From: Phascolarctobacterium succinatutens
Lineage (GTDB): Bacteria > Bacillota > Clostridia > Christensenellales > CAG-917
NCBI GenBank assembly: GCA_963593735.1
Contig: CAVBBF010000002.1
Location: forward strand, 17,762-81,761
Length of the DNA: 64,000 bases
Reading direction: 5' to 3'
In this document: in pieces, positions 1-64,000 of the stretch
How the letters are laid out: each line of letters starts with the position of its first letter
Numbering within the stretch: the first letter of the stretch is position 1
Position numbers and translations under genes: made by a program
The notes under the pieces: model-generated
Told to the model about the DNA's origin: nothing
The model's database searches: none
What the model saw: the letters and a program-made list of their open reading frames with translations, nothing else

Positions 1-1056
1 GTTTTTAAGCCCTGCAAGTACGTTCTTCCTCTCGTTTTGCGTGCAGGAACTCGTAAGCAATGTAAATCTTATCCCCATTGCCTTTGCCACATTCGCAAAC
101 TTTTTTGCGTGTTGAGTTGCAAGTATTTCGGTGGGTGCCATAAGCGCGGCTTGCTTTCCGCCTTTTGCCGCAGTACACATTGCAAAGAACGCAACGGCGG
201 TTTTGCCGCTTCCTACGTCGCCGCTTATTATTCTCGACATATATTTGCTCGAGCACATATCCGACATAATATCTTCAAATGCATGTTCTTGCGAGGATGT
301 CGGAAGAAAAGATAACGTATTTTTATAGTCAACTATTCTAAAATTATCAAAATTATATAATACTTTTCTTGTTTTTTGAGCATTGTTGCGCAATTTTCTG
401 TATATCGACAGCACGATTGCAAGGTCGAGCGACGCAAGCGAATCTATCGCCCTTTCGGCAATATTTATGCTTGTGGGTCTGTGCGCCGCCTCGAAACACA
501 GTGCGAAATCCTTGTTTATTTTGGCAAGATTGCCCTCGTACGTTGTGCCTTTCACACTGTCGAGCGCAGAGAAAACAATATTCTTAAATGCGTTCTGCCC
601 CATCACTCCGCCAAGCGGATAGAGCGTGTATATGCCGTCGAGTTTTGAAATCTTCTCTATTTTTTCAAGCGAGGGATTTACGACGGTGAGCGAGCCTTGA
701 TCGCTTGAAAGCCTCGTGAGCATTCTGTACGACTGCCCGACTGAAAATCCGTCGTGCAAAAACGGCATATTGTAAAACATCGCCTTGAAATAGATTTTGT
801 TGTTTGCAAGGTTGTCGCTGAATATGACAAAAAAGGACTTTGTTTTCGAGCGAGTCACGCTCGATACGCTCTCCACTCTGCCTTCGAACAATGCGAGTTG
901 TCCTGCCTGTGCGTCGAGAACTTTTATAGGTCTTTTGAGGTCGATATACTTGCGTGGCAAAAAAGAAAAGACCTCGAATACTGAATGTATGTCAAGGTCG
1001 TTTAGTTTTTTTATCGTTGCGTCACCGACGCCTTTTACATCGCGCAACGTAAGCAT
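1..1056 (-). CDS. recG: ATP-dependent DNA helicase RecG, N-terminal part (continues past left edge)
   Basis: Not in the ORF track because its stop lies outside the window. My own translation of the minus strand from the ATG at 1056 stays open for all 352 codons: MLTLRDVKGVGDATIKKL...ISGDVGSGKTAVAFFA...APTEILATQH, including a Walker A motif. The ATG lies 1 nt after the yloV stop, matching the Bacillus order yloU-yloV-recG. Confidence 0.8.
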   Translation of the reverse strand, partial: MLTLRDVKGVGDATIKKLNDLDIHSVFEVFSFLPRKYIDLKRPIKVLDAQAGQLALFEGRVESVSSVTRSKTKSFFVIFSDNLANNKIYFKAMFYNMPFLHDGFSVGQSYRMLTRLSSDQGSLTVVNPSLEKIEKISKLDGIYTLYPLGGVMGQNAFKNIVFSALDSVKGTTYEGNLAKINKDFALCFEAAHRPTSINIAERAIDSLASLDLAIVLSIYRKLRNNAQKTRKVLYNFDNFRIVDYKNTLSFLPTSSQEHAFEDIMSDMCSSKYMSRIISGDVGSGKTAVAFFAMCTAAKGGKQAALMAPTEILATQHAKKFANVAKAMGIRFTLLTSSCTQNERKNVLAGLKN

Positions 1057-1057
1057 A

Positions 1058-2713
1058 TTATTCTGCGGAGATTATGTAGAAATAATGCGGTTGTCCGCCC
1101 GCATAGCAAGCGGTTTCAAGCCAGTCGAATTCTTCGGAAACCTTTGAGACAAGCGCATTTGCCTCGTCGTCGGACACGTCTTTGCCGTAATAGAGAGTGA
1201 GCATATCCTTGTCCTTTGCGATTTTTCTTATCGTATCGAGCGTCGTTTCCTCTATGCTTTGGCTCTTTGCGACGATTTTCTTTTCGCAAATGCCGATTAT
1301 ATCGCCTTCTTTGACGGAATATCTGTTCATACGAGTTGAACGAACGGCGTGCGTAACTTCGGCGCAAGTCACGCCGCGCATTGCAATGCACATATTTTCA
1401 TAATTATCTTCGGGCGTGGAATCCGAATCGAAAGCAAGCGAAGCGGAAATACCCTCCGGCATATTTGTCGTCGGAATGACGTACACTTCTGCTTTTGCCA
1501 GATCCTTTGCCTGATTTGCGGCGAGAATGATGTTAGAGTTGTTGGGAAGCACGAAAACGTTTTTGGCTTTTGCGTCGTTGACCGCTTTGAGAATGTCGTC
1601 AACGCTCGGATTCATCGTCTGTCCGCCTTCGACCACGATATCCACCATCAAATCTTTGAATATGTTTGCCATACCCTCGCCCGAGCAAATGGAAATCATT
1701 GCGTATTCTTTGAGCGTCTCTTCCTCTTCGAGTTTGTCGTTTGCGTGGATTTTGCGGTTTTGTTCGAGCATATTCTCGATTTTCACGCCGTCGAGTTCTC
1801 CAAGGCCCAAAGCCGCTTTCAACGCTCTGTCGGGGTGATTGGTATGAACGTGTGTTTTTACAAGGTCGGTGTCGCCTATGACAAGCACGCAATCGCCGAT
1901 TGTCATAAGATAATCTCTATACTTGTTGATTGCGGCAGTCGTAACCTCGTTTTTGAGGTGCGTGATAAAATATTCCGTGCAGTATTGAAAGGTTATGTGT
2001 TCATAGTCGTTTTCGAGCGGATCGAATTCCTCGCTCGGTGCCACGAGCGGCGCACTCACTTCCGTAGCGACTTTTCCGCCGCTGATAAGCACGAGTTCCT
2101 CGCCTACAAGCGTGCGATACATGCCGTCAAACACCGTGACGAGACCTCTGCCGCCTGCGTCCACGACACCCGCTTTTTTGAGTACGGGAAGCATATCGGG
2201 TGTCTTTTGCAGAATTTCCTCGCCTGCGTCTATAACGCGTTTAAGGAAGGATTCGAATTCGATTTTTTTGCCTTTAGACGCACTTTGCGCTTCTTCAGCC
2301 ATTGCTCTGACAACGGTCAAAATGGTGCCTTCTTTGGGTTTTGTGACCGCGCTGTACGCAATTTCCGTACCTTTTTTCAAACACTCGGCAAAAGTTTTTG
2401 GCGAGAGGTCGGCTTTGCCTTCGAGAGCAACGGCGAATCCTCTGAAAATCTGAGAAGATATAACGCCCGAATTGCCTCTTGCGCCTTTGAGTGCGCCTTT
2501 TGAGAACGCGAGCGCGATTTCGTCTATGAGCAAAGAGCCGCAAGCGTTTGCTTCTCTCACAGCCGACGCGAGCGTGAGCGACATATTGGTGCCGGTATCG
2601 CCGTCGGGAACGGGAAATACGTTGAGTTCGTCAACTATAGCCCTGTTCATTTCGAGAGCCTTTGCGCCGCCTTGCAGCATTTCTTTGAATTTTAATCCGT
2701 CAATTCTTATCAT
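1058..2713 (-). CDS. yloV: DAK2 domain fusion protein YloV
   Basis: 551-aa ORF with an N-terminal DhaL/DAK2 signature (FPVPDGDTGTNMSLT). Conserved position after the Asp23-family gene. Confidence 0.85.
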   Translation of the reverse strand: MIRIDGLKFKEMLQGGAKALEMNRAIVDELNVFPVPDGDTGTNMSLTLASAVREANACGSLLIDEIALAFSKGALKGARGNSGVISSQIFRGFAVALEGKADLSPKTFAECLKKGTEIAYSAVTKPKEGTILTVVRAMAEEAQSASKGKKIEFESFLKRVIDAGEEILQKTPDMLPVLKKAGVVDAGGRGLVTVFDGMYRTLVGEELVLISGGKVATEVSAPLVAPSEEFDPLENDYEHITFQYCTEYFITHLKNEVTTAAINKYRDYLMTIGDCVLVIGDTDLVKTHVHTNHPDRALKAALGLGELDGVKIENMLEQNRKIHANDKLEEEETLKEYAMISICSGEGMANIFKDLMVDIVVEGGQTMNPSVDDILKAVNDAKAKNVFVLPNNSNIILAANQAKDLAKAEVYVIPTTNMPEGISASLAFDSDSTPEDNYENMCIAMRGVTCAEVTHAVRSTRMNRYSVKEGDIIGICEKKIVAKSQSIEETTLDTIRKIAKDKDMLTLYYGKDVSDDEANALVSKVSEEFDWLETACYAGGQPHYFYIISAE

Positions 2714-2728
2714 CTTTATATATACCTA

Positions 2729-3079
2729 TCACACGCGAATGCCCACCACGTTGACGTGAACGCGCTTTACGCGCATACCCGTGAACGTTTCAAGCGAAAA
2801 CTTGACCGCATCCGCAAGGGACTTTTTGACTGCTTCTATATTCACTCCAAGTTTCAAAATGACAAACAACTCGACATATATAAGGTCGTCCACAGTCTGA
2901 ACGAGCGCACCTTTGCCGAGTTGATTTTTTCCGAGAAGTTGGCTTATATTATCGCTGAAACGGCGTGAAACCAAATCCACCACGCCGTAACAGTCCTGAG
3001 CCGAGTGGCTTGCGATAATCTGCATAGCCTCATCGCTCACGGAAATTTTGCCAAACTTGTTTGAAGTTGAAAGCGACAT
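2729..3079 (-). CDS. yloU: Asp23/Gls24 family alkaline-shock protein
   Basis: 116-aa ORF with typical Asp23-family length and sequence (ISVSDEAMQIIASHSAQDCYGVV). Paired with yloV. Confidence 0.85.
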   Translation of the reverse strand: MSLSTSNKFGKISVSDEAMQIIASHSAQDCYGVVDLVSRRFSDNISQLLGKNQLGKGALVQTVDDLIYVELFVILKLGVNIEAVKKSLADAVKFSLETFTGMRVKRVHVNVVGIRV

Positions 3080-3153
3080 ATCAATTCCTTTTTTAAAATA
3101 TTACTATATAAGATAATTTTTTGCAACTAAATGACAAATTTTATGCAAATCAG

Positions 3154-3182
3154 TTGCAAAAGCGATTTATATTTGTTAGAAT
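3154..3182 (+). promoter_or_regulatory. Candidate sigma-A promoter of rpmB
   Basis: TTGCAA (3154-3159), a 17-nt spacer, then TAGAAT (3177-3182), about 30 nt upstream of the rpmB RBS AGGAGG. Confidence 0.5.
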
Positions 3183-3212
3183 ATCAATCGTTCAAATTAG
3201 GAGGTACAGTAT

Positions 3213-3404
3213 ATGTCCAGAGTTTGTAGTGTATGCGGAAAAGGCAGAATGAGCGGCAACGCAGTCAGCCACAGCAACAGAAAGACCAGACGCAGTTGGG
3301 CGCCCAACGTTCAAAAAGTCAAAGTCAATACACCGACCGGCGGAGTTGAAGAAACTTACGTTTGCACGCATTGTCTTCGTTCCGGCAAAGTTGACCGTGC
3401 GTAA
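3213..3404 (+). CDS. rpmB: 50S ribosomal protein L28
   Basis: 63 aa, [34 protein letters not shown]. Strong RBS AGGAGG. Confidence 0.95.
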
Positions 3405-3435
3405 TTCCTTCTGAATAATGTAGCAATCAACGTTA

Positions 3436-3461
3436 GCCTTCCGAAAGGAAGGCGTTTTTTT
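3436..3461 (+). terminator. Intrinsic terminator of rpmB
   Basis: GCCTTCC-GAAA-GGAAGGC stem-loop followed by a run of 7 T. Confidence 0.8.
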
Positions 3462-3650
3462 GTTGTAAAAAACTATATTTTTCGCTTTTTGCGAAAGGAA
3501 TTTAACTTTTTATATTCACTTCTTCTCTTTGTCTTTTTTCACGAAGAGTTTAAGGATTGCTTTGACAAATTTGGGCGGATTTACGCAAATGATTTTGTTC
3601 ATACTTCACCTCGTTTTTTACAAGGTATGAATCGAAAACGCCAAACGTTA

Positions 3651-3682
3651 CAAAGAAAAACGAACCTTAAAAGATTCGTTTC
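3651..3682 (-). terminator. Probable intrinsic terminator of rpe
   Basis: On the minus strand, AAACGAA-(10-nt loop)-TTCGTTT followed by TTCTTTG, about 75 nt after the rpe stop. Confidence 0.45.
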
Positions 3683-3757
3683 CAATCAAGTATTTTATAA
3701 CGATTTATATCGATTATTCGCCGTTTTATTGCGCTATTATCGCACAGTGGCAGCATA

Positions 3758-4399
3758 TCAGAGATGAAGCGATTCTATCGTTTTTTGCGGATTTTCGGAC
3801 TTGAAAACCGAACTTCCCGCAACCGCCACGCCAACGCCTGCGTCTTTTAGAAGCGCAATATTTTTTTCGCTCACGCCGCCGTCGACTTCGATGAGATATT
3901 TATATCCGTGCTTTTCGCGCTCTATTGCGCCGAGTTTGGCTTTTTCGAGGCATTGCGGCATAAAACTTTGACCGCCGAATCCAGCTTGAACCGTCATAAT
4001 GACTAGCATATCGATTTTAGAGAGATAGGGTTTTACAACGTCGAAATCGACATCGGCATTGACCACCAAACCGCATTTTTTGCCCTTTGATTTGATGATA
4101 TCGAGCGCGCCTTGCACGTCGTCGGACGCGTCGGGGTGAAACGTCACGATATCCGCCCCCGCGTCGCAAAACTTTCCGACGTACTTTTCGGGTTTGGTTA
4201 TCATAAGATGCGCATCAACGGGCAAATTCGAGTTTTGTTTGAACGCCTTTACCATCGGCATACCGAAAGTGATGTTCGGCACATAAACTCCGTCCATAAC
4301 GTCGGCGTGAACGATGTCCGCGCCCCATTTTTCGATATTTTTGACTTCCGTTGCCATATTGCCGAAATCGGCGGCGAGCATTGACGGTGCAACCAACAT
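3758..4399 (-). CDS. rpe: Ribulose-phosphate 3-epimerase
   Basis: 213 aa, MLVAPSMLAADFGN...HADVMDGVYVPNITFG...DGGV, typical of the RPE family. Confidence 0.9.
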   Translation of the reverse strand: MLVAPSMLAADFGNMATEVKNIEKWGADIVHADVMDGVYVPNITFGMPMVKAFKQNSNLPVDAHLMITKPEKYVGKFCDAGADIVTFHPDASDDVQGALDIIKSKGKKCGLVVNADVDFDVVKPYLSKIDMLVIMTVQAGFGGQSFMPQCLEKAKLGAIEREKHGYKYLIEVDGGVSEKNIALLKDAGVGVAVAGSSVFKSENPQKTIESLHL

Positions 4400-4456
4400 A
4401 ACTTTACCTCTATATTCTTTATTTGGATAATTGAACTTACTATTCCGATATTTCTC

Positions 4457-5017
4457 AACCCAAACGAAGTTTGGATATCATCGTGCAAGGCACGATATCA
4501 TCACAACGTGATATCATCGCCAAAGGCGATATCATTATTATACCTCAACTGCGGCGTAGCCGCAATTTCACCCGCGTAAAGCGCGGATATCACACAAATG
4601 AAGTTTGGATATCAACCGAGCGAAGCGAGGATTTTATCCGCGTAGCGGATATCGTTTGAGCCGCAGGCACACTCGTCATTCTGAGGGAACGCAGTGACCG
4701 TGAGAATCAAGCGAAGCGAACTGCGCCTACGGCTGGATTCCCACGCTGTCGCTCGGAATGACGATTGGGTGGGACACCCACACCCGAACGGAATAATGAC
4801 AAGTGGAATATTTGAATATTCCATAACCCAAACGAAGTTTGGATATCATCGTGCAAGGCACGATATCATCACAACGTGATATCATAGCCGCAGGCGATAT
4901 CATTATTGTACCTCAACTGCGGCGCAGCTGCAATTTCACTGCCTATAAAGGCAATTCCACGCGCGCTTGCGTGCATTTCCCTGCCGAAGGCAATATCACT
5001 GCGCCAACGGCGCAATA
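4457..5017. repeat. Intergenic mosaic of short variable hairpins joined by (G/A)ATATC linkers, including a 115-bp direct repeat
   Basis: Example: GATATCATC-GTGC-aag-GCAC-GATATCATC-AC-aac-GT-GATATCATC-GCC-aaa-GGC-GATATCATT, and near 4990 GGCAATATCAC-TGCGCC-aac-GGCGCA-ATATCAG. The direct repeat is 4457-4571 versus 4825-4939 (about 109/115 identical by my count). Confidence 0.7.
4674..4763. repeat. REP-like long imperfect palindrome
   Basis: CGTCATTCTGAGGGAACGCAGTG ... CACGCTGTCGCTCGGAATGACG are imperfect inverted arms about 22 nt long around a 45-nt centre. The element lies between the two 115-bp direct repeats. Confidence 0.55.
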
Positions 5018-5875
5018 TCAGTCGTATTGCTTCTCTTTTCTCTCGACGAGTTCTTGATAAATAGTCTTATATCTTTCGTATCTTCCCTTGCCTATTTCCC
5101 TGCCGACGTGCGCTTTTACGGCGCAATCTGGTTCGTCTATATGCGTGCACATATTGAAGCGGCACTCCTTTCTGAACGCTTCCAAATCGTCGAAATAGAG
5201 CCTTAGGTTTTCGGGCGCAACGTCCACCGTTTCGAGCATGGAGAAGCCGCAAGTATCCACAAAATAAGTGGATTCGCCGATATGGAAAATCTCAGTTTTT
5301 CTCGTCGTATTCTTGCCGCGTTTAATCTTTTTTGCAAGTTCACCCACTTCGAGCAAATCGCAATCGAGAATATTGTTGAGAAGCGAACTCTTGCCCACCG
5401 CCGATTGTCCCGCAAAGCAAGCGGTTTTACCCTTTGCGCAATCCACGATTTTTTTGACGTTTTCGCCTGTTTGCGCACTACATTCAATCTGCTTTACGAC
5501 GCCGTCGTACTCGCTCGTATCGATTGCTTTCACGTCGCATTTGTTCTTGACAAGCACGGGTTCGATACCCTCGACGAGGCAGTTTACGATGATTTTGTCC
5601 ACGAGCAGAAAATCGGGTTCGGGCTCCGGCGCAATCACGATAAAGCATACGTCTACGTTTGAAACGTACGGACGAATAAGGCGGTTTTTGCGCGGCTCGA
5701 CGTTTTCGATGACGAAACTATCGCGCTCTTTTGCGATTTCAACGTAGTCGCCGACGTAAATCAATCCGTCGTTTTTGAGCCTTTTGCGTGCAAAGCAAAC
5801 CTTGACGCCCTCGTCGGTGTCAACGAAAAACTTTGAAGCGACCGCTTTTATAACTCTGCCTTTGTACGTTTTCAT
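5018..5875 (-). CDS. rsgA: Ribosome small-subunit-dependent GTPase A
   Basis: 285 aa with an OB-fold N-terminus, a circularly permuted GTPase (NKCD...GQSAVGKSSLLN) and a C-terminal Zn knuckle (CRFNMCTHIDEPDCAV). Confidence 0.9.
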   Translation of the reverse strand: MKTYKGRVIKAVASKFFVDTDEGVKVCFARKRLKNDGLIYVGDYVEIAKERDSFVIENVEPRKNRLIRPYVSNVDVCFIVIAPEPEPDFLLVDKIIVNCLVEGIEPVLVKNKCDVKAIDTSEYDGVVKQIECSAQTGENVKKIVDCAKGKTACFAGQSAVGKSSLLNNILDCDLLEVGELAKKIKRGKNTTRKTEIFHIGESTYFVDTCGFSMLETVDVAPENLRLYFDDLEAFRKECRFNMCTHIDEPDCAVKAHVGREIGKGRYERYKTIYQELVERKEKQYD

Positions 5876-6002
5876 TCTGCCTTTATGATTTCGATTTTGT
5901 CTTATTTTTTCGGATTAAATCCGCATTTTCGATTTCGTTGTTTAATTCGTTTTAGTTGCTATTTATAGCGTTTTTATGCGATATATCGCATTTTTTTTTC
6001 GG

Positions 6003-7058
6003 TTATTTTTCGACGTTTTCGAGGTATCTTCTGCGAAGTTGACCGCACGCACCCTCTATGTCGTTGCCCAAACTTCTGCGTATTGTTGCCGACACGCCGA
6101 GTTTTTCGAGTTTATGCAAAAATTCTTCCGTTGCGTCAACGCTCGGCGCGATATGATTGCGCTCCTTGACCTCGTTGAGCCTTATGAGATTGACGTGCGA
6201 CGGAAAGCCTTTCAAGAGCCTTGCGAGTTCTCTTGCGCAAGCGTCCGAGTCGTTTTCGCCCTTAATGAGCGTGTACTCGAATATGACTCTACGCCCCGTC
6301 TTGTCGAAATAGTATCTTGCGCTGTCTACGAGTTGCTTAACGGAATACGCTCTGTTTACGGGCATAAGCGCGCTTCTAAGGTCGTCGAACGGCGCGTGCA
6401 GACTTATCGAAAGCGTGACTTTGTGTCCGCTGTCGGCAAACTTGCTGATTTTGTCGCAAAGCCCCGAAGTCGACAAGGAGATATTGCGCTCGCTGATATT
6501 TATTCCGCTCGAATCGCTCACTTTGTCGAGAAATTCAAGCACGTTGTCATAGTTGTCGAAAGGTTCGCCGCTTCCCATAAGCACGAGATTGGTCACCGCT
6601 CTCGACTTTGCGTTGCCGTCGTTATCGCGATTTACGCAGATGACTTGACCGAGCATTTCGGCAGGCGTGAGATTCCTCACGAGTCCGTCGAGGGTCGAAG
6701 CGCAGAACGTACACCCCATACGGCAACCTATTTGCGTTGATAAGCACAGTGTATCGCCGTAATCGTGCGGCATATACACGCCCTCAATGAGATTGTCGTC
6801 CAAGAGGCGGAACAGATACTTTTTAGTGCCGGACTTGCCCGTAAACACTTCGAGAATACTCACGGGATTCGCAACGAAATTCTCTTTAAGACGTTCTCTC
6901 AAATCCTTTTTGAGCGAGGTCATTTCGTCGAAGTCTTTTCCGTCTTGCAAAAACGAGTAGATTTGCGAAGCGGTATATTTCGGACAATCGGGAATAAGAG
7001 AGGCAATTTCCTCTCTGCTAAGTCCGAGCATAACCGATTTTTGTATACTTTCGCTCAT
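6003..7058 (-). CDS. rlmN: 23S rRNA/tRNA (adenine-C2)-methyltransferase RlmN
   Basis: 351 aa with the radical-SAM motif CRMGCTFCAS and the C-terminal ...GACGQL typical of RlmN/Cfr. Confidence 0.9.
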   Translation of the reverse strand: MSESIQKSVMLGLSREEIASLIPDCPKYTASQIYSFLQDGKDFDEMTSLKKDLRERLKENFVANPVSILEVFTGKSGTKKYLFRLLDDNLIEGVYMPHDYGDTLCLSTQIGCRMGCTFCASTLDGLVRNLTPAEMLGQVICVNRDNDGNAKSRAVTNLVLMGSGEPFDNYDNVLEFLDKVSDSSGINISERNISLSTSGLCDKISKFADSGHKVTLSISLHAPFDDLRSALMPVNRAYSVKQLVDSARYYFDKTGRRVIFEYTLIKGENDSDACARELARLLKGFPSHVNLIRLNEVKERNHIAPSVDATEEFLHKLEKLGVSATIRRSLGNDIEGACGQLRRRYLENVEK

Positions 7059-8335
7059 TTTATCCTCTCAATCTTTGCGATAAAGAATCCGTCGTATTCC
7101 TCGTGCGGCAAGATTTGAATCATGCCGTCGTTATCTTTGTATTTTCCGCCGTCGATACGGTCGAGTCCGTCAATCTTTTCAAGCGCGAAACCGTCGTTTT
7201 TCGCAAGAAAATCGTTTACAACGTCCTCGTTTTCTTCATTGAACAGCGTGCAGGTGGAATAAACCATTCTGCCGCCGACTTTGAGATATTTTGCGGCGTT
7301 TTCAATGATTTTCCGTTGCGTATCGGCAAGTTCCTTGACGCATTTTTCGTCCTTATTCAAGAACACGTCGGGGTGCTTTTTGAACGTTCCGAGGCACGAA
7401 CAAGGCGCGTCGCAAAGCACGAAATCGAAGGAATCCTTCCATTCGCCTGAAAAAACGCAAGCGTCGGCTTGAATCGCCTTTACGTTTGGCGTATGCATAC
7501 GGTTTTTGTACTTTTGAATGAGCGCGACTCTATGCGGATAGAGGTCGCACGCCGTGATTTTTCCGTGCGGACAAACCTCGCTCATATACACCGCTTTTCC
7601 GCCGGGTGCCGAACATATATCGAGAACTTGCGCCCCGTCCGTAACACTAAAAGCCTTAACGGCGAGCATACTCGAAGGCGATTGAAACGTAACAAGCCCT
7701 TTGTCGAACATATGTTTCACGCAATCCGTCGCTTTTACGATATAGCCGCCAACGTCGCTCTTTCTGAACTCGACTTTGTTCTTTTTGAGCAAAAATTCTA
7801 CGTCGCTCGGCGTTGCCATACGGCTGTTTATGCGGATATGTTCGAGCGTATCGCTTTTTGCGGATATAATCTCGATTGCCTTTTCTTTGCCGTATTGCGC
7901 TACAAGTTTATCGCAAAACCATTTCGGTTTCGAGTAGGTCACCGACAAATAGCAATCGTCGTTTTGACTCGGAAGCGTAAACTTGTTGTTCGCAACTTTT
8001 TTGAGAACGGCGTTTACAAAACCGCTTGCGCCGCCCTTTCCGTTTGATTTTGCCACTTCCACGCACTCGCTGACGATTGCAAATTTCGGTACGTCCGTGA
8101 GATTAAGAAGCGCGTACGTTCCGATTTTCAAGAGCGTAAGCACGGATTTTTGCGGTTTTTTCTCGACGAGTTGATTGAGGATATACTCGATTTTCACGTT
8201 TTCTTCGAGCGTGCCGTACACGAGCCTCGTCGACATATCGCTCACGCGCTCGCCGAGGAACGCCATATTGCTGTACGTCCCCTCTTGAAACACTTTTGAT
8301 AGTATTTTGTATGCGCTGTCGATATGTTTTCTCAT
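7055..8335 (-). CDS. rsmB: 16S rRNA (cytosine967-C5)-methyltransferase RsmB
   Basis: 426 aa with a NusB-like N-terminus and an m5C methyltransferase core (DICSAPGGK, DAPCSCLGT). The fmt-rsmB neighbourhood is conserved. 4-nt overlap with rlmN. Confidence 0.85.
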   Translation of the reverse strand: MRKHIDSAYKILSKVFQEGTYSNMAFLGERVSDMSTRLVYGTLEENVKIEYILNQLVEKKPQKSVLTLLKIGTYALLNLTDVPKFAIVSECVEVAKSNGKGGASGFVNAVLKKVANNKFTLPSQNDDCYLSVTYSKPKWFCDKLVAQYGKEKAIEIISAKSDTLEHIRINSRMATPSDVEFLLKKNKVEFRKSDVGGYIVKATDCVKHMFDKGLVTFQSPSSMLAVKAFSVTDGAQVLDICSAPGGKAVYMSEVCPHGKITACDLYPHRVALIQKYKNRMHTPNVKAIQADACVFSGEWKDSFDFVLCDAPCSCLGTFKKHPDVFLNKDEKCVKELADTQRKIIENAAKYLKVGGRMVYSTCTLFNEENEDVVNDFLAKNDGFALEKIDGLDRIDGGKYKDNDGMIQILPHEEYDGFFIAKIERIK

Positions 8336-8484
8336 TCGTTCCCTATAAAAATTTGCGGATTATTTGCAGTTGTTCTCTGCTGTTTTTTCGTTGTATGCCG
8401 TATGTGTCCTAACGTTTGCGTTTGCGGTTTTTCGTCACAGTACACGGCTCAATTTATATGTTACAAGCAATCTAATGTGCCGTT

Positions 8485-9423
8485 TCACTCTAATTTCGTG
8501 CCGATTTCGACGTTTCTGCCGAGCAAAAAAGCATTGTCGCTCATACGTTTTCCGCCTTCGAGTTGAATCTCTAAGAGCCTGACAACGCCGTCTGCGACCT
8601 TTACGAACAATCCCTCTTTCGCAGAGGATTTGACGACTTGTCCGAACTCGAAAGAATCGACGTTTTCGACGTTGCAATCCGCCTTTTCGACTTTGAAAAC
8701 TTTGAGTGATTTTCCGAAAACGTGCGTAAACGCCGACGGCCACGGAGACATACCTCGCACAAAACAATCGATTTGACGAGCGGTTTTTGAAAAGTCGATG
8801 TTGCCGTCCCCTTTACTTATCATCGAGCAATGCGTCGCTTTGCTTTCGTCTTGCGGCACGAACACGGCTTTTCCGCTTTCGACAAGGGATATCGCCTCGC
8901 AAATCGCCTCGCCGCCGAGAATCGCGAGTCTGTCGAACAACTCGCCTGCCGTTTCGTCTTTTCCGATGGGCGTTGCTTTTTCAAGCAAAATATCGCCTGC
9001 GTCCACCGCCTTTACCGTGCGCATAATGGTTATGCCGCTTTGTTCGTCGCCGTTGATAATGGACCATTGAATGGGCGAAGAACCTCTGTATTTCGGCAAA
9101 AGCGAAGCGTGTACGTTGAGTACGCCGAATTTCGGAATCGCCAAAAATCTTTCGCTCAAAATCTGACCGAACGCCGCCGTAACGACGATGTCGGGATTGA
9201 GATTTTCAATGTCCTCTATGCCCTCTCTCGACACTTTTTCGTACTGTAAAACGGGTATCGAGAGTTCTTGCGCCTTGACTTTGAGCGCAGAGGGTTTGAG
9301 TTGGTATCCTCGCCCGACGGGTTTGTCGAGACCTGTCACGACTGCTGACACCGAATATACCGAATTAAGTTTTTCAAGCACCGTCGCCGAAAAGTCGGGA
9401 CTGCCCATAAACACGATTTTCAT
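8485..9423 (-). CDS. fmt: Methionyl-tRNA formyltransferase
   Basis: 312 aa, MKIVFMGSPDF...NVHASLLPKYRGSSPIQ. Confidence 0.9.
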   Translation of the reverse strand: MKIVFMGSPDFSATVLEKLNSVYSVSAVVTGLDKPVGRGYQLKPSALKVKAQELSIPVLQYEKVSREGIEDIENLNPDIVVTAAFGQILSERFLAIPKFGVLNVHASLLPKYRGSSPIQWSIINGDEQSGITIMRTVKAVDAGDILLEKATPIGKDETAGELFDRLAILGGEAICEAISLVESGKAVFVPQDESKATHCSMISKGDGNIDFSKTARQIDCFVRGMSPWPSAFTHVFGKSLKVFKVEKADCNVENVDSFEFGQVVKSSAKEGLFVKVADGVVRLLEIQLEGGKRMSDNAFLLGRNVEIGTKLE

Positions 9424-9486
9424 AACGTCTTCTTTGTTCTTTTTATAATTTATTTGACTTTTATTGCGCTTCTTACGCAGCGTATT

Positions 9487-9945
9487 TCAGTCTTTTTCGT
9501 CGAGAAGTTGTTTGCACTTCGACGTATACACTATTCCGTCCAAGTGGTCGATTTCGTGACAAAACGCTCTTGCCGTAAAGCCTTCGACTTTATATTTTTG
9601 CTCCTTGCCGAATCTGTCGAGAGCGGTGACTTTCACTTTCATAGGACGGGTCACTTCGCCGTACTTTTTGGGCACCGACAAACAGCCTTCAAGTCCCGTT
9701 TGTTCGCCGCTTTGCGAGGTTATTACGGGGTTTACAAGTTCAAAAAAACCGTCTTCGGTGTCGACAACGCACACTCGCTTCAAAACTGCCACTTGCGGTG
9801 CGGCAAGTCCTGCGCCGTTTGCGGCTTTTACGGTGTCTTTCATATCGTCAAGCAAAGTCCAAAGCCTTTGGTCAAACTTGTCCACTTCCCTACATTTTTT
9901 CGTTAAAATGGGGTCGGGCACTTTGACAATCAATCTTTTTGCCAT
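9487..9945 (-). CDS. def: Peptide deformylase
   Basis: 152 aa with the GAGLAAPQV, EGCLSVP and HEIDHLDG motifs. Confidence 0.9.
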   Translation of the reverse strand: MAKRLIVKVPDPILTKKCREVDKFDQRLWTLLDDMKDTVKAANGAGLAAPQVAVLKRVCVVDTEDGFFELVNPVITSQSGEQTGLEGCLSVPKKYGEVTRPMKVKVTALDRFGKEQKYKVEGFTARAFCHEIDHLDGIVYTSKCKQLLDEKD

Positions 9946-9964
9946 ACCTTATATCCTTCCGTGT

Positions 9965-12139
9965 TCAAATCAAACTTTGCGGATTGATTTCGACAAACAC
10001 GTTGCATTTTTTCGACTTATTTTGGTCGGCGATTTTGTATATTTCGCCGATAATATATTCAAATTGTTGCGGCTCTATCCTCATCATCACCTGATAGCGG
10101 CAAAGACCGTTCATACGCGTGACAGGCGATTTGCTTGCGCCCAAATATACGAATTTTCCGCTTTGCGATTGCAGATTCTGAACGGATTTATACACGTTTC
10201 TCGCCGCGTCCACAACGTCTTGTTCGTTTACGGACGACAAAAGCACTCGCACGACTTTCGTAAAAGGCGGAAATTTTGTCACCATTCTCGTGTTGATTTC
10301 CTTTTTCCAAAAGCCTATGTAGTCGTACGTTCTGCCGAAGCGGAAAACGTAATGTTTGGGCGCATAGGTTTGAAGAATGACTCTGCCCTCTTTTTCCGCT
10401 CTGCCCGCTCTGCCGGCAACCTGCGTGATGAGTTGGAAGGTGCGCTCGCTCGATCGATAATCGCTGAAATACAGCGCAGCGTCCGCTTCGAGAATCCCCA
10501 CAAGCGTGACGTTTGCGAAGTCGTGACCTTTTGCAATCATTTGCGTGCCGACAAGCACGTCGGCTTCCTTGTTGCCGAATGCGGAAAGAATCTTGAAATA
10601 ACTGTCCTTTCTCACGGTCGTGTCGTTGTCCATACGCAGAACTCTGACGTTCGGAATGAGATTTTTCAGTTCTTCAACCACCTTTTCCGTGCCGACTCTG
10701 CCCTGTTTTATCTCATGACTGCCGCAGTTTGGACACTTGGTCAAAGCGTGGTATCTGCGACCGCAATAGTGGCATTTTAGTTCGTTGTCTTCCTTATGAT
10801 AAGTCAACGATATGTCGCAATCCTCGCACTTTGCGATATATCCGCATTCTTTGCAGCGGATAAAGGACGCAAAGCCTCTGCGATTGAGAAAGAGCATAGC
10901 CTGCTCGCCTTTTGTGACGGTTTCTTTGAGAGCCTCTTGCAAAGCAAGAGAAAACAGACTGCGATTGCCTTGTCTGAACTCTGCCGTCATATCCACGATT
11001 TCCATTTCGGGAAGTTTGTGTTTGGATATTCTTTCGGGCAGGGATATAAGCCCGTACACGCCTTCGGTCGCTTTGAGATAGGTTTCCATATCGGGCGTAG
11101 CAGAGCCGAGAATAAGCACGCAATCGTTTGCTTTTGCGCGATATTCCGCAATGGTTTTTGTGTCGTAACGAGGATTGGATTCGGACAAATAACTCGTGTC
11201 GTGTTCCTCGTCGACAATGATTGCGCCTATGTTTTCGAGGGGTGCGAAGATTGCCGATCTTGCGCCTATTGCGATGTGCGCTTTGCCGGTTTTGAGCCTT
11301 TTCCACTCGTCGTAGCGTTCGCTTGCGTTAAGTCCGCTGTGAAGTATCGCAACGTCGTCGCCGAATCTTGCCCTGAACAATCCGAGCATTTGCGGCGTAA
11401 GCGAGATTTCGGGAACGAGCATAATCGCGGTTTTGCCTTTTGCAATCATACGCTCTATCACGCACTCGTACACTTCGGTTTTGCCGCTTCCGGTAACGCC
11501 GTGCAAAAGGTAGGTTCCCTTTGCGCCGCAGAGCGTTTCAACCGCGCTCGTCTGCTTGTTTGTGAGAACAACGTTCTTTTTCTCTTTTTGAAGAGTTTTT
11601 AGCGGCGTTGAACGCTCGTGTACGTCGCTTTCGGTCACAACGCCCTTTTCACGCAATCCGTTTATTGCGCTCACGCCGAATTTGACATTCAAAAAACTCA
11701 AAAACTGTCCGCCGTTCGAGGCGATATAGTCGAGAGCCTCTTGTTGCTTTTCCGCCCTCTTTCCGACGACTTCTTTAAGCTCGGCAAGCGTTCTGGAATC
11801 GTCGGCGGTGAGAAATTTCCTCGTATATTCGGGGTCTTTTTCCTCGCGAAGTTGCTGAGGAACAAACAAGCGCAAAACGTCGATATAGCGCAGATTGTAC
11901 GTCTTGCGCATAAAGTTCATAAGCCCCAACTGCTCGGGACTTATGGGCGAATCGAGATATTGCGCTTTTTTGATGTCTTGAAATTCCGACTTGTCTTTTT
12001 TGCCTATGACAAAGCCGATAAGTCTCTTTTTTCCGAACTCGACAACCACTCTGCTGCCTATCGGCACGTCATCGCCGATATAATCGAAAGTCCTGTCCAC
12101 GTCGCTGTTGGAGATGTTGACGATGACTTCCAAAATCAT
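9965..12139 (-). CDS. priA: Primosomal replication protein N' (PriA helicase)
   Basis: 724 aa with GVTGSGKTEVY, a DEEHD box and a Cys-rich Zn-binding insert (CKECGY..CEDCD..CHYCG..CPNCG). Confidence 0.9.
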   Translation of the reverse strand: MILEVIVNISNSDVDRTFDYIGDDVPIGSRVVVEFGKKRLIGFVIGKKDKSEFQDIKKAQYLDSPISPEQLGLMNFMRKTYNLRYIDVLRLFVPQQLREEKDPEYTRKFLTADDSRTLAELKEVVGKRAEKQQEALDYIASNGGQFLSFLNVKFGVSAINGLREKGVVTESDVHERSTPLKTLQKEKKNVVLTNKQTSAVETLCGAKGTYLLHGVTGSGKTEVYECVIERMIAKGKTAIMLVPEISLTPQMLGLFRARFGDDVAILHSGLNASERYDEWKRLKTGKAHIAIGARSAIFAPLENIGAIIVDEEHDTSYLSESNPRYDTKTIAEYRAKANDCVLILGSATPDMETYLKATEGVYGLISLPERISKHKLPEMEIVDMTAEFRQGNRSLFSLALQEALKETVTKGEQAMLFLNRRGFASFIRCKECGYIAKCEDCDISLTYHKEDNELKCHYCGRRYHALTKCPNCGSHEIKQGRVGTEKVVEELKNLIPNVRVLRMDNDTTVRKDSYFKILSAFGNKEADVLVGTQMIAKGHDFANVTLVGILEADAALYFSDYRSSERTFQLITQVAGRAGRAEKEGRVILQTYAPKHYVFRFGRTYDYIGFWKKEINTRMVTKFPPFTKVVRVLLSSVNEQDVVDAARNVYKSVQNLQSQSGKFVYLGASKSPVTRMNGLCRYQVMMRIEPQQFEYIIGEIYKIADQNKSKKCNVFVEINPQSLI

Positions 12140-13320
12140 AGAGCAATCACCTTGTCGAGAATGATGTCTGCAAGTTTTCTCTTGCTCACTTTTCCGCTTT
12201 CAAACTCGTTGCCGTCGTTGTCGATTATGGTTGCGACGTTGGTATCTACGTCAAATCCCGCGCCTTCAACTGTAACATCGTTTGCGACCACAAGGTCGGC
12301 GAGTTTCTTTTTGAGTTTGCCTTTGGCGTTTTCAATCAGATTTTCGGTTTCGGCGGAAAATACGACGAGTTTTCTTTCGCCCTTCTTTTCGCCGAGCGTT
12401 TTTGCGATGTCGGGATTTTTGACGAGTTCGAGGGTGAGCGTTTCGCTTTTAACCTTTTGCGAAAACGTGTTTTTCACCCTATAATCGGCAGGCGCGGCAG
12501 CCATTATCGCAACGTCGCAAGAGTCGAACTCTGTGTTGCAAGCGTCGAGCATTTCTTGCGTCGAGGTGACGTGAATTGCCTTTTCGACGCATTTCGGCAC
12601 GTCGACTTTGACGTTTCCGTACACGAAAACGACGCTTCCGCCTCTGTCGGCAACCGCTTCGGCAAGCGCTTTGCCCATCTTTCCGCTCGAATGATTTGCG
12701 ATGACTCGCACGCCGTCGATTTTCTCTTCCGTACCACCCGAGGTGATAAGCACGCGCTTATTTGCAAAATCCTGCACGGGCGTGAGATAGTCGACGATTG
12801 CCTTCACAATGTCGCAAGGCTCTGCCATACGCCCTTTTCCGACGTCGCCGCAAGCCAAAAGCCCGACCGTCGAATCGCAAAAGATTGCGCCGCGCTCGCG
12901 CAAAGTTTGCATATTCTTTTGCGTTGCGTCGTCCTCGTACATATTGCAATTCATCGCAGGGCAAATGAGTTTTTGAGCGTTCGAGGCAAGATACGTCGTC
13001 GTGAGCATATCGTCGGCAATTCCCTCCGCAAACTTTGCGATGACGTTTGCAGTCGCTGGGGCAACGACCAAAATATCCGCTTTTTTCGCAAGGGATATAT
13101 GGTTGATGTCAAATTCCTTGACAGGCTCGAAAGCGTTTGTGACGACTGCGGATTTGGCAAGCGTTTGGAAAGTCAAAGGCGTGACGAACTCGCGGGCGTT
13201 GTCGGTCATGATAACGTCCACGTTTGCGCCCAATTTTTTGAGCCTCGACACGATTTCGCACGCTTTGTAAACGGCAATGCCGCCGCTTACGCCCAAAACC
13301 ACGTTTTTTCCGTACAGCAT
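12136..13320 (-). CDS. coaBC: Bifunctional phosphopantothenoylcysteine decarboxylase / phosphopantothenate-cysteine ligase
   Basis: 394 aa with a flavoprotein N-domain (GVSGGIAVYK) and a DFP C-domain (ITSGGTEEKIDGVRVIANHSSGKMG). Confidence 0.9.
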   Translation of the reverse strand: MLYGKNVVLGVSGGIAVYKACEIVSRLKKLGANVDVIMTDNAREFVTPLTFQTLAKSAVVTNAFEPVKEFDINHISLAKKADILVVAPATANVIAKFAEGIADDMLTTTYLASNAQKLICPAMNCNMYEDDATQKNMQTLRERGAIFCDSTVGLLACGDVGKGRMAEPCDIVKAIVDYLTPVQDFANKRVLITSGGTEEKIDGVRVIANHSSGKMGKALAEAVADRGGSVVFVYGNVKVDVPKCVEKAIHVTSTQEMLDACNTEFDSCDVAIMAAAPADYRVKNTFSQKVKSETLTLELVKNPDIAKTLGEKKGERKLVVFSAETENLIENAKGKLKKKLADLVVANDVTVEGAGFDVDTNVATIIDNDGNEFESGKVSKRKLADIILDKVIAL

Positions 13321-13368
13321 AATAAGCCTCGTTTCAATCGAGATTGAAAAAATTCAAAATCCGTTCGA

Positions 13369-13563
13369 TTAGTCGCGAACGATTTTGATTTTGTCGTCGT
13401 AGATTTCCTTGCAAGCGAGCGAAATGGGTTTCAAACCGCTCTTCTCAAGGTAATTGCTTTCTGTAGTTGCGAGTTCGCGTGCGCGTTTTGCAACGGCGAC
13501 GGTGAGCGCGTATCTGCACTCTGCGTGTTTGATGAGTTTGTCGATTGGGGGATCGATCATCAT
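13369..13563 (-). CDS. rpoZ: DNA-directed RNA polymerase subunit omega
   Basis: 64 aa, PPIDKLIKHAECRYALTVAVAKRAREL. Conserved gmk-rpoZ pairing. Confidence 0.8.
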   Translation of the reverse strand: MMIDPPIDKLIKHAECRYALTVAVAKRARELATTESNYLEKSGLKPISLACKEIYDDKIKIVRD

Positions 13564-13766
13564 AGTTTGTTTCCTCCGATTTGAATATCTGAATTTGTTT
13601 TGTTTTTTATCTTTTCGCTATAAGAGCGAAGTTTGCGATTTATGTCCTGTGCGATTTTGCGTTTTGTCAAATTGTGCAAATCGGCGATTTATGCAATTGT
13701 CAAGATTGTCGTTTTCGTTGTTTTGGCTTTTGAAGCCGAATCTCAAAACAGCGTTTCATCGCCCGA

Positions 13767-14339
13767 TTATTTGAGTTCTTCTCTTCTTCTCTCGAGGTAG
13801 TTTACGATTTTGTCGGCGCAAACTTCTGCAACGTCGTTTATCACCACAAAGTCGTAGCGCGGTATGCTTTTTCTTTCAAACTCGATTTCGTCAAGGCGTT
13901 TTTTGAGGGAATCGGGCGTTTCGCTTCCCCTGCCGATAAGGCGTTTTTTGAGTTCTTCGAGGGATGGCGGATTGATGAATATCGTCACGCAATCGGGATA
14001 AACTTTTTTGATGTTCATCGCGCCCACGCTGTTGATGTCGAGCAGCACGTCGAAGCCTTGATTGCGTTTTGTTTCAACTTCGCATTTAAGAGTGCCGTAG
14101 CAGTTGGTGAAAGTGCGGGTGTATTCCACAAATTCGTCGTTGTCTACGCGCCTGACAAACTCGTCCTCTGTGACGAAATAGTAGTCAACGCCCTCTTTTT
14201 CGCCGTTTCTCGGCTTTCTCGAAGTGCAGGACACCGAAAATCTCAGGTTCGGCATCTTTTGAAACATTTTTGATATAACCGTACTTTTGCCCACGCCGCT
14301 GAATCCCGACACGACGATGAGCAACCCTTTGTTTTGCAT
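13767..14339 (-). CDS. gmk: Guanylate kinase
   Basis: 190 aa with P-loop GFSGVGKST and TSRKPRNGEKEGVDYYF. Confidence 0.9.
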   Translation of the reverse strand: MQNKGLLIVVSGFSGVGKSTVISKMFQKMPNLRFSVSCTSRKPRNGEKEGVDYYFVTEDEFVRRVDNDEFVEYTRTFTNCYGTLKCEVETKRNQGFDVLLDINSVGAMNIKKVYPDCVTIFINPPSLEELKKRLIGRGSETPDSLKKRLDEIEFERKSIPRYDFVVINDVAEVCADKIVNYLERRREELK

Positions 14340-14371
14340 AATCGTTTACCTTCCGGATTGAATATTCGTCG

Positions 14372-15247
14372 TCATTCGATGTTTGCGGCTTGTTCGCGCA
14401 TTTTTTCTATCTCGTTCTTGATTGCGAGCACTTCCTTTGTGATTCGCATATCGTTGGCTTTCGAGCCAATCGTGTTGGTTTCTCGGTTGAACTCTTGCAC
14501 GAGGAAGTCCATTTTGCGCCCGACGGGCTCCGTTGCTTCAAGCAGCGAGCGCATATTCGCGATATGAGTTGAAAGCCTCGTGATTTCCTCGTCGATTGCG
14601 CAATGGTCGGCATAGAGCGCAACTTCGGTTGCAAGACGTTGTTTGTCGATGAGAGACGGCTCGACAACCTCTGCGATTCGAGCATTGAGATTGGCTCTGT
14701 AATCCTCGACGACCCGGGGTGCAAACTCTTTGATACGTTCAAGGCAATCTTCGATTGCGTCGAGTTTTTTTGCAATGTCATTCTTTTGCGATTGACCCTC
14801 TTTTTCACGCATGGATTTGAGATTTTCAAGGGCGAGATTCACCGCTTCGAGAGTCATTTCGCAAAGCAAATCCTCATCTTCGACCGCCTCTTGTCTTGCC
14901 ACTATGTCGCCAACTCGCAAGAGCGTCGAAACAGTCACGTCGTTTTCAAGCTCGGTGCCGTCTGCAAGTTTCTTCACCGCCGCAAGATAGTTGTTTGCAA
15001 GATCGAGATCGACCGTGTACGCGCCCTCGTCCGTCGACGCTTGCTCATAGGTGAGATAAAGATCGACGTGACCTCTCGATATTGCCGATGAAACGGCTTT
15101 TTTCACTTTGTCCTCAACAAACAAGAAGTTGCGAGGAAGTTTGAAATTGCAATCCAAAAACCTGTGATTTACGGTTTTAATTTCGATGGTTATGGTCTTC
15201 CCGTCGCGTTTGGAAACGCCTTTGCCATATCCTGTCATACTGTGCAT
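14372..15247 (-). CDS. YicC/YloC family endoribonuclease-like protein
   Basis: 291 aa, MHSMTGYGKG...IEIKTVNHRFLD...EFNRETNTIGSKAND, the YicC N- and C-terminal signatures. Confidence 0.85.
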   Translation of the reverse strand: MHSMTGYGKGVSKRDGKTITIEIKTVNHRFLDCNFKLPRNFLFVEDKVKKAVSSAISRGHVDLYLTYEQASTDEGAYTVDLDLANNYLAAVKKLADGTELENDVTVSTLLRVGDIVARQEAVEDEDLLCEMTLEAVNLALENLKSMREKEGQSQKNDIAKKLDAIEDCLERIKEFAPRVVEDYRANLNARIAEVVEPSLIDKQRLATEVALYADHCAIDEEITRLSTHIANMRSLLEATEPVGRKMDFLVQEFNRETNTIGSKANDMRITKEVLAIKNEIEKMREQAANIE

Positions 15248-15323
15248 ATGCGCACCCGCCTAATAATTTTTTGTTATTATATCACAAAGTTTATTCAAAC
15301 ACAACAAATTGCGCCAACAATAT

Positions 15324-15353
15324 AACAAAAATAAAAAGGCACAAGTGCCTTTT
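15324..15353 (-). terminator. Intrinsic terminator after ligA (bidirectional shape)
   Basis: AAAAGGCA-CAAG-TGCCTTTT hairpin. On the minus strand it is followed by TTTTTATTTTTG. Confidence 0.7.
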
Positions 15354-15402
15354 TAAGCGGTAAAAACAATATTTTTGAAGTTTAGAGCAAAATTAGGTCA
15401 AA

Positions 15403-17355
<1,953 letters not shown>

Positions 17356-17519
17356 CTATTTTTGCCTTAATTTTGAAAGGCACACCCATTCCAACTTAAC
17401 TTATAATCCGCGTCTTGTCAATATTGCATTTCAATATATGTATATTTTCGAGTATCTAACCGCATTAATTTGCATTTGGCGCGATATATCGAAAGTTGCG
17501 ATTTTACGTCGATTCTTGA

Positions 17520-19757
17520 TTAGTCGTTGTCGCTTTTGGCTCTTATTTTGAGGTTTGCCGCCGCGATTGCGAGCGAAAACCTCTTTACTCCAAGCCCCTT
17601 GAATGCGATTGCCGCAATCTTGTCTTCGCCGTCGCCGCTCGTTTGAATTATTATACCGCGCCCGAACTTGTTGTGTTCGACAATGGTGTCCTTTTTGAAT
17701 TGCGAATAATCGACTTTCGAGGATTTTTTAGGCGTTTCGAGAGTGGATTTTGAAAATCCGTTCGACAAATTCTTTTTGAACGCCGACGTTTGAGGATTGT
17801 TCGCGCCGAGTTTTATGCGGTCCTTTGCGTCGAATGTCGGCGAGGCATAATTTGAATTTGCATAGCGCATGGATGATTTGAATCCGCTCATTTCGCCTAC
17901 AAAACGGCTCTTAGGCAAGTATTCGGTACGTCCGAAACGATAGCGTTGGCGAGCGTTAAGAACAAACAATTTTTTTCTCGCGCGCGTTATTGCAACGTAC
18001 ATAAGTCGTCTTTCTTCCTCCACGTCTCCTGCGGTAATCGCTCTTTGCGTTGGGAAAATTCCGTCCTCGAGCGCAACGAGGAATACGTCGTTGAATTCAA
18101 GCCCTTTCACGGCGTGTATGGTTGCAATCGTGACATAATCGTCGCCACTCATCTCGTCGGTGTCCGACACGAGGGAAACCGATTGCATAAAGTCGGATAT
18201 GCTTGCGCCGCTGTTGTCCTGTTCGAATTGCTGAACAGCGGACACGAGTTCTTCTATGTTTTCAAGACGGTTTGCGTCGTCGGGGTCCTGACTTTGAGAA
18301 AGCGCGGCTTCGAGTCCGCTTCGACGAATGACGTACTGCACAAATTCAACAGCCTGCATTTGCTTTGAAAACTGCACCAAATCCGTCGCTATTTGCGTAA
18401 ACGGCGCAAGTTTTTTTGCGGTTGTAGGCGTGAGCCATTCGGGATTCAAAAGCACTGAAAACATGGTTGTAGACCTTGCTTTTGCAACGTCTTGCAACTC
18501 CCCGACCGCCGTGTTGCCTATTCCTCGCTTGGGATAGTTCACAACGCGCAAAATGCTGTCGTTGTCGCTTGGATTTATGGCAAGTCTGACATATGCCAAT
18601 GCGTCTTTGATTTCCTTTCGTTCGTAAAAACGGAAACCGCCGAAAACCTTGTAAGGAATTCCGTGCAGATTGAATTCTTCTTCAAACTGACGCGTCACCG
18701 AGTTTGCGCGCACCAAAACAGCCATATCCTTGTAATTTTCGCCGTTTCTGTGCAAGGTGTTTATTGTCCTTGCGACGTTTGTCGCCTCTTCACGGTCGTT
18801 GAACACCTCGCAATACTCAATCGAATCTTCGTCTTTAATTTCACTCCAAAGAGTTTTTTCGTTGCGGTTGGAGTTGTTTTTTATGACGTTGTTCGCCGCC
18901 TTCAAAATGGACGTGGTGCTGCGATAATTTTGTTCGAGTTTGTATACCTTTGCGTTTGGAAAATCCTTTGAAAAGTCGAGAATATTCTTGATTTCCGCAC
19001 CGCGCCAACTGTAAATCGACTGGTCCTCGTCGCCCACGACAAACAGATTTCCGTAGAGTTTGGAGAGCATTTTCACGATGTCGTATTGCAGTTTGTTGGT
19101 GTCCTGAAACTCGTCAACGCAGATATATTTGAATCTTCTTTGGTATTTTTCCAAAACATCGGGGCATTCGCGGAACAGTTGCACGGTTTTGAGAAGCAAA
19201 TCGTCAAAATCCATACAGTTGCACCTTTTGAGTTCCTGCTCGTATCTCGAATATATTTGGAAGATATTGTATGCGTCGCTATCGTCGTTTTTTATTGCGT
19301 CGTAATAGACTTCGGGCGACATATCGAGGGTTTTTGCTCGCGAGATATGCCAAAGATAATCCCCTTTGTTTTTCGGATCGGCTTGCGGAAAATTCTGCAA
19401 AATGCGTTTCACGACTCTCTCGCTTTCAAGGTCGGTGTAAATGGTAAAATCTTTAGAATACCCTATTCTATCTGCGTCGAATCTCAAAATGCGCGCGCAC
19501 ATCGAGTGGAAAGTGCTTGTCCACACGCTCTGCGAGCCGAGGTATTTTTCGATACGTTCTTTCATTTCGTTTGCGGCTTTGTTGGTAAAAGTGATTGCCA
19601 AAATATTGTACGGATCCACGCCGTTTTCGATGAGATGGCACACTCTTGCCGTAAGCACGCGAGTTTTTCCGCTTCCCGCGCCTGCGATAACCAAAACCGC
19701 GCCTTCGGTGTCGTTGACTGCGGCTTGTTGTTGGGGATTGAGGTTGAAGTTGTTCAT
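17520..19757 (-). CDS. pcrA: ATP-dependent DNA helicase PcrA/UvrD
   Basis: 745 aa with AGAGSGKTRVL, DEFQDTN, a conserved VAITRARKKL-type motif and a C-terminal Tudor-like tail. Confidence 0.9.
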   Translation of the reverse strand: MNNFNLNPQQQAAVNDTEGAVLVIAGAGSGKTRVLTARVCHLIENGVDPYNILAITFTNKAANEMKERIEKYLGSQSVWTSTFHSMCARILRFDADRIGYSKDFTIYTDLESERVVKRILQNFPQADPKNKGDYLWHISRAKTLDMSPEVYYDAIKNDDSDAYNIFQIYSRYEQELKRCNCMDFDDLLLKTVQLFRECPDVLEKYQRRFKYICVDEFQDTNKLQYDIVKMLSKLYGNLFVVGDEDQSIYSWRGAEIKNILDFSKDFPNAKVYKLEQNYRSTTSILKAANNVIKNNSNRNEKTLWSEIKDEDSIEYCEVFNDREEATNVARTINTLHRNGENYKDMAVLVRANSVTRQFEEEFNLHGIPYKVFGGFRFYERKEIKDALAYVRLAINPSDNDSILRVVNYPKRGIGNTAVGELQDVAKARSTTMFSVLLNPEWLTPTTAKKLAPFTQIATDLVQFSKQMQAVEFVQYVIRRSGLEAALSQSQDPDDANRLENIEELVSAVQQFEQDNSGASISDFMQSVSLVSDTDEMSGDDYVTIATIHAVKGLEFNDVFLVALEDGIFPTQRAITAGDVEEERRLMYVAITRARKKLFVLNARQRYRFGRTEYLPKSRFVGEMSGFKSSMRYANSNYASPTFDAKDRIKLGANNPQTSAFKKNLSNGFSKSTLETPKKSSKVDYSQFKKDTIVEHNKFGRGIIIQTSGDGEDKIAAIAFKGLGVKRFSLAIAAANLKIRAKSDND

Positions 19758-19986
19758 AACGAGCGCCTTTTTGCGACTTTTTGTCGCATTTTAACTACAA
19801 CCACTATACCACATATTGTGCCGTTTATCAATTTTTTCAAGAAAATAGCACAAAAATCCTCGAAAAAAGTGCGTTTGGATTATTGATTTAATAAATCAAT
19901 TATGTTATCCTATTCATATCTTGGATTATAGAGGGATTTTTTTATACGAAAATTCTTCTGTTTTCCGCGCGGAGGAATTTATTTTT

Positions 19987-21618
19987 ATGGTAAATTTTGA
20001 TGAAATCGAGTTTCTTGAAAGCGAAATCGTGGACGATGACCCCACCGCCCCCGTCGGCACTTTGGTGCATATCACCGAGGATGGTAAAGTCGAACCCGTT
20101 GAACAAAAAGACAATCGGGCAGTCGAATCCGACGTGCAAAACGAAACTCGCCAAGACGAGATGGTTGAGGTCGAAAATTCCGATAACGAACAAAACGATA
20201 TGGCGCAAACCATAACGACGGACATTCAAGACGAGCCGCAAATCGAAGAAACCGTTAAGCCCGAAGATGAGGTTGTAGAAATTTCTCAACCCGATACGAT
20301 CGAGCAAACGGAAGAAGCCAAAGATGCAGCCGACGTTGCAGGCGAGCAAGCCATGCAAGTCGAAGACGAACCGGCAGAAACCGTCGAAACGGAATCCGCA
20401 CCCGAAATTGCAGACGAAACTGTCGTAGAACCCAGCGATGAAGCACAAGAGGTCGCACCGCAAGCCGAAATCGTCGAAGAAACTTCCGCACTTGAAGAAA
20501 CAATGCCCGTCGAAGAAACCGTTGCGGAAAGCAACGCGGTTGTCGATGAATCCGCGCAAGCAGCGAAAGACGAGCAAATCGCAGTCGAAGCCCCCGTGCA
20601 AAAGACAAGAAAACCGAGAAAACCTGCGCAAAAGAAAGAAGCCGCACCCGATGTCGTCAACGACGATGAACACAAGACTTCCCTCAACCTCAAAAACGGC
20701 AAGTCCGTGAACGAGGAATTGTTCGGAACGAATTTCGAGATTCAACAACCTGCAAAGGCAAAAATCGTGTCCACCAAGAAGAAACAAGAAAAGGCGGAAG
20801 ATTTGTGGGCGGTTGCAAGCGTTGCGCAACCCAAGAAAGAAACCGCTACGGCAAAGGAAGATGCGCAAAAAGATACGGTGCCCGTCAAAAAGACAACGAA
20901 AAAAGCGGTCAAAACGACAGAATCCGCCCCCAAAGCGGAAAAAATTGCTGTCGAATCCGCTCCGAAATCAAACGACGAGGATGTCAAATCGGCACCCAAG
21001 AAAACCGCTTCCAAAAAGTCAACAAAAGTTGAAAATATAAACAAATCTACGGAGGAAACAAAAGTGGCAAAAGCAACGGAAAAGGCAGCAGCGGAAGAAA
21101 AGACCGTGAAAGCGAGCAAGACAGCAGCAAAAGAAGCACCAGTCAAGGAAGAAAAGGCTCCAAAAGCGGAAACAAAAACCGCAGCAAAATCAGATGAGAC
21201 CGTTATCGTTGAAGGCGAAGGCAAAACGCACGGCAAGTACGTCATCAAAAAGACGGACAAAGGCAACTTTGTGTTCAAACTTTATTCCTCGAATTACAGA
21301 GTCGTGGCAATCGGCGCACAAGCCTACACCACTCTCGGCGCGGCAAAAATCGGCATTCAGAGCATAATCAACAACGCCGAAAAAGCGCCGATCGAAAACC
21401 AAACTTTGAAAAACTATGAAACGTTGAAGTTCCCCAAATGGGAAATCTATCTTGACAAGAAAGGCGAATATCGTCTCCGCTTGTACGCAACCAACGGAAG
21501 CCTCATCGCAACCACCAACGACGGCTATGTTGACATCACAGGCGCAAAGAACGGCATTGCGGCAGTATCAAGAGCAAGCAAGGGCTGCGCAATCGTGAGA
21601 AACGACAACCTTTGGTAA
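19987..21618 (+). CDS. Low-complexity acidic/lysine-rich protein with C-terminal tandem DUF1508 (YegP-like) domains
   Basis: I place the start at ATG 19987, with GGAGG at 19971-19975. The track ORF instead begins at a TTG at 19921. The last 128 aa (21232-21615) contain two YegP-like repeats (GKYVIKKTDKGNFVFKLYSSNYRVVAIGAQAY... and KWEIYLDKKGEYRLRLYATNGSLIATTNDGY...). Confidence 0.6.
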   Translation: MVNFDEIEFLESEIVDDDPTAPVGTLVHITEDGKVEPVEQKDNRAVESDVQNETRQDEMVEVENSDNEQNDMAQTITTDIQDEPQIEETVKPEDEVVEISQPDTIEQTEEAKDAADVAGEQAMQVEDEPAETVETESAPEIADETVVEPSDEAQEVAPQAEIVEETSALEETMPVEETVAESNAVVDESAQAAKDEQIAVEAPVQKTRKPRKPAQKKEAAPDVVNDDEHKTSLNLKNGKSVNEELFGTNFEIQQPAKAKIVSTKKKQEKAEDLWAVASVAQPKKETATAKEDAQKDTVPVKKTTKKAVKTTESAPKAEKIAVESAPKSNDEDVKSAPKKTASKKSTKVENINKSTEETKVAKATEKAAAEEKTVKASKTAAKEAPVKEEKAPKAETKTAAKSDETVIVEGEGKTHGKYVIKKTDKGNFVFKLYSSNYRVVAIGAQAYTTLGAAKIGIQSIINNAEKAPIENQTLKNYETLKFPKWEIYLDKKGEYRLRLYATNGSLIATTNDGYVDITGAKNGIAAVSRASKGCAIVRNDNLW

Positions 21619-21635
21619 GCAACAAAAACACATTC

Positions 21636-21662
21636 AAAAAGGACGCAATTTGCGTCCTTTTT
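21636..21662. terminator. Bidirectional intrinsic terminator
   Basis: AAAAA-GGACGCA-ATT-TGCGTCC-TTTTT, lying between the convergent DUF1508 and DUF1893 genes. Confidence 0.75.
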
Positions 21663-21689
21663 CATTACCTTTTGCGTTTATCCTTTTTA

Positions 21690-22127
21690 TTATTTATTTG
21701 CGTTTTGAGAGCGCAAAAATGCAAGTTTGTGTTTTATCGCGGCAAGACATTCGTCGGGGTTTTGCAAGTCTTTTACCGCTTCTTCCATCGGACAACTTCC
21801 CGTGCCTTGCCTATTAACAATCACGTCTGCGAGAATGCCGTATTCGGCGTAAAGCCCGTTTAATCTAAGATAATCATAAGCGGTTTTTGACATAACGTTT
21901 GCGTACACGGCGGCGATTCCGCTTTTGACGAACATCGAGGCAACCGCCTTACCGACGATTACGTCGGCGGCGCAAAAGCCTCTCAAATCGACGTTGTCGT
22001 CGATATAACCCACCATAGGAAAAACCCCGCGTTTGTCGGAGAGAAACAAAATTTCGTCCTTGCAGAGCGCAAGAGTATGCCCTGCGAGATTGTTCTTTGC
22101 TTTTTGTAAATCTGTTGCGTTATACAT
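21690..22127 (-). CDS. DUF1893 (TM1506-like) domain protein
   Basis: 145 aa. The segments ...ADVIVGKAVASMFV...NRQGTGSCPMEEAV resemble the TM1506 family as I remember it. Confidence 0.6.
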   Translation of the reverse strand: MYNATDLQKAKNNLAGHTLALCKDEILFLSDKRGVFPMVGYIDDNVDLRGFCAADVIVGKAVASMFVKSGIAAVYANVMSKTAYDYLRLNGLYAEYGILADVIVNRQGTGSCPMEEAVKDLQNPDECLAAIKHKLAFLRSQNANK

Positions 22128-22254
22128 ATCGAAAAAGCCTCGAATTGCATTGCGTGTTAGTGTCTGTCGTCAACAATAAAGCGCCGACAACGGACAAAAG
22201 ATTTTTTGTAAATTTATCGGTCGATAGGTCAACCGTTTAGCCGTTCAACAATTG

Positions 22255-22845
22255 TCACTCGCCTGACTCGTCTTTGCTTTTGAGGATGAGCGAGCGAAGC
22301 GCGATGACGATTGCAGGTACGAGCAACGCTTGCGCGATAAGTCCTATAAAACCGCTTTGAATTTGCGACCATACAAGCGCGGGCGTCAAAGCGGTTACGT
22401 TTTGAAGCGCAACCACGCAAAGCATAAACACGCCCCTACCGCAAACTTCCGCAATCAAGACCGCAGGAAACGCCGCAAGAGCGTTCTTTGCAATGCATTT
22501 CGAGAACAAGCCCGAAACGCCGCCGAAAACCGCCAACTCGACAACCATAAACGGAAGTCTTGCAAGCATAGGCATAGGCGAAGAAAACGCGGACGTAACG
22601 AGGAAACTCGCAACGGGTGAAAGCATACCGATTGCAACGCCGTACTTTGCGCCGAGAATACAGCCTGCGATAAGCACCGGTAAATACATCGGAAGCCAAG
22701 TCATACCGCCTGCCGCGCCGACGATTATGTGAACGAATTGCGGCAGCGCGACCGCAAGCGCAATGAGCGCAAAACCTATTGAAGATTTGACGGTAATTTT
22801 TGCCGAAAGACTCAAATTTTTGCTGTTTAGAATATTGTCAATCAT
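22255..22845 (-). CDS. ECF-transporter S-component-like integral membrane protein
   Basis: 196 aa with about 6 predicted hydrophobic helices and an S-component-like sequence (LPQFVHIIVGAAGGMTWLPMYLPVLIAG). No adjacent ECF A/T genes. Substrate unknown. Confidence 0.5.
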   Translation of the reverse strand: MIDNILNSKNLSLSAKITVKSSIGFALIALAVALPQFVHIIVGAAGGMTWLPMYLPVLIAGCILGAKYGVAIGMLSPVASFLVTSAFSSPMPMLARLPFMVVELAVFGGVSGLFSKCIAKNALAAFPAVLIAEVCGRGVFMLCVVALQNVTALTPALVWSQIQSGFIGLIAQALLVPAIVIALRSLILKSKDESGE

Positions 22846-22857
22846 AATCGCACCTCT

Positions 22858-23976
22858 TTATTGTTTGTCAAACGTTTGCGAAACGGTTTGAAGAAGATCT
22901 CTTATTTTGAGATGTTGCGGACATATTTTTTCGCATTTGCCGCACTTTATGCAGTCTGAGGCTTTGCCGTGACCTTTGGTGTAAACCTCGTTGTAGTACC
23001 AGTCCGAGTTCCAGTCCTTGTACGCATTCTTTGCATTGAGGCAAGAGAATAAATCGGGAATAAGGATATGTTTGGGGCAACCGTCGGTGCAGTATCTGCA
23101 TGCGGTGCAAGGCACAAGATGAATAGATCTGAACACGTCGCAAACCTTTTTTACCGCCTCTTGCTCGGTTTGGTCGAGCGGAACGAAGTCTTTCATAAAG
23201 GAAATATTGTCTTTCATTTGTTCCATATTGCTCATACCCGAAAGCACCATAAACACGTTGTCGAAGCCTGCGGCAAAACGGATTGCGTAACTTGCGGGAC
23301 TACCGTCGTGCAAATCGTCGAGAATCTTCTTTGCGTCCAAAGGCAAATTGACGAGGTTTCCGCCCTTTACGGGTTCCATAACCACAACGGGTTTGTTGTG
23401 TTTTACGCAAACCTCATAGCATTTGCGACTTTGAACGGCAACGTCGTCGAAATCGACGTAGTTGAGTTGGATTTGCACAAATTCGACGGCGGGATATTCG
23501 TTGAGAATCTCGTCGAGAACGTCCGCTTTGTCGTGAAAAGACAAGCCGACATGTCTGATTTTACCCTCTTTTTTGAGTTCGAACGCGGTTTCGTACGCTC
23601 TGCAACGCTTGAATTTTTCAAAAATCTCTTTGGATTGCGCGTGCATAAGGTAGAAATCGAAATACTCAACGCCGAGTATTTTGAGTTGGCTCTCGAAGAA
23701 CGGGCGAATGTCCTCTTGCTTTGAAAAGAAAGACGTTGTGAGTTTGTCGGCAAGCAGATATTCGCCTCTGTCGTGACGTTTCACGAGGCAGTTTGCAAGC
23801 GCGATTTCGCTTTTTCCGCCGAGATAGCCGTGCGCGGTGTCGAAATAGTTGAAACCGTTGTCGATGAAGTAGTCAACCATTTGCGAAGTTTGCGCTTCGT
23901 CAACTTCTTCGCCTATCATAGGCAAGCGCATACAGCCGAATCCGAAATTCTTTTTGACGTTATCGAAAAATTTCAT
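22858..23976 (-). CDS. Aldo/keto reductase with C-terminal 4Fe-4S ferredoxin domain
   Basis: I place the start at ATG 23976 (RBS GAGGTG). The track ORF extends to 24045. AKR core (FGCMRLP...DTAHGY) plus two Cys clusters (CTACRYCTDGCP, CIKCGKCEKICP). Confidence 0.8.
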   Translation of the reverse strand: MKFFDNVKKNFGFGCMRLPMIGEEVDEAQTSQMVDYFIDNGFNYFDTAHGYLGGKSEIALANCLVKRHDRGEYLLADKLTTSFFSKQEDIRPFFESQLKILGVEYFDFYLMHAQSKEIFEKFKRCRAYETAFELKKEGKIRHVGLSFHDKADVLDEILNEYPAVEFVQIQLNYVDFDDVAVQSRKCYEVCVKHNKPVVVMEPVKGGNLVNLPLDAKKILDDLHDGSPASYAIRFAAGFDNVFMVLSGMSNMEQMKDNISFMKDFVPLDQTEQEAVKKVCDVFRSIHLVPCTACRYCTDGCPKHILIPDLFSCLNAKNAYKDWNSDWYYNEVYTKGHGKASDCIKCGKCEKICPQHLKIRDLLQTVSQTFDKQ

Positions 23977-24075
23977 ATTCACCTCTCTACGTTTTATTGT
24001 CACGTCGATTTGCAAATATGGCGGATTCGAAAAAATCGATTGCAATTTGCAAAAGCCGTGCTACAATGTACTTAC

Positions 24076-24106
24076 ATACTAAAACTTAAAGTCAACTTTA
24101 AGTCAA
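24076..24106 (-). promoter_or_regulatory. MerR-type promoter/operator of the AKR operon
   Basis: On the minus strand, TTGACT (24106-24101), a 19-nt spacer, then TAGTAT (24081-24076). The spacer carries the perfect dyad ACTTAAAGT-CA-ACTTTAAGT (24084-24103). The MerR gene is divergent. Confidence 0.7.
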
Positions 24107-24160
24107 GCAAAATTTTTAATCTTTTGCAAAAAAATATACAACTCGAAAGGAAAAACATCT

Positions 24161-24601
24161 ATGCCCTACACAATCGGCGAAATGGCAAAACAACTCGACC
24201 TTGCGCCCTCAACGCTCAGATACTACGAAAAAGAAGGACTTTTGCCCTTTGTCGAGCGCACGGACGGCGGCATACGCTCCTTCAAAGAGGAGGACGTAGC
24301 GTGGCTCAAAACAATAGAGTGTCTCAAAAAAACGGGCATGTCCATAAAGGATATAAAACAGTTTATCGACTGGTGCATCGAGGGCGATTCAACAATAAAC
24401 AAGCGCCTCGCACTCATCAAAAAGCAAAAAGACGAGGTAAATTCGCAAATCGAGAAACTCAACGGCACGTTGGATATGCTCGACTACAAGCAATGGTATT
24501 ACGAAACGGCAAAGGCAGCGGGAACGTGCGCCGTGCATACTACCTTGAAACAGTCCGAAGTCCCCGAAAAATTCTTGAAATACCGCAAAAAATCCGACTG
24601 A
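24161..24601 (+). CDS. MerR family transcriptional regulator
   Basis: 146 aa with an N-terminal HTH (YTIGEMAKQLDLAPSTLRYYEKEGLL) and a coiled-coil dimerisation helix. Confidence 0.85.
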   Translation: MPYTIGEMAKQLDLAPSTLRYYEKEGLLPFVERTDGGIRSFKEEDVAWLKTIECLKKTGMSIKDIKQFIDWCIEGDSTINKRLALIKKQKDEVNSQIEKLNGTLDMLDYKQWYYETAKAAGTCAVHTTLKQSEVPEKFLKYRKKSD

Positions 24602-24650
24602 TTTTTAACAAAAGAAGCAAAAAAAATCGGCAAACCTACAATAACCATAT

Positions 24651-24677
24651 AAAAAACGTCTCGCTTGAGACGTTTTC
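24651..24677. terminator. Bidirectional intrinsic terminator
   Basis: AAAAA-ACGTCTC-GCTT-GAGACGT-TTT, lying between the convergent merR and membrane-protein genes. Confidence 0.7.
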
Positions 24678-24732
24678 ATTTCATTATTTGCATTGCCGCT
24701 TTCTTCACTTGCAGACGGAACTTATTATCGGA

Positions 24733-25317
24733 TCAGATTTCGCTGTTGTCGTCGCTACCATTGTTGCCGTCAGCAAAGAACGATATGTTTTCTTGATCGG
24801 CAGGTTCGGAATTTATATCCTTGATTGCAAGAGTTTTTAGCACGCCGCTCACACATCTAAAAACGGCAATAGCCAAAATGACAAACGCACCGATCAAAAG
24901 CGTCGGATCCGTTCCGCTCTGCACAAAATCGAATATCGCCCCGATGAGGAAGATGCCGGTTGCGGCATAGTTGAAGCCTTGCGCGATTTTGAGTTGGCGC
25001 AACGATTGCTTGATGCTCTGCGCGTCTTTGTTGACGGATTTGAGGGAAATCACAGTGCCGACAAGCGAGAAAATGACCGCACACAAGCATATTATACCGA
25101 GCAAAATTGCAAGTATGCCGAAAAGGCTCGTCGCAAATGCGCGCGCAACGTCGGCGGTTGCGCCTTCAATCGTGCCGTCACCCTCCGTCGGGTCGGCGTT
25201 TAACAAAAGCACCCCCGTGACGAAACACGCAATTGCAAGCCCGACATATGCAACCGTGCTTAGCAAATCCAACACGCCCGACGCTATAATCTTTGGTCTC
25301 GATTTCGAATATTTCAT
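24733..25317 (-). CDS. Hypothetical integral membrane protein
   Basis: 194 aa with 4-5 hydrophobic segments and an acidic C-terminal tail (EPADQENISFFADGNNGSDDNSEI). I recognise no family. Confidence 0.5.
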   Translation of the reverse strand: MKYSKSRPKIIASGVLDLLSTVAYVGLAIACFVTGVLLLNADPTEGDGTIEGATADVARAFATSLFGILAILLGIICLCAVIFSLVGTVISLKSVNKDAQSIKQSLRQLKIAQGFNYAATGIFLIGAIFDFVQSGTDPTLLIGAFVILAIAVFRCVSGVLKTLAIKDINSEPADQENISFFADGNNGSDDNSEI

Positions 25318-25513
25318 ACAAACCTCTTGACTATCGAATATTTTATAAAATTATTATATCATCTTCTTTACGCATTGTAAATAAATAAAAATCTACGTCG
25401 TTTTAGTACGCTTGCAATACTTTAACCGCAATTTCAGCATAGATTTCTTGATTAAAATATGTGACACTTTATGTGACAGAATACAGCGGAAACGGGCGGA
25501 AAATCAAACACAT

Positions 25514-25544
25514 AAAAAAACAAAAACCCCACTAAACAGTAGGG
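25514..25544 (-). terminator. Intrinsic terminator closing the tRNA-Ser/repeat unit
   Basis: On the minus strand, a CCCTACT-GTTT-AGTGGGG hairpin (one mismatch) followed by TTTTTGTTTTTTT. Confidence 0.6.
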
Positions 25545-25561
25545 TTTTTGCACTTTGTTGC

Positions 25562-26352
25562 GGAGAAGATGTAAGTCGTTGCTATGCAACAAACATCTCT
25601 TTGCTCCGCAGGTCACCTGCCAGCGTAGACAATCCTGCAATGCTTCGCATTTTTACTTTTTCTTATGCTCGCAAACTCGTGCAAGCACGGTTGCGGACAG
25701 AAGAAGATGTAAGTCGTTGCCTTGCAACGAACATCTCCTTGCGCCGCAGGCTAAGAAGAGATTCGCCAATCAGCGAAGCGTGTGTGCTTGCACACATAGC
25801 GGAGCGTGCAACGAAGAGTTCGGCAACACAGTTGCCAACGGCATGAGAAATGCCGTTGAATCTCTCTTCTCCTTCTCTGCTTTTTGAAGAAGATGTAAGT
25901 CGTTGCTTTGCAACGAACATCTCTTTGCTCCGCAGGTCTCCTGCCGTCGTAGACAATCCTGCAATGCTACGCATTTTTGCTTTTCTTATGCTCGCAAACT
26001 CGTGCAAGCACGGTTGCGGCCAGAAGAAGATGTAAGTCGTTGCCTTGCAACGAACATCTCCTTGCGCCGCAGGCTAAGAAGAGATTCGCCAATCAGCGAA
26101 GCGTGTGTGCTTGCACACATAGCGGAGCGTGCAACGAAGAGTTCGGCAACACAGTTGCCAACGGCATGAGAAATGCCGTTGAATCTCTCTTCTCCTTCTC
26201 TGCTTTTTGAAGAAGATGTAAGTCGTTGCTTTGCAACGAACATCTCTTTGCTCCGCAGGTCTCCTGCCAGCGTAGACAATCCTGCAATGCTTCGCATTTT
26301 TGCTTTTTCTTATGCTCGCAAACTCGTGCAAGCACGGTTGCGGACAGAAGAA
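25562..26352 (-). repeat. Tandem composite repeat A1-B1-A2-B2-A3 (323-bp period), candidate structured-RNA array
   Basis: A units are about 132 nt (25562-25693, 25886-26016, 26209-26340) and differ at a few positions. The B units 25699-25885 and 26022-26208 read identical over 187 nt. Core hairpins lie at 25562-25612, 25700-25750, 25886-25936, 26023-26073 and 26209-26259. Strand was inferred from G-U pairs. Confidence 0.75.
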
Positions 26353-26382
26353 AAAGCAACCCTACGGGTTTCGCAGGATTGC
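26346..26382 (-). terminator. Hairpin plus U-tract immediately after tRNA-Ser
   Basis: On the minus strand, GCAATCCTGCG-AAACC-CGTAGGGTTGC followed by TTTTTCTTCT. It contains two G-U pairs that would be A-C mismatches on the plus strand. Confidence 0.6.
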
Positions 26383-26389
26383 CTTTCGG

Positions 26390-26482
26390 TGGCGGAGAAG
26401 AAGAGATTCGAACTCTTGAACCGCTTTTGACGGTTACGCGATTTCCAGTCGCGCGCCCTCGACCAAACTAGGCGACTTCTCC
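26390..26482 (-). tRNA. tRNA-Ser (anticodon GGA), class II with long variable arm, CCA encoded
   Basis: Folded by hand from the reverse complement. Acceptor stem GGAGAAG/CTTCTCC; D stem GCC/GGC. Anticodon stem CGCGA/TCGCG with loop CTGGAAA. Variable arm AACCG-TCAAAAG-CGGTT; T arm AAGAG-TTCGAAT-CTCTT. Discriminator G followed by CCA. Confidence 0.9.
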
Positions 26483-26488
26483 GTTTTT

Positions 26489-26538
26489 TGGTGGGAAGTC
26501 GAGGTTTGGTACGCAGTACCATTAAACACGACTTCTCC
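26489..26538 (-). ncRNA. tRNA-like minihelix / pseudo-tRNA fragment in the tRNA-Ser leader
   Basis: Minus strand: GGAGAAGTCGTGTTTAATGGTACTGCGTACCAAACCTCGACTTCCCACCA. The first 10 nt are identical to the tRNA-Ser 5' end. The 5' arm GG(A)GAAGTCG pairs with the 3' arm CGACTTCC, with one bulged A. There is an inner hairpin GGTAC-TGC-GTACC and a 3' ACCA. It does not fold as a cloverleaf. Confidence 0.3.
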
Positions 26539-26575
26539 ATAAGTTATATTTAATTATTTTAGTTGCTATACAAGT

Positions 26576-26643
26576 GGGTGGCAGTTGGAAGCGAATGGAA
26601 AACAAAACCATTTCCTCCAACTGTTCACGGGGTACTGCTACCC
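26576..26643. other. Long imperfect hairpin in the tRNA-Ser leader
   Basis: The outer arms GGGTGGCAG (26576-26584) and CTGCTACCC (26635-26643) enclose the hairpin TTGGAAGCGAATGG-AAAACAAAA-CCATTTCCTCCAA. The strand of function is ambiguous because the wobble evidence is mixed. Confidence 0.4.
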
Positions 26644-26661
26644 TCAAAACCCAACGTGACG

Positions 26662-26690
26662 ATTATATATCAACAAAGCGATTTTGACAA
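26662..26690 (-). promoter_or_regulatory. Near-consensus sigma-A promoter of the tRNA-Ser unit
   Basis: On the minus strand, TTGTCA (26690-26685), a 17-nt spacer, then TATAAT (26667-26662). Confidence 0.6.
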
Positions 26691-26826
26691 GTGGTTGAGC
26701 GATTTTATTTCACATTTCTTTGATTTTGTTGAGGGCGGCGATTTCGCGCGAGCGAGCGTTTTGAGGTTTGTGCGTGAACACGAATATATGGTGTTCAACA
26801 TCCAATAATTAATTTAGAAATAAATA

Positions 26827-26855
26827 TTTACAAATTCTCATTTGTATGGTATTAT
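26827..26855 (+). promoter_or_regulatory. Candidate promoter of the CNNM/CorC gene
   Basis: TTTACA, a 17-nt spacer, then TATTAT, with a TGn extended -10 element. Followed by RBS TAGGAG. Confidence 0.55.
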
Positions 26856-26882
26856 CGTAACATCAAATTTTTAGGAGTAAAT

Positions 26883-28244
26883 ATGGGCAATCTACTTGGC
26901 GCAACCGCCGACCCTGACCCTCTCAGTACCATTTTATCGTCAATTTTTATAGTTGTTCTTATTTTGTTTTCGGGATTTTTCTCGGCAACGGAAACCGCAT
27001 TCAGTTCGGTCAACAGGACAAAACTCAAATTGAAGGCGCAAGACGGCAACAAAGCCGCGCAAAATGCGATGTATCTTCTTGACAAATTCGACAAACTGCT
27101 CTCGACGATACTTGTGGGAAACAACCTTGTCAACATCACTTTGTCAATCCTTTTCAACAATATATTTGAAAATGTTATAACCGATGCGGCGGTCAGCGGC
27201 GTTGTGTCGGTCGCCGTGTCGACAATCATTGTCCTGACTTTCGGTGAAATCACGCCGAAGATGGTCGCGAAGGAGAACTCCGAGCGAATTTGTCTTGCGT
27301 TTGGCTATCCTATCCGCGCGATAATGGTGCTTCTCTACCCGATCACCATTATATTTGCCGGCTTGAAATTATTGCTCAAAAAGATATTCAAATCCCACGA
27401 CGACGACAAGATAACCGAAGAGGAACTGCTCTCTATGGTGGAAGAGGCGCAAGAAGACGGAGCGCTTGACTCGCAAGAGAGAGAACTCATATCCAGCGCA
27501 ATCGAGTTTGACGACTGCGAAGTTGCCGACATCCTCGTGCCAAGAGTCAACGTCATAGCCGTGCCGACAAATATGGCAATGGAAAAAATCAAATCCATGT
27601 TCCTCGAATACAACTATTCGCGCTTGCCGGTGTACAAGGATTCTATCGATCAAATCGTCGGCATGATTCACAACATAGACTTCTTCACCGCCCTCGAAAA
27701 AGGCGACAAAAGTATAAAGAACTACATCACGCCCGTTGCGGTCGCCACCGAGCATATGAAAATATCCGCATTGCTCAAAAGTATGCAACGCCAAAAAGTG
27801 CATATGGCGGTTGTCGTCGACGAGTACGGCGGTACACTTGGCATAGTCACCCTCGAAGACATACTCGAAGAACTCGTGGGCGAGATTTGGGACGAACACG
27901 ACGAGGTGGTCAACTACGTCACCAAAGTGGACGATGAAAACTATCTCGTAGACGGTCGCGCGGAGCTAGACGATTTCTTCAAGGAATTTAACGTGGACGA
28001 GGACGAAACCGAAAACTTCGATTCGCAAACAGTCAGCGGCTGGGTCATCGAGCAGTTCGGCGAGATTCCCAAAAAATCGCAATCTTTCGATTTCAAGAAT
28101 CTGACCGTTGTCGTAAACAAACTCACCGCACGCAAAATCATAGAAATAAAAGTGCATATCAATCCTGTGTCCGACGACGAAAACGAACAAGAACAAAAGT
28201 TCAAACTCTTCGACAAGCACGACAAAGACGAGAATACAGACTGA
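26883..28244 (+). CDS. CNNM/HlyC/CorC family transporter (DUF21 + CBS pair + CorC_HlyC)
   Basis: 453 aa with an N-terminal 4-TM DUF21 domain ([12 protein letters not shown]), a CBS pair and the C-terminal transporter-associated domain ([13 protein letters not shown]). Confidence 0.85.
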
Positions 28245-28273
28245 TTCTTCGATTTTATCTCGGATTGTAACGC

Positions 28274-28300
28274 AAAAGGCAACTCGTCGAGTTGCCTTTT
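28274..28300. terminator. Intrinsic terminator after the CNNM gene
   Basis: AAAA-GGCAACTC-GTC-GAGTTGCC-TTTT. Confidence 0.75.
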
Positions 28301-28437
28301 ATGTTGCTTTTGGCGTTTTATTTGCCGCCTTAAATATTTACAGTCTTAAAATTTACTGCCGTGTAACGTCACGTCTGTTTCGCAGCGAAACATCACTTCC
28401 GCTTTGAAAAACAAAACGGATTTTGTTAGATTTACAT

Positions 28438-29349
28438 TCATCTCTTCTTTTCTTCCCTGCGCTTGTCGTTGATTATCGCAAGAGCCTTTTCGTCGATGAG
28501 GGATATTCCCTCGCTCTTTGCGATTTCAACCATTTGAGTGAGCGCGGCTTTTAAGAAAACTCTGGGAATTTTGGTGAGTTTTGCGCAAGCGTCGTCGGTG
28601 AACCTCACCGCAGGGTCGATACGCGAGGCGGCATATTTGACGGAATTGATGTCGCCTTCCTTTGCCTGAATCTTTTCGGGATAGGGTTTTTTGAAGCGAG
28701 AACACCAGAAGTTCGTGCTGTCGCGATAGCCGTAGTCAACGGGAACGGGCGGATAATTGCGCTTGCTCACGCCGTTGACAATGGAATCGTAATACTCCTC
28801 TTTCATCCAGATTTTGTCTATTTTGAGGATAAAGTGCGCGCCGAATTTGCTTGTGATGCCGTTGAAATTGCGATATGGCGGCTCATAACCTTCAAGGCAA
28901 CCCGCCTTGTCGAGATACGCGTCTTCGAGCGAACTGTCCCAAGTGCATTCGAACACTTGAAACGCCTCTTGTACAATTTGCGGACGGTCGGAGCCGAGCG
29001 TGCTCGATTGCAAGGTAAAAATGCAATCTTTCATTTTCTTCTCTGTCGTGTCTCCGGGGAAACCGAGCCTTACGGCTTCTTTGAAGAATTTTTTGTCGTC
29101 CGTTATGAAATTGAGTGTGACCTTTCCAGTGCGCAAGATATTTTGTGCGGTGTTCGAGGAATTTCTCACTTCCAAAATCATTGCATAGTAATCTTTGCCT
29201 GCGATGTAGTACGGAAAGCAAAGCGAGTACGAACCGATGTTCGTTTGTCCGCTTTGAGAAACTGTGGACGCAAGCACGACCGGCATCGGGAAAAACGCCG
29301 AAGTTTGATAAAAGTTGTCAACAATACGCAAATCCTTAAATTCGCTCAT
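28438..29349 (-). CDS. Flavin-reductase-like (split-barrel) protein with C-terminal PCP_red-like tail
   Basis: 303 aa. The N-terminal ...FFPMPVVLASTVSQSGQTNIGSYS... resembles the FMN-binding split barrel. The C-terminal ...CAKLTKIPRVFLKAALTQMVEIAKSEG... resembles the protochlorophyllide-reductase-C-terminal-like domain. Assignment is from memory only. Confidence 0.45.
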   Translation of the reverse strand: MSEFKDLRIVDNFYQTSAFFPMPVVLASTVSQSGQTNIGSYSLCFPYYIAGKDYYAMILEVRNSSNTAQNILRTGKVTLNFITDDKKFFKEAVRLGFPGDTTEKKMKDCIFTLQSSTLGSDRPQIVQEAFQVFECTWDSSLEDAYLDKAGCLEGYEPPYRNFNGITSKFGAHFILKIDKIWMKEEYYDSIVNGVSKRNYPPVPVDYGYRDSTNFWCSRFKKPYPEKIQAKEGDINSVKYAASRIDPAVRFTDDACAKLTKIPRVFLKAALTQMVEIAKSEGISLIDEKALAIINDKRREEKKR

Positions 29350-29427
29350 ATCATTTCACCTCTATTTGCAGAATTTTGGCAAAGTAATTTGCCTTATTTT
29401 CAATTTAATGCGGTTAGATTCCGCAAA

Positions 29428-31050
29428 TTACTTCAAACTTCTCACCGTGTAGCCTTCTTTGGCAAGCACTCGAAGTTGAAGGTTGAGTTGGTCGATAAAC
29501 TCCTTGTTTGACGTTGTTTTGACAATCATGCCGATGAGATTTTCGGTGGCTTCGGCATTGTCGGTGTTAGACAAAATCTTGCGAATACCCCAAGTGCCTT
29601 CGAGTTCGCTGGGCGTAAGGAGCAACTCTTCCTTTCTCGTGCCGCTCTTTGCGAGGTCGATTGCAGGGAAAATTCTCTTTTCGCTAAGTCTGCGGTCAAG
29701 GTGAATTTCCATATTGCCCGTACCTTTGAATTCCTCGAAAATTACGTCGTCCATGCGGCTGCCCGTGTCGATAAGCGCGGTTGCGATGATTGTGAGCGAG
29801 CCGCCGTTTTCGATGTTTCTTGCCGAGCCGAAGAAGCGTTTGGGGCTATGGAGCGCGCCGGGATCGATACCGCCCGAGAGCGTTCTGCCCGTCGGCGGAA
29901 TTGTAAGATTGTACGCGCGCGCAAGCCTTGTGAGCGAGTCGAGCAAAATCACAACGTCTTTGCCCATTTCCACGAGGCGTTTTGCTCTTTCCAAAAGCAT
30001 TTCCGCCGTTTTGGTGTGGTGTTCGGGAAGTTCGTCGAAAGTGGAATAGACAACTTCACCCTTTATCGAGCGTTGCATATCGGTGACTTCTTCGGGGCGT
30101 TCGTCGATGAGCAAAACTTTGAGCTCGATTTCGGGATAATTTTTTGCAATGGAGCTTGCAATCATCTTCAAAAGCGTGGTTTTACCTGCTTTCGGCGGCG
30201 AAACGATTATACCTCTTTGACCTTTGCCGATTGGCGAAACAAGGTCGATGCAGCGAGTTGCGTATTCTCTTGGCGAAACTTCGAGGCGGATGCGCTCGTT
30301 GGGATAGATAGGCACGAGGTCGTCAAAGTTGGGACGTTTGCCCACTTTGTCCGCATCGATGCCGTTTATCGTCGTAACGCTCACGACTGCGGACGGTCTG
30401 CCCTCTTGCACCTTTTTGCAAAGAGAAGTCACATAGTCGCCTCTACGCAAACCGTATTGTTTGATTTTCATTGCCGAGACGTAGGCGTCCATTTCGTTGA
30501 ACTCGCCGTTTTTCACGCGCAGAAAGCCGTATCCGTCGGGATTGATTTCAAGATATCCCTCTCTGATTTGCTCACTGTCATCGTTATCTGTGCGCTCTGC
30601 AAGGACGTTTTCACGCACATTCGTCGCCTGATTTTGAGAGCGATATGCGTTCTGTCTTTGATTGAAATTTTGATTTCTGTTTTGTTGATATTGATTCTGA
30701 TTGCGGAAAGTCGGTTGGAATTTTGGCTTTTCAAAACCTTTGGGAAGCGGCGTATCGTTGTTACGTTCGACCGTGGGCGCAGGCGATGCGGTGAGAACTT
30801 CGACGTATTGACGCTCGGGCTTGCTTTCGCTTTGCGGCTGAGCCGCAACTGTCGTTTCTGCGGACTTTTTGGGTCTGCCTCTGCGCGGCGCTTCGGGGGG
30901 TGTCATCTCACCGTTTGTGATTTTGTACACCAAATCGACGAGGTCGGCTTTGTTGAGTTTCGTCGGTGCGCTCACTCCTACGTCTTTTGCGAGGGCGCGC
31001 ATCTCGAAAATGCTTTTTGCCTCCAACTCTTGTTTCGAGAATTTTTGCAT
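29428..31050 (-). CDS. rho: Transcription termination factor Rho with N/Q-rich N-terminal insertion
   Basis: 540 aa with an N-terminal Rho_N helix bundle, a CSD (GYGFLR), the P-loop PPKAGKTT and conserved C-terminal motifs. An insert of about 110 aa lies between Rho_N and the CSD. Confidence 0.95.
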   Translation of the reverse strand: MQKFSKQELEAKSIFEMRALAKDVGVSAPTKLNKADLVDLVYKITNGEMTPPEAPRRGRPKKSAETTVAAQPQSESKPERQYVEVLTASPAPTVERNNDTPLPKGFEKPKFQPTFRNQNQYQQNRNQNFNQRQNAYRSQNQATNVRENVLAERTDNDDSEQIREGYLEINPDGYGFLRVKNGEFNEMDAYVSAMKIKQYGLRRGDYVTSLCKKVQEGRPSAVVSVTTINGIDADKVGKRPNFDDLVPIYPNERIRLEVSPREYATRCIDLVSPIGKGQRGIIVSPPKAGKTTLLKMIASSIAKNYPEIELKVLLIDERPEEVTDMQRSIKGEVVYSTFDELPEHHTKTAEMLLERAKRLVEMGKDVVILLDSLTRLARAYNLTIPPTGRTLSGGIDPGALHSPKRFFGSARNIENGGSLTIIATALIDTGSRMDDVIFEEFKGTGNMEIHLDRRLSEKRIFPAIDLAKSGTRKEELLLTPSELEGTWGIRKILSNTDNAEATENLIGMIVKTTSNKEFIDQLNLQLRVLAKEGYTVRSLK

Positions 31051-31128
31051 GTATTTCTCCTATATACGAGCAACGCTCGTAAAAAATATATTACGATATA
31101 AAAGTGTTAGGATTGAAAGTATATTTGT

Positions 31129-31154
31129 CCGTTGCCGACTTTTGTCGGCAACGG
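31129..31154 (-). terminator. Perfect 11-bp hairpin downstream of the MBL-hydrolase gene (no U-tract)
   Basis: CCGTTGCCGAC-TTTT-GTCGGCAACGG. It lacks a T-run on either strand, so its terminator function is uncertain. Confidence 0.3.
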
Positions 31155-31171
31155 CTTAAAATCGAGTGAAA

Positions 31172-31825
31172 TTATTTTGAAAGTTTGTCAAGAACCAAAA
31201 CTTTTGTTTCTTCGCCGTCAAAGTCCGCCCTGTCGAACTCTACGGTCGTCGAGTCGGCATAAACGATGTTTTCGTCGTCGAAAAGCGACAAAAATTCGTT
31301 GACTTTGTCGATGTCGAACTCGCAGTCCTTGGTCTTGTAGTGCATAGGAATCACAACGTCAGGCATAATGCGATCGACGTATTCCTTTGCCTCTTTTGCG
31401 TCAATCGTGTAGTTGCCTCCGACGGGAATCATAAGAATGTTTACAGGCATAAGGGATTCAACCAAAATCGCGTTGCATTCCTCACCGATATCGCCCATAT
31501 GGCACACTTCCACGCCGTCCATACGATATTTGAAAATGAGGTTGTCTCCTCTCAAACTTCCCTTTTTGTCGTCGTGATAGGAACGACTTGCAAGGATGTG
31601 AACGCCGCCGATTTCGTATGCGCCGACTCTGTTGAGAACGGTGGGATCGCCACCGACTTTCGACACGCAACAATGATCGTTGTGAGCGTGGGACACCGTC
31701 ACGATGTCCGCTTCTACGTCGGGCATTTCATATCCGACGTAAGAATGATAAGGGTCGGTTACAATCCTCGTTCCGGTGCTTTCTTCAAGCAGAAACGACG
31801 AGTGACCAAGCCAAGTGATTTTCAT
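31172..31825 (-). CDS. MBL-fold metal-dependent hydrolase (UPF0173-like)
   Basis: 217 aa, MKITWLGHSSFLLE...VSHAHNDH. Confidence 0.8.
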   Translation of the reverse strand: MKITWLGHSSFLLEESTGTRIVTDPYHSYVGYEMPDVEADIVTVSHAHNDHCCVSKVGGDPTVLNRVGAYEIGGVHILASRSYHDDKKGSLRGDNLIFKYRMDGVEVCHMGDIGEECNAILVESLMPVNILMIPVGGNYTIDAKEAKEYVDRIMPDVVIPMHYKTKDCEFDIDKVNEFLSLFDDENIVYADSTTVEFDRADFDGEETKVLVLDKLSK

Positions 31826-31845
31826 TTTTTACTCCTTTTTGTTCG

Positions 31846-32994
31846 TCAACCGTTGAGCCTTTCCACGAGTTCGCGAATCTTTTGCGACGGGTCAAGCAAG
31901 TTGGAAACCGACTCGTTGACGTTTGCCGCGGCAATTATGTACGAGATATACTTCGACAAATCGGCTTCGACAAACCATTCGCAATCCTTGAGTTCGGGAA
32001 TGCGATAGGTGAGGTTTGTAGACACAACCGCGTCGAAAATGCCGTCTTCGTACGCTTTGTTGAATTTTTCAACGCCTTCTGTAAAGAGCGAGAACGTCGC
32101 GGCGAGGAAAACTCTTTTTGCTCCCTTCTCCTTTATCTCTTTTGCAAGTTTGAGAATGGAATCGCCCGTTGCGATCATATCGTCTGCGACAAACACGTTC
32201 ATACCCTCGACGTTTGCGCCGATGTATTCGTGCGCGACGATGGGATTGCGCCCGTTTATGATGGTGGAATAATCCCTTCTCTTGTAGAACATACCGAGGT
32301 CGAGTCCGAGCACAGAGGCATAGAACACGTTTCTCGTCATTGCGCCTTCGTCGGGCGAGATGACCATAAGGCTGTCCTTTTGGAGTTTAACGTCGGGGAA
32401 ACGCCTTGTGAGGCATTTGAGAATCTGATAGTGCGCAAAATAGTTGTCAAATCCCATAAGAGGAACGGAATTTTGCACTCTGGGGTCGTGAGCGTCAAAC
32501 GTGATGATGTCCGTTACGCCCATGCTCTGAAGTTCCTGAAGCATTTGAGCGCAGTCGAGAGATTCTCTTGCGCTTCTTCTATGCTGACGGCCGCCGTAGA
32601 GCATCGGCATTACGACCGTGATGCGAGCGGGTTTGCCTGTACAGGCACATATTATGCGTTTGAGGTTTTGATAATGCTCGTCGGGAGTGAGCGGAATATC
32701 CTTTCCGAAAAACGGATACGTTACGCCGTGATTGCCCGGATCGCATATAATGTACAGATCCTTGCCGCGAACGGTTTCGTAAATTATTCCCTTTGCGTCG
32801 CCGTTGGTGAAACGCGGACAATCGGATTTGAGGATAAAAGTGTCTTTATGCAGTTTTTTCCCGAGATGCGATTCTCTAAACAGTGTGATAAGTCTTTTGT
32901 CGATGAGTTGTGCAAGTTCTTCCGCGCCGGGTGTTGCGATGAGAGCAATGGGCGCGCTGGGCGTCTCTGTAAAGACTGAAAAATCCGGTGTCAT
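31846..32994 (-). CDS. prs: Ribose-phosphate pyrophosphokinase (long form)
   Basis: I place the start at ATG 32994 (GGAGG 5 nt upstream). The track ORF extends to 33048. PRPP-binding loop VADDMIATGDS. About 382 aa. Confidence 0.8.
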   Translation of the reverse strand: MTPDFSVFTETPSAPIALIATPGAEELAQLIDKRLITLFRESHLGKKLHKDTFILKSDCPRFTNGDAKGIIYETVRGKDLYIICDPGNHGVTYPFFGKDIPLTPDEHYQNLKRIICACTGKPARITVVMPMLYGGRQHRRSARESLDCAQMLQELQSMGVTDIITFDAHDPRVQNSVPLMGFDNYFAHYQILKCLTRRFPDVKLQKDSLMVISPDEGAMTRNVFYASVLGLDLGMFYKRRDYSTIINGRNPIVAHEYIGANVEGMNVFVADDMIATGDSILKLAKEIKEKGAKRVFLAATFSLFTEGVEKFNKAYEDGIFDAVVSTNLTYRIPELKDCEWFVEADLSKYISYIIAAANVNESVSNLLDPSQKIRELVERLNG

Positions 32995-33103
32995 TTGTGC
33001 CTCCGTAAGTTGTAAGAAAAGTATATCAAACTTTTTTCGTCTTGACAATCATAATTAGTCATTAAATGATATTAATTTGAAAATTAAGCGTCGAAAAATA
33101 GCA

Positions 33104-34231
33104 TTATATGTCGAGAATCTCAACCAAAATCGAATTCATAACCGCCATTCCCTCTCTATTGAGGAAAACAAAGCCGTCTTTTCGCTCGAAAAATTTTTCG
33201 AGATTTTGCGGAACGTTCGGCATACGCTCTGCTTTTACGCCTTTTTTCGTGCGCAAGGCAAGCATAATTTCTTCCTCATATACCGATTTATCGTCGATAT
33301 TTTCTTTGTATTCTCGGCAAATTTGCACATAATATTTTGCGCTTTCAACAGCGTTTTTATACTTGTCGAGATTTTTGAAATTTGCAAATCGCACTTGATT
33401 TTCAAGTGATTTTTCGCCGTCCGAAGTCTTCAAAAACGAGTGCGCGCCTGCACCGAAACCGAGATATTCCTCTCTTGTCCAGTAGCCTAAATTGTGATGT
33501 GAAATTTTGCCGTCTTTTGAAAAATTAGATACTTCGTATCTACAAAAAACGCATTTTTGCGCCGTATCGAATGCAACGTCAAACAAATCCTGCGTTTCGT
33601 CGTCGCTCGGAAGGGATATTTTGCCCAACTTTATCAACTTTTCGAGCGACGTGCCTTCTTCAACGCTCAACTCGTACATCGAAAGGTGACTTACGAGCGG
33701 CGCAAGCGTTTCGACTTCCTCTTTTATTCTGTCCGTCGTGTCAAAAGGAAGCCCTACAATCAAATCAGCCGACACGTTGTCGAAATAGCGTTTTGCGAGT
33801 TTGATTTTCTCGATTGCGGTTTTCGAGTCGTGAAGTCTGCCTATCGCCCTCAAATTGTCGTCGAAAAGGCTTTGCACGCCTATGCTGATTCTGTTTATCC
33901 CCTCTTTTCGATACGCCTTTAATTTTTCCTCGTCCAAACTTTCGGGATTGCACTCTATACTGAACTCTTTCACGCCCGACAAATCGAAGTTTTTGGCAAG
34001 GTTTTCGCAAAGTTTTTCGATTTGACTCACATCAAGCAAACTCGGCGTTCCTCCGCCTATATAAATCGTGTCGATTTTCGCACTCGAAAACGCTCTGCCC
34101 GCAAGTTCGATTTCTCGATTTAGCACAGTTAGATATTCGAAAATCGCCTGTTTGTCATGACAAGCGTAGGAATTGAAATCGCAGTATCTGCACTTGGATT
34201 TACAAAACGGAACGTGGACGTAAATTTGCAT
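33104..34231 (-). CDS. hemW: Radical SAM heme chaperone HemW
   Basis: 375 aa, MQIYVHVPFCKSKCRYCDF. Conserved lepA-hemW pairing. Confidence 0.85.
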   Translation of the reverse strand: MQIYVHVPFCKSKCRYCDFNSYACHDKQAIFEYLTVLNREIELAGRAFSSAKIDTIYIGGGTPSLLDVSQIEKLCENLAKNFDLSGVKEFSIECNPESLDEEKLKAYRKEGINRISIGVQSLFDDNLRAIGRLHDSKTAIEKIKLAKRYFDNVSADLIVGLPFDTTDRIKEEVETLAPLVSHLSMYELSVEEGTSLEKLIKLGKISLPSDDETQDLFDVAFDTAQKCVFCRYEVSNFSKDGKISHHNLGYWTREEYLGFGAGAHSFLKTSDGEKSLENQVRFANFKNLDKYKNAVESAKYYVQICREYKENIDDKSVYEEEIMLALRTKKGVKAERMPNVPQNLEKFFERKDGFVFLNREGMAVMNSILVEILDI

Positions 34232-34281
34232 TTTTTCGTTTGAAAACCCCGAAAAAATTTGCGTTTTTCGGGGTTATAATT

Positions 34282-36114
34282 TTATTTGTTCGGGTCGACT
34301 TTGAGTATGGAAATAAACGCCTCGCTCGGCACTTCCACACTGCCCACTTTGCGCATGCGTTTTTTGCCTTCTTTTTGCTTTTCGAGCAACTTTTTCTTTC
34401 TCGTTATGTCGCCGCCGTAGCACTTTGCAAGCACGTCTTTGCGCATTGCTTTGACGGTTTCTCTGGCAATGATTTTGCCGCCGACGGTTGCTTGAATTGG
34501 TATCTCGAAAAGTTGGCGAGGAATCACGTCTTTGAGTTTTTCGGCAATACCTCTGCCCCTTGCGTATGCGTTGTCTTTATGCACGATTATGGAAAGTGCG
34601 TCGCACATATCGCCGTTTATCATCATATCGAGGCGCACAAGGTCGCTCTTTTCGTAGCCGTCCATTTCGTAGTCGAGGGACGCATAGCCGCGCGTTCTCG
34701 ATTTTAGGCTGTCGAAAAAGTCGTAAATGATTTCGTTGAGCGGCATACGGTAGATGAGTTGAACGCGAGTCGGATCGATGTAACTCATATCCACGAAAAC
34801 GCCTCTCTTCCCCTGACAAAGTTCCATGATAGGTCCGACGTATTCGGGCGGCGTGTAGAGCGTGGCTTTGACGATAGGTTCTTCTATGCTCGCAATCTCG
34901 CTCGGATTTGGCAAAGCGGTCGGATTGTCGATAGTGAGTTTGTCGCCGTTGGTCTTCGTAACGATGTACGAAACGCTGGGCGCGGTGGTTATCAAATCGA
35001 GGTCGAATTCTCTTTCGAGGCGTTCCTCGATGATTTCCATATGCAAAAGCCCGAGGAAGCCGCAACGAAAACCGAATCCGAGCGCGGTTGAAACTTCGGG
35101 GTCGAAACTTAGCGAAGCGTCGTTGAGTTGCAATTTCAAAAGAGCCTCTTTCAAATCGTCGTATCTTGCGCCGTCGGCAGGGAAAACGCCCGTATACACC
35201 ATCGGCGTGGCCTTTTTATATCCGGGAAGCGCCTCTTTTGCAGGATTTTGCGCATTGGTTATCGTATCGCCCACCGCCGTGTCGCTTACGTTCTTTATGC
35301 TTGCCGCAATATATCCGACTTCTCCCGAACTCAATACGTCGCAAGGGCGCATACCGGGTGAAAAATATCCAACCTCGACAACTTCGAACGTCTTGCCCGA
35401 CGACATCATTTTTATCGTATCGCCGACTTTGACGGTGCCGTCCACAATGCGCACCATAGAGATTGCGCCGCGATAATTGTCATAGAAACTGTCAAAAATC
35501 AACGCTTTGAGCGGAGCGTCGTCCTCTCCCTTGGGCGCAGGCAGTTTTTGGATGATTTGCTCGATTAGATTGTCGATTCCTATGCCCTCTTTTGCCGATA
35601 CGAGCGGACAACCGTCGGTGTCGAGCCCTATGATGTCCTCAACCTCGAGTTTCACTGCGTCAACGTCTGCGGACGCAAGGTCGATTTTGTTGATGACCGG
35701 CAATATTTCAAGGTCGTTTTCAAGAGCGAGATATACGTTCGACAGCGTTTGAGCCTCCACGCCCTGCGTTGCGTCCACAACAAGCAGCGCGCCTTCGCAA
35801 GCGGCGAGAGAGCGTGAAACTTCGTAAGTGAAGTCAACGTGACCGGGCGTGTCGATAAGGTTGAAGATATATTCTTCGCCGTTATACTGATAATACAGCC
35901 TGCACGTTTGCAGTTTTATGGTGATGCCTCTCTCTTTTTCGATTTCCATATTGTCGAGCAGTTGTTCGGACATTTCGCGCGCAGAAACCGTACCCGTCCT
36001 TTCGATGAGGCGGTCTGCAAGCGTACTCTTGCCGTGATCGATGTGCGCGATTATGGAAAAATTGCGAATATGTTTTTTGCTCAACTTGTCCTCTTTGTCC
36101 TCGAACTTCCGCAT
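34282..36114 (-). CDS. lepA: Translation elongation factor 4 (LepA)
   Basis: I place the start at ATG 36114 ([31 protein letters not shown]). The track ORF extends to 36201. Full LepA C-terminal domain. Confidence 0.95.
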
Positions 36115-36215
36115 TATTGCAAAAATTCGGAATAAATTTTGTAAACTATTGACTTTATTATAATTGAATAATAAAATTTTATCAACAAAATAAAAAAACA
36201 AAACGAGGGTTAAGT

Positions 36216-37031
36216 ATGAATTTTCAATGGCTTTTCGACAGACCCATTGCGCATCGCGGTTTGCACGACGATCAGTATCCCGAAAACAGCGTACCCGCCT
36301 ATGAACAGGCGATTGCGCACAACTTCAACATCGAAATCGACGTGCACGTTTCAAAAGACGGCGAAGTGGTTGTCTTCCACGACGACAGCCTCAAAAGGGT
36401 TTGCGGAGTCGACAAACTCGTCAAGGACTGCACCGTGTCCGAACTCAAATCCTATCCCCTCGCAAACTCCGAGTATACGATTCCCACTTTCAAAGAATTT
36501 CTCGCCCTCGTCGACGGAAAAGTGGGTATCCTCTGCGAGATAAAGGGCATCAATCCTTTCAATCACCGCATCGTGAGGGAGACGATAAAGGTTTTGAACG
36601 AAGTGGGCTACAAGGGCAACATCGCACTTCAATCCTTCGATTTCGGCGCGGTTTTGTACGCAAAACGCCATTCCGACTATCCCGTCGGCGAACTCTGCAC
36701 TTGGTGCTCCCCCGACGGAAAGCACAACAGATGGTGGGCAACCGACTTTATGGGCAAACTTTGGATAAACAAAATCACTCGCCCCGACTTCATCGCATAC
36801 GACGTTCGCGCGGTTGACAGAAAACTGACAGAAAACAATTGGATTGTCAAATGGAGCAAAAAAGTGCCCGTCATAATGTGGACGATAAAGTCGCAAGAAA
36901 CACTCGAAGACGCGACCAAATACGCAAACAACGTCATCTTCGAGCATATGGACGCAGCGCAAATGAACGACTTGGCAGGAAAATTTATGCCCTTCCGTTG
37001 CCTTGAAAAGAATCTGCCCTCGAACAAATAA
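36216..37031 (+). CDS. Glycerophosphodiester phosphodiesterase family protein
   Basis: 271 aa, [15 protein letters not shown]...IEIDVH. Confidence 0.8.
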
Positions 37032-37164
37032 ACTCCTTGCCTATGCGACGGCAACAAAAAGTCGCGCAAAATTTGCAAATCGGCAACAATCGATTGGTCT
37101 GAAAATTGATTGGTTTTCGATTGACTTGCCATTGCATATATGATATTTTGATTCAAACGGTTTG

Positions 37165-37214
37165 AAACGCGCCCGTACACAAAGGCTATTTGTGTAAGGG
37201 CGCGTTTTCGTTTT
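37165..37214 (+). terminator. Strong hairpin plus U-tract between the GDPD and MATE genes (terminator or leader attenuator)
   Basis: ACGCGCCC-GTACACAAA-GGCT-ATTTGTGTA-A-GGGCGCGT followed by TTTTCGTTTT. It ends only about 7 nt before the MATE RBS GGAGG. Confidence 0.6.
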
Positions 37215-37236
37215 AGAAAAGGAGGAATCGTCCCGT

Positions 37237-38583
37237 ATGAAAAACAATGCCATTTTCAAAGAGTTTGCAAAGTATGTGTCGCTTGGCGTTTTGGGACAAA
37301 TCGCATTGTCCTGCTACACCCTCGCGGACACTTTCTTCGTGTCGGCAAAATTGGGTGCCGACGGACTAACGGCTCTCAATCTCGCATTCCCTATATTTTG
37401 CGTCATCAACGGCATCGGGCTTATGTTAGGCATGGGAGGCGGCACAAAATACGCAATATATAAAAGTCGGCAAGAGGACGAAAAGGCAAATCTCATTTTT
37501 ACAAACGCACTGTACATCGTTCTCGTTTTCTCTGTCGCTTTCGTCTTGATGGGAGCATTCCTTTCAAAGTATATCGTAAAATTTTTGGGCGCAGACGAAA
37601 CGCTTTTGAATATGACCGACACCTATGCGAAAGTTATGCTCCTGTTTACGCCCGCTTTTTTAACCAACAATCTATTGCAGTGTTTTGTGAGGAACGACGG
37701 AAAGCCATCGCTTTCTATGGCGGCAATGATTACGGGAAGTTTGTCGAACGTCCTTCTCGATTACATATTCATCTTCCCTCTGAATATGGGGATATTCGGC
37801 GCGATTCTCGCGACGGGGCTTGCGCCCGTTATTAGCATTTGCGTATTATCGCCGTATCTGATAACGAGGAAAAACAAATTCCGCTTCGTAAAGTCGAAGC
37901 CGAGCGGAACTTGCGCAAAAGAAATTCTGTCGAGCGGTTTTTCGCCATTCCTCACCGAAGCGACATCAGGCATCGTTATGTTTTTGTTCAACTACATAAT
38001 TTTGCGAATAACGGGCAACATCGGCGTGGCGGCTTTCGGCGTGATATCTGTCATATCTCTTGTTGTTATCGCCATGTACACGGGATTATCGCAAGGCGCG
38101 CAACCGATTTTAAGCCGCAATCACGGCGAGGGGAAAGAAGAAAACGTAAAATACATCTTGCGTTACGCGATGATAACAGCGCTTATCCTGTCCGCCATAA
38201 TTTACGCGACCGTCTTTTTTGCAGCGACGGATTTGACGAAGATATTCAACAGCGAAAAGAACCAAACTTTGCAATCCCTTGCGGAAACGGGGCTGAAACT
38301 GTACTTCATCGCCTGTCCGTTCATAGGTTTCAACATTATGACGGCAACGTATTTTATCTCGACCGAAAAGCCTATTTATGCGCAAATCATATCCCTCTCG
38401 CGCGGATTTTTCGTCTTGATACCCGTTGCGTTTCTCTTGTCGTCGCTTTTCAAAATGACAGGCGTATGGTGCGCATATCCGACGGCCGAGTGTATCGTTG
38501 CAATAATCGGACTGATTTTGTACATACTGAACGAACGTCGCAAAAAACGACAAGACAAACAAACACATCCCGACATATCGTGA
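37237..38583 (+). CDS. MATE family efflux transporter
   Basis: 448 aa with 12 hydrophobic segments and a MatE-type sequence (LGVLGQIALSCYTLADTFFVS). Confidence 0.85.
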   Translation: MKNNAIFKEFAKYVSLGVLGQIALSCYTLADTFFVSAKLGADGLTALNLAFPIFCVINGIGLMLGMGGGTKYAIYKSRQEDEKANLIFTNALYIVLVFSVAFVLMGAFLSKYIVKFLGADETLLNMTDTYAKVMLLFTPAFLTNNLLQCFVRNDGKPSLSMAAMITGSLSNVLLDYIFIFPLNMGIFGAILATGLAPVISICVLSPYLITRKNKFRFVKSKPSGTCAKEILSSGFSPFLTEATSGIVMFLFNYIILRITGNIGVAAFGVISVISLVVIAMYTGLSQGAQPILSRNHGEGKEENVKYILRYAMITALILSAIIYATVFFAATDLTKIFNSEKNQTLQSLAETGLKLYFIACPFIGFNIMTATYFISTEKPIYAQIISLSRGFFVLIPVAFLLSSLFKMTGVWCAYPTAECIVAIIGLILYILNERRKKRQDKQTHPDIS

Positions 38584-38614
38584 ATTTTGCTTCAATAATC
38601 AAAATAAAACTACG

Positions 38615-38647
38615 AAAAGGCAACCGCAAATCGTACGGTTGCCTTTT
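38615..38647. terminator. Bidirectional intrinsic terminator
   Basis: AAAA-GGCAACCG-(9 nt)-CGGTTGCC-TTTT, between convergent genes. Confidence 0.75.
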
Positions 38648-38742
38648 GATTTTAATTTCCGCTCTGCTTGACGTTTCCCTTTCGGGAACAAACCTCGAGA
38701 GTTTACATTGCGCCCGCAGAGTTTTGTTGGTATTGCCGATTC

Positions 38743-40890
38743 TTACTCGAAGTCTTCCTTTTTGAGTTTTGCGCCCACTCTCTTGACAAACGCTTTCAAC
38801 GTGTTGCCGACGGTTTCGGGCATAGCCTTTATGTCGACAATCTTGGAATTGTTCGTAATCGAATAACTGACGTATGCGTAGTAACCGATGAGGATAACCG
38901 TGAATACGCAGAACGTGATGTAGAACGCGCCCGTCGTTTCGAAGTTGGTGATTGCGCTTGACAACACGCCGCTCTTGACGAATCCGCTTTGGTTCATAAG
39001 TTGAGCATAGTTGAGGAAGCCGAGGAAGGACATTCCGCTTGTGACGAAGTACATTCTCTTGTCGCCGCTGACCATCGTGAAGATGAACGCAAGCGCGATT
39101 GCGAGGAACAAGTAGGTGTACGTCACTTTGATTGTGAACACTGCGATAACAGCGAACGTGAAGGACGCAAGAAGCAAAAGTTCTTGTTTGTTGCGATTCT
39201 TGAAGTAAAGCGAAATGACGTACGCTTCGAGCACCAAGAGGAAGATAAGGTTGAGGATATTGACGCTTTGTTGCGAGGACTTGCCGTTCATGCCCACCAT
39301 ACCGTAGAGGTTGAACGCGTTCTTTACGAAATAGTTGACGTTGGACATTTGACCCATCATCAGTTTGAATCCGTAGAATGCGTCGCCGGCTGCGATTTGA
39401 TGAATAGCGCAAGGAATGGTAAGCGCATACGCAAGAACGAAGCAAGCGGGCAAACCGAACACGATTTTCGCTCTGTTTGACGTAAACTTCTTCAAGTCGT
39501 CGTTGTCTTTGATGTACATATACACGAAGTATGCAACCACAATCGGCGCAATCGCCATCGCTCTCAAATCGAGGACTGCGGCGAGAGTCATAACAAAGTA
39601 GGTTGAAATATACTTCTTGTTGACCATAAGAATGAGCGCGCCAACGACCAGAGCAATCAAGAGGCTCTCGAATGTTGCGCTGTGTCCGCTCACCATAAGC
39701 GCGAACGGTAACATTGCGTAAACGCTTGCGTAAACGGTTGCGAGTTTGTTTCCTACCTGCTTTTTGCCGTAGAAATAAATCATTGCGACGACCGCCAAAT
39801 CGGCAAGCACGTTGATAAGGCGAAGCAAGATAGAAAGCGAAGCGTCGTCCAATCCCTGTCCTACAAATCCGAGTACGGACAAGATGTAAATAACGCCCGG
39901 AGAGTACGTCACCGTGGTGTTTGCGGCAGCCATCTTCTCTGCGAAGTCGAAAACGCCGTTGTTTACGCCGAGATACTTTCTTGCGATGTTGAGCGTACTC
40001 GACATCTCGCTGCCCATACCGTACATCGTGAGCAAAATCACAAGTCTAAGCGCGGCGGCTGCAAGAAGAATCGCGCACACGATAAATGCGTCGTGTTGAT
40101 ACCACTTCTTCGTGAGCACGTCGGATTTTTTGTCGTAAACCGCGGTTTTGCCGAAATCGACGAACGCGTCCTTTCTTGCGTACAAGCGTCTTATAAGGAC
40201 GTACGCGCAGCAAAGAAGCGCAACCGAGAACAAACTCATAAGCACCGCGAAGCAAATGCCGTTTACGTCGGTGTTCGTGTAGACCGTAGTCGCCTTTTTG
40301 AAGTTGGTAAGGTCGTAACCGTCCGGCACTTCACTGACCCTCGATACGTTCACGTTGTCGAAATAAACCGTGCCTTTGCAGTTGTTCTCGCTCGAACCCA
40401 GACAAAGCGCAATCGTGAGATAGTCGGTGTTTTTGGGTTTGACGTAGAACGTGCTCGTCACAAATCCGTTGGCGGTCTTTTGCGAGCGCTTGACAAACTT
40501 GTATTCGACATTTTCAAGAAAAGCGACGTATGCGCCTTGATTGTTTGAAAGGTCGGAATCGATTCGCATATCGACGGTCACTTTGTAGATTTTGTTTACC
40601 TCAACCTTGACGGATTGTTTAAGATAACTGTACCCTGCCGATTTGTTTTCGAGTTTGAGAACGTTGTCGTCGCTTTCGGCGTCCGAACGTTGTACTCTTG
40701 CAAAAGTCACGCTCGAAGAGGACGTTGTCCAGCCTTCGAACTTGTTTTCTGACGTAAAGTTTGAAAAGTCGCCGTTTGTGACGAGATTTACGCCCTCTTG
40801 GGACTCAGCGTTGTTGCAAGCCGTAAATGCGAAAAGTGCCAGTACGAATACCAGCACTAATGCACTTATGAAAATTGTTTTTCTTTTCAT
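38743..40890 (-). CDS. Lipoprotein-anchored CBM-like domain fused to a multi-pass GT-C/ArnT-like membrane domain
   Basis: 715 aa with a lipobox (LFAFTAC), a beta-sandwich-like N-domain of about 170 aa (NLVTNGDFS...WT...) and then at least 10 hydrophobic helices. The family assignment is tentative. Confidence 0.45.
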   Translation of the reverse strand: MKRKTIFISALVLVFVLALFAFTACNNAESQEGVNLVTNGDFSNFTSENKFEGWTTSSSSVTFARVQRSDAESDDNVLKLENKSAGYSYLKQSVKVEVNKIYKVTVDMRIDSDLSNNQGAYVAFLENVEYKFVKRSQKTANGFVTSTFYVKPKNTDYLTIALCLGSSENNCKGTVYFDNVNVSRVSEVPDGYDLTNFKKATTVYTNTDVNGICFAVLMSLFSVALLCCAYVLIRRLYARKDAFVDFGKTAVYDKKSDVLTKKWYQHDAFIVCAILLAAAALRLVILLTMYGMGSEMSSTLNIARKYLGVNNGVFDFAEKMAAANTTVTYSPGVIYILSVLGFVGQGLDDASLSILLRLINVLADLAVVAMIYFYGKKQVGNKLATVYASVYAMLPFALMVSGHSATFESLLIALVVGALILMVNKKYISTYFVMTLAAVLDLRAMAIAPIVVAYFVYMYIKDNDDLKKFTSNRAKIVFGLPACFVLAYALTIPCAIHQIAAGDAFYGFKLMMGQMSNVNYFVKNAFNLYGMVGMNGKSSQQSVNILNLIFLLVLEAYVISLYFKNRNKQELLLLASFTFAVIAVFTIKVTYTYLFLAIALAFIFTMVSGDKRMYFVTSGMSFLGFLNYAQLMNQSGFVKSGVLSSAITNFETTGAFYITFCVFTVILIGYYAYVSYSITNNSKIVDIKAMPETVGNTLKAFVKRVGAKLKKEDFE

Positions 40891-40919
40891 TGTGTTCCTC
40901 TGAAAAATCGAGCAAGCGA

Positions 40920-41258
40920 TTAGACTTCTTTAAGTTTTGCCGCTTTGCCGGTTCTTTCTTTCAAGTAATAGAGTTTTGCACGTCTGACTTTGCCGTGACG
41001 AACGACTTGAATGCTGTCGATCTTGGGCGAATGAAGCGGGAACGTTCTTTCAACGCCGACGCCGCATGCGATACGACGAACAACGATTGTTTCGCGGATG
41101 CCGCCGTTCTTTCTTGCAATGACGGTTCCTTCATAAGTTTGGATACGTTCTCTCGTACCTTCAACAACTTTGACGTTCACTTTGACGGTGTCGCCGATTG
41201 CGATTTCGGGCAAGTTTTGTTTCATACCCTCTTTTTCGATTGTGTCGATAATGTTCAT
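40920..41258 (-). CDS. rplS: 50S ribosomal protein L19
   Basis: 112 aa, [35 protein letters not shown]. Confidence 0.95.
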
Positions 41259-41459
41259 TTTTGACCTCCTGTATTTGCGCGATGTTCACGACAAGCGTCT
41301 CTTGTTCGGCGGAACACCCGAGTCACGCGTGTTATAATATCATAAATAAATTTATTAAACAAGCAAATTTCCAATATATTTTGATTTTAATCGATTTTTT
41401 GGATTTTTGCCGCATTTCTCATTATTTTCACGTTGCTTACGTTGTGCGATTGTCATATA

Positions 41460-41933
41460 TTACGGTTTTTTCCGAGGATATTTTGCGTCATTTGCGCAAA
41501 AAGCGTTTTCTATATGGCGGATTCCCTCGTCGTCGATTGCGACGATGTCAAACCTGACGTTCGTTGCGCTTATGTGTTTTTGCGACAAATACGACTTTGC
41601 CGCAGTGACGTATCTTCCTGCCTTGTATGCCGTCACGGCTTCTTCCGCAGTGCCGAATTCTGTGCCGTATCTCGTCTTGACTTCAACGAAAACAATCGTC
41701 TTTTCGCCCTTTCTAAGAGGCTGAATTTTCAAGAGTTTACGCACCTTTGCGACAAACTTATTTTTTGCATTTCGCTTGATTAGATTGCCGCTTCCGTCGG
41801 TGTAACACTCGCAAATCAAGTCCACTTCGCAATCGCAGTATTTAGCGTTTTTCTCAAGGATTTTATATCCCTCTTTTTCAAGATAGTCGGCGGCTATTTT
41901 CTCGCCTATGTCTCCCGCAAATCTCGTATTCAT
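41460..41933 (-). CDS. yraN: YraN family (UPF0102) endonuclease-like protein with internal insertion
   Basis: 157 aa, GDIGEKIAADYLEKEGYKILEKN...VFVEVKTR...RFDIVAI. There is an extra segment of about 35 aa between the conserved blocks. Confidence 0.75.
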   Translation of the reverse strand: MNTRFAGDIGEKIAADYLEKEGYKILEKNAKYCDCEVDLICECYTDGSGNLIKRNAKNKFVAKVRKLLKIQPLRKGEKTIVFVEVKTRYGTEFGTAEEAVTAYKAGRYVTAAKSYLSQKHISATNVRFDIVAIDDEGIRHIENAFCANDAKYPRKKP

Positions 41934-42538
41934 TTCACAAAGTTCCCTATAAATGATTTTCTGTGAATGGGCGTTGCGCCGTATTCCTTCAACGCTGCGA
42001 TGTGCTTTGCCGTGCCGTAGCCCATATTATGCTCGAAGTCGTACTCGGGATAGACCTTTGACATTTCTTCCATATATCTGTCTCTCGTCACCTTTGCGAC
42101 GATGGAAGCGGCGGCAATCGAATACGAGAGTGCGTCGCCGTGAATGATTCCGAACGTCTTGTACGGAATGTCGAGTTGAAGCGCGTCAACGATAACAATG
42201 TCTGGTTTTACCGAAAGCGACATAATCGCGTCGCGCATGCAGGCTTTTGTTGCGTTTAGGATGTTCATTTCATCGATTTTTTCGGGCGGATAGGAAACCG
42301 TACTCGTCGCAACCGCTTTTGAAAGTATCACGTCAAACAGTTTTTCGCGCTTGCCTTTGCTCACTTTCTTGCTGTCGTTCACGCCGACGATGAGGTCGTC
42401 CAAATCCATAATAACGGCGGTGCAAGTCACAGGACCCGCAAGCGGTCCTCTTCCCACTTCGTCGATGCCGCATATATAACGATAGCCTTTTTCGCGCAGT
42501 TGATTTTCGTAGGTCATCAAATCTTTCGGATCAACCAT
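41930..42538 (-). CDS. rnhB: Ribonuclease HII
   Basis: 202 aa, ICGIDEVGRGPLAGPV...DSKK. Confidence 0.9.
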   Translation of the reverse strand: MVDPKDLMTYENQLREKGYRYICGIDEVGRGPLAGPVTCTAVIMDLDDLIVGVNDSKKVSKGKREKLFDVILSKAVATSTVSYPPEKIDEMNILNATKACMRDAIMSLSVKPDIVIVDALQLDIPYKTFGIIHGDALSYSIAAASIVAKVTRDRYMEEMSKVYPEYDFEHNMGYGTAKHIAALKEYGATPIHRKSFIGNFVK

Positions 42539-42681
42539 AATTCTTCCTTCGTATTTTAGTCGTATTGCAAATTTTTAATAAAATGCAATGCGTTTTCGAT
42601 ATTCTAATCGGTCAAATTTAATAAACCTCTAATAAATCGAATTAGAATATCGTTTATATTTTGTATTAGATTTTGCTTTGA

Positions 42682-43539
42682 TTAATTGTCGGAAAGCACA
42701 AGTTTTTTCGGCTTTTCGAGCATAATTTTGCCGAGTTTGCCTTTTCTGAACTCGTCGATAATCATCTTTGCCGTGCGCTCGTAATCGGGTTGATTGCCTT
42801 TGAGTTTGAAGCCGCGCGACATAGCGATTTGCTCGAAAATTTCTATCGTTTCATCGCTCAAAACGTCGAGATTGTAGCGAGTTTTGAGAGAATCGGGACA
42901 AAGCGTTTTCATTTCGCCTATAAAGTCGAACGCAAGTTCGCTTACATCGAGGATATCCTCTCTGATAGAGCCTATATACGCAAGGTGATGCGCCACTTTT
43001 TGGTCGTCGAACTTGCCCCAAAGCGTTCCGGGCGTGTCCAAAAAGTCCACGTTGTCGATGGAAAGCCATTGCTTGCCGCGCGTTACGCCGGGTCTATCCC
43101 CCGTCACCGCTTTTGCCTTTTTCACCATAGCGTTTATTATCGTCGATTTTCCGCTGTTGGGAACGCCGACAACCATTGCTCTTACGGATATATTTGCGCC
43201 TTTTTGCGCATATTTTTCGATTTTGTCGGCAACGACTCGTTTGAGTCCCGCAACGATTTGCGAGCAATCCCCCGACGTGCCAATCGCCTTGACGTAGGGT
43301 TTGCCCTGCCTTTCAAATTCTTTGCACCACAAATCGAGGTCGCTTTTTTCAACGAGGTCGCACTTGTTGAAAACGTAAAGCACCTTTTTGCCTTGCAAAA
43401 GTTTGTTGAAAAGCGGATTGTCACATGAATAAACCGCTCTTGCGTCGATGACGTAAATGAGCGCGTCGACAAGACGGAGATTGTCCTCCATCATTCTTAT
43501 CGCTTTTGTCATATGACCGGGAAACCATTGTATGTTCAT
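42682..43539 (-). CDS. rbgA: Ribosome biogenesis GTPase YlqF/RbgA
   Basis: 285 aa, MNIQWFPGHMTKA, NKCDL, GVPNSGKST. Confidence 0.9.
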   Translation of the reverse strand: MNIQWFPGHMTKAIRMMEDNLRLVDALIYVIDARAVYSCDNPLFNKLLQGKKVLYVFNKCDLVEKSDLDLWCKEFERQGKPYVKAIGTSGDCSQIVAGLKRVVADKIEKYAQKGANISVRAMVVGVPNSGKSTIINAMVKKAKAVTGDRPGVTRGKQWLSIDNVDFLDTPGTLWGKFDDQKVAHHLAYIGSIREDILDVSELAFDFIGEMKTLCPDSLKTRYNLDVLSDETIEIFEQIAMSRGFKLKGNQPDYERTAKMIIDEFRKGKLGKIMLEKPKKLVLSDN

Positions 43540-43771
43540 AGCGTCCTTCTCTGTTGCCTGTTATTTCGTTATCGGTCTATACCGACCGTAACCGATTCGT
43601 GCAATCGATTGTAACAGTTTGAATCGATTGTCATAAACCGATTGTTATAACCGAAATCGGTATTCTATCGGCATTTTTTGATATAATTGCAATCGTTTTG
43701 CCGATTGCATAACGCAAAACAAAAGCGCAAAGCAATGCGTTTTCGTCTTGATAATTTTCGTTGTAAACTTC

Positions 43772-43795
43772 AAAAAAGCCGTCGATTATCGACGG
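43772..43795 (-). terminator. Intrinsic terminator overlapping the trmD stop codon
   Basis: On the minus strand, CCGTCGA-TAA-TCGACGG followed by CTTTTTTG. The stop codon TAA forms the loop. Confidence 0.55.
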
Positions 43796-44505
43796 TGTTT
43801 TTTCTTTTTTTTGGGCAAATACGCTTTCAAATCCGCGTCTTTGAAAAGGTCGGGACGATTTTTCATCGTGATTTCGAGGGATTTTTCCTCTCTCCATTTC
43901 GCAATGTCCTTGTGATTGCCGCCGAGCAACACTTCGGGTACGCTTCTGCCTCTGTAAACTTCGGGGCGAGTGTACTGCGGATATTCCAAAAGACCGTTTG
44001 AAAAACTTTCCTCGCTCGTTGATTCGTCCGAGCCTAAAACGCCGTCGATGTATCTCGCAACGGTGTTTATCACAACAAGCGCAGGCAATTCGCCGCCCGT
44101 AAGCACGTAATCGCCTATGGACAGTTCCTCGTCGATGCAGATGTCGAGCGCACGTTGGTCAACGCCTTCGTAATCGCCGCAAAGAATGAGTATTCTGCCT
44201 TCTTTTGCGAGGCTTTCCACCTTTTTTTGACAGAGTTTCGTCCCTCTGGGCGACATATAAACTCTCCACGCTTCGTGCCACGGGTCAACCGCTTCGATTG
44301 CGCTTACGATGGGGTCGGGGGTCATAACCATACCTGCGCCTCCGCCGTATGGCGTATCGTCGGTTTTGAGGTGTTTATCCTGTGAAAAATCGCGTATATT
44401 CGTTATTTCCACGCCGAATTTGCCCGAATCGATAGCCTTGCCGAGAAGACTTTGATTCAAGACGGAAAAGTATTCGGGAAATATCGTCAATACGTCAATT
44501 TTCAT
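43786..44505 (-). CDS. trmD: tRNA (guanine37-N1)-methyltransferase
   Basis: 239 aa, MKIDVLTIFPE...DDTPYGGGAGMVM. Confidence 0.95.
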   Translation of the reverse strand: MKIDVLTIFPEYFSVLNQSLLGKAIDSGKFGVEITNIRDFSQDKHLKTDDTPYGGGAGMVMTPDPIVSAIEAVDPWHEAWRVYMSPRGTKLCQKKVESLAKEGRILILCGDYEGVDQRALDICIDEELSIGDYVLTGGELPALVVINTVARYIDGVLGSDESTSEESFSNGLLEYPQYTRPEVYRGRSVPEVLLGGNHKDIAKWREEKSLEITMKNRPDLFKDADLKAYLPKKKKKHRR

Positions 44506-44506
44506 A

Positions 44507-45031
44507 TCAGTTGTACACGACCACGCGAGGGAAAATCATATCGTCGAGAACCATTTTGCCGTTTTCCAAATCGACCTCTTTAATCAAATTGCCGATTGCG
44601 GGAAAACTGAGTGAGTCCTGACCGTTTTTGACAACGTACACGTCTGCCGAACCGTACTGCAACACGTCGCAAACCTCGCCGATAACCACGCCCGCAACTA
44701 CAACGTCGAGCCCTATCATATCCACGATATAGTACTTGCCGTCAGGAAGTTTGGGAAGGTCGTTTCTGTTTGCGGTGATGAGTTTGTTTCTCAAAAGTTC
44801 GGCTTTTTCGACGGTATCTATACCCTGCAAAGTGACGTAACCCACCGCGCCTTCGGGCGAGATGTGTTCCACCGCGTACTCGAATCCGTCGATTTTGAGT
44901 TTTTTAAGGCGGGAAAACCGTGCGGAATCGGAGGAATATATCTCGATTTTGAGTTCCCCTTTCAAGCCGCGCGGTTTAAGCACCTTGCCTATTGTCAATT
45001 CAGATTTCATCTTTTTCTTCGATGACGACAT
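44507..45031 (-). CDS. rimM: 16S rRNA processing protein RimM
   Basis: 174 aa, IGKVLKPRGLKGELKI. The start is uncertain (45031 or ATG 45010) and overlaps the preceding KH gene. Confidence 0.85.
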   Translation of the reverse strand: MSSSKKKMKSELTIGKVLKPRGLKGELKIEIYSSDSARFSRLKKLKIDGFEYAVEHISPEGAVGYVTLQGIDTVEKAELLRNKLITANRNDLPKLPDGKYYIVDMIGLDVVVAGVVIGEVCDVLQYGSADVYVVKNGQDSLSFPAIGNLIKEVDLENGKMVLDDMIFPRVVVYN

Positions 45032-45251
45032 TGTATCTCACGTTGCTCTTCGAACTTGCGGATTTGACGAGCGTGCGGATTGCTTTTGCGATTCTGCCTT
45101 GCTTGCCGATAATTTTGCCGATGTCCTTTTTTGCAATCGTGATAACTATGTCGTTTGCATTGTTTCCGTCTCTTTGCTCGACGGTGTAATCGCCGTTCGG
45201 AACGAGAGAGGAAACAAGATATTCGACCAGTTCAATCATTGTCGTCACCAA
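45000..45251 (-). CDS. KH-domain RNA-binding protein (YlqC-like)
   Basis: 83 aa, IGKIIGKQGRIAKAIRTL, located between rpsP and rimM. Confidence 0.75.
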   Translation of the reverse strand: MVTTMIELVEYLVSSLVPNGDYTVEQRDGNNANDIVITIAKKDIGKIIGKQGRIAKAIRTLVKSASSKSNVRYNVVIEEKDEI

Positions 45252-45500
45252 TTACTTCTTCTCGACGATACCCTGAGAAACGAGCAAGCCCATAACCGTA
45301 TCGGTGGGTTGTGCGCCTTTTGCGAGCCATTCTTTTGCTTTGTCGGCATCGATGACGATTTGCTTGGGTTCGGAAACGGGGTTATAGAAACCGATTTGGT
45401 CGATATATTTGCCGTCTCTTGCTTTGCGAGAATCCATTGCAACGATACGATAGAAAGGAGCTTTTGTTGCGCCCATTCTGGTGAGTCTAAGTTTAACCAT
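45252..45500 (-). CDS. rpsP: 30S ribosomal protein S16
   Basis: 82 aa, [21 protein letters not shown]. Confidence 0.95.
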
Positions 45501-45634
45501 AATAGTTAATCCTCCATTTGTGATGAGATTTTTTATTGATATATTTCTATATTTTTGCGATTTTTAGAATACTTCAAGCATTTTTAGCGTTCTTTCGGCA
45601 TTCAATGTGTCATTTTTACGAAGCGGATTTTTTA

Positions 45635-46966
45635 TCAGAACAAGCCTTTAAGACCTCTCAAACCTTTAAGTCCGCCCTTTTGCATTCTTGCCATCATATC
45701 CTTTGTCATTTCAAACTGTTTGAGCAGTTGATTGATTTCTTGAATGGAAGTTCCGCTTCCTTTTGATATGCGTTTCTTTTGCGACGCTTTGATGATTTCG
45801 GGATTCTTTCTCTCTTTGGGTGTCATCGATTGAATGATTGCTTTCGTCCTTGAGATTTGCTTTTCGTCGATTTGCGCGCCCTGTTTGAGTTTGCCCGAAA
45901 ATCCCGGTATCATCGACATCATATCTTGAAGATTACCCATCTTCTTCATACTGTCGAGTTGTTGCAAGTAATCTTCGAGGTCAAAAGAATTTTCTTTGAG
46001 TTTCTTTTGAAGTTTCACCGCTTCTTCTTGCGAAATTGCGGCTTCGGCTTTCTCGATGAGTGTAAGCACGTCGCCCATGCCGAGAATCCTCGATGCCATA
46101 CGTTCGGGATGGAAAGGTTCGAGATCTTCCATCTTCTCGCCCGTACCGTTAAATTTGATGGGTTTGCCCGTCACTGCCTTTATGGAAAGCGCCGCACCGC
46201 CCCTCGTGTCGCCGTCGAGTTTGGTCATAATCACGCCGGTGATATCGAGTTTCTTGTTGAAAGTGTCTGCAACGGTGACTGCGTCTTGACCCGTCATACT
46301 GTCAACCACAAGCAAAATTTCGGTGGGTTTGACGGCGTTTTTGACGTTTATCAACTCTTGCATAAGGTTTTCGTCGATATGCAAACGTCCCGCCGTGTCG
46401 ATAATCATCGTGTCGTAGCCGTTTTTGAGTGCGTACTCAACGCCTGCTTTTGCAATCTTCACAGGATCGACTTGACCCATATCGAAACATTCGGTGTTAG
46501 CCTTTTTCGCAACGACGTGAAGTTGTTGGATTGCCGCAGGTCTGTATATATCCCCCGCAACCAAAAGCACCTTTTTGTTTTGCTTTTTAAGATACGTTGC
46601 AAGTTTGCCGCACATCGTCGTCTTGCCCGCGCCTTGCAAACCGCACATCATATAAATCGTGGGTTGCTTGTCGCTTACGGCGAGTTTCTGATGCGTACTG
46701 CCCATCAACGCGCAAAGTTCCTCGTTGACGATTTTGACGATTTGTTGCGCCGGGGTCAAGGATTTGAGAATATCCTCGCCGAGTGCCTTTTCGCTCACTT
46801 TTGCCGTAAAATCCTTTACGACGTTGTAGTTTACGTCCGCTTCGAGCAAAGCCACGCGGATTTCACGCATCGCTTGCTTGATTTCCAATTCCGTCAACTT
46901 GCCTTTGTTGCGAAGTTTGGAAAATATATGGTTCATTCTGTCGGATAAACTTTCAAAAAGTGCCAT
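45635..46966 (-). CDS. ffh: Signal recognition particle protein Ffh
   Basis: 443 aa with an NG domain (GLQGAGKTT, DTAGRL) and a Met-rich M domain. Confidence 0.95.
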   Translation of the reverse strand: MALFESLSDRMNHIFSKLRNKGKLTELEIKQAMREIRVALLEADVNYNVVKDFTAKVSEKALGEDILKSLTPAQQIVKIVNEELCALMGSTHQKLAVSDKQPTIYMMCGLQGAGKTTMCGKLATYLKKQNKKVLLVAGDIYRPAAIQQLHVVAKKANTECFDMGQVDPVKIAKAGVEYALKNGYDTMIIDTAGRLHIDENLMQELINVKNAVKPTEILLVVDSMTGQDAVTVADTFNKKLDITGVIMTKLDGDTRGGAALSIKAVTGKPIKFNGTGEKMEDLEPFHPERMASRILGMGDVLTLIEKAEAAISQEEAVKLQKKLKENSFDLEDYLQQLDSMKKMGNLQDMMSMIPGFSGKLKQGAQIDEKQISRTKAIIQSMTPKERKNPEIIKASQKKRISKGSGTSIQEINQLLKQFEMTKDMMARMQKGGLKGLRGLKGLF

Positions 46967-47281
46967 TTATTCCTCCATTAACAACCGAAGTTGCTGAGCG
47001 CAATTTTTTGCAGTTTTGTTATCGACCTTTTCGAGCGAATCGATAACGGCGTGCATTTTCTTGTCTTTCTCGACAAGACGAAGTTTTTGTTCGTACTCGC
47101 AAAGGTGTTTTTCACCCTTGTTTATGCCGTCGAGAACGGCTTGACGAGATATGCCGACTATGTTTGCGATTTCCCCGAAAGACAAATCCTCGTCATAGTG
47201 CATAACGAGCAAATCGTTTTGTCTTTGAGTCAGAAGCGCGCCGTAGTAACTTCTGAGCGTGGAAATTTCAAATCTATCCAT
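46967..47281 (-). CDS. ylxM: YlxM (UPF0122) putative DNA-binding protein
   Basis: 104 aa with a sigma-r4-like HTH (LSFGEIANIVGISRQAV), immediately upstream of ffh. Confidence 0.8.
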   Translation of the reverse strand: MDRFEISTLRSYYGALLTQRQNDLLVMHYDEDLSFGEIANIVGISRQAVLDGINKGEKHLCEYEQKLRLVEKDKKMHAVIDSLEKVDNKTAKNCAQQLRLLMEE

Positions 47282-47450
47282 ATCACCCTATCAAGCATTT
47301 TAACTTGACACTATCATACTCCGAAATAAAAAAGGTGTCAAGCATTTTTGCAAGACACCTAAAAAATATTTTATACAACTTAATATCATATCGTTATCGC
47401 AAAACCATATCATCGCGATTTCGGCAATCTAATGCGGTTTTTTGATTTTA

Positions 47451-48344
47451 TTACAGCAACGCGTTGATAAAGTCTTTTGCGTCGAACGGAATCAAATCGT
47501 CGATTTTTTCGCCTACGCCGACGTACACGACGGGAAGTCCGAGTTCCTCGCTTATTGCAAGCACCACGCCGCCCTTTGCCGTTCCGTCAAGTTTGGTGAG
47601 GATAATGCCGTCCGTGTCGATGTCCTCGCTGAAAATTTCAGCCTGCGACACCGCGTTTTGACCCGTCGTTGCGTCGAGAACGAGATATTTGCGGAAGTCC
47701 GCGTTAGGCAATTCGCGCTCGACCACGCGGCAAATCTTTTGAAGTTCCGCCATAAGGTTCTTTTTGTTGTGAAGTCTGCCGGCGGTATCAACCAAAATCA
47801 CGTCGTTACCCTTTGCTTTTGCAGAAGAAATCGCGTCGAACACGACAGCCGCGGGGTCTGCGCCCTCGTTGTGACGGATAACTCTCACGCCCGCACGTTC
47901 GCCCCACACTTCGAGTTGTTCGCTTGCGGCGGCTCTGAACGTATCTGCGGCGGCGACTACAACCGAATGACCTTGCTCTTTGAACATATGAGCGAGTTTG
48001 CCGATTGCGGTGGTTTTACCCACGCCGTTTACGCCCGAAAGCAATATGACGAGCGGATATTCGTACTTAGGAATATCGTAATCGATATCCTCAATCATAA
48101 GCTCGGCAAGAACGCCTTTTGCGTCCTCTGGTTTCTTGATTTTGCGTTTGAAAATCTCGTCTTTGAGTTCGTCAATGAGGTTTTCGGTTGCGGTTATACC
48201 GACGTCTGCGGTGAGCAACGCTTCTTCGAGATTCTCATAGAACTCGTCGTCAAGTTCTCTTGCCGAGAAAGCAAAAAACAATTTCTTTGAAAACGCGTCT
48301 TTGGTTTTCTTTATCCCTTGTACGATTTTTTGAAAAAATCCCAT
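47451..48344 (-). CDS. ftsY: Signal recognition particle receptor FtsY
   Basis: 297 aa, NG domain only (GVNGVGKTT, DTAGRL, TKLDGTAKGG). Confidence 0.95.
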   Translation of the reverse strand: MGFFQKIVQGIKKTKDAFSKKLFFAFSARELDDEFYENLEEALLTADVGITATENLIDELKDEIFKRKIKKPEDAKGVLAELMIEDIDYDIPKYEYPLVILLSGVNGVGKTTAIGKLAHMFKEQGHSVVVAAADTFRAAASEQLEVWGERAGVRVIRHNEGADPAAVVFDAISSAKAKGNDVILVDTAGRLHNKKNLMAELQKICRVVERELPNADFRKYLVLDATTGQNAVSQAEIFSEDIDTDGIILTKLDGTAKGGVVLAISEELGLPVVYVGVGEKIDDLIPFDAKDFINALL

Positions 48345-48475
48345 AGTCCACCTTAATATATTTTATCACTTATGCTTGATAGGTTTAGAATCATACGGTT
48401 TCGCAGCCGCCCAAACGTCGCTCGTAGACAGGCGGAGCCTGCGCACAATACTTCATTACGGTGATGCCAACAAAT

Positions 48476-48973
48476 TAGATTTATTGCCATAAACCGCATT
48501 TGCATTTTGCTTTTCTAATCGCGCAGAAAATCTTTGCTATCGGTTTAAGCAAAACACTTTACTCAAACGTCGGTTTCGCAAGATTGTCTGCTTGATGTTT
48601 TTTTGAATCATTCGGCTTCGCAGCCTCCGAGACGTTGCTCGTAGACAGGCGGAGCCGTATTTTATGGAACGACGAAGAATCGTTGTGAGCATCCACTTCC
48701 GCCGTTGCAACTGCCGAGCCGTCTCAAAGTTGCAACTCCTTACGTCACAAACAAATGCTCTGATTTGTTTGTGACAGGACGTTTGCGCCAAAATATTTGT
48801 CAAGCCATCTTGAAAAGATGGGTGACAAGTGTTTTGCATTCGGCGCAAAAAGTTGCCTTTGCGCACGAAGTGCGCCAAAACAAGCAGACAATCTTGCGAA
48901 ACTGCGGCTTGATTTCTTGTCCGTCTTATTTTGATAGCAAAGATTTTCTGCGCGTTAGTGGCAAAATAATCTA
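48476..48973. repeat. MITE-like element / long-range inverted repeat between smc and ftsY
   Basis: Three arm pairs: 48515-48541 with 48933-48958 (26/27 match), 48572-48594 with 48881-48903 (22/23 match), and 48476-48489 with 48959-48973. The core of about 285 bp is full of perfect hairpins, e.g. TCACAAACAAAT-GCTCTG-ATTTGTTTGTGA at about 48746-48775. Confidence 0.5.
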
Positions 48974-49026
48974 GCAAGGCTCTCGGCAATACGCAAACCT
49001 GCGTGTTGCCGTTGCCTTAGCGCCGA

Positions 49027-52000
49027 TTATTTTGCGTGTTTCGCCGCTTCCTCAAACTCAATCGAAACAATCTTCGTTACGCCCTTTTCTTCCATCGTAA
49101 CACCGAAAATCGTGTCTGCGTGGCGCATAGTCGGTTTTCTGTGCGTGATGACGATAAACTGCGTATAGTCGCTGAATTTTTTGAGGAATTCCGCAAACAA
49201 GTTGACGTTTGCGTCGTCGAGTGCCGCTTCGATTTCGTCGAGCACGCAGAACGGCATCGGTTTGAGTTTCAGGATTGCAAACAGAATCGAGATTGCCGTC
49301 AACGCCTGCTCGCCGCCGCTCAAAAGACTGATATTTTGCAGTTTCTTTCCCGGGGGTTGCGCGTAGATGTCGATACCCGCTTCGAGCACGTCGTCCGTGT
49401 CCTGCATGTTGAGTCGCAACTCGCCCTTACCACCGCCGAACAGTTGTTGGAATACGTCCTTGAAGTTCTCGCTGATTTGATCGAATGCGTCAGAGAACTT
49501 GGTTTGCATTTCGCCCGTAAGTTCGTTGATAATCGTAACGATGTCGTCGTACGCCTTTTGAATGTCGTCGCGATAGGTCGTTTGCTCTTGCAATCTTTCC
49601 TCTGTTTCTTTGAGGGTTTGAAGCGCGAGCGGGTTGACGTCGCCGAGTCGGTTGATAGACTTTTTGAGTTCGGATATGACCGTCAACGCGCCGTACGCCT
49701 TAAATTCGGGGTCTTTGAACTCGACAGCGCTTGCGTACGTCAAATCGTATTCTTCGAGGATATGTTGTTGTTGCGTGCGCATTTCGATGTCCACGTTTTC
49801 GAGCATATTCTCGTCGCGCACTTTCTTTTCGTTGATTGTCATTCTCTCGTCGGTGATACGAGTTTTTTCTTGATCGAGGGATACGATCTCGTCTGATATG
49901 GTGCGTTTTCTCGCGCTTAGATCTGCGATTTGCGATTCGAGAGCGGCGATTCGAGCCTCGTCCTCTTTGGAGAACGTAGTTTTTTCGGGCGCGTTGGTGA
50001 TGTTGTCGAGGTTTTGTTGTTCGAGTTTCAAAGCCGCGATAACGTCGAGTTTCTCGTCTTCGAGGGTTTCTCTTTCACGCCTATAACGGAACAAATCCTG
50101 ATCGCAAGCGTCCAATATGCTCTTGTGACCCGCAAGTTTGACTCGGATTTCGGTCACTTGCTCTGCCATCACTTCTCTTTCGCTCTTTTGCTCGCTGCTG
50201 ACGTTCTTTGAACTTTCGAGCATAGAAGTATATTCTTCTTTCTTTTCGGCAACGACCTTTTCGAGTTCGTCGATAGAACTGATTTTTTCGTCGAGTTCCT
50301 TGATTCTCGCCTTGACGACTTCGTATTCTTCGGCGTTTTTGGATATTTCCTCTTGCAAGGATTGCGTGACCTCGTAGGCTTGTTTTGACTTGTCTTCGTT
50401 GAGGCTGTTTTCGATGCGAAGTTCGCTTATCTCTTGATTGAGTTGCTCGATTCTATCGCTCAAATCTTTGAGTTCCTGCTCGCGTTCGGCGCGTTGATTG
50501 TTCAAAAGCGCGATATTGTTCTTGATTTTTTCGAGATTCGCTTGCGCTTGTTCGATTTTCTTTTCTTGCGCGAGCAGACCTTGCGTTTGCGACCTTCTCG
50601 AACCGCCCGTAATTTCGCCGCCGCGCGAGAAGATTTCGCCGTCGAGGGTAACAATCTTTATTGATTGATTGTATTTTTTGAAGATTCGGATTGCGTTGTC
50701 GATGTTGTTTACAACCACCGTACCGCCCAAAAGCGTTTGCACGAATCCGTCGAATTTCTTGTCGTATTTGATGAGGTCGCTCGCCAAGCCGTAGCAACCC
50801 GGTTCGGTGAGTACGCCCCTATTTTCGCCCGTAAGCGGACGAGGACGGCAAGAGGTCAAAGGTCTGAACGTAACGCGTCCGTAACCCTTTTGTTTCAAAT
50901 AGTTGATGAGGTCGCTTGCGTCGCGTTCGGTTTCCACCAACACGTTTTGCATCGCGCCGCCCAAAGCATATTCGATTGCTGCTTCGAAGTCGCTCGGAAC
51001 GGTGATGACTTCCGCCAAAACGCCCCAAATCTTCGAGCCTATCACGGGGTCGTGCTTGCTGTCTTGCATAAGGCGTTTTACAGCGTCTTGATAGCCCGAA
51101 TATTCGTTCTTTATGGACGTCAAAAGATTGAGGTTGCCTTGCGCAAGACCCAGTTTCGAGTTGAGGCTCACGATGTCCTCTGCGTAACTTTGAATCGCCT
51201 CTTGATTTTCGAGTTTAGTGGACAAAGCCTCGTTGTACTCGCTCATAAGCGCGCGCATACGTTCCTTTGTAGACTTGACTTTTCCGTCGTAAATGGCAAG
51301 ATTGGTAAGTTCCTCGTCAAGACGAGCCTTTTGTTGATTTACAAGCGACAAAAGCGTCTTTGCTCTCTCGTCGTTTATGCCCTTTTCGGTGATGAATCCC
51401 GAAAGATTGGATTTGAGCGCGCCCAAATCTTCGATTGCTTTGACGTAGTCGATGTTGCGCGCTTCGAGGTCGGTTTCCGCACCTGCGAGCGATTTTGAAA
51501 GCGAAGCGTACTTTTGTTGCAACGCCTCGGATTCTCTGCTCGTTTGAAGGTATATCTCGAACTCGGCTTCTTTCTTTTCTTCCGCCTTTTGGATGAGTTG
51601 ACCCGACACGGTGAGTTGACCGTCTATGGATTGCAATTCGCTGTTAAGACGCGCGATTTCGCCTTGAATATGCTTGATTTTCTCTTGCAAAATGCCTGCC
51701 GCGCCTTCGAGTTTCGCAGCGTCGACTTTGAGCGCGAGAAGTTCGCTGTTGCTCTCGTCGTAGAGACGGTCGATACCTGCGGATTCCCTTATGCAATCGT
51801 CGTATTTCTTTATGCACTCGTTGAGTTGCATTTCCTTGACTTTGAGGTCTTTTTCACTCGCCGCCAAACGGTCGTAAATCTTCTGCTTTATGCTCTGATT
51901 GTTCTCGTAATTGTAGATGTAAAGATTGACTTCGTTCTTTTTGAGGTCGTCTTTGAGCGCAAAGTATTTTTCGGCGGTTTCCGCTTGTTTTTTGAGCGGA

Positions 52001-52617
52001 TTTATCTGCTTTTGGATTTCGTCGATGACCTGATTTGCCGTTTCGAGATTGACGGCGGTTTTTTCGAGTTTTCTTTCCGCTTCCGTGCGCTGCGCGCGGA
52101 ATTTGGAAATGCCTGCCGCTTCTTCGAAAATTTGACGGCGATCACCGGGTTTTGCGGACATAATTTCCGAAACTCTGCCCTGACCTATGATCGAATAACC
52201 TTCCTTGCCGATACCGGTGTCGTGGAAAAGCGAGATTATATCGCGCATACGCACGCGATTGTGGTTTATGTAATACTCGCTCAAACCGCTGCGGTCGAGT
52301 TTTCTTGTGATAACCACTTCTTCAAACGGCATAGTCGGGAAGATATGCTGATCGGAGTTGTTGAAAACGAGGGAAACTTCGCAATAGGACATGCTTTTGC
52401 GCTTTTCAGTGCCGGCAAATATTACGTCCTGCATATTTTTACCGCGCAGAGATTTTGCGCTCTGTTCGCCCAAAGTCCAACGAATAGCGTCGGCAACGTT
52501 CGACTTACCGCATCCGTTCGGACCGATAATCGCCGTTACGCCCTCTTGAAAAGGGATTTCGATTTTATCCGCAAAAGACTTGAAGCCTCTCGCTTCGATT
52601 TTGACAAAATTTAACAA
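49027..52617 (-). CDS. smc: Chromosome segregation protein SMC
   Basis: 1196 aa with N-terminal GPNGCGKSN, long coiled coils, a hinge, and C-terminal LSGGE plus a Walker B motif. Confidence 0.95.
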   Translation of the reverse strand: MLNFVKIEARGFKSFADKIEIPFQEGVTAIIGPNGCGKSNVADAIRWTLGEQSAKSLRGKNMQDVIFAGTEKRKSMSYCEVSLVFNNSDQHIFPTMPFEEVVITRKLDRSGLSEYYINHNRVRMRDIISLFHDTGIGKEGYSIIGQGRVSEIMSAKPGDRRQIFEEAAGISKFRAQRTEAERKLEKTAVNLETANQVIDEIQKQINPLKKQAETAEKYFALKDDLKKNEVNLYIYNYENNQSIKQKIYDRLAASEKDLKVKEMQLNECIKKYDDCIRESAGIDRLYDESNSELLALKVDAAKLEGAAGILQEKIKHIQGEIARLNSELQSIDGQLTVSGQLIQKAEEKKEAEFEIYLQTSRESEALQQKYASLSKSLAGAETDLEARNIDYVKAIEDLGALKSNLSGFITEKGINDERAKTLLSLVNQQKARLDEELTNLAIYDGKVKSTKERMRALMSEYNEALSTKLENQEAIQSYAEDIVSLNSKLGLAQGNLNLLTSIKNEYSGYQDAVKRLMQDSKHDPVIGSKIWGVLAEVITVPSDFEAAIEYALGGAMQNVLVETERDASDLINYLKQKGYGRVTFRPLTSCRPRPLTGENRGVLTEPGCYGLASDLIKYDKKFDGFVQTLLGGTVVVNNIDNAIRIFKKYNQSIKIVTLDGEIFSRGGEITGGSRRSQTQGLLAQEKKIEQAQANLEKIKNNIALLNNQRAEREQELKDLSDRIEQLNQEISELRIENSLNEDKSKQAYEVTQSLQEEISKNAEEYEVVKARIKELDEKISSIDELEKVVAEKKEEYTSMLESSKNVSSEQKSEREVMAEQVTEIRVKLAGHKSILDACDQDLFRYRRERETLEDEKLDVIAALKLEQQNLDNITNAPEKTTFSKEDEARIAALESQIADLSARKRTISDEIVSLDQEKTRITDERMTINEKKVRDENMLENVDIEMRTQQQHILEEYDLTYASAVEFKDPEFKAYGALTVISELKKSINRLGDVNPLALQTLKETEERLQEQTTYRDDIQKAYDDIVTIINELTGEMQTKFSDAFDQISENFKDVFQQLFGGGKGELRLNMQDTDDVLEAGIDIYAQPPGKKLQNISLLSGGEQALTAISILFAILKLKPMPFCVLDEIEAALDDANVNLFAEFLKKFSDYTQFIVITHRKPTMRHADTIFGVTMEEKGVTKIVSIEFEEAAKHAK

Positions 52618-52651
52618 AATCGTACACCTAACCTTATTTTAATACCTAAAT

Positions 52652-52680
52652 ATAATAACATATGAAGTCAGCGTTTTCAA
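52652..52680 (-). promoter_or_regulatory. Candidate promoter of smc
   Basis: On the minus strand, TTGAAA (52680-52675), a 17-nt spacer, then TATTAT (52657-52652). Confidence 0.5.
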
Positions 52681-52692
52681 GCGGTTTTTCTA

Positions 52693-52726
52693 TGTTTCAC
52701 ACAAGTTTCACACCGCACGTGAAACA
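52693..52726. promoter_or_regulatory. Split parS-like half-sites upstream of smc
   Basis: TGTTTCAC-ACAA-GTTTCAC-ACCGCAC-GTGAAACA. The outer 8-mers are the exact halves of the parS consensus TGTTTCACGTGAAACA but are separated by 18 bp. A further GTGAAACA lies at 52808-52815. Confidence 0.3.
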
Positions 52727-52775
52727 TCGAACGCCAATTTTGCAAATTTGAAATTTTGAATCGGTTAGAATATAG

Positions 52776-52807
52776 AAAAAGTCGCAAAATGATGTTTGCG
52801 ACTTTTT
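52776..52807. terminator. Bidirectional-shape terminator after rnc
   Basis: AAAAA-GTCGCAAA-ATGATG-TTTGCGAC-TTTTT. Confidence 0.7.
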
Positions 52808-52886
52808 GTGAAACATTTTTGTTTTCTGCCTCTTAATGTTGAAAACGCGACGTTTTACTTTAATTTCGAGGTGAATTTTTAACAGT

Positions 52887-53573
52887 TTACTTTTTCAATA
52901 CGCTTTCGAGCGCGACTTTTGCGGCGTTTTGCTCGGCTTCCCTCTTACTCTTGCCCTTGCCAACGCCTGCTGTGAACGTGTTGATTTTCACTTCGACGAC
53001 GAAAGTCGGATTGTGCGCAGGGCCTGTACGCTCGACTTCGCTATACGACACCGAAACGTCGTTTCTCGACGCAAACTCGTTGAGTCTGCTCTTGTAGTCG
53101 TCCTCACCGAAATGTTTGCATTTGCCGTTGAACAAATCCGCAAGTTTTGAAAGAATAAACTTCTCTGCCACGTCTATACTCTTGCTGTCGAGATAGATTG
53201 CCGCAATCATAGATTCGAACAAGTCGGACATAATTTTTGCTTGCGAACTGATGTATGCGACGTTTTCGCCCTTGCCTACGATAAGGTAGTTTTCAAGACC
53301 GAGTTTCTTGACTTCCTCTGCGAGCGGCTCTTTGGACACAATTGTTGCGCGGATTCTCGTGAGCGCGCCCTCGTGGGCGTTCGGATTGATTTCCATAAGG
53401 CGTTTCGCAACGATAAAGTCGAGAATACTATCCCCCAAAAATTCCAACGATTGATAGTTTTCAAGAGCGTTTTTTGAAACCGAACCGTGCGTAAGCGCAC
53501 GTTGAAGCAGCGACTTGTCCTTGAACGTATATCCGACGATTTTTTCTATTTTCTTTATGTCTTTTTCTTCCAT
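52887..53573 (-). CDS. rnc: Ribonuclease III
   Basis: I prefer the start at ATG 53573 (MEEKDIKKIEKIVGYTFKDKSLLQRALTHGS). The alternative is 53636. RNase III signature ENYQSLEFLGDSIL and a C-terminal dsRBD. Confidence 0.9.
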   Translation of the reverse strand: MEEKDIKKIEKIVGYTFKDKSLLQRALTHGSVSKNALENYQSLEFLGDSILDFIVAKRLMEINPNAHEGALTRIRATIVSKEPLAEEVKKLGLENYLIVGKGENVAYISSQAKIMSDLFESMIAAIYLDSKSIDVAEKFILSKLADLFNGKCKHFGEDDYKSRLNEFASRNDVSVSYSEVERTGPAHNPTFVVEVKINTFTAGVGKGKSKREAEQNAAKVALESVLKK

Positions 53574-53700
53574 TCTTATTGAAAAATACGGTTGTTTTTG
53601 CGAGTTTTTCGCTATTCTTTGCGTGATTTTCGACAATAATTTTGCAGTTTTGCTCTTTATTATCGCTTAATTTCGGCGTTTATTCGGATTGCTTTGCCGC

Positions 53701-54732
53701 TTAATTTTCCGTGGTTTCGGGCTTGTCGAGTACGCTCATGCCGCTTGCGATTTTGTCGCAAATCTTGCTTTCTGCAAGGGATTTTGCTTGCAATATGCTT
53801 GCGGTGACGGATTTCGCCTTTGATGCGCCGTGTGACTTTACGACGACTTTCTTTACGCCGAGAAAACATGCGCCGCCGTGTGCGTTGTAGTCCATTTCCT
53901 TTTTGACTTTCGCAAAAACCGATTTGAGCATAAGCGCGCCGAGTTTGGTGCGCAATCCGCCCGAATATACGCCCTCTTTTATGAGAGAAAGCATTGTGTT
54001 TGCCGTGCCTTCTGCGGATTTGAGAGCGATGTTGCCGTTGAATCCGTCCGAAACCACCACGTCAAAATCGCCGCTCAAAATATCGCGCGCTTCGCAGTTG
54101 CCCACAAATTTGATTCCTTCCGTTTGAGCGAGCAATTTGTGCGCTTCTTGGGTGAGTTCGTTGCCCTTGTGCTCCTCAACGCCGTTGTTGAGAAGCCCAA
54201 CTCTCGGATTTTTTACGCCGAGCATTGCGGTTGCGTACGCGCTTGCCATAATTGCAAAATGAACAAGATTTACGCTCTTGCAATCGACGTTTGCGCCGCA
54301 GTCGCAAAGCACAACGCCGTTTCCTTTGAGCGTTGGAAGCACGGGCGCAAGCGCGGGACGAGTTACGCCCTTTATGCGACCGACTTTGAGATATGCGCCC
54401 ACAAGCACCGCCCCCGTCGAACCGGCAGAAACGAATCCGCCCGCCTCGTCGTCGTGCATAAGCGCGTCGAACGCCTTGACCAAAGAACTTTCTTTCTTTG
54501 TTCTTATAGCGGTCGTGGGCGTATCGTCGTTTGTTATCACGTCTTTTGCGTCGATGATATCCAACCTACTCTTGTCGTATTCTTTGCACTCGCAAAGAGA
54601 TTGCTCAATAGCGTTTTGGTCGCCAACAAGCACGACTTTGAGATTTTTGTCCTGATTGAGAGCGTCAACCGCACCCAAAACAATTTGCAAAGGCGCATTA
54701 TCGCCGCCCATCGCGTCAACAATGATTTTCAT
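53701..54732 (-). CDS. plsX: Phosphate acyltransferase PlsX
   Basis: 343 aa, MKIIVDAMGGDNAP. Confidence 0.95.
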   Translation of the reverse strand: MKIIVDAMGGDNAPLQIVLGAVDALNQDKNLKVVLVGDQNAIEQSLCECKEYDKSRLDIIDAKDVITNDDTPTTAIRTKKESSLVKAFDALMHDDEAGGFVSAGSTGAVLVGAYLKVGRIKGVTRPALAPVLPTLKGNGVVLCDCGANVDCKSVNLVHFAIMASAYATAMLGVKNPRVGLLNNGVEEHKGNELTQEAHKLLAQTEGIKFVGNCEARDILSGDFDVVVSDGFNGNIALKSAEGTANTMLSLIKEGVYSGGLRTKLGALMLKSVFAKVKKEMDYNAHGGACFLGVKKVVVKSHGASKAKSVTASILQAKSLAESKICDKIASGMSVLDKPETTEN

Positions 54733-54909
54733 AAATCACCTATAGTATATTGATGTGATTATTATAACAAGAACTTAAACGGAATACAAGAAAATATTGT
54801 ATTTATGGATTACGGATATTTGTTGTTGTTTTATGAAAGTGAATTTTTGGAAAATTAGGGATAATTTTTGAGTTTTGCATTTAAGCGCAATATTTGGATT
54901 AAGAGCGCG

Positions 54910-54968
54910 AAAAAGCCTCGTCACAGCAACCCTAATTTACTTGCGTAAATGAGTTGTTGTGATGAGGC
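54910..54968 (-). terminator. Long hairpin downstream of rpmF
   Basis: 16-bp arms GCCTCGTCACAGCAAC / GTTGTTGTGATGAGGC. There are 5 T after it on the minus strand. The two non-Watson-Crick positions are G-U on the plus strand but A-C on the minus strand. Confidence 0.45.
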
Positions 54969-55003
54969 TTTGACAATGCTATTAGCCAAATAGTGCGCTT
55001 AAA

Positions 55004-55189
55004 TTATTTTTCGCTCTTTTTTTGAACGACTTGCTCACCATCATAATACCCGCATTTCGGACATACTTGGTGGCTCTTGATCAGTTCGTGGCATTGAGGG
55101 CACTCGGTGAGACCGGGAGCCTTGACTTTCCAGTTTGCAAAACGGGAATTCGTTTTGGATTTCGAAACTTTATTTTTAGGTACTGCCAT
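55004..55189 (-). CDS. rpmF: 50S ribosomal protein L32
   Basis: I place the start at ATG 55189 (GGAGG upstream): MAVPKNKVSKSKTNSR...CPQCHE...CPKCG. The track ORF extends to 55309. Confidence 0.9.
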   Translation of the reverse strand: MAVPKNKVSKSKTNSRFANWKVKAPGLTECPQCHELIKSHQVCPKCGYYDGEQVVQKKSEK

Positions 55190-55368
55190 CTTATTACCTC
55201 CAACATTTTCACAACATCTGATACACAGTGTTTTGATTATATAAAATCTGGCAATAGTTGTCAAACGCTTTTTGAAAGTTGCGTGACTTTGTTGCCAATT
55301 ATTTTGCATATTCGGACGTTTTGGCGCAATTTGCGCTCAAATTGCCCGAAAACGCGATTAACTTGCCT

Positions 55369-56559
55369 TTACAGCGCAAGCGCTTTTGTTTCTCTTGCGA
55401 TAGACAATTCTTCGTTTGTGGGAAGAATGAACACTTTGACTTTGCTGTCGGGCTTCGAGAGAACGCGAACGCCGTCGGAATACCCCTTGTTTGCCTCGAA
55501 GTCAAAATCTACGCCGAGATATTCCATATCTTCCATAACAAGTCTGCGCATAAGGTCGCTATGCTCGCCGATACCGCCGGTGAAAACGATTGCGTCTACG
55601 CCGTTGAGCGTTGCGGCATAAGAACCGATATACTTCTTTATGCGATATGCGGCAACTTCAACTGCGAGTTTTGCTTTTTCGTTGCCTTCGTTGATACCTT
55701 TTTCAAGGTCGCGCATATCCGAACTCAATTCGCTCACGCCGAACATACCGCACTTTTTGTTGAGGTATTGCACGAGTTCTTCGGGGGTCAAGCCGAGTTT
55801 TGCGCGGATAAATTCGCTCGCCGCAGGGTCGATGTCGCCCGAGCGCGTACCCATAACAAGTCCTTCAAGAGGCGTAAAGCCCATGGACGTGTCGAGGCAC
55901 TTGCCCTCCTTCACCGCAGAAATGGACGAGCCGTTGCCGAGATGGCATACGATGATTTTGCTGTCCTTCTTGCCGAGAAGTTTGATTGTTTCCTCGCTGA
56001 CGAATTTGTGAGAAGTGCCGTGGAAGCCGTATTTTCTCACTTTGTACTTGTCGTATACGGAATACGGAATGCCGTACATATACGCTTTTGCAGGCATCGT
56101 GCTGTGGAAAGTCGTGTCGAAAACCGCAACCATAGGCACGCCCGGCATAACTTCTCTGCAACTCTTTATGCACGCGATGTTGCCCGGCATATGGAGAGGT
56201 CCGAGTTCGGCATTCTTTTCGCAGATGCGGATAACTTCGTCGTCGATTACGACGGAACTCTTGAAGTCCTCGCCGCTGTGAAGCACTCTGTGGCCCACTG
56301 CGCTGATTTCGTCGGTGGATTTGATTGCGCCGCACTTCGGATCGACCATCGCTTTGAGCACGAGTTCGATTGCCGCGGTGTGATCTTTCATATCTTGCTT
56401 GACGTTAAGCACCTTGCCGTCCGCCGTCTTTTGGGTCAACTCACCGCCCTTGAACGTGATACGCTCGCAGATTCCTTTGAGAACCGCTTGCTCGGTGTCC
56501 ATATCGATAAGTTGGTATTTGAGCGACGAACTACCTGCGTTGATAACGAGAATTTTCAT
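55369..56559 (-). CDS. ackA: Acetate kinase
   Basis: 396 aa, MKILVINAGSSSLKYQL. Confidence 0.95.
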   Translation of the reverse strand: MKILVINAGSSSLKYQLIDMDTEQAVLKGICERITFKGGELTQKTADGKVLNVKQDMKDHTAAIELVLKAMVDPKCGAIKSTDEISAVGHRVLHSGEDFKSSVVIDDEVIRICEKNAELGPLHMPGNIACIKSCREVMPGVPMVAVFDTTFHSTMPAKAYMYGIPYSVYDKYKVRKYGFHGTSHKFVSEETIKLLGKKDSKIIVCHLGNGSSISAVKEGKCLDTSMGFTPLEGLVMGTRSGDIDPAASEFIRAKLGLTPEELVQYLNKKCGMFGVSELSSDMRDLEKGINEGNEKAKLAVEVAAYRIKKYIGSYAATLNGVDAIVFTGGIGEHSDLMRRLVMEDMEYLGVDFDFEANKGYSDGVRVLSKPDSKVKVFILPTNEELSIARETKALAL

Positions 56560-56572
56560 AATTTTACCTCTA

Positions 56573-57574
56573 TTAGTCTTTTACGGATTGAAGCGCGGTG
56601 ATTGCCGCAACTGCCGCGATGTCCTCTGCAACGCAACCTCTGCTCAAATCGTTTACGGGCAGAGCAAGACCTTGCATAATGGGTCCGATTGCCATACAGT
56701 TGCCGAAGCGTTGAGCAATCTTGTAGCCGATGTTGCCTGCGTCGAGGTTGGGGAAAACGAGAACGTTCGCTTGACCTGCGACGGGGCTTTGGGGCGCTTT
56801 TTGATTTGCAACGGTGTCAACCAAAGAAGCGTCGAGTTGAAGTTCGCCGTCAACGTCGATTTCGGGATGTTCCTGCTTGACCTTTTGATACGCAACGCGC
56901 ACTTTTTCGACGGATTCGTGATTCGCACTGCCCTTCGTCGAGAAGGAAAGCATTGCAATCTTGGGCTCCATTTGGCAAATCTTCCTCGCGCTGTCTGCCG
57001 CCGCGACGACGATGTCGGAAAGTTGATCGCTCGTCGGATACGGAATGACCGCGCAATCGGAGAAGATGTATGCTGGATATTTCTTATATTTGAAGTCTTC
57101 GGGCGGAACCATTACGAAGCAACTGGACACGGAACTGATGCCGGGTGCGGCTTTAATGACTTGGAAAGCCGCTCTCGATACGTCGGCGGAACTGAACACC
57201 GCGCCGCCCACAACGCCGTCTACGTCGCCGCGTTTGAGCGCAACGCAAGCATAGAACATATTGTTGTTTGTGACGATATTCAAGGCTTGATCTTCAGTCA
57301 TACCCTTTGCTTTGCGAAGTTCGTAAAGAGTATTTGCGTATTCGGCTCTGTGTTCGCTCGTCTTGGGGTCGTCGAAAGAAACGCCCGTGAAGTCGATTTC
57401 GGGGAATTTGGCTTTGATTTCGTCCTCGTTGCCGATGAGAACAACCTTGCAAACGTTCTTTTGCGTGAGGATTTCAGCCGCTTTTGCCGCGCGAACGTCC
57501 GTACCTTCTGCAAGCGCGATCGTTTTTGCGAGTTTGCTTGCTCTGCTCATAAGGTTTTCAACAAATTGCGTCAT
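56573..57574 (-). CDS. pta: Phosphate acetyltransferase
   Basis: 333 aa with a PTA_PTB domain, upstream of ackA. Confidence 0.9.
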   Translation of the reverse strand: MTQFVENLMSRASKLAKTIALAEGTDVRAAKAAEILTQKNVCKVVLIGNEDEIKAKFPEIDFTGVSFDDPKTSEHRAEYANTLYELRKAKGMTEDQALNIVTNNNMFYACVALKRGDVDGVVGGAVFSSADVSRAAFQVIKAAPGISSVSSCFVMVPPEDFKYKKYPAYIFSDCAVIPYPTSDQLSDIVVAAADSARKICQMEPKIAMLSFSTKGSANHESVEKVRVAYQKVKQEHPEIDVDGELQLDASLVDTVANQKAPQSPVAGQANVLVFPNLDAGNIGYKIAQRFGNCMAIGPIMQGLALPVNDLSRGCVAEDIAAVAAITALQSVKD

Positions 57575-57674
57575 ATAAAACTCCTAAAATGTTGCACATT
57601 GATTGCAAATGTTTTATTTTTAGATATAATTATAGTTACTTAAAAAACAAAAATCAACAATATGAGGATTTATT

Positions 57675-58769
57675 TTGAAAATAACCGCCGTAATCGCAGA
57701 ATATAATCCGTTTCACAACGGGCATCTCAAACAACTCAAAAAAGCAAAGCGCGAAACGAACGCGGACGCGCTTGTTGTTGTTATGAGTTCGTCCTTCACG
57801 CAACACGGCGATTTGAGCATAGCCGACCGCTACACTCGCGCAAACTGGGCAATTCAGGCAGGCGCGGATTTGGTGCTGGAACTTCCCACCGTATACTCGC
57901 TTTCAACAGCAAAAGGATTTGCCGAAGGCGCGCTCAAAACGCTGTCAATGCTGGGCGAATACACCCTCTCTTTCGGCACGGAAAGCGACGAAATCGAGGA
58001 GTTGAATATGGCTGCGGAGTTTATGAGAAGCGAATCAAAAGACGTATCGAATCTTCTCAAAGGCTATTTGAGCGAAGGCTATTCCGTCGCAAAATCGAGG
58101 ACCCTCGCTCTCGACAAAATTCGCCCCGACGTGTCCAATATGCTAAAATCCCCCAACAACATTCTGGCGGTCGAGTATATGAAAGCGGGCGCGGCATACG
58201 GCGGCAAGGTTCAATACCACTCGATCGAGCGTAAGCCCGACGATGACAAAAAATTTATGTCATCCACAAAAATCCGCAATCTAATCGCACAAAATGCCGA
58301 CGTTTCGGCATTCATTCCGCCGTTTGTCGACCTTTCGACGCACGCAAATATCGACAAATACAACGTCATTTCAACCTACGCAATGAAAGCGATGAACGCT
58401 TCGCAACTCAAGGAAATCGCCAACATCAGCGAGGGTATGGAAAATCGCATTTCGCAATCCTCGTTCAACAATATGGACGAGTTTTTGGGGCTGACGAGCA
58501 AACGCTACACTCGCTCGACCATAAAGCGAATCGCCGCAAGCGCGACTTTGGGGCTTACAAAAGACCTCATTAATCTTGCAAACGAGCAACCGCCCTATTG
58601 CACCGCTTTGGCATTCAAACCCTCAAAAAAGAAAGCGTTGTTTGCGCTTTTGGCTCAATCGGATGGTTATTTCTTCTTCAAGCACAGCGATTGCGATAAG
58701 GCTTGCCCTGTTCGTCCTCTCGTAGACCTCGACGAAAAAGCCGCAAAGATTCAAAAATTATGTATTTAA
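57675..58769 (+). CDS. tmcAL: tRNA(Met) cytidine acetate ligase-like nucleotidyltransferase (YlbM/TmcAL family)
   Basis: 364 aa with a TTG start and GAGGA RBS: MKITAVIAEYNPFHNGH. Confidence 0.8.
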   Translation: MKITAVIAEYNPFHNGHLKQLKKAKRETNADALVVVMSSSFTQHGDLSIADRYTRANWAIQAGADLVLELPTVYSLSTAKGFAEGALKTLSMLGEYTLSFGTESDEIEELNMAAEFMRSESKDVSNLLKGYLSEGYSVAKSRTLALDKIRPDVSNMLKSPNNILAVEYMKAGAAYGGKVQYHSIERKPDDDKKFMSSTKIRNLIAQNADVSAFIPPFVDLSTHANIDKYNVISTYAMKAMNASQLKEIANISEGMENRISQSSFNNMDEFLGLTSKRYTRSTIKRIAASATLGLTKDLINLANEQPPYCTALAFKPSKKKALFALLAQSDGYFFFKHSDCDKACPVRPLVDLDEKAAKIQKLCI

Positions 58770-58782
58770 ATATTCCTTAATT

Positions 58783-58890
58783 GCGGCTTTGCCGCAATAT
58801 CGTTGTCCGAAAGGACAATATCCCTTGCGCGTAGCGCAAATATAACTGCACATAGTGCAATATCGTCGTGCCTCGCGGCACGCTTTTTTT
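58783..58890 (+). repeat. Array of five variable mini-hairpins joined by CAATATC linkers; the last doubles as the tmcAL terminator
   Basis: TTGCGGC-ttt-GCCGCAA TATCG TTGTCC-gaaa-GGACAA TATCCC TTGCGC-gta-GCGCAA ATATAAC TGCAC-ata-GTGCA ATATCGT CGTGCC-tcgc-GGCACG CTTTTTTT, with a period of about 21 nt. Confidence 0.7.
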
Positions 58891-58968
58891 ATTGTCGAAC
58901 TACAAACAAATTATTAGTAAACTTCGCTTCAAGTCATTATTTAGCACGTTTACGGAATATGATTTTGT

Positions 58969-59931
58969 ATGCACAAACTCAAAAAGGCACAAATTCCGAA
59001 AGTTTTTGCCTGCATTGCCGTAATCGCTTTTATGTCGTTTATGCTCGCAAAACCCGACTATTACCTCGATTCGGCAAGGCGAGGTTTGAGTTTGTTTGCC
59101 TCGAGCGTTCTTCCCTCTCTGTTCCCCTTCTATTTCTGCTCTTTGCTTTTGACGTATATGGGCGCGGTCGGCACGATATCCAAAGCAGGCGCAAAAGGCG
59201 TAAAACTTATGTACAATGCGCCAAAAGAGAGCGCATACGTCTTGTTTTTGAGTATGCTGTGCGGCTACCCGGTCGGCGCAAGCATCATATACGAGTTGTA
59301 CAGCGCAGGCGTAATCTCGCAAAAAGACGCAAACTGCGTGTGTTCGTTCTGCTCTACGTCGGGTCCTGTGTTTATGATCGGCACGATAGGCGGCGCGATT
59401 TTCGCAAATCGAAAAGTAGGTCTTATCGTCCTTGTCGCGCACTATCTCGGCGCAATCGCAAACGGTTTTATATATCGCAAAAAGACGGGCGACGGCAAAG
59501 ACGTTTCCACCTTTTCCTCGCAAAGCGACGTTGACGGACTTTTATCGAGAGCAATATCGAAAGCGACGATAAATATGCTGTATGTGGGCGGGTATATCGT
59601 CATATGCGGAATGATTGTGGACACTCTCGAACTTGTGGGAATCAGAAACGCGCTGTCGAATCTCAACTACGCAAGCGAACCCGTATTGTCGGCAATATAT
59701 TCCCTCATCGAAATGACAAGGGCGAGCATCGAATGTTCAAAATGCCAAAACTTGCAACTGGGCGTTACGCTTTGCACGGGCGCGGTTTCGCTCGGCGGAT
59801 TGTCGATAACTTTGCAGAACTATACGTTCCTGTCAAAATGCGGCGTAGGCTTTTGGAAACTTCTCTTAAGGAAAGCCACGCAATGTGCGATAAGTATGAT
59901 TGTTGCGTTTATTTTGGGATTTTTGCTGTAA
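58969..59931 (+). CDS. ylbJ: YlbJ-like sporulation integral membrane protein (nucleoside-recognition domains)
   Basis: 320 aa, multi-pass, with an N-terminus like YlbJ (RGLSLFASSVLPSLFPFYF). Follows the ylbM homologue. Confidence 0.7.
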   Translation: MHKLKKAQIPKVFACIAVIAFMSFMLAKPDYYLDSARRGLSLFASSVLPSLFPFYFCSLLLTYMGAVGTISKAGAKGVKLMYNAPKESAYVLFLSMLCGYPVGASIIYELYSAGVISQKDANCVCSFCSTSGPVFMIGTIGGAIFANRKVGLIVLVAHYLGAIANGFIYRKKTGDGKDVSTFSSQSDVDGLLSRAISKATINMLYVGGYIVICGMIVDTLELVGIRNALSNLNYASEPVLSAIYSLIEMTRASIECSKCQNLQLGVTLCTGAVSLGGLSITLQNYTFLSKCGVGFWKLLLRKATQCAISMIVAFILGFLL

Positions 59932-60051
59932 GAAAAAATAAATCAAATAAAAATTCGTAAAAAATGACATAAAATATTGACTTTTTGCATTGCCCTTTTG
60001 TATTGTGTAGCCACAGGGATTCGAATTTCCAACAATTCCGGAGGGAAAACA

Positions 60052-60540
60052 ATGAAAAAAAATTGGTGCAACACGGTGCTTGTTGCTTATGTCCTTTTAC
60101 CGAAAATCGTAAAAGAGCTGAACTTCGGCATCGAAAGTCGAGTAAAATCGAGTTTTCAAAGCAAACATCTCAAAATGGGTGTAAGCAACGAGCAATTAAT
60201 AGGTGAAATCATCGCACTCACCGACGAAAAGCGCAAAATCGTCAATCTGCGATATCTCATCACCCAATCGCTCAACCAAATGAAAGACAAATCGCGCGAG
60301 ATACTTGTCGACAGAATGTTCCGCAAACTTACATTCGAAGAAATCTCGAAAGAACGCAACATCGCAATGCGCACGACGTTCAGGCGGCTGGAAAACGCCG
60401 AAGCCGAGTTCGCGCAAATCCTATCCGCTCTGGGCTACGATGAAAGCGCGCTGCAAAAAGATTTTGCAAACGACAAATACATCTCGTCAATACACAAGCG
60501 ACTTCAAACCGACAAATATTTTGTCGCAAAGAATATGTAA
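60052..60540 (+). CDS. Small protein with sigma-70 region-4-like HTH (ArpU/ECF-sigma-like)
   Basis: I place the start at ATG 60052 (GGAGGG 6 nt upstream). The segment ...SREILVDRMFRKLTFEEISKERNIAMRTTFRRLENAEAEF resembles sigma region 4. Confidence 0.5.
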   Translation: MKKNWCNTVLVAYVLLPKIVKELNFGIESRVKSSFQSKHLKMGVSNEQLIGEIIALTDEKRKIVNLRYLITQSLNQMKDKSREILVDRMFRKLTFEEISKERNIAMRTTFRRLENAEAEFAQILSALGYDESALQKDFANDKYISSIHKRLQTDKYFVAKNM

Positions 60541-60810
60541 AACCCCATCTCAGTTGAAAAAATGTTGAACCGACACTCGTCGGCTGTTTGCCGTTGCAAA
60601 AATCGAAAAAAGATAGGAAAAACAAAGCGTTTTTGCAAAAAAACAATAGATTCGAATGACGTTTCAACAATTACGCAACTCGAAATTTATGCAAAAAAAA
60701 ATAAACAAGCGGCAACAATAAATCGACCTAAAACAACAACTTAAAAACATCGAACCAACTTACAAAATAAACATCGTCAAACTTAAATCATTAACTCAAA
60801 ACTTATGCAA

Positions 60811-60840
60811 AACGCCGTCGTCTGACGGCGTTCCTTCTTT
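60811..60840 (+). terminator. Intrinsic terminator about 270 nt after the sigma-like gene
   Basis: AACGCCGTC-GTCT-GACGGCGTT followed by CCTTCTTTTC. Confidence 0.65.
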
Positions 60841-60935
60841 TCTGTCCTGCCCTGCAATTTGCAACTGAAAATCGGATAAACTTTAGTTTATTTTAAAAGC
60901 ATTTGCAAGAATTCTGACTGTTTTGTTTTATACAA

Positions 60936-61652
60936 TCAATAGCAATTCTTGATTGTGATGTTCAAAAATGCGTCCATATCGAACAATGTCCACGGCGCAA
61001 CTTCGGGCGGATAGACTCTAAACACCATTTCTTTACCGCTTACGGGGTGCGCAAAGCGAAGTTCACTCGCCCAAAGGCAAAGGGGGAATTTCGTTTGCGA
61101 GCCGTTGCCGTATCTCTTGTCGCCTACAATGGGATTGCCCATATTTGCAAGTTGCACTCTGATTTGATGACCGCGTCCGGTGACGAGGTTGACCATAAGC
61201 AAACTTACGTCCGTTTTTTTGCTCAAAACCTTGTAGTCGAGTTCGGCGTATTTTGCGCCTTCCGAGAGTGCCGGCACCACCTTGACCGTATTTGTATCGG
61301 GGAATTTTTTGAGATAGCAAGTGAGTTTGTCCGCGCTGTATCTCGGCGCGCCTTCGACGATTGCCAAATATCTCTTTTCCACACCGCCGTCGCGGATTGC
61401 CTGACAAAGTCTCGAAGCGGCTTTCGAGGTTTTTGCAAACACCATTACGCCACCCGTGGGTCTGTCGAGCCTGTGCACGAGTCCGAGATATGCGTCGCCG
61501 GGTTTGTTGTACTTTTCCACAAGATACTGTTTGAGCATGGTGAGCATATCCGCGTCGCCGCTCTCGTCCGCTTGCACGGGAACGTCGTAAGGCTTGACGA
61601 CAACCAAAATGTGGTTGTCCTCGTATACGATTTTGAGGTCTTGATAAGTCAT
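60936..61652 (-). CDS. RluA family pseudouridine synthase
   Basis: 238 aa with HRLDRPTGGVMVFAKT and GRGHQIRVQL. No S4 domain. Confidence 0.85.
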   Translation of the reverse strand: MTYQDLKIVYEDNHILVVVKPYDVPVQADESGDADMLTMLKQYLVEKYNKPGDAYLGLVHRLDRPTGGVMVFAKTSKAASRLCQAIRDGGVEKRYLAIVEGAPRYSADKLTCYLKKFPDTNTVKVVPALSEGAKYAELDYKVLSKKTDVSLLMVNLVTGRGHQIRVQLANMGNPIVGDKRYGNGSQTKFPLCLWASELRFAHPVSGKEMVFRVYPPEVAPWTLFDMDAFLNITIKNCY

Positions 61653-61753
61653 AATTGAGTCCTATATGTCGTTTTTCGATTGTGTTTCGCAGTTGCGATT
61701 TCGGCGGATATTTTCTCAAATATCGTCATAAATCGAGCATCTAACCATATTTT

Positions 61754-62614
61754 TTATTTTGCAAACGTTGCAAACGCCGTGCAGCCTTGCGGCAAAACAA
61801 GCCCTTCTTCGGTTTTAAGCCCGATTTCGTCGGCGTCTATTTGCGCACTGCTTGGCAATGTGAGTTTCAAGATGTTTGCCATAACCGTCGGCTGCAATCC
61901 CGTCGTGTAGGAATTGAGGCAAACGAACAGCGGATCGTCCGAGAGCAAACTCGCAACGAGTTCGCAAAGTTCGGATATTCCTTCCTCGATCTTCCACTTT
62001 TCGCCGTTGGGACCTCTGCCGAAACTCGGCGGGTCGAGAATGATTGCGTCGTACTTTCTGCCTCTGCGGATTTCTCTTTGGCAGAATTTGAAGCAATCGT
62101 CTATGATATATCTCATTCCCGAATTGTCGAGACCGCTCAAACGCACGTTTTCGCCCGCGCGCTCGACCATTGCTTTGGCGCTGTCGACGTGGCATACCTT
62201 TGCGCCTGCTTTGAGGCAAGCGACGGAAGCCGCGCCCGTATATCCGAAAAGGTTAAGCACGGATATTTCGCGACCCGATTCGGAGATAAGTTTCATCATT
62301 CTGTCCCAGTTGACCGCCTGTTCGGGGAAAAGTCCGGTGTGCTTAAACCCCATAAGTTTTAGCGAAAAGGTCAAATCTCGCCACGAAAGCGTAAACTCGG
62401 ACGGCACGTTGCGCTTGAATTTCCACATACCACCGCCCGTGCGAGAGCGTTCGTACACCGCGTCCACGTCCTTGTAACTCGCAAGCGGCGTTTTTGCGTG
62501 CCAAATCACTTGCGGATCGGGTCGCAAAAGCGTGATATTCCCCCACTTTTCGAGTTTTTCGCCGTCGCCTGTGGCGATAACCTTGTATTCTTTCCAGTCG
62601 GGTGCGATTTTCAT
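61754..62614 (-). CDS. Class I SAM-dependent (RlmI/RlmK-like) methyltransferase
   Basis: 286 aa, ...VLNLFGYTGAASVACLKAGA.VCHVDSAK...ILDPPSFGRG. The start overlaps the ileS stop (TAATG). Confidence 0.75.
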   Translation of the reverse strand: MKIAPDWKEYKVIATGDGEKLEKWGNITLLRPDPQVIWHAKTPLASYKDVDAVYERSRTGGGMWKFKRNVPSEFTLSWRDLTFSLKLMGFKHTGLFPEQAVNWDRMMKLISESGREISVLNLFGYTGAASVACLKAGAKVCHVDSAKAMVERAGENVRLSGLDNSGMRYIIDDCFKFCQREIRRGRKYDAIILDPPSFGRGPNGEKWKIEEGISELCELVASLLSDDPLFVCLNSYTTGLQPTVMANILKLTLPSSAQIDADEIGLKTEEGLVLPQGCTAFATFAK

Positions 62615-64000
62615 TAGATTTTCTTCACCGAAATTGTAACGTTGTCGCCGTTGATGTCGCAGTCTTTTGCAAAGCCGTCGATTGTGGTCGTGATTTTGTC
62701 TGCAAGCACGTCGGAGAGGAAGTCCGCCCTCTCAAAAACTTTGAGCGCAACGCCCTCCGCCTTGTAGCCTACTACGATGTGATCGGTCACTTCGAAGCCC
62801 GCTTCCTTTCTCATCGTTTGAATCTTGGACACGATTTCACGTTCCGCACCCTCGAAAATGAGATCGTCGGTGAGTTGCGTATCCAAAACGACGGTGGTTT
62901 CGCCGTCGCTTTCGCTCGAATAGCCTTCCTTGTTCTTCATGCTGATAAGGAGGTCGTCTTTTGAAAGTTCGACTTCTCTGCCGTCTACGTCCGCTTTGAA
63001 CAAGCCGCGCGACTTGATTGCCGACACGATTTCGTTTGCGCGAGCCTGCAAAACCTCTCTGATTTTGCCAAGCAAACTGCCGTATTTAGGACCGAGCGTG
63101 CGAAGTTGCGGTTTCAAATCGTAACTTACGAACACGTTGCTGTCGCCCGAAACTTCAACCGATTTGACGTTGAGTTCGTTCTCTACGAGCTCTTTGAGGT
63201 CGTTTGAAAGTTCGTATCTGCCGTTGTAGAAGAGTTTCGAAAGCGGTTGTCTGTTTTTGAGGTTAGAGGCGTTTCTTGCCGCTCTGCCGAGCACGACGAG
63301 TTTGAGAACGTCGCCCATGCCGTTTTCGAGTTCCTCGTCGATATACTTCTCGTCCGCAACGGGGAAAGAGCAAAGGTGTACGCTTTCGGGTGCGTCCGCA
63401 TAGAAGTTGCAAACAAGGTTGCGATACATACATTCCGCCATAAACGGCGTGTACGGCGCAAGGATTTTCGAGAGCGTCGAAAGCACGGTATACAGTGTCG
63501 TATACGCCGCTTCCTTGCTCTTTGACATCTCGCTGCCCCAGAAGCGCTCGCGCGAACGACGGACGTACCAGTTGGAAAGGTTGTCCACAAATTCCGCGAT
63601 AGCGCGCGATGTTTCAGTGATTTTGTACTGATCCAATCCCTCGTCAACCGTCTTAATGAGCGAGTTGAGGCAGGAAAGAATCCATCTGTCCATAATCGTG
63701 AGTTTTTGGTCTTCGAGTTTATGCTCCGCAGGATTGAATTTGTCGATTTCGGCATACAGGACGAAGAATGCATAGGTGTTCCAAAGCGTACCCATAAACT
63801 TACGTTGGGATTCGCTCACCGCGTCGGCGTGGAATCTCGACGGAAGCCACGGCGCGCTCGTGGTGTAGAAATACCATCTCGTTGCGTCTGCGCCCTGCTT
63901 GTCGAGCACTGTCCACGGGTCTACGACGTTGCCCTTGTGCTTTGACATCTTCACGCCGTCCTTGTCGTTGACGTGACCGAGAACGATACAGTTTTTGAAC
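62614..64000 (-). CDS. ileS: Isoleucine--tRNA ligase, C-terminal part (continues past right edge)
   Basis: The frame stays open to the window edge: FKNCIVLGHVNDKDGVKMSKHKGNVVDP (KMSKS loop), followed by anticodon-binding and C-terminal domains. Confidence 0.9.
   Translation of the reverse strand, partial: FKNCIVLGHVNDKDGVKMSKHKGNVVDPWTVLDKQGADATRWYFYTTSAPWLPSRFHADAVSESQRKFMGTLWNTYAFFVLYAEIDKFNPAEHKLEDQKLTIMDRWILSCLNSLIKTVDEGLDQYKITETSRAIAEFVDNLSNWYVRRSRERFWGSEMSKSKEAAYTTLYTVLSTLSKILAPYTPFMAECMYRNLVCNFYADAPESVHLCSFPVADEKYIDEELENGMGDVLKLVVLGRAARNASNLKNRQPLSKLFYNGRYELSNDLKELVENELNVKSVEVSGDSNVFVSYDLKPQLRTLGPKYGSLLGKIREVLQARANEIVSAIKSRGLFKADVDGREVELSKDDLLISMKNKEGYSSESDGETTVVLDTQLTDDLIFEGAEREIVSKIQTMRKEAGFEVTDHIVVGYKAEGVALKVFERADFLSDVLADKITTTIDGFAKDCDINGDNVTISVKKI

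Follow-up and report, generated by a model that had tools for sequence, protein, structure and literature searches.

The window analysed here is a 64,000-nt stretch of genomic DNA, in which a gene for tRNA-Ser(GGA) on the minus strand is preceded by a promoter and a structured leader and followed by tandem composite repeats. The following features were delineated, given here in the order of the tRNA-sense strand.

26662-26690, minus strand: sigma-70-type promoter for the tRNA (TTGTCA-17-TATAAT; 11/12 matches in the scan)
26571-26654, minus strand: leader element L, an outer 5-bp stem around hairpin 1, which varies, and hairpin 2, which is invariant and has 15 bp
26489-26538, minus strand: minihelix M, a hairpin (-20 kcal/mol, z = -4.5)
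26390-26482, minus strand: tRNA-Ser(GGA) with encoded CCA end (ARAGORN; Rfam RF00005, 54.2 bits against a threshold of 29)
26347-26389, minus strand: Q, predicted intrinsic terminator with a 16-bp stem (26387-26351, -22.3 kcal/mol), then UUUUUCUU
26335-26352, minus strand: copy of the tRNA 3' end where Q meets X, TTCTTCTGTCCGCAACCG
26260-26343, minus strand: X1, made up of two hairpins, one long and one small, and of the tRNA CCA end plus trailer in inverted copy (26285-26267)
26209-26259, minus strand: H1, conserved hairpin module
26074-26208, minus strand: Y1, three hairpins; ends in CGAATCTCTTCTT, which equals the tRNA T-loop plus the T-stem 3' segment
26023-26073, minus strand: H2, forming a hairpin of -30.3 kcal/mol with the tRNA 3'-end copy at 26028-26011
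25937-26019, minus strand: X2
25886-25936, minus strand: H3
25751-25885, minus strand: Y2
25700-25750, minus strand: H4, then a tRNA 3'-end copy (25705-25688)
25616-25696, minus strand: X3
25557-25612, minus strand: H5 and the last tRNA 3'-end copy, TCTTCTCCGCAAC at 25569-25557
25509-25562, minus strand: Z, predicted strong intrinsic terminator closing the variable region (14-bp stem 25551-25520, then a T run)

Most elements listed above had been described in the initial annotation, and the description largely held. The near-consensus promoter lies at 26690-26662; both of its hexamers are kept in 11 related loci, and alignment is lost upstream of -35. The structured leader hairpin corresponds to L (26654-26571), and the 178-nt leader as a whole folds with -54.6 kcal/mol (z = -4.5). 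L is 90-100% identical in all 12 relatives extending to it; its hairpin 1 has GGGTA/TACCC in this genome versus GAGAG/CTCTC in two relatives (L092 and L100). A search of L against Rfam gave no match. We rejected a leader peptide or attenuation mechanism in L, as the small ORF is not conserved and the TCC serine codon is lost in L092.

The tRNA-like minihelix that had been proposed upstream of the tRNA, M, is indeed a hairpin and its 5' strand repeats the first 10-11 nt of the tRNA. Its CCA mimicry did not hold up, since the ACCA tail is present only in this genome while the relatives carry ACAA or other tails; M was thus rejected as a CCA-ending tRNA mimic. Also rejected was the notion that M is an inverted copy of the tRNA 5' region: significance was reached for the identity at its 5' side, but not when its 3' half was compared with the tRNA reverse complement (p = 0.08-0.27). 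The number of M copies varies from zero to four among relatives, and in L009 the copies are arranged in tandem with a 58-nt period.

The tRNA occupies the interval originally assigned to it (26482-26390). It is 100% identical in 10 mapped related loci, and the tRNAs of L111 and L112 match it over the full length. The hairpin with U-tract reported after the tRNA is also real, albeit with a stem of 16 bp rather than 11 bp. In this element, Q, the conserved hairpin with its U-tract lies 3 nt past the tRNA. Across 12 sequences we counted 36 G·U versus 3 A·C cells in Q, and therefore Q folds on the tRNA-sense strand. Q and Z both consist of a hairpin followed by a U-tract, as expected of intrinsic (Rho-independent) terminators predicted from sequence. 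The majority of tRNA transcripts probably end at the Q hairpin, and the single 1.15-kb transcription unit of the initial annotation is putative.

Downstream of the tRNA, Q together with the first X and H modules forms a trailer with extensive predicted structure. The X1 stem shows compensatory change in 8 of 12 pairs, and X1 can pair with 26392-26373 in a 19-20-bp duplex (-24 to -29 kcal/mol) in 11 loci. The resulting Q-X rod has ~60 bp per arm and includes pairing with the tRNA's own CCA end. Covariation was observed at 13 of the 51 pairs of Q-X-H, a number matched by none of 500 shuffles, with slid controls giving 0-5 pairs; the covarying pairs fall in the X hairpin, in the small hairpin and in the long-range helix that includes the tRNA CCA end. 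The full trailer folds with -90 kcal/mol (z = -8.65). The H hairpins are imperfectly paired; a 3-nt bulge in them is conserved whereas the loop varies, and their identity across species is 90-100% (mostly 94-100%). In L090, H is a perfect 26-bp helix, GGAGAAG…CTTCTCC-GCCA, i.e. a tRNA-Ser acceptor-stem minihelix; this acceptor pairing is not conserved across relatives. Counts of G·U versus A·C cells were 13 versus 0 in H, where the signal comes mostly from one inherited pair, and 3 versus 8 in the X hairpin. The covariation, along with the placement of tRNA-end copies in long hairpins, suggests selection on a folded single strand, be it RNA or DNA. We consider L and Q-X-H to be candidate new structured elements without an Rfam family.

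The ~790 bp of tandem composite repeats reported earlier were recovered by TRF at 25564-26352 (period 323, 2.4 copies, 96% matches). The repeat unit is composite, the modules following each other in the order X H Y H X H Y H X H; H (51 nt) occurs in five copies versus zero expected by chance. Module H folds into a hairpin that encloses one such copy of the tRNA 3' terminus. Module Y has a homologue in a viral contig, L103 (nhmmer E = 6.6e-11), and shows compensatory change in its first hairpin. The H-X, Q-X, H-Z and Y-H junctions hold copies of TCTTCTTCTCCGCCACCG or CGAATCTCTTCTT (p <= 0.004 versus shuffles), which amounts to four tRNA-end copies of 13-18 nt and two 13-nt copies from the T-loop side in the window. 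An exact 15-nt copy of the tRNA end lies 3' of H in L090 and L111 as well, and all junctions have a TCTTCTT tract in common. Thus, the proposal that the flanking modules mimic the tRNA was, if anything, understated: M repeats its 5' 10-11 nt, and the junctions hold its last 13-18 nt. The GC content of the array is ~50% versus 33-42% in neighbouring spacers. A scan of the array for internal promoter-like sites found none. The second hairpin, described at the end of the array, is the 14-bp stem of Z with its T run; Z is also found 3' of the last cassette in three relatives (L090, L094 and L111).

The interval appears to be non-coding, as had been stated. There are ORFs on both strands of the array; however, the period of 323 bp is not a multiple of three and breaks the frame, and indels distinguish the homologues. 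In other assemblies, the ORFs predicted across the array lack Pfam domains, and a protein search with a 103-aa array ORF returned only seven spurious ORFs. An Rfam search of the region in both gathering and E-value modes, which had been suggested as a check, passed no family besides tRNA; specifically, T-box, Clostridiales-1 and type III antitoxin families gave nothing at the gathering threshold. The best scores for other families were 38.4 versus 55 bits (terminator region) and 19.9 versus 48, and the matches to rnk_pseudo and Clostridiales-1 were driven by terminators or hairpins. A dispersed repeat or MITE family was rejected as well: the modules are absent elsewhere in the window and in 80 CNNM loci of other species, and all 12 real metagenome matches to H lie at the tRNA-Ser locus.

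For comparison we used 13 related loci from uncultured Christensenellales-like gut bacteria, eleven of which extend to the tRNA. All eleven keep the tRNA, the promoter, L, Q, X and H, so that conservation of the locus beside the tRNA, which had been left to be checked, is now observed. The surroundings of this core are variable: 1-5 X-H or Y-H units lie downstream, and the number and order of M, X-H and Y-H differ from locus to locus. Between species the modules are 87-100% identical versus 65-92% (DNA) for flanking genes. Later X copies and Y copies lose pairing in some loci, and L098 has a Y/H fusion at TTCGTTGCA, a deletion at microhomology. The genes neighbouring the loci include those for CNNM, Rho, MerR and an aldo-keto reductase, among others. 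Conserved synteny with the CNNM gene was rejected, as the closest other species (L008, protein 91% identical) has neither tRNA nor array there.

An assembly artefact had been named as a possible source of the repeat. The array is not artefactual in kind, as the Y-H-containing unit is present 1.4 times in L001 and twice in L006, which are independent assemblies of the same species. Further contigs end within the repeat. Because assemblies differ and contigs break in the repeat, the exact copy number in this genome, given above as 2.4, is not secure.

In some relatives foreign DNA is inserted at the junctions described above. Foreign DNA adjoins AATCTCTTCTTCTCCGCCA in L096 and also in L109, a viral contig of IMG/VR; in both, Q and X come next, and L096 alone continues with the remainder of the array. 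This junction is a predicted attR at the tRNA core, the end of a prophage. The 926-aa gene beside the L096 junction has weak Pfam and PHROG matches only, and we consider it viral because of contig L109.

Cassettes were observed in seven relatives. In L090, L094, L097 and L111 the cassette begins directly after the H-embedded core (…CTTCTTCTCCGCCA and then the cassette), and in L092 after the Q-side core; L098 and L112 carry cassettes too. Most cassettes are co-oriented with the tRNA, and they are mostly single-gene; they have their own promoters, and their cargo includes GmrSD, a restriction-modification system and a beta-lactamase-fold protein. Most of them end in a 21-nt motif, ATTCGATTTACGTTACTAAYG, followed by CTCCGCCA and a terminator, this end being degenerate or partial in L111 and L112. 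The same 29-nt cassette end is present in three viral contigs, one with a serine integrase (L103) and another with a LexA-like repressor. The sequence after the core in L103 is matched by the left end of the L111 cassette and by that of the second cassette in L090.

Only Y and the 29-nt cassette end were found in viral contigs. A phage origin of X, H, M and L was rejected, with no exact pattern match in IMG/VR and no blastn match in GenBank phages. Nor did pattern searches of IMG/VR or the search of GenBank phages return an intact element with an H-core-X attachment site. No recombinase domain was detected by Pfam within ~6-10 kb of the locus in L001, L004, L111 and L112.

The best explanation we can offer, with roughly even chances of being right, is that the tRNA 3' end serves as an attachment site and that the 790-bp array is a gene-less, strain-variable stack of pseudo-att sites and cassette remnants. 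Two properties of integration hotspots were observed, direct repeats of the tRNA 3' end delimiting segments and foreign elements at these repeats in relatives; a third, a cognate integrase at the locus, was not found. The proposed course of events would be as follows. A chromosomal tRNA-Ser(GGA) gene with its own promoter, structured leader and strong terminator would offer its 3' end to temperate phages and to small elements lacking an integrase, within this clade of gut Clostridia. An element that inserts site-specifically at a tRNA 3' end duplicates that end; further rounds of integration, together with internal deletions and unequal crossing-over, would turn the region behind the tRNA into a mosaic. 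A clade integrase would recombine a site containing TCTTCTTCTCCGCCA; we infer that a recombinase acting in trans made the tRNA-end copies and that the array is mostly untranscribed. In every locus reaching it, Q-X-H closes with a hairpin that holds the tRNA 3' end a second time, and beyond it lies a strain-variable number of further X-H and Y-H units, the latter looking like gene-less remnants of a phage-derived cassette. The array would then end at the ancestral terminator Z, and the landing pad in this genome would be one without cargo.

Several observations do not sit well with the att-site explanation. Simple scars would be expected to degrade, but H retains 90-100% identity across species and compensatory changes preserve the Q-X stems. 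The copies lie in long hairpins, with 26 perfect bp in L090, which are unneeded at ordinary tyrosine-integrase sites. M repeats lie 5' of the tRNA, where integration at the 3' end leaves nothing. The known model does not account for the hairpin-embedded att copies, the conserved and covarying leader and trailer, and the tandem minihelices on the 5' side of the tRNA.

These features could be read differently if the tRNA is co-transcribed with a structured non-coding RNA, of which at least the trailer Q-X-H and perhaps the whole array works as RNA. We regard such an RNA as rather unlikely, and the same holds for the roles it might have: a domain for processing or RNase III punctuation, an sRNA from the 3' external spacer, or minihelices serving as decoys for enzymes that recognise the tRNA-Ser acceptor end. 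It would agree with the covariation in X (8/12 pairs), the small hairpin and the helix with the tRNA CCA end, with the stability of the trailer, with the elevated GC content of the array, with the acceptor-stem minihelix with GCCA in L090 and with closure of the array by Z on the same strand. Still, a conserved 16-bp terminator separates the tRNA from everything downstream, and the scan saw no internal promoter. The bias of G·U pairs to the tRNA-sense strand in Q and H also favours an RNA, but in H it comes mostly from the single inherited pair and the X hairpin is without it. Copy numbers vary freely (M 0-4, X-H or Y-H 1-5), later X and Y copies lose pairing, and no Rfam family matches.

The imperfect hairpins with conserved 3-nt bulge and variable loop, an X structure conserved while its sequence changes, unit boundaries at the 3' base of the H hairpin and the co-oriented, mostly single-gene cassettes of the relatives could alternatively indicate folded single-stranded DNA recombination sites like integron attC, in a tRNA-anchored, integron-like platform served by a recombinase in trans. 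This we hold to be improbable: neither an IntI-like nor any other recombinase adjoins the array in L001, L004, L111 or L112, and the R''/R' consensus (RYYYAAC … GTTRRRY) is absent from all H copies read. The gene cassettes, which have their own promoters, carry no hairpin site of their own because the motif and core at their end have no complementary strand upstream. Slightly less doubtful, though still unlikely, is a landing-pad role for Q-X-H, in which a folded strand (RNA or DNA) would pair with the CCA end of the tRNA and present a second, hairpin-embedded tRNA 3' end, so that phages and defence-gene cassettes accumulate without disrupting the tRNA while the recombinase acts in trans. Read in this way, Q-X-H would be, at the same low probability, a tRNA-anchored cassette-capture platform, integron-like in logic. 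Finally, the array might be neutral junk from fold-back repair or slippage at a fragile polypyrimidine tract (TCTTCTT) or, in a related version, an assembly artefact. The tract shared by all junctions, the copy number varying within species, contigs breaking in the repeat, deletions at microhomology such as the L098 fusion and the decay of Y hairpins in some copies all point in this direction. We give this little credence, as the modules are better conserved between species than flanking genes and the sequence upstream of the promoter is unalignable, the compensatory changes are significant and the same architecture is found in at least 13 independent assemblies.

If the att-site explanation holds, the locus would serve as a compact marker, easy to recognise, for a hotspot of defence genes and prophages in uncultured Clostridia of the human and animal gut, and att copies kept as long hairpins would depart from the usual picture of att scars. 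Should L and Q-X-H work as RNA, this would be a rare bacterial tRNA gene with regulated or structured flanks; a function as folded DNA would point to a non-integron recombination system that depends on hairpins.

Mosaics of short hairpin-forming modules with variable internal unit number are known from the pneumococcal BOX A-Bn-C and enterobacterial BIME/REP elements, which are scattered through a genome at tens to hundreds of places; the present modules, unlike those, were found only at the tRNA-Ser locus (in the 64 kb, the 80 CNNM loci and the metagenome matches). Functional tRNA spacers exist, e.g. the 3' external transcribed spacer of the E. coli glyW-cysT-leuZ operon, and RNase P minihelix substrates have been derived from tRNA-Ser. 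The present locus similarly has structured sequence beside a tRNA, with M starting with the tRNA 5' end and H of L090 reproducing the acceptor stem and GCCA end. It differs in having a terminator between tRNA and array and in that neither the CCA tail of M nor the acceptor pairing of H is conserved across relatives. Integron arrays and CALINs likewise have co-oriented cassettes each followed by an imperfect hairpin site, a structure more conserved than sequence (as in X) and boundaries at the hairpin base; here, in contrast, IntI and R''/R' boxes are absent, a tRNA 3' end takes the place of attI as the anchor, and the gene cassettes have a linear 29-nt end and their own promoters.

The initial annotation held that no described system matches this arrangement. 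We cannot uphold this, as relatives carry a prophage end and cassettes at these junctions, and there are good descriptions (PMC5704250, PMC3146451) of tRNA and tmRNA genes trailed by tandem segments that have direct repeats of the gene 3' end at their borders. Decayed elements lying in tandem between att repeats, including ICESt1/CIME accretion, have been reviewed (PMC5704250). In the Dehalococcoides ssrA islands a 20-bp 3'-end repeat follows a conserved 15-bp motif, and a serine integrase is involved (PMC3146451). Unlike in tandem islands and CIMEs, the segments in this window are gene-less and only 136-190 bp long, long conserved hairpins enclose the 3'-end copies, Q-X-H as the first unit covaries and occurs wherever a locus extends to it, hairpin repeats derived from the tRNA 5' end lie upstream, and no integrase was found at the locus. 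In common with them, a small-RNA gene heads a variable region, copies of the gene's 3' end mark off the segments, remnants without an integrase persist and the cargo is adaptive or defence-related. The likeness to the ssrA islands extends to a short conserved motif just upstream of the repeat (15 bp there, 21 nt here) and to a serine recombinase, found here in a related mobile contig. Thus, the locus has about an even chance of being an unusual version of a known kind of hotspot, and not a new RNA system.

The tRNA-Ser(GGA) locus is best read as an unusual form of a known kind of locus, the tRNA-anchored integration hotspot with 3′-end repeats. It lies in a spacer of 1,566 bp; the features in and around it, in window coordinates, are as follows.

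24733-25317, minus strand: gene of a 194-aa membrane protein, one flank of the spacer
25551-25520, minus strand: 14-bp terminator (Z), consensus scan
25564-26352: tandem array, period 323, 2.4 copies, 96% matches (Tandem Repeats Finder)
26390-26482, minus strand: single tRNA-Ser(GGA) gene (T), ARAGORN and Rfam in agreement
26571-26654, minus strand: leader element (L), 90-100% identity in 12 related loci
26690-26662, minus strand: promoter TTGTCA-17-TATAAT (P), consensus scan
26883-28244, plus strand: divergent CNNM/CorC gene, the other flank

On the minus strand the modules follow in the order P, L (84 nt), M (a minihelix of 50 nt), T, Q (a terminator hairpin), the array units X H Y H X H Y H X H (X of ~84 nt, H of 51 nt, Y of 135 nt) and Z. 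The anatomy described in the initial annotation (promoter, leader, minihelix, tRNA, hairpin, tandem repeats and end terminator) is borne out by the scans. The GC content of the array is ~50%, as in coding DNA, with 33-42% in the adjoining spacers, and both strands of the array fold far better than shuffled sequences (z = -6.6 for the tRNA strand and -4.8 for the opposite one). An Rfam family explaining the whole region, a possibility raised at the outset, did not emerge: the search in E-value mode gave no credible further match. Near the locus we also observed the Rho factor gene (29428-31050, minus strand; 540 aa in total), which encodes a long N-terminal Q/N-rich insertion.

The initial claim that tRNA-mimicking modules flank the tRNA agrees with the presence of copies of both tRNA ends. 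M and the tRNA share their first 10-11 nt; a 3′-end copy, TCTTCTTCTCCGCCACCG, is found at each H-X, Q-X and H-Z junction, and Y ends with CGAATCTCTTCTT, both being significant in comparison with shuffles. As the 5′ strand of H is complementary to the 3′-end copy, H and its flank are predicted to form a hairpin of -30 kcal/mol; in the related locus L090, the pairing of H is perfect over 26 bp (GGAGAAG…CTTCTCC-GCCA) and reproduces the tRNA-Ser acceptor stem with discriminator base and CCA. Q and X make a rod, whose outer helix pairs the CCA end of the tRNA itself and a further 17 nt with an inverted copy located after X, at -24 to -29 kcal/mol in 11 loci; coordinated changes are seen in this helix (CCTGC/GCAGG, CCTAC/GTAGG, CTTAC/GTAAG; CCACC/GGTGG versus CCAAC/GTTGG).

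Judged by flanking proteins, the host belongs to an uncultured gut lineage with ‘Firmicutes bacterium CAG:238’ as the nearest species representative, further relatives being labelled Christensenellaceae or Clostridia MAGs. Related loci came from a metagenome scan with the H pattern (12 real loci) and from look-ups of spurious ORFs (two more); their flanking genes have 65-92% DNA identity to those of the window. Conservation among relatives, which the initial annotation had proposed to check, holds for a part of the locus. The tRNA is 100% identical in ten mapped related loci, with a full-length match also in L111 and L112, and P, L, Q, the first X and the first H are kept in every locus reaching them. 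All other modules differ: X-H or Y-H units number 1-5 per locus, in differing order, and M has 0-4 copies (four in L009, as a 58-nt tandem), a freedom which argues against an essential role of M. Within the species, some contigs end in the middle of the repeat, and the others have the Y-H-containing unit in 1.4 or 2 copies. L008, the nearest of the other species when judged by CNNM (91%), carries neither tRNA nor array at the corresponding position. The modules are absent from the rest of the 64-kb window and from 80 loci with CNNM in other species. In a contig of another species (L100, 5640-5842) an own short X variant forms with H a 126-nt tandem of at least three units; thus, X-H tandem amplification also arose independently.

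The stretch 25456-25548 of the window (Z and DNA just downstream) is 90-94% identical to L090 10115-10207 and L094 8179-8270, while identity drops to ~65% in the 194-aa gene beyond it, a contrast that points either to exchange of the entire hotspot by recombination or to a strongly constrained spacer. In L111 (2521-6686), genes for a Y1 (IS200-type) transposase and for a TIR-NTPase defence-like protein of 1175 aa are inserted between Rho and CNNM, ~3-7 kb from the tRNA locus, so variability extends to the opposite flank of the tRNA.

In relatives, cassettes of genes are inserted at array junctions. Foreign DNA stops at AATCTCTTCTTCTCCGCCA in L096 and in L109, a viral contig of IMG/VR, and is followed there by Q and X (L096 adds further X-H units); judging from sequence, this boundary is attR at the tRNA core. 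Cassettes start immediately after the H-embedded core in L090, L094, L097 and L111 and after Y in L096, L093 and L112; in L092 a 1.75-kb cassette is located between two Q copies. Most run in the direction of the tRNA from promoters of their own and finish with ATTCGATTTACGTTACTAAYG, then CTCCGCCA, then a terminator; the end motif is degenerate or partial in the L111 and L112 cassettes. Among the cargo are GmrSD, a restriction-modification system with two methyltransferases, beta-lactamase-fold, HNH and unknown-function proteins. The 21-nt motif, ATTCGATTTACGTTACTAAYG, stands directly before CTCCGCCA and a terminator at the following positions.

L090: 10225-10243 and 11410-11428
L092: 924-942
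L094: 8143-8161
L096: 5160-5178
L098: 4225-4243
L102 (viral contig): 1752-1773
L103 (viral contig): 8501-8522
L104 (viral contig): 10133-10154

Degenerate ATTCGATTTACGTTACTAAYG copies are present in L024, L027, L111 and L112. The conserved ATTCGATTTACGTTACTAAYG motif lies at the end of unrelated cargo genes, in chromosomes and IMG/VR viral contigs alike, and resembles the arm that an element would contribute to an attachment site. Since Z comes after the last core copy in the window as well as in cassette-bearing genomes, it is probably the sequence that ancestrally lay downstream of the tRNA.

The 29-nt cassette end has one copy in each of three viral contigs; L103 encodes a serine integrase and a TIR-domain protein, another contig a LexA-like repressor and an anti-restriction protein. 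The L103 sequence after the core is matched by the left ends of two cassettes, the second one of L090 and the one of L111, which thus resemble strongly reduced prophages that retain attL and attR intact. L103 (IMG/VR UViG 3300045988_176260; relevant stretch 500-810, reverse complement) has a Z-like terminator after GTCCGCCAAC and, after a core copy (TCCGCCAC) and a terminator, the Y module, with a compensatory change in Y's first hairpin. Either L103 is a prophage contig that extends into the hotspot of the host, or these modules are part of the phage.

The most likely explanation of the array, we infer, is its origin from attachment sites. The tRNA 3′ end would serve as the attachment site and be duplicated by integration; decay and unequal crossing-over would afterwards produce short segments stacked one behind another, every one closed by a pseudo-attachment site, and the window array would be a cargo-free, recently amplified state of this stack. 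M repeats 5′ of the tRNA are not expected from 3′-end integration. Nor does this origin explain the presence of Q-X-H in every locus reached and its compensatory change: 13 of 51 pairs are changed on both sides (4.9 ± 1.6 in shuffles, with 0 of 500 reaching the observed value), pairing is 96% (34-49% in slid controls), and 8 of the 12 pairs of the X stem covary. Counts of G·U versus A·C (36 versus 3 in Q, 13 versus 0 in H) favour the tRNA-sense strand; X has no such preference by this count. In the leader element, an invariant 15-bp hairpin, CAGUUGGAGG…CUUCCAACUG, accompanies a first hairpin that varies in sequence with pairing retained; L has no Rfam family match, and upstream of the promoter the sequence is unalignable in species sharing L. 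The compensatory change in Q-X-H, the strand bias of Q and H and the conservation of L with pairing kept therefore point to selection on a folded single strand.

This strand may be RNA, acting as a processing or stability domain or as an sRNA, or it may be DNA, acting as a hairpin recombination site. As to the single transcription unit of roughly 1.15 kb proposed in the initial annotation, the tRNA is followed after 3 nt by a conserved hairpin of 16 bp and its U-tract, and the consensus scan detected no promoter-like site inside the array; most transcription probably ends at ~26347. Still, the conserved long-range Q-X helix would form only in read-through RNA, so some read-through past Q may occur.

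What is unusual for a hotspot is that attachment copies are held in hairpins, with a structured leader and trailer and with minihelix repeats on the 5′ side. The initial annotation was right about tRNA mimicry; its statement that no described system matches gives way to published tRNA-anchored hotspots. The stack of decayed segments proposed here resembles the way in which decayed elements accumulate at tRNA genes (PMC5704250). The likeness is especially close to the ssrA islands of Dehalococcoides, where a conserved 15-bp motif precedes a 20-bp 3′-end repeat and a serine integrase is involved (PMC3146451).

Follow-up and report, generated by a model that had tools for sequence, protein, structure and literature searches.

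The 64,000-nt stretch of DNA analysed here (the window) carries a tandem array directly downstream of a minus-strand tRNA-Ser(GGA) gene. The array has the same sense as the tRNA and is flanked by the hairpin of the tRNA terminator and by a strong terminator. Our best explanation, to which we give about an even chance, is that two att-bounded mini-elements without cargo accreted in tandem, or were duplicated, at an attB in tRNA-Ser(GGA) and so gave rise to the array, and that the array is resized by recombination between its modules. Phages and defence cassettes of related bacteria occupy the same core sequence, either at the tRNA itself or behind a module, and crossovers inside modules lie behind the copy-number differences among strains. 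tRNA genes are well-known landing sites of phages and genomic islands, and the repeats left at them are usually treated as inert scars. The "scar" described here is a compact, attP-size unit that is compensatorily conserved across genera, occurs in strain-specific number and sits at a site that collects defence genes.

Five modules behind tRNA-Ser(GGA)

An earlier, sequence-only reading of this DNA claimed an array here, and Tandem Repeats Finder bears it out with a single array at 25564-26352 (period 323, 2.4 copies, 96% matches, 0% indels, score 1515); a repeat search finds within it a 300-nt pair at 98% identity and a spacing of 323. The A-B-A-B-A order given by that reading also stands, but the description missed the module shared by A and B, the strand, the linkage to tRNA-Ser, the likeness to the tRNA 3' end and the hotspot context. 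Alignment of the five units shows that A and B both open with the same module of ~51 nt (plus strand GAAGAAGATGTAAGTCGTTGCYTTGCAACGAACATCTCYTTGCKCCGCAGG). Thus, the array is better described as five modules with two alternating bodies, which measure ~80 nt (A) and ~136 nt (B) between modules and give gene-less units of 137 and 186 bp. All five copies of the module in the 64-kb window fall within the array (chance expectation 0).

With the unit boundaries of the earlier reading, B1 and B2 are identical at 191/192 positions (99.5%). The sole difference is the cggAcag/cggCcag position, which had already been noted when their near-identity was first pointed out. The A copies are identical at 128/132 (A3/A2), 127/132 (A3/A1) and 123/132 positions (A2/A1); the proposed range of 4-6 differences therefore holds for the first two pairs (4 and 5) and is slightly exceeded by the third (9). 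The most diverged unit is A1, which is terminal in the array, and together with the 99.5% identity of B1 and B2 this agrees with the suggested recent duplication or homogenisation. The 12 nt at 26341-26352 had been taken as the start of another B. They are present, but are in fact the junction (minus sense CTTCTTCTGKCCG) found after each B module at the start of an A body; after the tRNA the same sequence forms the 5' arm of a long hairpin.

Read in the sense of the tRNA, the locus runs from a promoter-like site through a structured leader, the tRNA, the hairpin T1 and the units A3-B2-A2-B1-A1 to a strong terminator and the promoter of a gene for a 194-aa protein (Table 1).

Table 1. Features of the tRNA-Ser(GGA) locus in the order of transcription of the tRNA (positions in the window).
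Feature	Position	Strand	Basis or remark
Sigma-70-like promoter TTGTCA-17-TATAAT, upstream of the tRNA leader	26662..26690	-	11/12 consensus matches; consensus match only
Leader hairpin, starting with a copy of the tRNA 5' end (GGAGAAGTCG...CGACTTCCCACC)	26490..26538	-	Read from sequence
tRNA-Ser(GGA) with encoded CCA	26390..26482	-	ARAGORN; Rfam tRNA 54.2 bits
tRNA trailer and hairpin T1 with U tract, terminator-like	26350..26389	-	Terminator scan
Unit A3, first after the tRNA; module 26209-26259	26209..26349	-	Alignment, repeat search, covariation
Unit B2, body between inverted and direct copies of the tRNA 3' end; module 26023-26073	26017..26208	-	
Unit A2; module 25886-25936	25886..26016	-	
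Unit B1; module 25700-25750; 99.5% identical to B2	25694..25885	-	
Unit A1, last unit; module 25564-25612	25562..25693	-	
Strong intrinsic terminator, 14-bp stem and T run, closing the array	25520..25551	-	Terminator scan
Conserved flank that carries TTCCGC repeats and, at 25457-25477, TGTCACATA twice in direct orientation	25400..25519	-	Resembles an attachment-site arm

Unit A3 consists of a long hairpin H2 (arms 26300-26321 and 26338-26359), a mini-hairpin (ATGCGAAGCAT), a segment complementary to the tRNA trailer, a hairpin (GCAGGAGACCTGC) and the module. At the other end of the array, the A1 module closes with ...ACATCTTCTCCGC, a degenerate copy of the tRNA 3' end that is joined directly to the terminator. 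The gene beyond encodes an unrelated 194-aa membrane protein and has its own promoter. A hairpin homologous to the terminator lies directly after the tRNA in the loci L039 and L041, and after a cassette in L029. The conserved flank occurs in L041 between the tRNA and a convergent phage tyrosine integrase, and also at the end of the viral contig L043.

Several smaller features surround these parts. The two direct TGTCACATA repeats (plus strand tatgtgacactttatgtgaca), which come after the TTCCGC repeats, fall within the promoter region of the 194-aa gene and are candidates for integrase arm-type sites or for an operator. The loop of the terminator hairpin is inverted between species (CCCTACTGTTTAGTAGGG vs CCCTACTAAACAGTAGGG; L039 7989-8012 and L041 9590-9615 vs the window), which looks like a hairpin flipped by recombination between its arms. 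On the other side of the tRNA, a leader unit of ~60 nt opens with a copy of the tRNA's initial 10-11 nt, which folds back on CGACTTCCC. This leader unit is found once in the window, once in L039 (7829-7888) and twice in tandem in L029 (5200-5319). Thus, the tRNA is accompanied on either side by copies of its own ends. A further conserved hairpin (CAGTTGGAGGAAATGG...CCATTCGCTTCCAACTG, then CCACCCA; ~26574-26630, minus strand) lies downstream of the promoter-like site and ahead of the tRNA. It recurs in L009, L018, L030, L039 and L041, has no match in Rfam and, on the other strand, lies upstream of a gene for a CNNM transporter.

The array and insertions at the tRNA-Ser site in relatives

Some 15 related gut Clostridia have the tRNA-plus-unit arrangement, each at a single locus that holds 1 to 5 modules. 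Exact-pattern scans place the module hairpin in five related genomes (Firmicutes bacterium CAG:238, Christensenella sp. UBA7571 and three uncultured Clostridia, two of which are labelled Clostridia and one Clostridiales) and in eleven human-gut metagenome contigs. At 13 loci, T1 and an A unit stand at a fixed distance behind tRNA-Ser(GGA) and in its sense, with 0-4 more A or B units after them. One module is found in L017 and L020, two in L001, L008, L009, L016, L019, L023 and L024, three in L015, L022 and L025, four in L006 and five in the window. Since every genome with the array has it at a single locus, it is not a multi-copy mobile element, a case that had been named as one that would overturn the first description. 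The module is 88-100% identical even where the adjacent CNNM protein is only 78% identical. Three other CNNM homologues (P0003, P0009, P0036) lie at loci with a different synteny and no tRNA-Ser, and are uninformative.

The proteins flanking L001 and L006 are 100% identical to those of the window, and both therefore belong to the same species. The expectation that copy number could vary between strains was correct, as these loci carry 2, 4 and 5 modules (L001, L006 and the window, respectively), counts taken from assemblies of unspecified read type. L006 closes with a B/A1 hybrid module, and the last module of L001 is B-type with an A1-type end; these hybrids show that the strains differ through unequal crossovers inside modules. 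An assembly artefact, in which a single A-B unit was expanded or a longer array collapsed, could be suspected from the counts of 2, 4 and 5 in metagenome-assembled genomes and from four further assemblies of the species that end inside the array. We consider it very improbable. The copies differ from one another (A1, A2 and A3 at 4-9 positions), A1 has its own variant of the module, the alternative forms have distinct hybrid junctions, and multi-unit arrays occur in independent species. Whatever its function, the array is a ready locus for strain typing and one that breaks short-read assemblies.

The units resemble the end of the tRNA. The core, CTTCTTCTCCGCCA, comprises the final ~15 nt of the tRNA. 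Full-form modules (L010, L030, L039, L045) terminate in ...ACATCTTCTTCTCCGCCA, whose last 15-16 nt match the tRNA 3' end exactly; as a result, a perfect direct repeat surrounds a single A unit in L030, L010 and L045. In L039 the terminator directly follows the tRNA, a diverged module and core lie 308 nt further on, and the 308-nt segment is enclosed by a direct repeat of the tRNA 3' end. Such attachment-site-like repeats are thus 15-16 nt long at these four loci, and the repeat at L018 is 41 nt. For the match between the module end and the tRNA 3' end, none of 2000 shuffles scores as high. The module stem (AAGAGATG...CATCTTCTT) is similar to the tRNA's T-stem and acceptor strand (AAGAG...CTCTTCTT), while the B body has an inverted 18/20 copy of the tRNA 3' end at its start and an exact 13-nt copy at its end. 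In L045, B is present in full form and has a terminator hairpin of its own immediately behind the core; hence A and B share one layout: core, terminator, body, module, core. The internal junctions of the window have degenerate cores only (CTTCTTCTGKCCGC, CTTCTTCAAAAAGC).

The same site receives integrase-bearing elements in two relatives. In L041 a terminator comes after the tRNA, and beyond it lie TTCCGC repeats, TGTCACATA in two copies, and a prophage with a convergent tyrosine integrase; a search of viral contigs for this integrase confirmed nothing. In L045 a prophage with a large serine recombinase abuts the core, T1, an A unit and a module. The prophage end is a diverged copy of the tRNA 3' region (GCGGTTCAAATTTATCCTCGCCTA) and is joined to T1 at CTCCGCCACC. 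The open reading frame of the L045 recombinase (928-2655, minus strand) crosses the attachment junction and the whole A unit to the end of the module, and ~57 of its C-terminal codons would come from host-side DNA. Either the recombinase gene contains the attP or it is by chance that the frame stays open.

Other insertions stand at the same core. L018 has a one-gene insertion between the tRNA and the A unit, with the 41-nt direct repeat covering the tRNA end and T1. L029 lacks A and B units and has a one-gene cassette between the tRNA and the terminator. The same restriction-modification (RM) island stands behind the last module of L020 and L023, which differ from each other in their A units, and GmrSD stands behind the third module of L015. 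An AbiA and methyltransferase cassette is found in L010, a HEC-01A/B cassette in L011 and a gene for a beta-lactamase-like protein within a duplicated B unit in L022; these three islands, and that of L041, were read without their far ends. Across strains and species the site thus holds 0-5 modules, and its cassette content varies as well. The defence cassettes (RM, GmrSD, AbiA, HEC-01) are integrase-less, and the cassette genes are all co-oriented with the tRNA. At the end of six cassettes the motif AAATTCGATTTACGTTACTAAC precedes CTCCGCCA. This motif and core are also present in two viral contigs, and the cassettes may therefore be att-proximal remnants of prophages.

The left regions of different cassettes are shared (L018 2540-2660, L029 5740-5900, L015 7080-7200). 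They contain a long inverted repeat (GGGTGCTTGAC...GTCAAGCACCC), then GTGCCATTTGAAATTTATTCCGAAATTCTACGTCCGCAAACTCAATAGCGGTTGAAAAAT and a TTGAAA/TATAAT-like promoter. A part of the B body (GTGTGCAAGCACACACGC) resembles this region.

The junctions at the site follow a simple rule. Through the core CTCCGCCA, one of four left partners (the T-arm of the tRNA, a module, the cassette motif, a phage arm) is linked to one of three on the right (T1 with the A body, the B terminator, the chromosomal terminator). This is the pattern expected of repeated site-specific integration at one attB. We suggest that integration at the 3' end of tRNA-Ser(GGA), a heavily used site, left the DNA of the array behind, where it was reshuffled. 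The full-form layout, in which the core CTTCTTCTCCGCCA is followed by a terminator hairpin, a hairpin-rich body, a 51-nt module imitating the T-arm and the acceptor 3' strand, and a second core, is that of an integrated element reduced to its two attachment-site arms without cargo, like a very small cis-mobilizable element. The A-B-A-B-A order may have come from tandem accretion, from duplication or from both. T1 probably serves as the terminator of the tRNA, and the modules may still act as secondary attachment sites. If so, they would account for the build-up of defence cassettes behind one tRNA that stays intact, and would provide a simple marker with which to find hotspots of this kind in uncultured gut Clostridia. 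An excised unit is predicted to form a circle with the module-core-T1 junction …GACTTACATCTTCTTCTCCGCCACCGAAAGGCAATCC…. No mobile element with the module in its attP was found: the full module pattern gave 0 matches in viral contigs, and BLAST of the array in distant mode gave none in phage and plasmid collections.

Conserved structure of the units

Two observations argue against a plain or dead scar. The unit is conserved out to species in which the CNNM protein is 78% identical, a distance at which a scar should decay, and it forms strand-specific, covarying hairpins, which double-stranded recombination sites do not require. Covariation was assessed on the first unit (A) aligned from 12 species. 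In this alignment 96.4% of cells form standard pairs, and pairing falls to 36-49% when partner columns are slid by 1-3. Two-sided changes occur at 17 pairs, compared to 6.8 +/- 1.7 in shuffles, and 0/500 shuffles reach 17. Covariation is strong in T1, H2 (9/12 pairs), the mini-hairpin and the inner hairpin of the module. The mini-hairpin changes compensatorily, as does the inner module hairpin, in which CGTTGC/GCAACG becomes CTTTGC/GCAAAG in L030 and CATTGC/GCAATG in L018. For B units, covariation was judged by eye, and a strict B pattern recovered one B unit only.

The fold belongs to the strand in the sense of the tRNA, since G.U cells outnumber A.C cells by 49 to 11. A helix P1 of 16 bp, between the tRNA trailer and a distal segment of A3, is found in 12 species, with G.U pairs that are valid in the tRNA sense only. 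For the trailer, which here includes the CCACC of the tRNA end, the 3' arm of T1 and the distal A segment are alternative pairing partners, and both options are kept in 12/12 species. The second pairing is worth -23 to -32 kcal/mol in every species. The fold of the 323-nt unit has z = -6.6 in the tRNA sense vs -4.8 on the other strand. The conservation of T1 would be explained if T1 terminates the tRNA transcript; it stands where relatives without units have the tRNA terminator. For that of H2 and the mini-hairpin we have no explanation at the level of double-stranded DNA, and this unexplained structural conservation is the part most worth following up. A function of the units as RNA or as single-stranded DNA is possible, although we would not expect it.

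We entertain with some doubt the reading that the units are a structured non-coding RNA, made as a long 3' trailer of tRNA-Ser by read-through of T1, with units that mimic or pair with the tRNA 3' end. Such an RNA could control maturation of the tRNA, act as a decoy for tRNA-directed enzymes or be a small RNA dosed by copy number, and it would constitute an undescribed tRNA-linked family. The covariation, the tRNA-sense bias in wobble pairs and folding energy, and the pairing of the trailer in every species all point this way, as do the promoter-like site upstream of the tRNA and the position of a strong terminator only after the array. Against it, T1 is a good terminator located exactly where unit-less relatives end the tRNA transcript, and full-form A and B both begin with a terminator, so that the units would be transcriptionally insulated. 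Furthermore, the promoter scan found no promoter-like sites inside the array, and later units lose parts of the structure, e.g., the third unit of L015. Rfam gives no family match for the array, either at the gathering threshold, which the tRNA alone passes, or at E <= 10. The best other scores in Rfam 15 are far under gathering (e.g., Clostridiales-1, 19.9 vs 48 bits).

The same fold has been weighed as DNA. The units could be folded single-stranded recombination sites, like integron attC or the attP hairpin of CTX phage, that are anchored at the tRNA and capture integrase-less defence cassettes. Structure is kept while sequence varies, the wobble pairs are strand-asymmetric, and the cassettes are co-oriented and share a 3' boundary motif. 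In addition, the trailer and tRNA 3' end pair in the fold with the distal GGTGGCAGGAGA, which recreates the core duplex with one bulged base. We regard this reading as decidedly unlikely. No integrase of integrons, or of any kind, is encoded in the ORFs scanned, and inspection did not find the R''/R' boxes (RYYYAAC/GTTRRRY) paired at the hairpin bases, which also led us to reject an integron or CALIN. Ordinary phages with tyrosine and serine integrases use the same site, and the cassette motif in viral contigs allows the cassettes to be prophage remnants instead.

It is unlikely, too, that the units are a maintained structured element, either folded single-stranded DNA or read-through RNA, that presents copies of the tRNA-Ser 3' end as a landing pad or decoy. 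A landing pad, if real, would recruit phage integrases and assemble integrase-less defence cassettes behind a tRNA in gut Clostridia, and would be an integron-like platform in a phylum from which we know of no described integron. A decoy would shield the tRNA gene.

Comparison with known systems

The array of two mini-elements that we propose has its nearest counterparts among repeats at tRNA and tmRNA genes. The ssrA islands of Dehalococcoides have tandem direct repeats of the tmRNA 3' end with a non-tmRNA motif just upstream of each (PMC3146451). Both systems have several copies of the gene's 3' end downstream of it, a motif foreign to the gene before each copy, strain-variable islands between repeats and site-specific integrases at the same site (PMC3146451). 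Here, however, the intervals are 137 and 186 bp, gene-less and formed by the same two units in alternation. The repeat and its flank form a 51-nt hairpin module kept across genera, and the interval is held by compensatory changes. Cis-mobilizable elements (CIMEs) keep attL and attR but have lost the genes for integration and transfer, and they can stand in tandem at the 3' end of a target gene through accretion (PMC5704250; Pavlovic et al. 2004 cited there). The units share the tandem, att-bounded arrangement without integration genes. Unlike CIMEs, which span kilobases, carry genes and have been shown to be mobilised, the units are about the size of an attP and are known from sequence alone. 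We rejected a CIME with genes between attL and attR, as the units of 137 and 186 bp are without a credible ORF, changes in loop length shifting the frame.

Integron attC sites and CALINs have in common with the array a series of structured sites conserved more in fold than in sequence, strand specificity and co-oriented cassettes without a recombinase. They differ in that the array has no IntI and no R/L boxes, is anchored at a tRNA, has a constant module and is used by ordinary phage integrases. BOX and BIME/REP elements are likewise modular, of A/B make-up, variable in module number and able to form stable hairpins, but are dispersed in tens to hundreds of copies per genome, whereas the array is single-locus and tRNA-linked. 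Dispersed mosaic repeats and MITEs were rejected on the same distribution, 5/5 window copies being in the array and all genome and metagenome matches being single-locus and linked to tRNA-Ser. CRISPR arrays also combine a direct repeat with a hairpin and intervening sequences. Here the repeat is 51 nt and the intervening sequences are of two repeated types (80 and 136 nt), the feature from which the earlier reading had excluded CRISPR; we concur, as the ORFs scanned between 8.5 and 48 kb contain no cas gene or domain.

A protein repeat had likewise been argued against, and correctly. The hairpins vary by compensatory substitutions, and the loop of the module is not constant but varies by one nucleotide from copy to copy and from species to species, a change that would put any reading frame out of register. 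We rejected on these grounds a 103-aa ORF (25986-26297, minus strand) whose ATG lies in the module, is preceded by GGAG and stays in frame through B (186 nt, 62 codons): the loop is one nucleotide shorter in L008 and L015, and the variation is compensatory within stems. A T-box leader was considered from elements found by eye (GGTGGYA...CCTGCGG, pairing to GCCA), but there is no match to RF00230 at E <= 10 and the context is wrong, the array being followed by a terminator and then an unrelated gene with its own promoter. RNA repeats of type III toxin-antitoxin systems (~36 nt, upstream of an endoribonuclease toxin) do not fit the period of 323 nt, and the gene downstream of the array differs between species and encodes a membrane protein in the window. 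In sum of class, the array is not a CRISPR, a protein repeat, a dispersed mobile repeat or a member of an Rfam family.

The ORFs scanned from 8.5 to 48 kb include no integrase, transposase or cas gene. They are housekeeping genes or genes unrelated to recombination, e.g., those for PriA, NAD-dependent DNA ligase, PcrA, Rho, LepA, TrmD, Ffh and the CNNM transporter. A 565-aa ORF at 19921-21618 (plus strand) matches DUF1508 at its C-terminus only and is conserved beside PcrA in L004, L029 and L039. The 2-kb bin at 20001-22000, over most of this ORF, shows an AT skew (+0.35) much higher than elsewhere in the window, which suggests that the product is compositionally biased and probably repetitive.

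Follow-up and report, generated by a model that had tools for sequence, protein, structure and literature searches.

Tandem hairpin modules carrying a copied tRNA-Ser(GGA) 3' end: a candidate array of secondary attachment sites in gut Clostridia

The tRNA-Ser(GGA) unit and the array downstream of it

The window examined here, a 64-kb stretch of DNA, carries a tRNA-Ser(GGA) gene on its minus strand and, between this gene with its terminator and the next gene, an array of repeated hairpins on the same strand (Table 1). The neighbouring genes encode CNNM, DUF2975, an aldo-keto reductase and an ECF component. The promoter of the tRNA was found to be kept in related loci and is followed by a structured leader, for which an alignment of 7 loci revealed 20 conserved pairs, of which 2 show double changes, and a first hairpin of different sequence in every lineage. 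Immediately upstream of the tRNA lies a hairpin that copies the tRNA 5' end and is present in relatives in 0-3 tandem copies (three 58-nt copies in L001, two in L013). The intrinsic terminator T1, a hairpin followed by a U tract on the sense strand, was kept in all loci. The array lies downstream of this conserved terminator, and a promoter scan detected no promoter-like site inside it. Because the tRNA gene, its promoter, T1 and a distal terminator all read on the minus strand, this strand would be the sense strand if the array is transcribed.

The first-pass annotation had described five copies of a three-tier hairpin with starts 138, 186, 137 and 186 bp apart, and both statements were borne out. 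A 38-nt core, GAGATGTTCGTTGCAARGCAACGACTTACATCTTCTTC, was found five times on the minus strand (at 25562, 25700, 25886, 26023 and 26209) with 0-3 mismatches per copy, compared to 0 matches expected from shuffled sequence, and the measured spacings had the same values. The hairpins, of about 50 nt (five copies, 0 expected by chance), close alternating units termed A (137/138 nt) and B (186 nt), and no further copies of this end-module were detected elsewhere in the 64-kb window. Tandem repeat analysis by TRF gave a period of 323 bp, 2.4 copies and 96% identity. The five copies cannot be counted as independent evidence, since the two B units (copies 2 and 4) are 100% identical, with 0 differences, and no more than 10 positions vary among the three A units; no compensatory pair was present among the copies within the window.

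The build of the module, with P2, a CUU bulge, P3 (TCGTTGC/GCAACGA) and a triloop, was likewise as first described. P3 is a perfect 7-bp palindrome at the dyad around a spacer of free sequence and 2-3 nt in length, a 3-nt insertion on one side of the module breaks the dyad for the outer arms, and the CUU bulge and internal loop are invariant across modules. The single stem substitution noted in copy 1 was placed exactly at 25591, where a minus-strand C>U change produces U.G on the minus strand, against C.A on the plus strand. Confinement of the remaining differences to loops held in part: about 4 of the 10 variable A-unit positions are in loops, one is a wobble, and the remainder fall in the linker, junction and A-tract. 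Within the first A unit, the S1 palindrome has arms of 22 nt that are 86% complementary by inverted-repeat search and an apical hairpin CGUG-CUUG-CACG. The B unit (copy 4) holds three internal hairpins and a closing helix built by the tRNA T-arm/acceptor 3' strand, which recurs there in both inverted and direct copies; its 3' end repeats GAAUCUCUUCUU of the tRNA.

Table 1. Features of the tRNA-Ser(GGA) locus in minus-strand order (positions in the window).
Feature	Position	Strand	Description
Promoter of tRNA-Ser unit	26662..26690	-	TTGTCA-17-TATAAT; 11/12 consensus positions
Structured leader	26560..26655	-	Promoter to tRNA; closing helix GUUGGG/CCCAC and two hairpins
Upstream hairpin	26490..26538	-	5' arm copies tRNA 5' end (GGAGAAGUCG); read from sequence
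tRNA-Ser(GGA) gene	26390..26482	-	Encoded CCA; ARAGORN; Rfam tRNA match 54.2 bits
X	26373..26397	-	3' end of tRNA with trailer (CUCCGCCACCGAAAGGCAAUCCUGC); complement of X' in A units
T1	26346..26382	-	Intrinsic terminator of tRNA; 10-bp stem, two wobbles, then U tract UUUUUCUU
A unit, copy 5	26209..26346	-	First in tRNA sense; 138 nt; module at 26209-26259
S1	26300..26359	-	Long imperfect palindrome, U-tract arm/A-tract arm, first A unit
H3	26286..26298	-	AAUGC-GAA-GCAUU mini-hairpin, GCGAAGC type
X' of first A unit	26261..26285	-	Inverted copy of tRNA 3' end and trailer, GCAGGAUUGU...GGCAGGAG
B unit, copy 4	26023..26208	-	186 nt; module at its end, 26023-26073
A unit, copy 3	25886..26022	-	137 nt; module at 25886-25936
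B unit, copy 2	25700..25885	-	Matches copy 4 exactly; module at 25700-25750
A unit, copy 1	25562..25699	-	Last in tRNA sense; module at 25562-25612
Phage attachment-arm remnant	25455..25561	-	Joined to last module; strong terminator 25520-25551; two direct TGTCACATA repeats 25458-25480

Conservation and strand symmetry of the pairing

Species-representative genomes and metagenome contigs were scanned, and the array was found at one locus per genome, always beside tRNA-Ser(GGA). Its carriers, each with 1-5 units, form a narrow clade of Borkfalkiaceae-like gut Clostridia. On the upstream side the tRNA is a conserved partner of the array; the gene downstream varies by genome (DUF2975, a restriction-modification [R-M] island, or others). 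Unit number and order differ even between close genomes, from A-B-A-B-A in the window to A-A-partial B in L001, at 99% CNNM identity, and internal A-A junctions resemble products of unequal crossing-over or deletion, not complete cassettes. The module and its linker (GGAGACCUGCGGAGCAAAGAGAUGUUC...) form the best-conserved non-tRNA sequence of the locus, being about 90% identical between the window and L015 compared to about 77% for the locus overall. This comparison has a shallow phylogenetic depth, with homologues at CNNM identities of 78% or higher: in a deeper search by way of the CNNM gene synteny was lost below about 78% identity and only L014 and L015/L016 were informative, and the contigs of L023, L029 and L030 stop at or just past the tRNA. 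When searched against Rfam 15, the tRNA alone passed the gathering score and the array matched no family; with permissive filters the best array-overlapping match was rnk_pseudo, which at 38.4 bits stayed below its gathering score of 55 and owed its score to the distal terminator.

The compensatory changes on which the first-pass annotation had let its RNA interpretation depend are present among the homologues. Double changes were detected in 18 of 67 pairs, compared to 7.8 +/- 1.8 in shuffles (0 of 500), and for the four-way junction and module together 95.4% of cells were paired, compared to 89.5% in shuffles and 35-48% in slid controls; helices are thus kept by compensatory change, as expected of a structured RNA. 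At one P3 pair, 8 sequences have G-C, one has U-A and one has A-U, and the helices neighbouring P3 carry many double changes. S1 has double changes in 9 of 20 pairs and H3, which is 100% paired in 10 homologues, in 2 of 5. When X and X' were permuted between 6 genome types, the cognate duplexes ranked first of all 720 permutations.

Strand specificity, in which G.U is tolerated and A.C avoided, was found for T1 but not outside it. The annotated strand bias of the terminator was reproduced, with an MFE of -22.3 kcal/mol on the minus compared to -11.0 kcal/mol on the plus strand, and across 10 homologues T1 had 31 G.U cells to 1 A.C, with one-sided exchanges between G.U and Watson-Crick pairs. 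By contrast, pairing cells outside T1 comprised 607 Watson-Crick, 16 G.U, 11 A.C and 19 others, a non-Watson-Crick spectrum that is that of unselected mutations in a DNA palindrome; the pattern that the first-pass annotation had read as RNA-specific therefore does not extend beyond the terminator. Its finding of a G-U at the seventh P2 pair of every copy proved to depend on register: A-type modules then carry an A.C mismatch right after the G.U, so that both strands are equally served, and RNAfold selects instead, on both strands, nine Watson-Crick pairs with a 1-nt bulge. The proposed preference of the fold for the minus strand was upheld for T1, the B-type module (-32.0 compared to -28.4 kcal/mol on the plus strand) and copy 1 (-25.0 compared to -20.0), but the A-type module (-22.0 minus, -22.6 plus) and the A unit are equal on both strands, and z-scores for the fold of the whole array are similar (-11.6 and -12.05).

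A functional, structured minus-strand RNA, transcribed as a trailer by read-through of the tRNA-Ser terminator, is on these data a rather unlikely explanation. Its first unit would form a four-way junction (X:X' as closing helix, a small hairpin, S1 and H3) that sequesters the tRNA 3' end, and the end-hairpins would be processing or stability elements or protein-binding sites, such that A and B are freed as small RNAs or pre-tRNA maturation is controlled. The orientation shared by the array with the tRNA, its promoter and both terminators stands in favour of this proposal of the first-pass annotation, as do the strong covariation, including that of X' with the tRNA trailer, and a module that is nearly invariant in bulge and linker and free in its triloop. 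Module variants also favour changes creating G.U on the tRNA-sense strand over A.C by about 7 to 2, and the four S1 wobbles of L015 are all on the sense strand, on which this S1 folds 15 kcal/mol better. However, this small sense bias could stem from transcription-associated C>T bias on the non-template strand, and the MFE of the sense strand minus that of the antisense strand lies anywhere between -15.4 and +5.1 kcal/mol, depending on the homologue. In the first unit of the window, S1 has three changes that are uncompensated, near-identical strains differ in unit number and order, and Rfam holds no matching family. Strand-symmetric pairing, a position past a good intrinsic terminator with no promoter inside the array, and the ties to recombination presented below weigh further against an RNA function.

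Mobile elements at tRNA-end cores and the origin of the array

The last ~16 nt of the tRNA-Ser(GGA) gene form an attachment-site core, and the 3' arm of the hairpin copies this tRNA 3' end (TCTTCTTCTCCGCCA) while its 5' arm is the inverted copy. An exact block of 15 nt is common to the module 3' arm and the tRNA 3' end in L004, L015 and L040, where a tRNA-end repeat of 15-18 nt closes the module; the repeat is degenerate in internal copies and in the last copy of the window, where the arm of the copy-1 module ends ...ACAUCUUCUCCGCAAC, a core-like junction. L015 has a single A unit flanked by 18-nt direct repeats. Direct repeats of the tRNA 3' end, as expected of attachment sites, were thus found at unit boundaries.

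In related genomes, mobile elements are inserted both at the tRNA core and at module cores. A prophage encoding a tyrosine integrase and a cI-like repressor lies directly at the tRNA end in L014, a 1.76-kb insertion lies between 41-bp direct repeats of the tRNA end and T1 in L006, and in L004 an island encoding a PD-(D/E)XK nuclease, a methyltransferase and AbiA (E = 7e-222) separates the tRNA from the array. A large serine recombinase gene abuts CTCCGCCACC in L040, the right end of a phage is at the tRNA core in L010/L039, and L010 includes a beta-lactamase-like cassette within the array. The TTCGATTNACGTTACTAAC end motif and the core were also found near the ends of IMG/VR viral contigs. Occupied and empty sites could be compared, as expected if the cores are used for integration: at the last module of L004 the module with CTCCGCCA is joined directly to ATTATTGAAAACCC, and in L008 the module with CTCGCGCCA is followed by a 3.3-kb R-M island that ends in GCTCCGCCA and is joined to ACTATTGAAAACCC, the positions of such module-core junctions being inferred from few loci. 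L004, L006, L010, L014 and L040 have insertions at the tRNA copy, with integrase genes beside it in L014 and L040 only. The arm remnant joined to the last module of the window can be aligned with L014, where the matching sequence comes after the genuine tRNA end, next to the prophage integrase gene, and an arm of the same type is joined to the last module of L004. Direct comparative evidence of this kind ties the module 3' arm, as a probable attachment-site core, to DNA recombination.

We favour, at a probability of about one half, the interpretation that the array consists of secondary attachment sites palindromised at the DNA level and amplified by unequal crossing-over. The three-tier hairpin is the conserved end-module of two types of short non-coding unit and would represent a palindromised tRNA 3' end, its 3' arm repeating the last ~15 nt (UCUUCUUCUCCGCCA in full copies). 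These ~15 nt would serve as the crossover core of several integrative elements in the clade, and each module would therefore be a secondary attachment site or an old recombination junction. The array may have grown by site-specific recombination at the cores and by unequal crossing-over between identical modules, with the 323-bp A+B repeat of the window as a probable recent duplication. Stem complementarity on both strands would stem from palindrome dynamics (template switching) and not from selection on RNA, and transcripts reading through T1 would contain the hairpins merely as a by-product. Template switching is documented to produce loop inversions and multi-base compensatory changes (PMC8794818). 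The P3 triloops include three reverse-complement pairs, AAA/TTT, ATA/TAT and AAG/CTT (p = 0.013 to 0.058), which are a mutational signature of DNA type.

Several observations sit uneasily with an attachment-site array. Plain scars should decay, yet the module and linker are the best-conserved part of the locus, and to explain such conservation, either a function tied to the sequence or spread by mobile DNA is required. An invariant CUU bulge and internal loop are not predicted for a neutral palindrome, nor is the lean of module variants to G.U accounted for, and the homologues are of shallow depth, with few loci behind the junction positions. Furthermore, no phage or plasmid carrying the module internally was found in the collections searched: the whole locus gave no match to phage and plasmid sequences by BLAST, scans of viral contigs gave 0 matches for the module and 0 for the B hairpin, and the 2 matches to linker plus module were both host flank at prophage ends. 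A search of the 64-kb window by tblastn with one tyrosine integrase and one serine recombinase likewise detected no recombinase.

The cores could alternatively be recombined as folded single-stranded DNA, similar to integron attC sites, with the tiers of the hairpin corresponding to an R box, an unpaired spacer, an L box with extrahelical bases and a variable tip. A dedicated recombinase acting at the core, close to the hairpin base, would swap short cassettes (A, B and gene cassettes), with the tRNA end as attI, and the module would be the recombination site of an undescribed tRNA-anchored cassette platform of gut Clostridia whose folded hairpin mimics the tRNA-Ser 3' end. This we consider unlikely. 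The core that bounds the units does lie within a conserved imperfect palindrome, on its right arm, and this palindrome combines an invariant 3-nt bulge with a hypervariable tip; insertions of one or a few genes at core copies are cassette-like, strains vary in unit content and order, and H3 is a mini-hairpin of the GCGAAGC type, which is unusually stable as DNA. However, neither an integron-type integrase nor any other recombinase homologue was detected in the window by the tblastn search above, A-A junctions do not look like whole cassettes, the modules, in contrast to most attC sites, have nearly the same sequence, and R'/R'' consensus boxes are absent as read from the sequence. The gene cassettes end in TTCGATTNACGTTACTAAC and not in the module, and the two are not significantly similar (scores as good were reached by 1108 of 2000 shuffles), on which ground a phage P-arm origin of the module was also rejected.

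It is very unlikely that the module is an operator-like palindrome bound as double-stranded DNA by a dimeric protein, for example as a 7-3-7 site TCGTTGC NNN GCAACGA. The perfect P3 palindrome with its sequence-free spacer, the strand-symmetric pairing and the symmetric double changes at one position would suit such a site, but the spacer is not of constant length, the one-sided 3-nt insertion disrupts the dyad of the outer arms, and the site, confined to a single locus, follows a terminator and is remote from promoters. Hairpin pairing or template switching better explains why one position shows two different symmetric changes with no known co-varying protein. A protein-binding palindrome, against which the first-pass annotation had argued, is not favoured here either; the RNA specificity that the annotation set against this reading fails outside T1.

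Other candidates were rejected: a ToxI-like type III antitoxin array (the downstream gene varies and a conserved toxin gene is absent there), CRISPR-like or dispersed REP/MITE repeats (single locus, without spacers), separate small RNAs from internal promoters (none found in the array), mimicry of a tRNA-like cloverleaf or minihelix by the first unit (arms without tRNA dimensions) and an invertible segment with X and X' as inversion sites (same orientation in 10 of 10 loci).

The locus suggests that a convincing, covarying 'RNA hairpin' can arise by DNA-level processes at a tRNA integration hotspot, and a terminator within the same alignment provides a practical internal control for counts of G.U against A.C. 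If the attachment-site reading is correct, the host flank of tRNA-Ser(GGA) carries conserved, amplifiable secondary attachment sites at which defence islands and prophages land, with bearing on the accretion of defence islands in uncultured gut Clostridia and on the choice of landing pads for integrase tools. An RNA function would instead mean a new tRNA-trailer RNA that pairs with the 3' end of its own tRNA. If an attC-like platform were present, it would be a Gram-positive functional analogue of the integron, a site for capturing and shuffling both short non-coding units and defence cassettes (R-M, AbiA).

Comparison with known systems

REP/BIME and ERIC elements resemble the array as mosaic imperfect palindromes in tandem, intergenic and downstream of a gene, transcribed only within neighbouring units, but they are dispersed in tens to hundreds per genome, whereas the element described here is at a single locus. 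The 3'ETS-leuZ of E. coli is a tRNA 3' external transcribed spacer that lies upstream of the operon terminator and acts as a short single-stranded sponge. Like 3'ETS RNAs, the array is non-coding, follows directly on a tRNA in the same orientation and could be freed from a precursor; unlike them, it lies past the terminator and is made of long self-complementary repeats.

Integron attC sites share with the module an imperfect palindrome at the 3' end of each unit, an invariant bulge, a variable terminal loop, a crossover near the base of the right arm and a variable array beside a fixed primary site. They differ in that an IntI-type integrase was not among the tblastn results for the window (tyrosine integrase and serine recombinase queries), the module is without R''/R' (RYYYAAC/GTTRRRY) and L boxes and has its 3-nt bulge in a different context, and the modules here are near-identical, the units mostly non-coding and the gene cassettes furnished with another end motif.

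Tandem islands at t(m)RNA genes offer a further comparison, among them those of Dehalococcoides, which are bounded by direct repeats of the ssrA 3' end (PMC3146451), and phages at tRNA-Ser, e.g., mv4. Unlike in these systems, most units here are non-coding pieces of 137-186 nt and not islands, the tRNA end is embedded with its own inverted copy in a three-tier palindrome, the tRNA end and trailer are also present as inverted copies (X'), as is the 5' end (the upstream hairpins), and the modules are better conserved than scars should be. In common with them, the tRNA 3' end is the crossover core, partial end copies lie downstream with prophages and R-M/AbiA cargo between the copies, a serine recombinase gene abuts a junction, a short conserved motif is just upstream of each repeat, and the content is strongly strain-variable.

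Organization of the tRNA-Ser(GGA) locus and its relatives

On the minus strand, tRNA-Ser(GGA) and its surroundings form a single organised locus (see table), in which the tRNA and its intrinsic terminator (T1) are followed by an array of non-coding A (137/138 nt) and B (186 nt) units, each ending in a module: a three-tier hairpin with stems P1, P2 and P3, a CUU bulge and a P3 triloop. The five modules described in the first-pass annotation are real, a 38-nt module core being found five times with 0-3 mismatches versus 0 expected, and their spacing of 138/186/137/186 was borne out (period 323 bp, 96% identity by TRF). The tRNA was the sole family matched in an Rfam search of the locus. All five copies arose by recent duplication: no difference separates the two B units, and the 10 positions that vary among the three A units include no compensatory pair within the window. 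Tests of structure must therefore use other genomes. The conserved leader consists of a closing helix (GUUGGG/CCCAC) and two hairpins, the first differing in sequence in every lineage with its hairpin form kept, and the second long, with compensatory changes in one related locus (L023); no Rfam family matched this leader.

Features of the tRNA-Ser(GGA) locus, related loci and a separate open reading frame (window positions unless a related locus is named)
Feature	Position	Strand
Strong promoter, TTGTCA-17-TATAAT	26690-26662	minus
Structured leader (~95 nt) between promoter and tRNA	26560-26655	minus
Upstream hairpin, 5' arm copying the tRNA 5' end	26538-26490	minus
tRNA-Ser(GGA), CCA encoded	26482-26390	minus
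T1, canonical intrinsic terminator	26382-26346	minus
Array A-B-A-B-A	26346 to 25562	minus
H3 mini-hairpins, GCGAAGC/GCGUAGC type (GNA triloop)	26286-26298, 25963-25975, 25640-25652	minus
Phage attachment arm remnant, with a strong terminator and two direct TGTCACATA repeats	25455-25561	minus
Strong distal terminator, second of the locus	25551-25520	minus
DUF2975 gene with own promoter	25317-24733	minus
565-aa ORF with two C-terminal DUF1508 stretches	19921-21618	plus
Upstream hairpin units, L001	1514-1687	
Upstream hairpin units, L013 (oriented)	6768-6880	
TTCGATTNACGTTACTAAC-ended island, L004	763-3913	minus
TTCGATTNACGTTACTAAC-ended island, L008	4937-8138	
TTCGATTNACGTTACTAAC-ended island, L006	945-2465	minus
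TTCGATTNACGTTACTAAC-ended island, L010	3614-5158	
Serine recombinase frame, L040 (oriented)	7954-9682	

Relatives were gathered by pattern scans and by look-ups via the neighbouring CNNM gene. By this approach, the same locus was found in about a dozen assemblies of one narrow gut clade, including Firmicutes CAG:238, a 'Christensenella sp.' MAG and Hadza-gut Clostridia; a CNNM homologue of 73% identity (P0109) is labelled Candidatus Borkfalkiaceae by its sources. The order of promoter, leader, 0-3 upstream hairpins, tRNA-Ser, T1 and 1-5 A/B units is constant, and every A/B unit closes with the module. Unit number and order differ even at 99% CNNM identity (window versus related locus L001), and different genes follow the array, the constant partner being the tRNA. 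Three assemblies (L023, L029 and L030) break at tRNA-Ser(GGA) or within about 40 nt beyond, consistent with repeats or population heterogeneity at the locus, and a different terminator hairpin follows the tRNA in L023. Elsewhere in the window, the bin overlapping the DUF1508 ORF (20001-22000) has an extreme AT skew (+0.35 versus about -0.15 elsewhere), suggesting a compositionally odd, repetitive protein.

Copies of the tRNA ends and mobile DNA at the core

The 3' arm of full module copies ends in ...ACAUCUUCUUCUCCGCCA and the tRNA in ...AAUCUCUUCUUCUCCGCCA, with the last 15 nt (the core) identical. The module 5' arm is the inverted complement of the 3' arm; taken together with a linker and the A-unit segment X', it reproduces the tRNA 3' end and trailer (X) in inverted orientation. 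Two copies of the tRNA T-arm/acceptor strand, one inverted and one direct, close the B unit. Upstream hairpin units, found as 0-3 tandem copies in relatives, copy the tRNA 5' end and D-arm start (GGAGAAGUCGC) in their 5' arm; the leader sequence that precedes the tRNA also precedes each of these units, and integration at the tRNA 3' end does not account for them. With module, X', B unit and upstream hairpins all copying tRNA ends, the locus is built from its own tRNA's ends, copied in direct and inverted orientation.

The core is a site of recombination: in related loci, mobile DNA lies precisely at CTCCGCCA. The tRNA copy is occupied by a prophage with a tyrosine integrase and cI-like repressor (L014), a 1.76-kb insertion with the tRNA end plus T1 directly repeated over 41 bp on either side (L006), an island with a PD-(D/E)XK nuclease, methyltransferase and AbiA (L004), a phage right end (L010/L039) and a large serine recombinase (L040). 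Because the reading frame of this recombinase crosses the attachment junction, integration is predicted to alter its C-terminus; the frame enters T1, the A unit and the module, with its stop inside P3. One family of small islands without integrase terminates in TTCGATTNACGTTACTAAC plus the core, a terminus that also occurs close to where IMG/VR viral contigs L035-L037 end. Its cargo includes a restriction-modification (R-M) system of PD-(D/E)XK nuclease with N6_N4 methyltransferase (to which L008 adds a Dam methyltransferase), AbiA (a reverse transcriptase-HEPN protein), a beta-lactamase-like protein and a 506-aa unknown protein. Mobile DNA makes use of module copies as well: the last module of L004 abuts ATTATTGAAAACCC..., a 3.3-kb R-M island separates the last module from ATTATTGAAAACCC in L008 with the core duplicated, and a beta-lactamase-like cassette lies within the array of L010. 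The last module of the window (...ACAUCUUCUCCGCAAC) is joined to an arm of terminator plus TGTCACATA repeats, and the same arm follows the genuine tRNA end beside the integrase in L014. The direct repeats are likely arm-type integrase sites. Unlike in L014, no integrase gene follows the arm remnant in the window, and a search with a tyrosine integrase and a serine recombinase found no homologue of either within its 64 kb.

Strand comparison and covariation of the folds

The key argument of the first-pass annotation, that pairing is RNA-specific, mostly fails. Pooled over all helices except T1, alignment cells comprised 607 Watson-Crick pairs, 16 G.U, 11 A.C and 19 other mismatches. By contrast, T1 had 31 G.U versus 1 A.C. 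Thus, T1 behaves like an RNA hairpin and the remainder like a DNA palindrome with random unselected mismatches. The seventh P2 pair, a G.U proposed to mark the minus strand, is followed by A.C in A-type modules, so the two strands are equivalent there; if a 1-nt bulge is allowed, nine Watson-Crick pairs form on either strand, and RNAfold chooses this register on both. Folding energies (minus versus plus strand, kcal/mol) favoured the minus strand for T1 (-22.3 versus -11.0), the distal terminator (-20.0 versus -13.4), the B-type module (-32.0 versus -28.4) and the copy 1 module (-25.0 versus -20.0), but were about equal for the A-type module (-22.0 versus -22.6) and A unit (-47.1 versus -48.2). 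Sense-minus-antisense differences ranged from -15.4 to +5.1 kcal/mol across homologues. Module variants included about 7 G.U-creating versus 2 A.C-creating changes on the sense strand, which was not significant; this small excess could be a product of transcription-associated C>T bias.

Ten first units, each spanning the tRNA end through the first module, were aligned, and RNAalifold recovered T1, a long stem (S1), the mini-hairpin H3 and the module. S1 carries the U tract of the terminator in its 5' arm, an A tract in its 3' arm and an apical CUUG-type hairpin. H3 is of the GCGAAGC type, with GAA, GUA, ACA, AGA or UUU loops among relatives; GCGAAGC and GCGUAGC (GNA triloop) hairpins are exceptionally stable DNA mini-hairpins. 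In an alternative, mutually exclusive fold, X (CUCCGCCACCGAAAGGCAAUCCUGC) pairs with X' and closes a four-way junction, the MFE fold in 9 of the 10 sequences. X and X' covary, the cognate assignment giving the best total duplex energy among 720 permutations of six genome types. For the four-way junction plus module, 95.4% of cells were paired versus 89.5% in shuffles and 35-48% in slid controls. The proposed check of homologues for compensatory changes found them, with 18 double-change pairs versus 7.8 +/- 1.8 in shuffles (0/500 reached 18). Within the module, one P3 pair changed twice (G-C to U-A and to A-U) and one P2 pair became U.G; the triloop is hypervariable, and the linker, bulge and other stem positions are nearly invariant. 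Reading the array as DNA palindromes does not account for the very high conservation of module and linker, for the invariant bulge or for the presence of inverted copies, which leaves room for two rivals. Of these, a functional trailer RNA is unlikely, and a folded-DNA site resembling attC is less likely still.

Origin of the array

The best-supported reading is at the DNA level: the array would be made up of tRNA-Ser 3' ends copied in palindromised form. Each copy would be a secondary attachment site or an old junction at a prophage/defence-island hotspot, with units multiplied by unequal crossing-over and their self-complementarity preserved by palindrome dynamics. The internal A-A junctions have the appearance of unequal crossing-over, with the module CUUCUUCUC and the similar S1 5' arm as partners. 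Among the P3 triloops are three pairs of reverse complements (AAA/TTT, ATA/TAT and AAG/CTT, with the third linking two B-type modules; p = 0.013 with a uniform null, 0.058 with one matched for composition), which is at most suggestive of loop inversion by template switching. Template switching is documented as a source of loop inversions, multi-base compensatory changes and perfect stems, and as a means of their maintenance (PMC8794818). Elements are known to accrete at t(m)RNA genes with repeats of the gene's 3' end as their boundaries (PMC3146451), and on the DNA-level reading the palindromised array is a variant of that pattern.

Follow-up and report, generated by a model that had tools for sequence, protein, structure and literature searches.

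Phages and genomic islands classically integrate at the 3′ ends of tRNA genes, and the scars left behind by these elements are usually treated as junk. Williams reportedly distinguished, in 2002, a class of integrases whose crossover lies within the tRNA T loop; in phages of this T-loop class, attP and attB share an identity block that extends from the T loop up to the CCA, and a replacement 3′ end and a terminator come with the element. That elements accrete and decay at tRNA att sites is an established concept (PMC5704250; 10.1101/2020.12.28.424599). In CIMEs, att repeats derive from the 3′ end of the target gene, integrase and transfer genes have been lost, and tandem accretion yields arrays in which decay is common (PMC5704250). 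Arrays of partial tRNA copies have also been described for the tycheposons of Prochlorococcus (10.1101/2020.12.28.424599) and the ssrA islands of Dehalococcoides (PMC3146451). A different type of site, attP(+) of CTXphi, consists of two target-like sequences in opposite orientation, approximately 90 bp apart, within a 150-nt forked hairpin (PMC3089051).

Here, we analyzed a 64-kb stretch of DNA (hereafter, the window) in which a small structured unit, B, occurs twice next to a tRNA-Ser(GGA) gene. B-like units share with CIMEs the att-type direct repeats of the target 3′ end, the lack of an integrase of their own, the tandem arrays, and the decay, and, as is the case for CIMEs, both occupied and empty sites are found among close relatives; unlike CIMEs, they span only 125–165 nt, carry no genes, and contain an inverted core copy and a conserved set of hairpins, and searches revealed no ICE, IME, or phage parent bearing a B-type arm. 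The array resembles tycheposons and ssrA islands in its apparent repeated integration at one tRNA or tmRNA gene, with older elements pushed outward, in the remnants and partial tRNA copies located downstream, and in its strain-level variation. However, those islands comprise kilobases with cargo genes and integrases, while the units described here are mostly structured, non-coding, and shorter than 200 nt, and the 5′ flank of the tRNA is repetitive as well. A temperate phage that uses the same site (loci L139 and L131, 19-nt core) fits the T-loop class; B differs from this class in an identity block that starts 2 nt earlier, at C56, and in the absence of TGTCACA arm repeats and of an adjoining integrase.

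Likeness to CTXphi attP(+) and to integron attC sites includes opposite target-like copies approximately 90–120 nt apart that can pair in a single strand, a structure that is conserved while its sequence varies, and tandem arrays; speculatively, the two core copies of B may be compared with attP1 and attP2 of CTXphi or with R″ and R′ of attC. In those systems the recombinase acts in trans, whereas no recombinase was found for B, and B further differs in its 21-nt identity block with the target, in having no replicating element attached, and in a single-stranded DNA fold that is only predicted. With a tRNA minihelix, a substrate of RNase P and the CCA-adding enzyme, B shares the best-preserved form of its closing helix (acceptor plus T stem, followed by GCCA), but the T loop is replaced by a multi-hairpin insert of 95–120 nt, and most members, including the window copy, have no complete acceptor stem or CCA.

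The B unit and its array in the window

All sequence strings that the original prediction had attributed to B are present on the minus strand (GGAGAAGAGAGATTC, AACGGCAT-TTCTC-ATGCCGTT, GGCAAC-TGT-GTTGCC, TGTGTG-CAAG-CACACA, and GGCGAATCTCTTCTT), as are the 13-nt copy of the tRNA-Ser(GGA) 3′ end in the 3′ arm (CGAATCTCTTCTT; 25753–25765, corresponding to 26398–26410 in the tRNA) and a 5′ arm that is the reverse complement of GAATCTCTTCTTCTCC minus one A. The second copy, previously placed at 26074–26208, was located at 26076–26195 on the same strand and is identical to the first (Table 1). Each copy consists of an inverted core copy (GGAGAAG-AGAGATTC), hairpins hp1 and hp2, the motif GAACTCTT, which is the reverse complement of the T-stem 5′ strand and the start of the T loop, hairpins hp3 and hp4, and the truncated core CGAATCTCTTCTT. 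In the window, the closing helix has an incomplete acceptor part; the 3′ arm ends in ...CTTCTTAGCC rather than ...CTTCTTCTCCGCCA, and both CTCC and CCA are missing. The possibility of a protein-coding repeat was rejected, as 323, the repeat period, is not divisible by 3 and the local ORFs are of the mechanical kind.

Only three sites in the window contain CGAATCTCTTCTT (25753–25765, 26076–26088, and the tRNA itself at 26398–26410), all on the minus strand; approximately 0.16 chance matches were expected at ≤1 mismatch, and three matches were reached in none of 100 shuffles. Consecutive copies are 323 and 322 nt apart, which places the tRNA 3′ end in the same register as the tandem repeat, and the two B copies are identical because both are part of this repeat, which includes two complete 300-nt copies with 98% identity.

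Table 1. Features of the tRNA-Ser(GGA) array in the window.
Feature	Position	Strand	Evidence
Promoter-like site (26662–26690), then ~90-nt conserved structured leader RNA before the tRNA	26565–26690	-	
5′ leader unit, starting with GGAGAAGTCG (first 10 nt of the tRNA)	26483–26538	-	
tRNA-Ser(GGA) gene with encoded CCA, anchor of the whole array	26390–26482	-	ARAGORN; Rfam RF00005, 54.2 bits
Core, tRNA nt 56–76 (CGAATCTCTTCTTCTCCGCCA)	26390–26410	-	Repeated at cassette 3′ ends in related species
tRNA trailer: weak terminator-like hairpin GCAATCC...GGGTTGC with U-tract, then A body (A1)	26259–26389	-	
R hairpin, copy 1	26209–26258	-	Five matches versus 0 expected; homologues
R hairpin, other four copies	26023–26072, 25886–25935, 25700–25749, 25559–25611		
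B unit, proximal copy	26076–26195	-	Identical to distal copy; covariance model R1 match 26068–26203, 111.8 bits
B unit, distal copy	25753–25872	-	Sequence, fold, covariance model R1 match 25745–25880, 111.8 bits
Tandem repeat, period 323, unit R-A-R-B, 2.4 copies, 96% matches	25564–26352	-	
Phage P′ arm scar, joined to the last R copy (ATCTTCTCCGCAA)	25432–25567	-	Alignment with attP (L139, L131) and attL (L130)

The multibranch fold proposed for the minus strand was reproduced by a folding computation (−50.2 kcal/mol, z = −3.9). The plus strand folds almost equally well (−48.2 kcal/mol, z = −3.2), and the strand is therefore not identified by the fold alone. Comparison of homologues provided further backing for this fold, as hp1, hp2, and hp3 are kept by compensatory changes across B-like units; 92% of the hairpin cells are paired, with compensatory changes in 13 of 24 pairs, a result that was reached in 0 of 500 shuffles, and slid controls were 35–54% paired. 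The arms of B-like units are conserved and track the target, the center is variable in sequence with its hairpins kept, and the unpaired motifs GAACTCTT, ACGCTCCGCT, and CGCTATTACGG are conserved between the variable hairpins. Hairpins with compensatory changes represent the usual signature of an RNA, which counts against reading B as a recombination cassette.

Other parts of the array also resemble the ends of the tRNA. The 3′ strand of R (ACATCTTCTTC...) is derived from the tRNA 3′ end and extends to CTTCTTCTCCGCC(A) in L102, L049, and L075, while its 5′ strand (GCGGAGCAAAGAGATGT) is an imperfect inverted copy of the 3′ strand; no R copies in addition to those in Table 1 were found in the window. 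Upstream of the tRNA, the 5′ leader unit forms a hairpin whose stem resembles that of the acceptor, and related species carry one to five tandem copies of 43–78 nt within the transcribed leader, almost always with a T at position −1. These units copy the 5′ end of the tRNA, which integration at the 3′ end cannot explain, so that an additional process or constraint must be acting on both flanks. The tRNA trailer of the window type is the host trailer, which is conserved in approximately 10 related species and is also located downstream of the phage attR in L150. The window array ends at a good terminator and contains no strong one internally; given the latter, transcription of the tRNA probably continues through the 0.85-kb array, which would form a passive structured trailer. 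No intI-like gene is located next to the tRNA in the window. A neighboring CNNM gene, which led to loci L007, L008, and L130 in a synteny search, is not conserved beyond the species.

Neither strand of B was recognized as a tRNA by ARAGORN, Rfam RF00005, or clan CL00001, even at E ≤ 10, and only the genuine tRNA was detected; B also matched no Rfam 15 family at the gathering threshold, and no Rfam match was obtained for the ~90-nt leader RNA. The only sub-threshold Rfam match in the array (Clostridiales-1, 19.9 bits versus a threshold of 48) is on A rather than on B. Searches of the array against a GenBank phage collection and PLSDB plasmids yielded no match, and two B patterns yielded 0 matches in IMG/VR. 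A pattern for the R hairpin presented 18 matches in IMG/VR, all in a conserved region of one unrelated phage family with unrelated flanks, and these were dismissed as chance matches. In the same collection, the 21-nt core was found only in a jumbo-phage tRNA-Ser, while matches to the 19-nt core comprise one true attR (L150), with the others being tRNAs or chance matches in coding sequences.

The T loop-to-CCA stretch is a recombination core

B-like units were identified directly 3′ of tRNA-Ser(GGA) in 15 of 92 species-representative loci. The hosts form a clade of uncultured, Christensenellales-like gut Clostridia, with 'Firmicutes bacterium CAG:238' being the closest among named genomes. The gene-less cassettes, approximately 125–165 nt in length, lie precisely at the junction of the tRNA and its usual trailer and present the layout terminator, inverted core copy, hp1, hp2, GAACTCTT, hp3, hp4, and direct core copy. 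Most intact cassettes have a direct copy of 20–21 nt, from T-loop C56 to the CCA; this copy is an exact 21-nt repeat (CGAATCTCTTCTTCTCCGCCA) in six loci (L036, L075, L119, L103, L049, and L058), near-exact in three (L053, one deletion; L055, two mismatches; L102, one indel), and truncated or degenerate in the window (13 nt) and in L092. Distal core copies have decayed in the window, L092, and L055. Occupied sites (e.g., L036 and L075) read tRNA, terminator-B-core, and CCGAAAGGCAATCC..., while in the empty sites of the window, L030, L091, and L008 the tRNA is directly followed by a CCGAAAGGCAATCC-type trailer; occupied L092 can similarly be compared with empty L113, L115, and L007. Canonical cassettes are preceded and usually also followed by an intrinsic terminator, have no promoter of their own, and differ in their terminators between species. 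B cassettes alternate with other core-bounded cassettes, including A-R, a 330-nt cassette designated 'C', and a 1.25-kb cassette with an ORF; the C and D cassettes of the same arrays have no inverted core copy.

Whether the arms of B track the neighboring tRNA in homologous loci had been set beforehand as a test, and the outcome was positive. The 3′ arm corresponds to the entire 21-nt tRNA 3′ end, CGAATCTCTTCTTCTCCGCCA, in other species; L092 and L055 have a 5′ arm that is the perfect inverted copy, GGAGAAGAAGAGATTC; and in L044/L038, where the tRNA T stem reads AAGGG/CCCTT, both arms carry the matching change. The original prediction also held that the closing helix mimics an acceptor/T minihelix. 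A helix of this kind, with a 7-bp acceptor continuous with a 5-bp T stem and a free NCCA 3′ end, is by sequence intact in L055, where the core is nearly so, and only partial in the window and most homologues. The closing helix is a 12-bp stack of acceptor and T stem followed by GCCA in the best-preserved units, L092 and L055, although L092 combines its perfect 5′ arm with a truncated core; most homologues pair only AAGAAGAGATT with AATCTCTTCTT and have no full acceptor stem.

A temperate siphophage uses the last 19 nt of CGAATCTCTTCTTCTCCGCCA, which are identical in its attP, as attP/attB core and was found integrated at tRNA-Ser(GGA). Its sites were recovered as free-phage attP (L131 and L139), prophage attL (L130 and L136), and attR (L150). 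The scar of its P′ arm in the window contains the terminator AAAAACCCTACTGTTTAGTGGGGTTTTT (25520–25551), followed by CCGCCCGTTTCCGCTGT and TGTCACATAAAGTGTCACATA, with no integrase left. Its P arm is AT-rich with TGTCACA repeats and unrelated to B, and its identity block starts at A58, 2 nt later than the B block (C56); thus, B is not simply a remnant of the attP of this phage. The recovered free-phage attP ruled out B as the P arm of the core-using phage; the contents of both its P and P′ arms are unrelated to B, with the exception of the terminator type.

No integrase-bearing parent with B-type att arms was found in the viral scans or the loci around B, nor was a full-length element with a B-type arm, and no integrase or other recombinase gene was found next to any B cassette; in L119 and L055, the regions downstream of B carry housekeeping genes or an unrelated nuclease-like ORF instead of a recombinase. 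Another integrase lineage, P0126, targets a different tRNA-like site and was not informative, and small integrase elements in L041 and L070, which have a longer repeat starting from the anticodon arm, are unrelated to B. Overall, the T loop-to-CCA stretch is shown to be a recombination core in this clade, and the suggestion that B is a relic of tRNA-targeted recombination is supported by the core direct repeats, the precise insertion, the cassette terminator, the presence/absence and copy-number variation between strains, and the phage on the same core.

Origin of the B cassettes

We assign a probability of approximately 0.55 to B being a non-coding cassette of an accretion array on the att site formed by the tRNA-Ser(GGA) 3′ end; B thus appears to be mainly a product of tRNA-targeted recombination, and not a demonstrated tRNA decoy. 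The array is probably made and reshuffled by two processes, site-specific recombination at the core, catalyzed by a putative recombinase, and unequal or homologous crossing-over between the core, R, and terminator repeats. Each incoming unit would supply a new tRNA 3′ end along with a terminator, and the old copy would be pushed downstream and decay. The B unit of the window is a degenerate member, with its core cut to 13 nt, its terminator lost, and a fusion to R; the 323-bp R-A-R-B unit underwent a recent duplication, and a phage later integrated into the last R copy and was then deleted, leaving its P′ arm. More speculatively, the inverted and direct core copies, which are approximately 95–120 nt apart, would pair in single-stranded form into a duplex reproducing the tRNA att half-site, and this fold may have been the recombination site of the cassette.

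Transcription of B, R, and the 5′ leader units together with the tRNA could alternatively yield a functional tRNA-like RNA or 'tRNA punctuation' handle, with acceptor/T-like helices recognized by RNase P and the tRNA 3′-end machinery and structured RNAs released, or B could act as a decoy by attracting enzymes or toxins with affinity for the acceptor end of tRNA-Ser; we regard this as doubtful. The 12-bp stack with GCCA in L092 and L055, the compensatory changes in hp1–hp3, the arms that both follow the tRNA variant, the acceptor-like stems and T at −1 of the units in the transcribed 5′ leader, and a window array with a good terminator only at its end all point to such an RNA, as do the non-Watson-Crick hairpin pairs, which by hand count are few and mostly G-T on the tRNA-sense strand. 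However, in most species a good intrinsic terminator lies between the tRNA and B and another after B, and only 10–25 nt precede the B arm, too little room for a promoter. The missing acceptor stem of most members, the missing CTCC and CCA of the window copy, and the failure of tRNA and Rfam searches to recognize B argue in the same direction. In addition, neither folding energy nor G-U counts revealed a consistent strand bias among B-like units, and subfamily 2 of B (see below) folds better in antisense by 8–12 kcal/mol. It is also unlikely that B is an active recombination substrate formed by folded single-stranded DNA, as described for CTXphi attP(+) or integron attC, in which case the annealed core copies would imitate the double-stranded tRNA attB for a trans-acting tyrosine recombinase and the tRNA would play the role of attI or dif. 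The geometry does match that of CTXphi (sites 95–120 nt apart in a module of 125–165 nt), the predicted integrated order of core, body, inverted copy, spacer, and core is the order seen, conservation is of structure and not of sequence, which is also the case for attC, and the cassettes form tandem, strain-variable arrays without an integrase of their own. Nevertheless, no cognate recombinase, single-stranded DNA replicon, or full-length element was found, a cassette of 160 nt lacks any way to replicate or be transferred, no inverted copy is present in the C and D cassettes, and the 21-nt identity block is typical of double-stranded att sites rather than of attC × attI or attP(+) × dif recombination. 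The broader proposal that B, R, and the 5′ hairpins constitute a new family of single-strand mimics of the tRNA-Ser end, either as integron/CTX-like cassettes docking at the tRNA 3′ end or as 'tRNA punctuation' releasing ncRNAs, has a fairly low probability.

B might also have arisen as an inert pseudo-tRNA or duplication relic, through local duplication and inversion of the 3′ part of the tRNA followed by decay, with the hairpins persisting through quasi-palindrome correction (i.e., template switching from arm to arm) rather than selection. It is established that quasi-palindromes undergo templated mutagenesis, tandem duplication is evidently common both upstream and downstream of the tRNA, and the distal core copies do decay; moreover, the inverted arm and GAACTCTT(G) together are the reverse complement of tRNA nt 48–72, with the T loop interrupted by hp1 and hp2. 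Such an origin is decidedly unlikely given a module order that is kept across two deeply diverged subfamilies and a different tRNA variant, the conserved unpaired motifs between variable hairpins, and the precise insertions with exact 21-nt repeats and terminators that differ between species. A plain MITE or REP-type dispersed repeat, with termini that resemble the tRNA end by chance, was already disfavored and is highly improbable, even though B is small and non-coding with termini inverted over 15–16 nt. No B or R copies were found away from tRNA-Ser(GGA) in the window or in approximately 750 kb of approximately 100 related loci, where strong matches to covariance model R1 were likewise obtained only directly 3′ of this tRNA, and none were found in the phage, plasmid, and viral collections; furthermore, the arms change with the tRNA, and the flanking repeat is a 21-nt tRNA end, an att-type identity block, instead of a 2–10-bp target-site duplication.

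Variation among hosts and strains

Closer relatives carry subfamily 1 of B and more distant relatives carry subfamily 2, a pattern that roughly follows host relatedness. Repeated insertion fits this distribution no better than does long vertical inheritance with structural constraint, which would mean that B has some function. Strains with 98–99.6% identical flanks carry zero, one, two, or at least three B cassettes, also in variable order, and some near-identical strains carry the 1.25-kb ORF cassette in place of B. The scars represented by B are organized; an architecture of inverted core, four hairpins, and direct core persists across species, and near-identical strains of these abundant but poorly studied gut bacteria carry different arrays of such units. 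If the units are active, as folded recombination sites or processed RNAs, they would represent a new use of a tRNA gene as a platform; if inactive, they would provide a worked example of att accretion, decay, and tandem duplication imitating a 'tRNA mimic', and the array would explain assembly breaks and be usable as a strain marker. In the species represented by the window, two contigs end in or near the array, and one MAG (L001) carries a single R-B-R-A, which may represent an assembly collapse.

Core-bounded cassettes at tRNA-Ser(GGA)

The window is bacterial chromosome with a G+C content of about 46% and housekeeping genes encoding a UvrD/PcrA helicase, Rho, and a CNNM/CorC transporter; the proteins and loci matching it belong to uncultured gut Clostridia whose annotations read Christensenellales, Borkfalkiaceae, or "Firmicutes bacterium CAG:238", and the locus is also present in a MAG of the same species (GCA_963609315.1, L001; L numbers designate homologous loci and contigs). 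The sole tRNA gene in the window, tRNA-Ser(GGA), is followed by an array that extends to a strong terminator and contains a tandem repeat with a period of 323 and the unit order R-A-R-B, where R is a 50-nt hairpin (five copies in the window) and A is a structured segment of 88 nt. The two copies of B are identical because both lie inside this repeat; in this window, B is degenerate and has undergone tandem duplication. Its minus strand reads exactly as originally described: the 64 kb contain three copies of the 13-mer CGAATCTCTTCTT, one in each B and one in the tRNA (chance expectation, <0.2 matches), and the 5′ arm GGAGAAGAGAGATTC corresponds to tRNA GAATCTCTTCTTCTCC in reverse complement with one A missing. 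The predicted multibranch fold was likewise obtained by computation as a closed structure (−50.2 kcal/mol, z = −3.9); the complementary strand folds nearly as stably. The 13-mer copy of the tRNA is in register with the tandem repeat (spacings of 323 and 322 nt).

Features of the tRNA-Ser(GGA) locus and of related loci and phages
Feature	Locus	Position	Strand	Remarks
tRNA-Ser(GGA)	window	26390–26482	minus	
Tandem repeat	window	25564–26352		
Strong terminator	window	25520–25551		end of array
P′ arm remnant	window	25432–25567	minus	terminator, then CCGCCCGTTTCCGCTGT, then TGTCACATA repeats
5′ units	window	26483–26538	minus	
5′ units	L001	3504–3665		
5′ units	L007	640–819		
5′ units	L056, L112, L030, others			
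Structured leader RNA	window	26565–26655	minus	
Structured leader RNA	L007	540–630		
Structured leader RNA	L008	about 190–270	minus	
Structured leader RNA	about 35 other loci			
Sigma-70-like promoter	window	26662–26690		
Terminator-B-core, one copy	L121, L124, L125			
Terminator-B-core, two copies	L123			
Terminator-B-core, at least three copies	L126			
B then A-R	L075, L127			
1.25-kb cassette, no B	L007			212-aa ORF; ends ...CTCCGCCA
C and 1.25-kb cassettes	L121–L128; L007	2164–2500 (L007)		
Terminator loop variants	L075; L121	about 2380; about 3660		CCCTACTAAACAGTAGGG vs CCCTACTGTTTAGTAGGG
Phage family member	L130	1–9443		
P0126 integrase lineage	L142; L144	2760–3080; 2700–2900		
131-nt direct repeat	window	4441–4571; 4809–4939		91% identity, 368 nt apart
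26-nt repeats	window	4455; 4589; 4823		related to 131-nt repeat

One genome per species was scanned with the first 28 nt of tRNA-Ser(GGA), yielding 92 loci, which were examined for B-like units by direct reading, by BLAST, and with a covariance model derived from ten such sequences. This search of relatives, proposed with the original prediction, found them in 15 of the 92 loci, always directly 3′ of tRNA-Ser(GGA). Where the unit is well preserved, its 3′ arm comprises the whole tRNA 3′ end from T-loop C56 to CCA (CGAATCTCTTCTTCTCCGCCA, 21 nt rather than 13; the core), which is exact in L036, L075, L119, L103, L049, and L058 and carries one or two changes in L053, L055, and L102. Units of the canonical type consist, in order, of tRNA core, intrinsic terminator, inverted core copy (perfect in L092 and L055, GGAGAAGAAGAGATTC), hairpins hp1 and hp2, GAACTCTT(G), hairpins hp3 and hp4, and direct core copy. 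Since GAACTCTTG in B is the reverse complement of tRNA CAAGAGTTC, the left half of B represents inverted tRNA nt 48–72 with the T loop interrupted by hp1 and hp2. The arms also track the neighbouring tRNA, a property that had been singled out for checking; the L044 and L038 lineage has a tRNA T stem AAGGG/CCCTT instead of AAGAG/CTCTT, and both arms of its cassettes (inverted GAGAAGAAGGGATTCGAA, direct GGCGAATCCCTTCTTCTCCGC) carry this variant. In L036 and L075, the tRNA is followed by terminator-B-core and then CCGAAAGGCAATCC..., whereas in the window, L030, L091, L035, and L008 this trailer directly follows the tRNA with no B between; comparison of L092 with L113, L115, and L007 is of the same occupied/empty kind. 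Comparison of species thus shows the B-like unit to be inserted precisely between the tRNA and the trailer that normally follows it. Distal core copies are decayed in the window, L092, and L055. R is constructed like B, with a 3′ strand that extends to CTTCTTCTCCGCC(A) in L102, L049, and L075 and a 5′ strand (GCGGAGCAAAGAGATGT) that is an imperfect inverted copy of it. The A-R segment, found after the core at attR of the integrated phage in L150, is the normal trailer of the host.

Metagenomes scanned for the pattern GAACTCTT-N45-75-core yielded eight contigs of one CAG:475-like species; their flanks share 98–99.6% identity among themselves and with L007 and L075, and they vary between the tRNA and a common 330-nt "C" cassette (see table). 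The array is dynamic among near-identical strains. The C cassette and the 1.25-kb cassette share the array in these strains (L121–L128 and L007); the ORF of the latter matched no Pfam, PHROG, or PADLOC family. In L055, a PD-(D/E)XK-like ORF that weakly resembles the candidate defence protein PDC-S26 adjoins the array.

B is thus one of a family of gene-less cassettes, bounded by the core, which accumulate at the tRNA-Ser(GGA) attachment core and are rearranged around it. The B array shares the logic known from other tRNA att sites, where elements accrete and decay (PMC5704250; 10.1101/2020.12.28.424599); the B cassettes differ in their miniature size, conserved hairpin module, and inverted core copy. 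A recombinase may act, or may once have acted, at the core, and the inverted/direct core pair would be the site that belongs to the cassette itself. In structure, B comes closest to the CTXphi attP(+) hairpin, whose two dif-like sites are oppositely oriented and separated by about 90 bp (PMC3089051).

Phages using the same core

A prophage adjoins the tRNA in a sister species (L130) and encodes an integrase (Phage_int_SAM_3 and Phage_integrase), a CI-like repressor, and Sipho_Gp157. Homologous integrases are found on contigs of about 38–41 kb beside a large ART-PolyVal gene, which is the free-phage arrangement; attP there consists of an AT-rich P arm with TGTCACA repeats, AATCTCTTCTTCTCCGCCA, the terminator AAAACCCTACTGTTTAGTAGGGTTTTT, CCGCCCGTTTCCGCTGT, TGTCACATATAGTGTCACATA, and the integrase gene, and an integrated form is present in L136. 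A segment of the window aligns with the P′ arm of this phage and is fused to the last R copy. A phage thus integrated into an R pseudo-core in the past and was subsequently deleted; R acted as a secondary attB. B itself was rejected as an arm of this phage, as the P arm is unrelated to B and the phage identity block begins 2 nt later than that of B. No integrase was found beside any B in the window and the related loci examined, and B was not found in viral, phage, and plasmid collections.

Phages of the L130/L131/L139 type form a hitherto undescribed family of temperate siphophages, about 38–41 kb in size (L130; L131, L139, and L140 free; L136–L138 integrated; L150 attR) with an integrase, a CI-like repressor, Sipho_Gp157, and an ART-PolyVal protein of 2,500–2,800 aa, which integrate into tRNA-Ser(GGA) through a 19-nt core. 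Compared with the GenBank phage collection, they match nothing but a short CI-like stretch of Clostridium phage phi3626. Another integrase lineage, P0126, is related to theirs (68% identical), has the same arm-type motifs (TGTCACA, CCGCCCGTTTCCGCTG) and targets a different tRNA- or tmRNA-like 3′ end (...TTCGAATCCCTTATG...), suggesting modular exchange of att specificity.

Hairpins, the 5′ flank, and tRNA mimicry

In an alignment of ten sequences, hp1, hp2, and hp3 show standard pairs in 92% of cells and two-sided changes in 13 of 24 pairs, values reached by none of 500 shuffles (slid controls, 35–54% pairing). Among cassettes that share a tRNA type, the closing helix is invariant, as the tRNA fixes one of its sides; it changes in step in the L044 type. 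Template-switch correction can also yield compensatory change in DNA palindromes, and the changes in these hairpins are therefore no proof of RNA function. Folding energies identified no consistent strand for the B-like units; the few wobble pairs, counted by hand, are mostly G-T on the tRNA-sense strand. It is possible that B is a tRNA-mimic RNA, especially in the window, where the array is free of internal terminators; as a general explanation, however, this reading conflicts with the terminators that flank canonical cassettes, the lack of room for a promoter, and the incomplete acceptor stem of most members.

The 5′ flank of the tRNA does not fit the accretion picture neatly. In about 25 of the 92 species loci, one to five tandem hairpin units of 43–78 nt lie directly 5′ of the gene, each starting with GGAGAAGTCG (tRNA nt 1–10), closed by an acceptor-like stem, and nearly always with T at position −1. 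These units look like palindromised 5′ fragments of the tRNA and cannot be produced by 3′-end integration; selection for tRNA-end mimicry on both sides of the gene therefore stays conceivable. Upstream of them, just past a sigma-70-like promoter, begins a structured leader RNA, conserved and about 90 nt long, with a 4-bp P1, a P2 hairpin that varies in sequence by species while its pairing is kept, and a long conserved P3 hairpin (CAGTTGGAGGAAATGG...CCATTGGCTTCCAACTG); it has no match in Rfam.

Repeats in assemblies and elsewhere in the window

Two short-read contigs of the window's species end in or beside the locus, L003 within the first A copy and L002 in repeated 5′ leader units before reaching the tRNA, while the L001 assembly has a single R-B-R-A vs. 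2.4 units in the window; repeats of this kind probably interrupt assemblies or cause them to collapse. Depending on the strain, the cassette terminator has the loop AAAC or GTTT, a flipped hairpin loop of the sort typical of recombination or template switching within a palindrome. The window also contains a 131-nt direct repeat with related shorter repeats, which may represent a repeated protein domain or another intergenic repeat.
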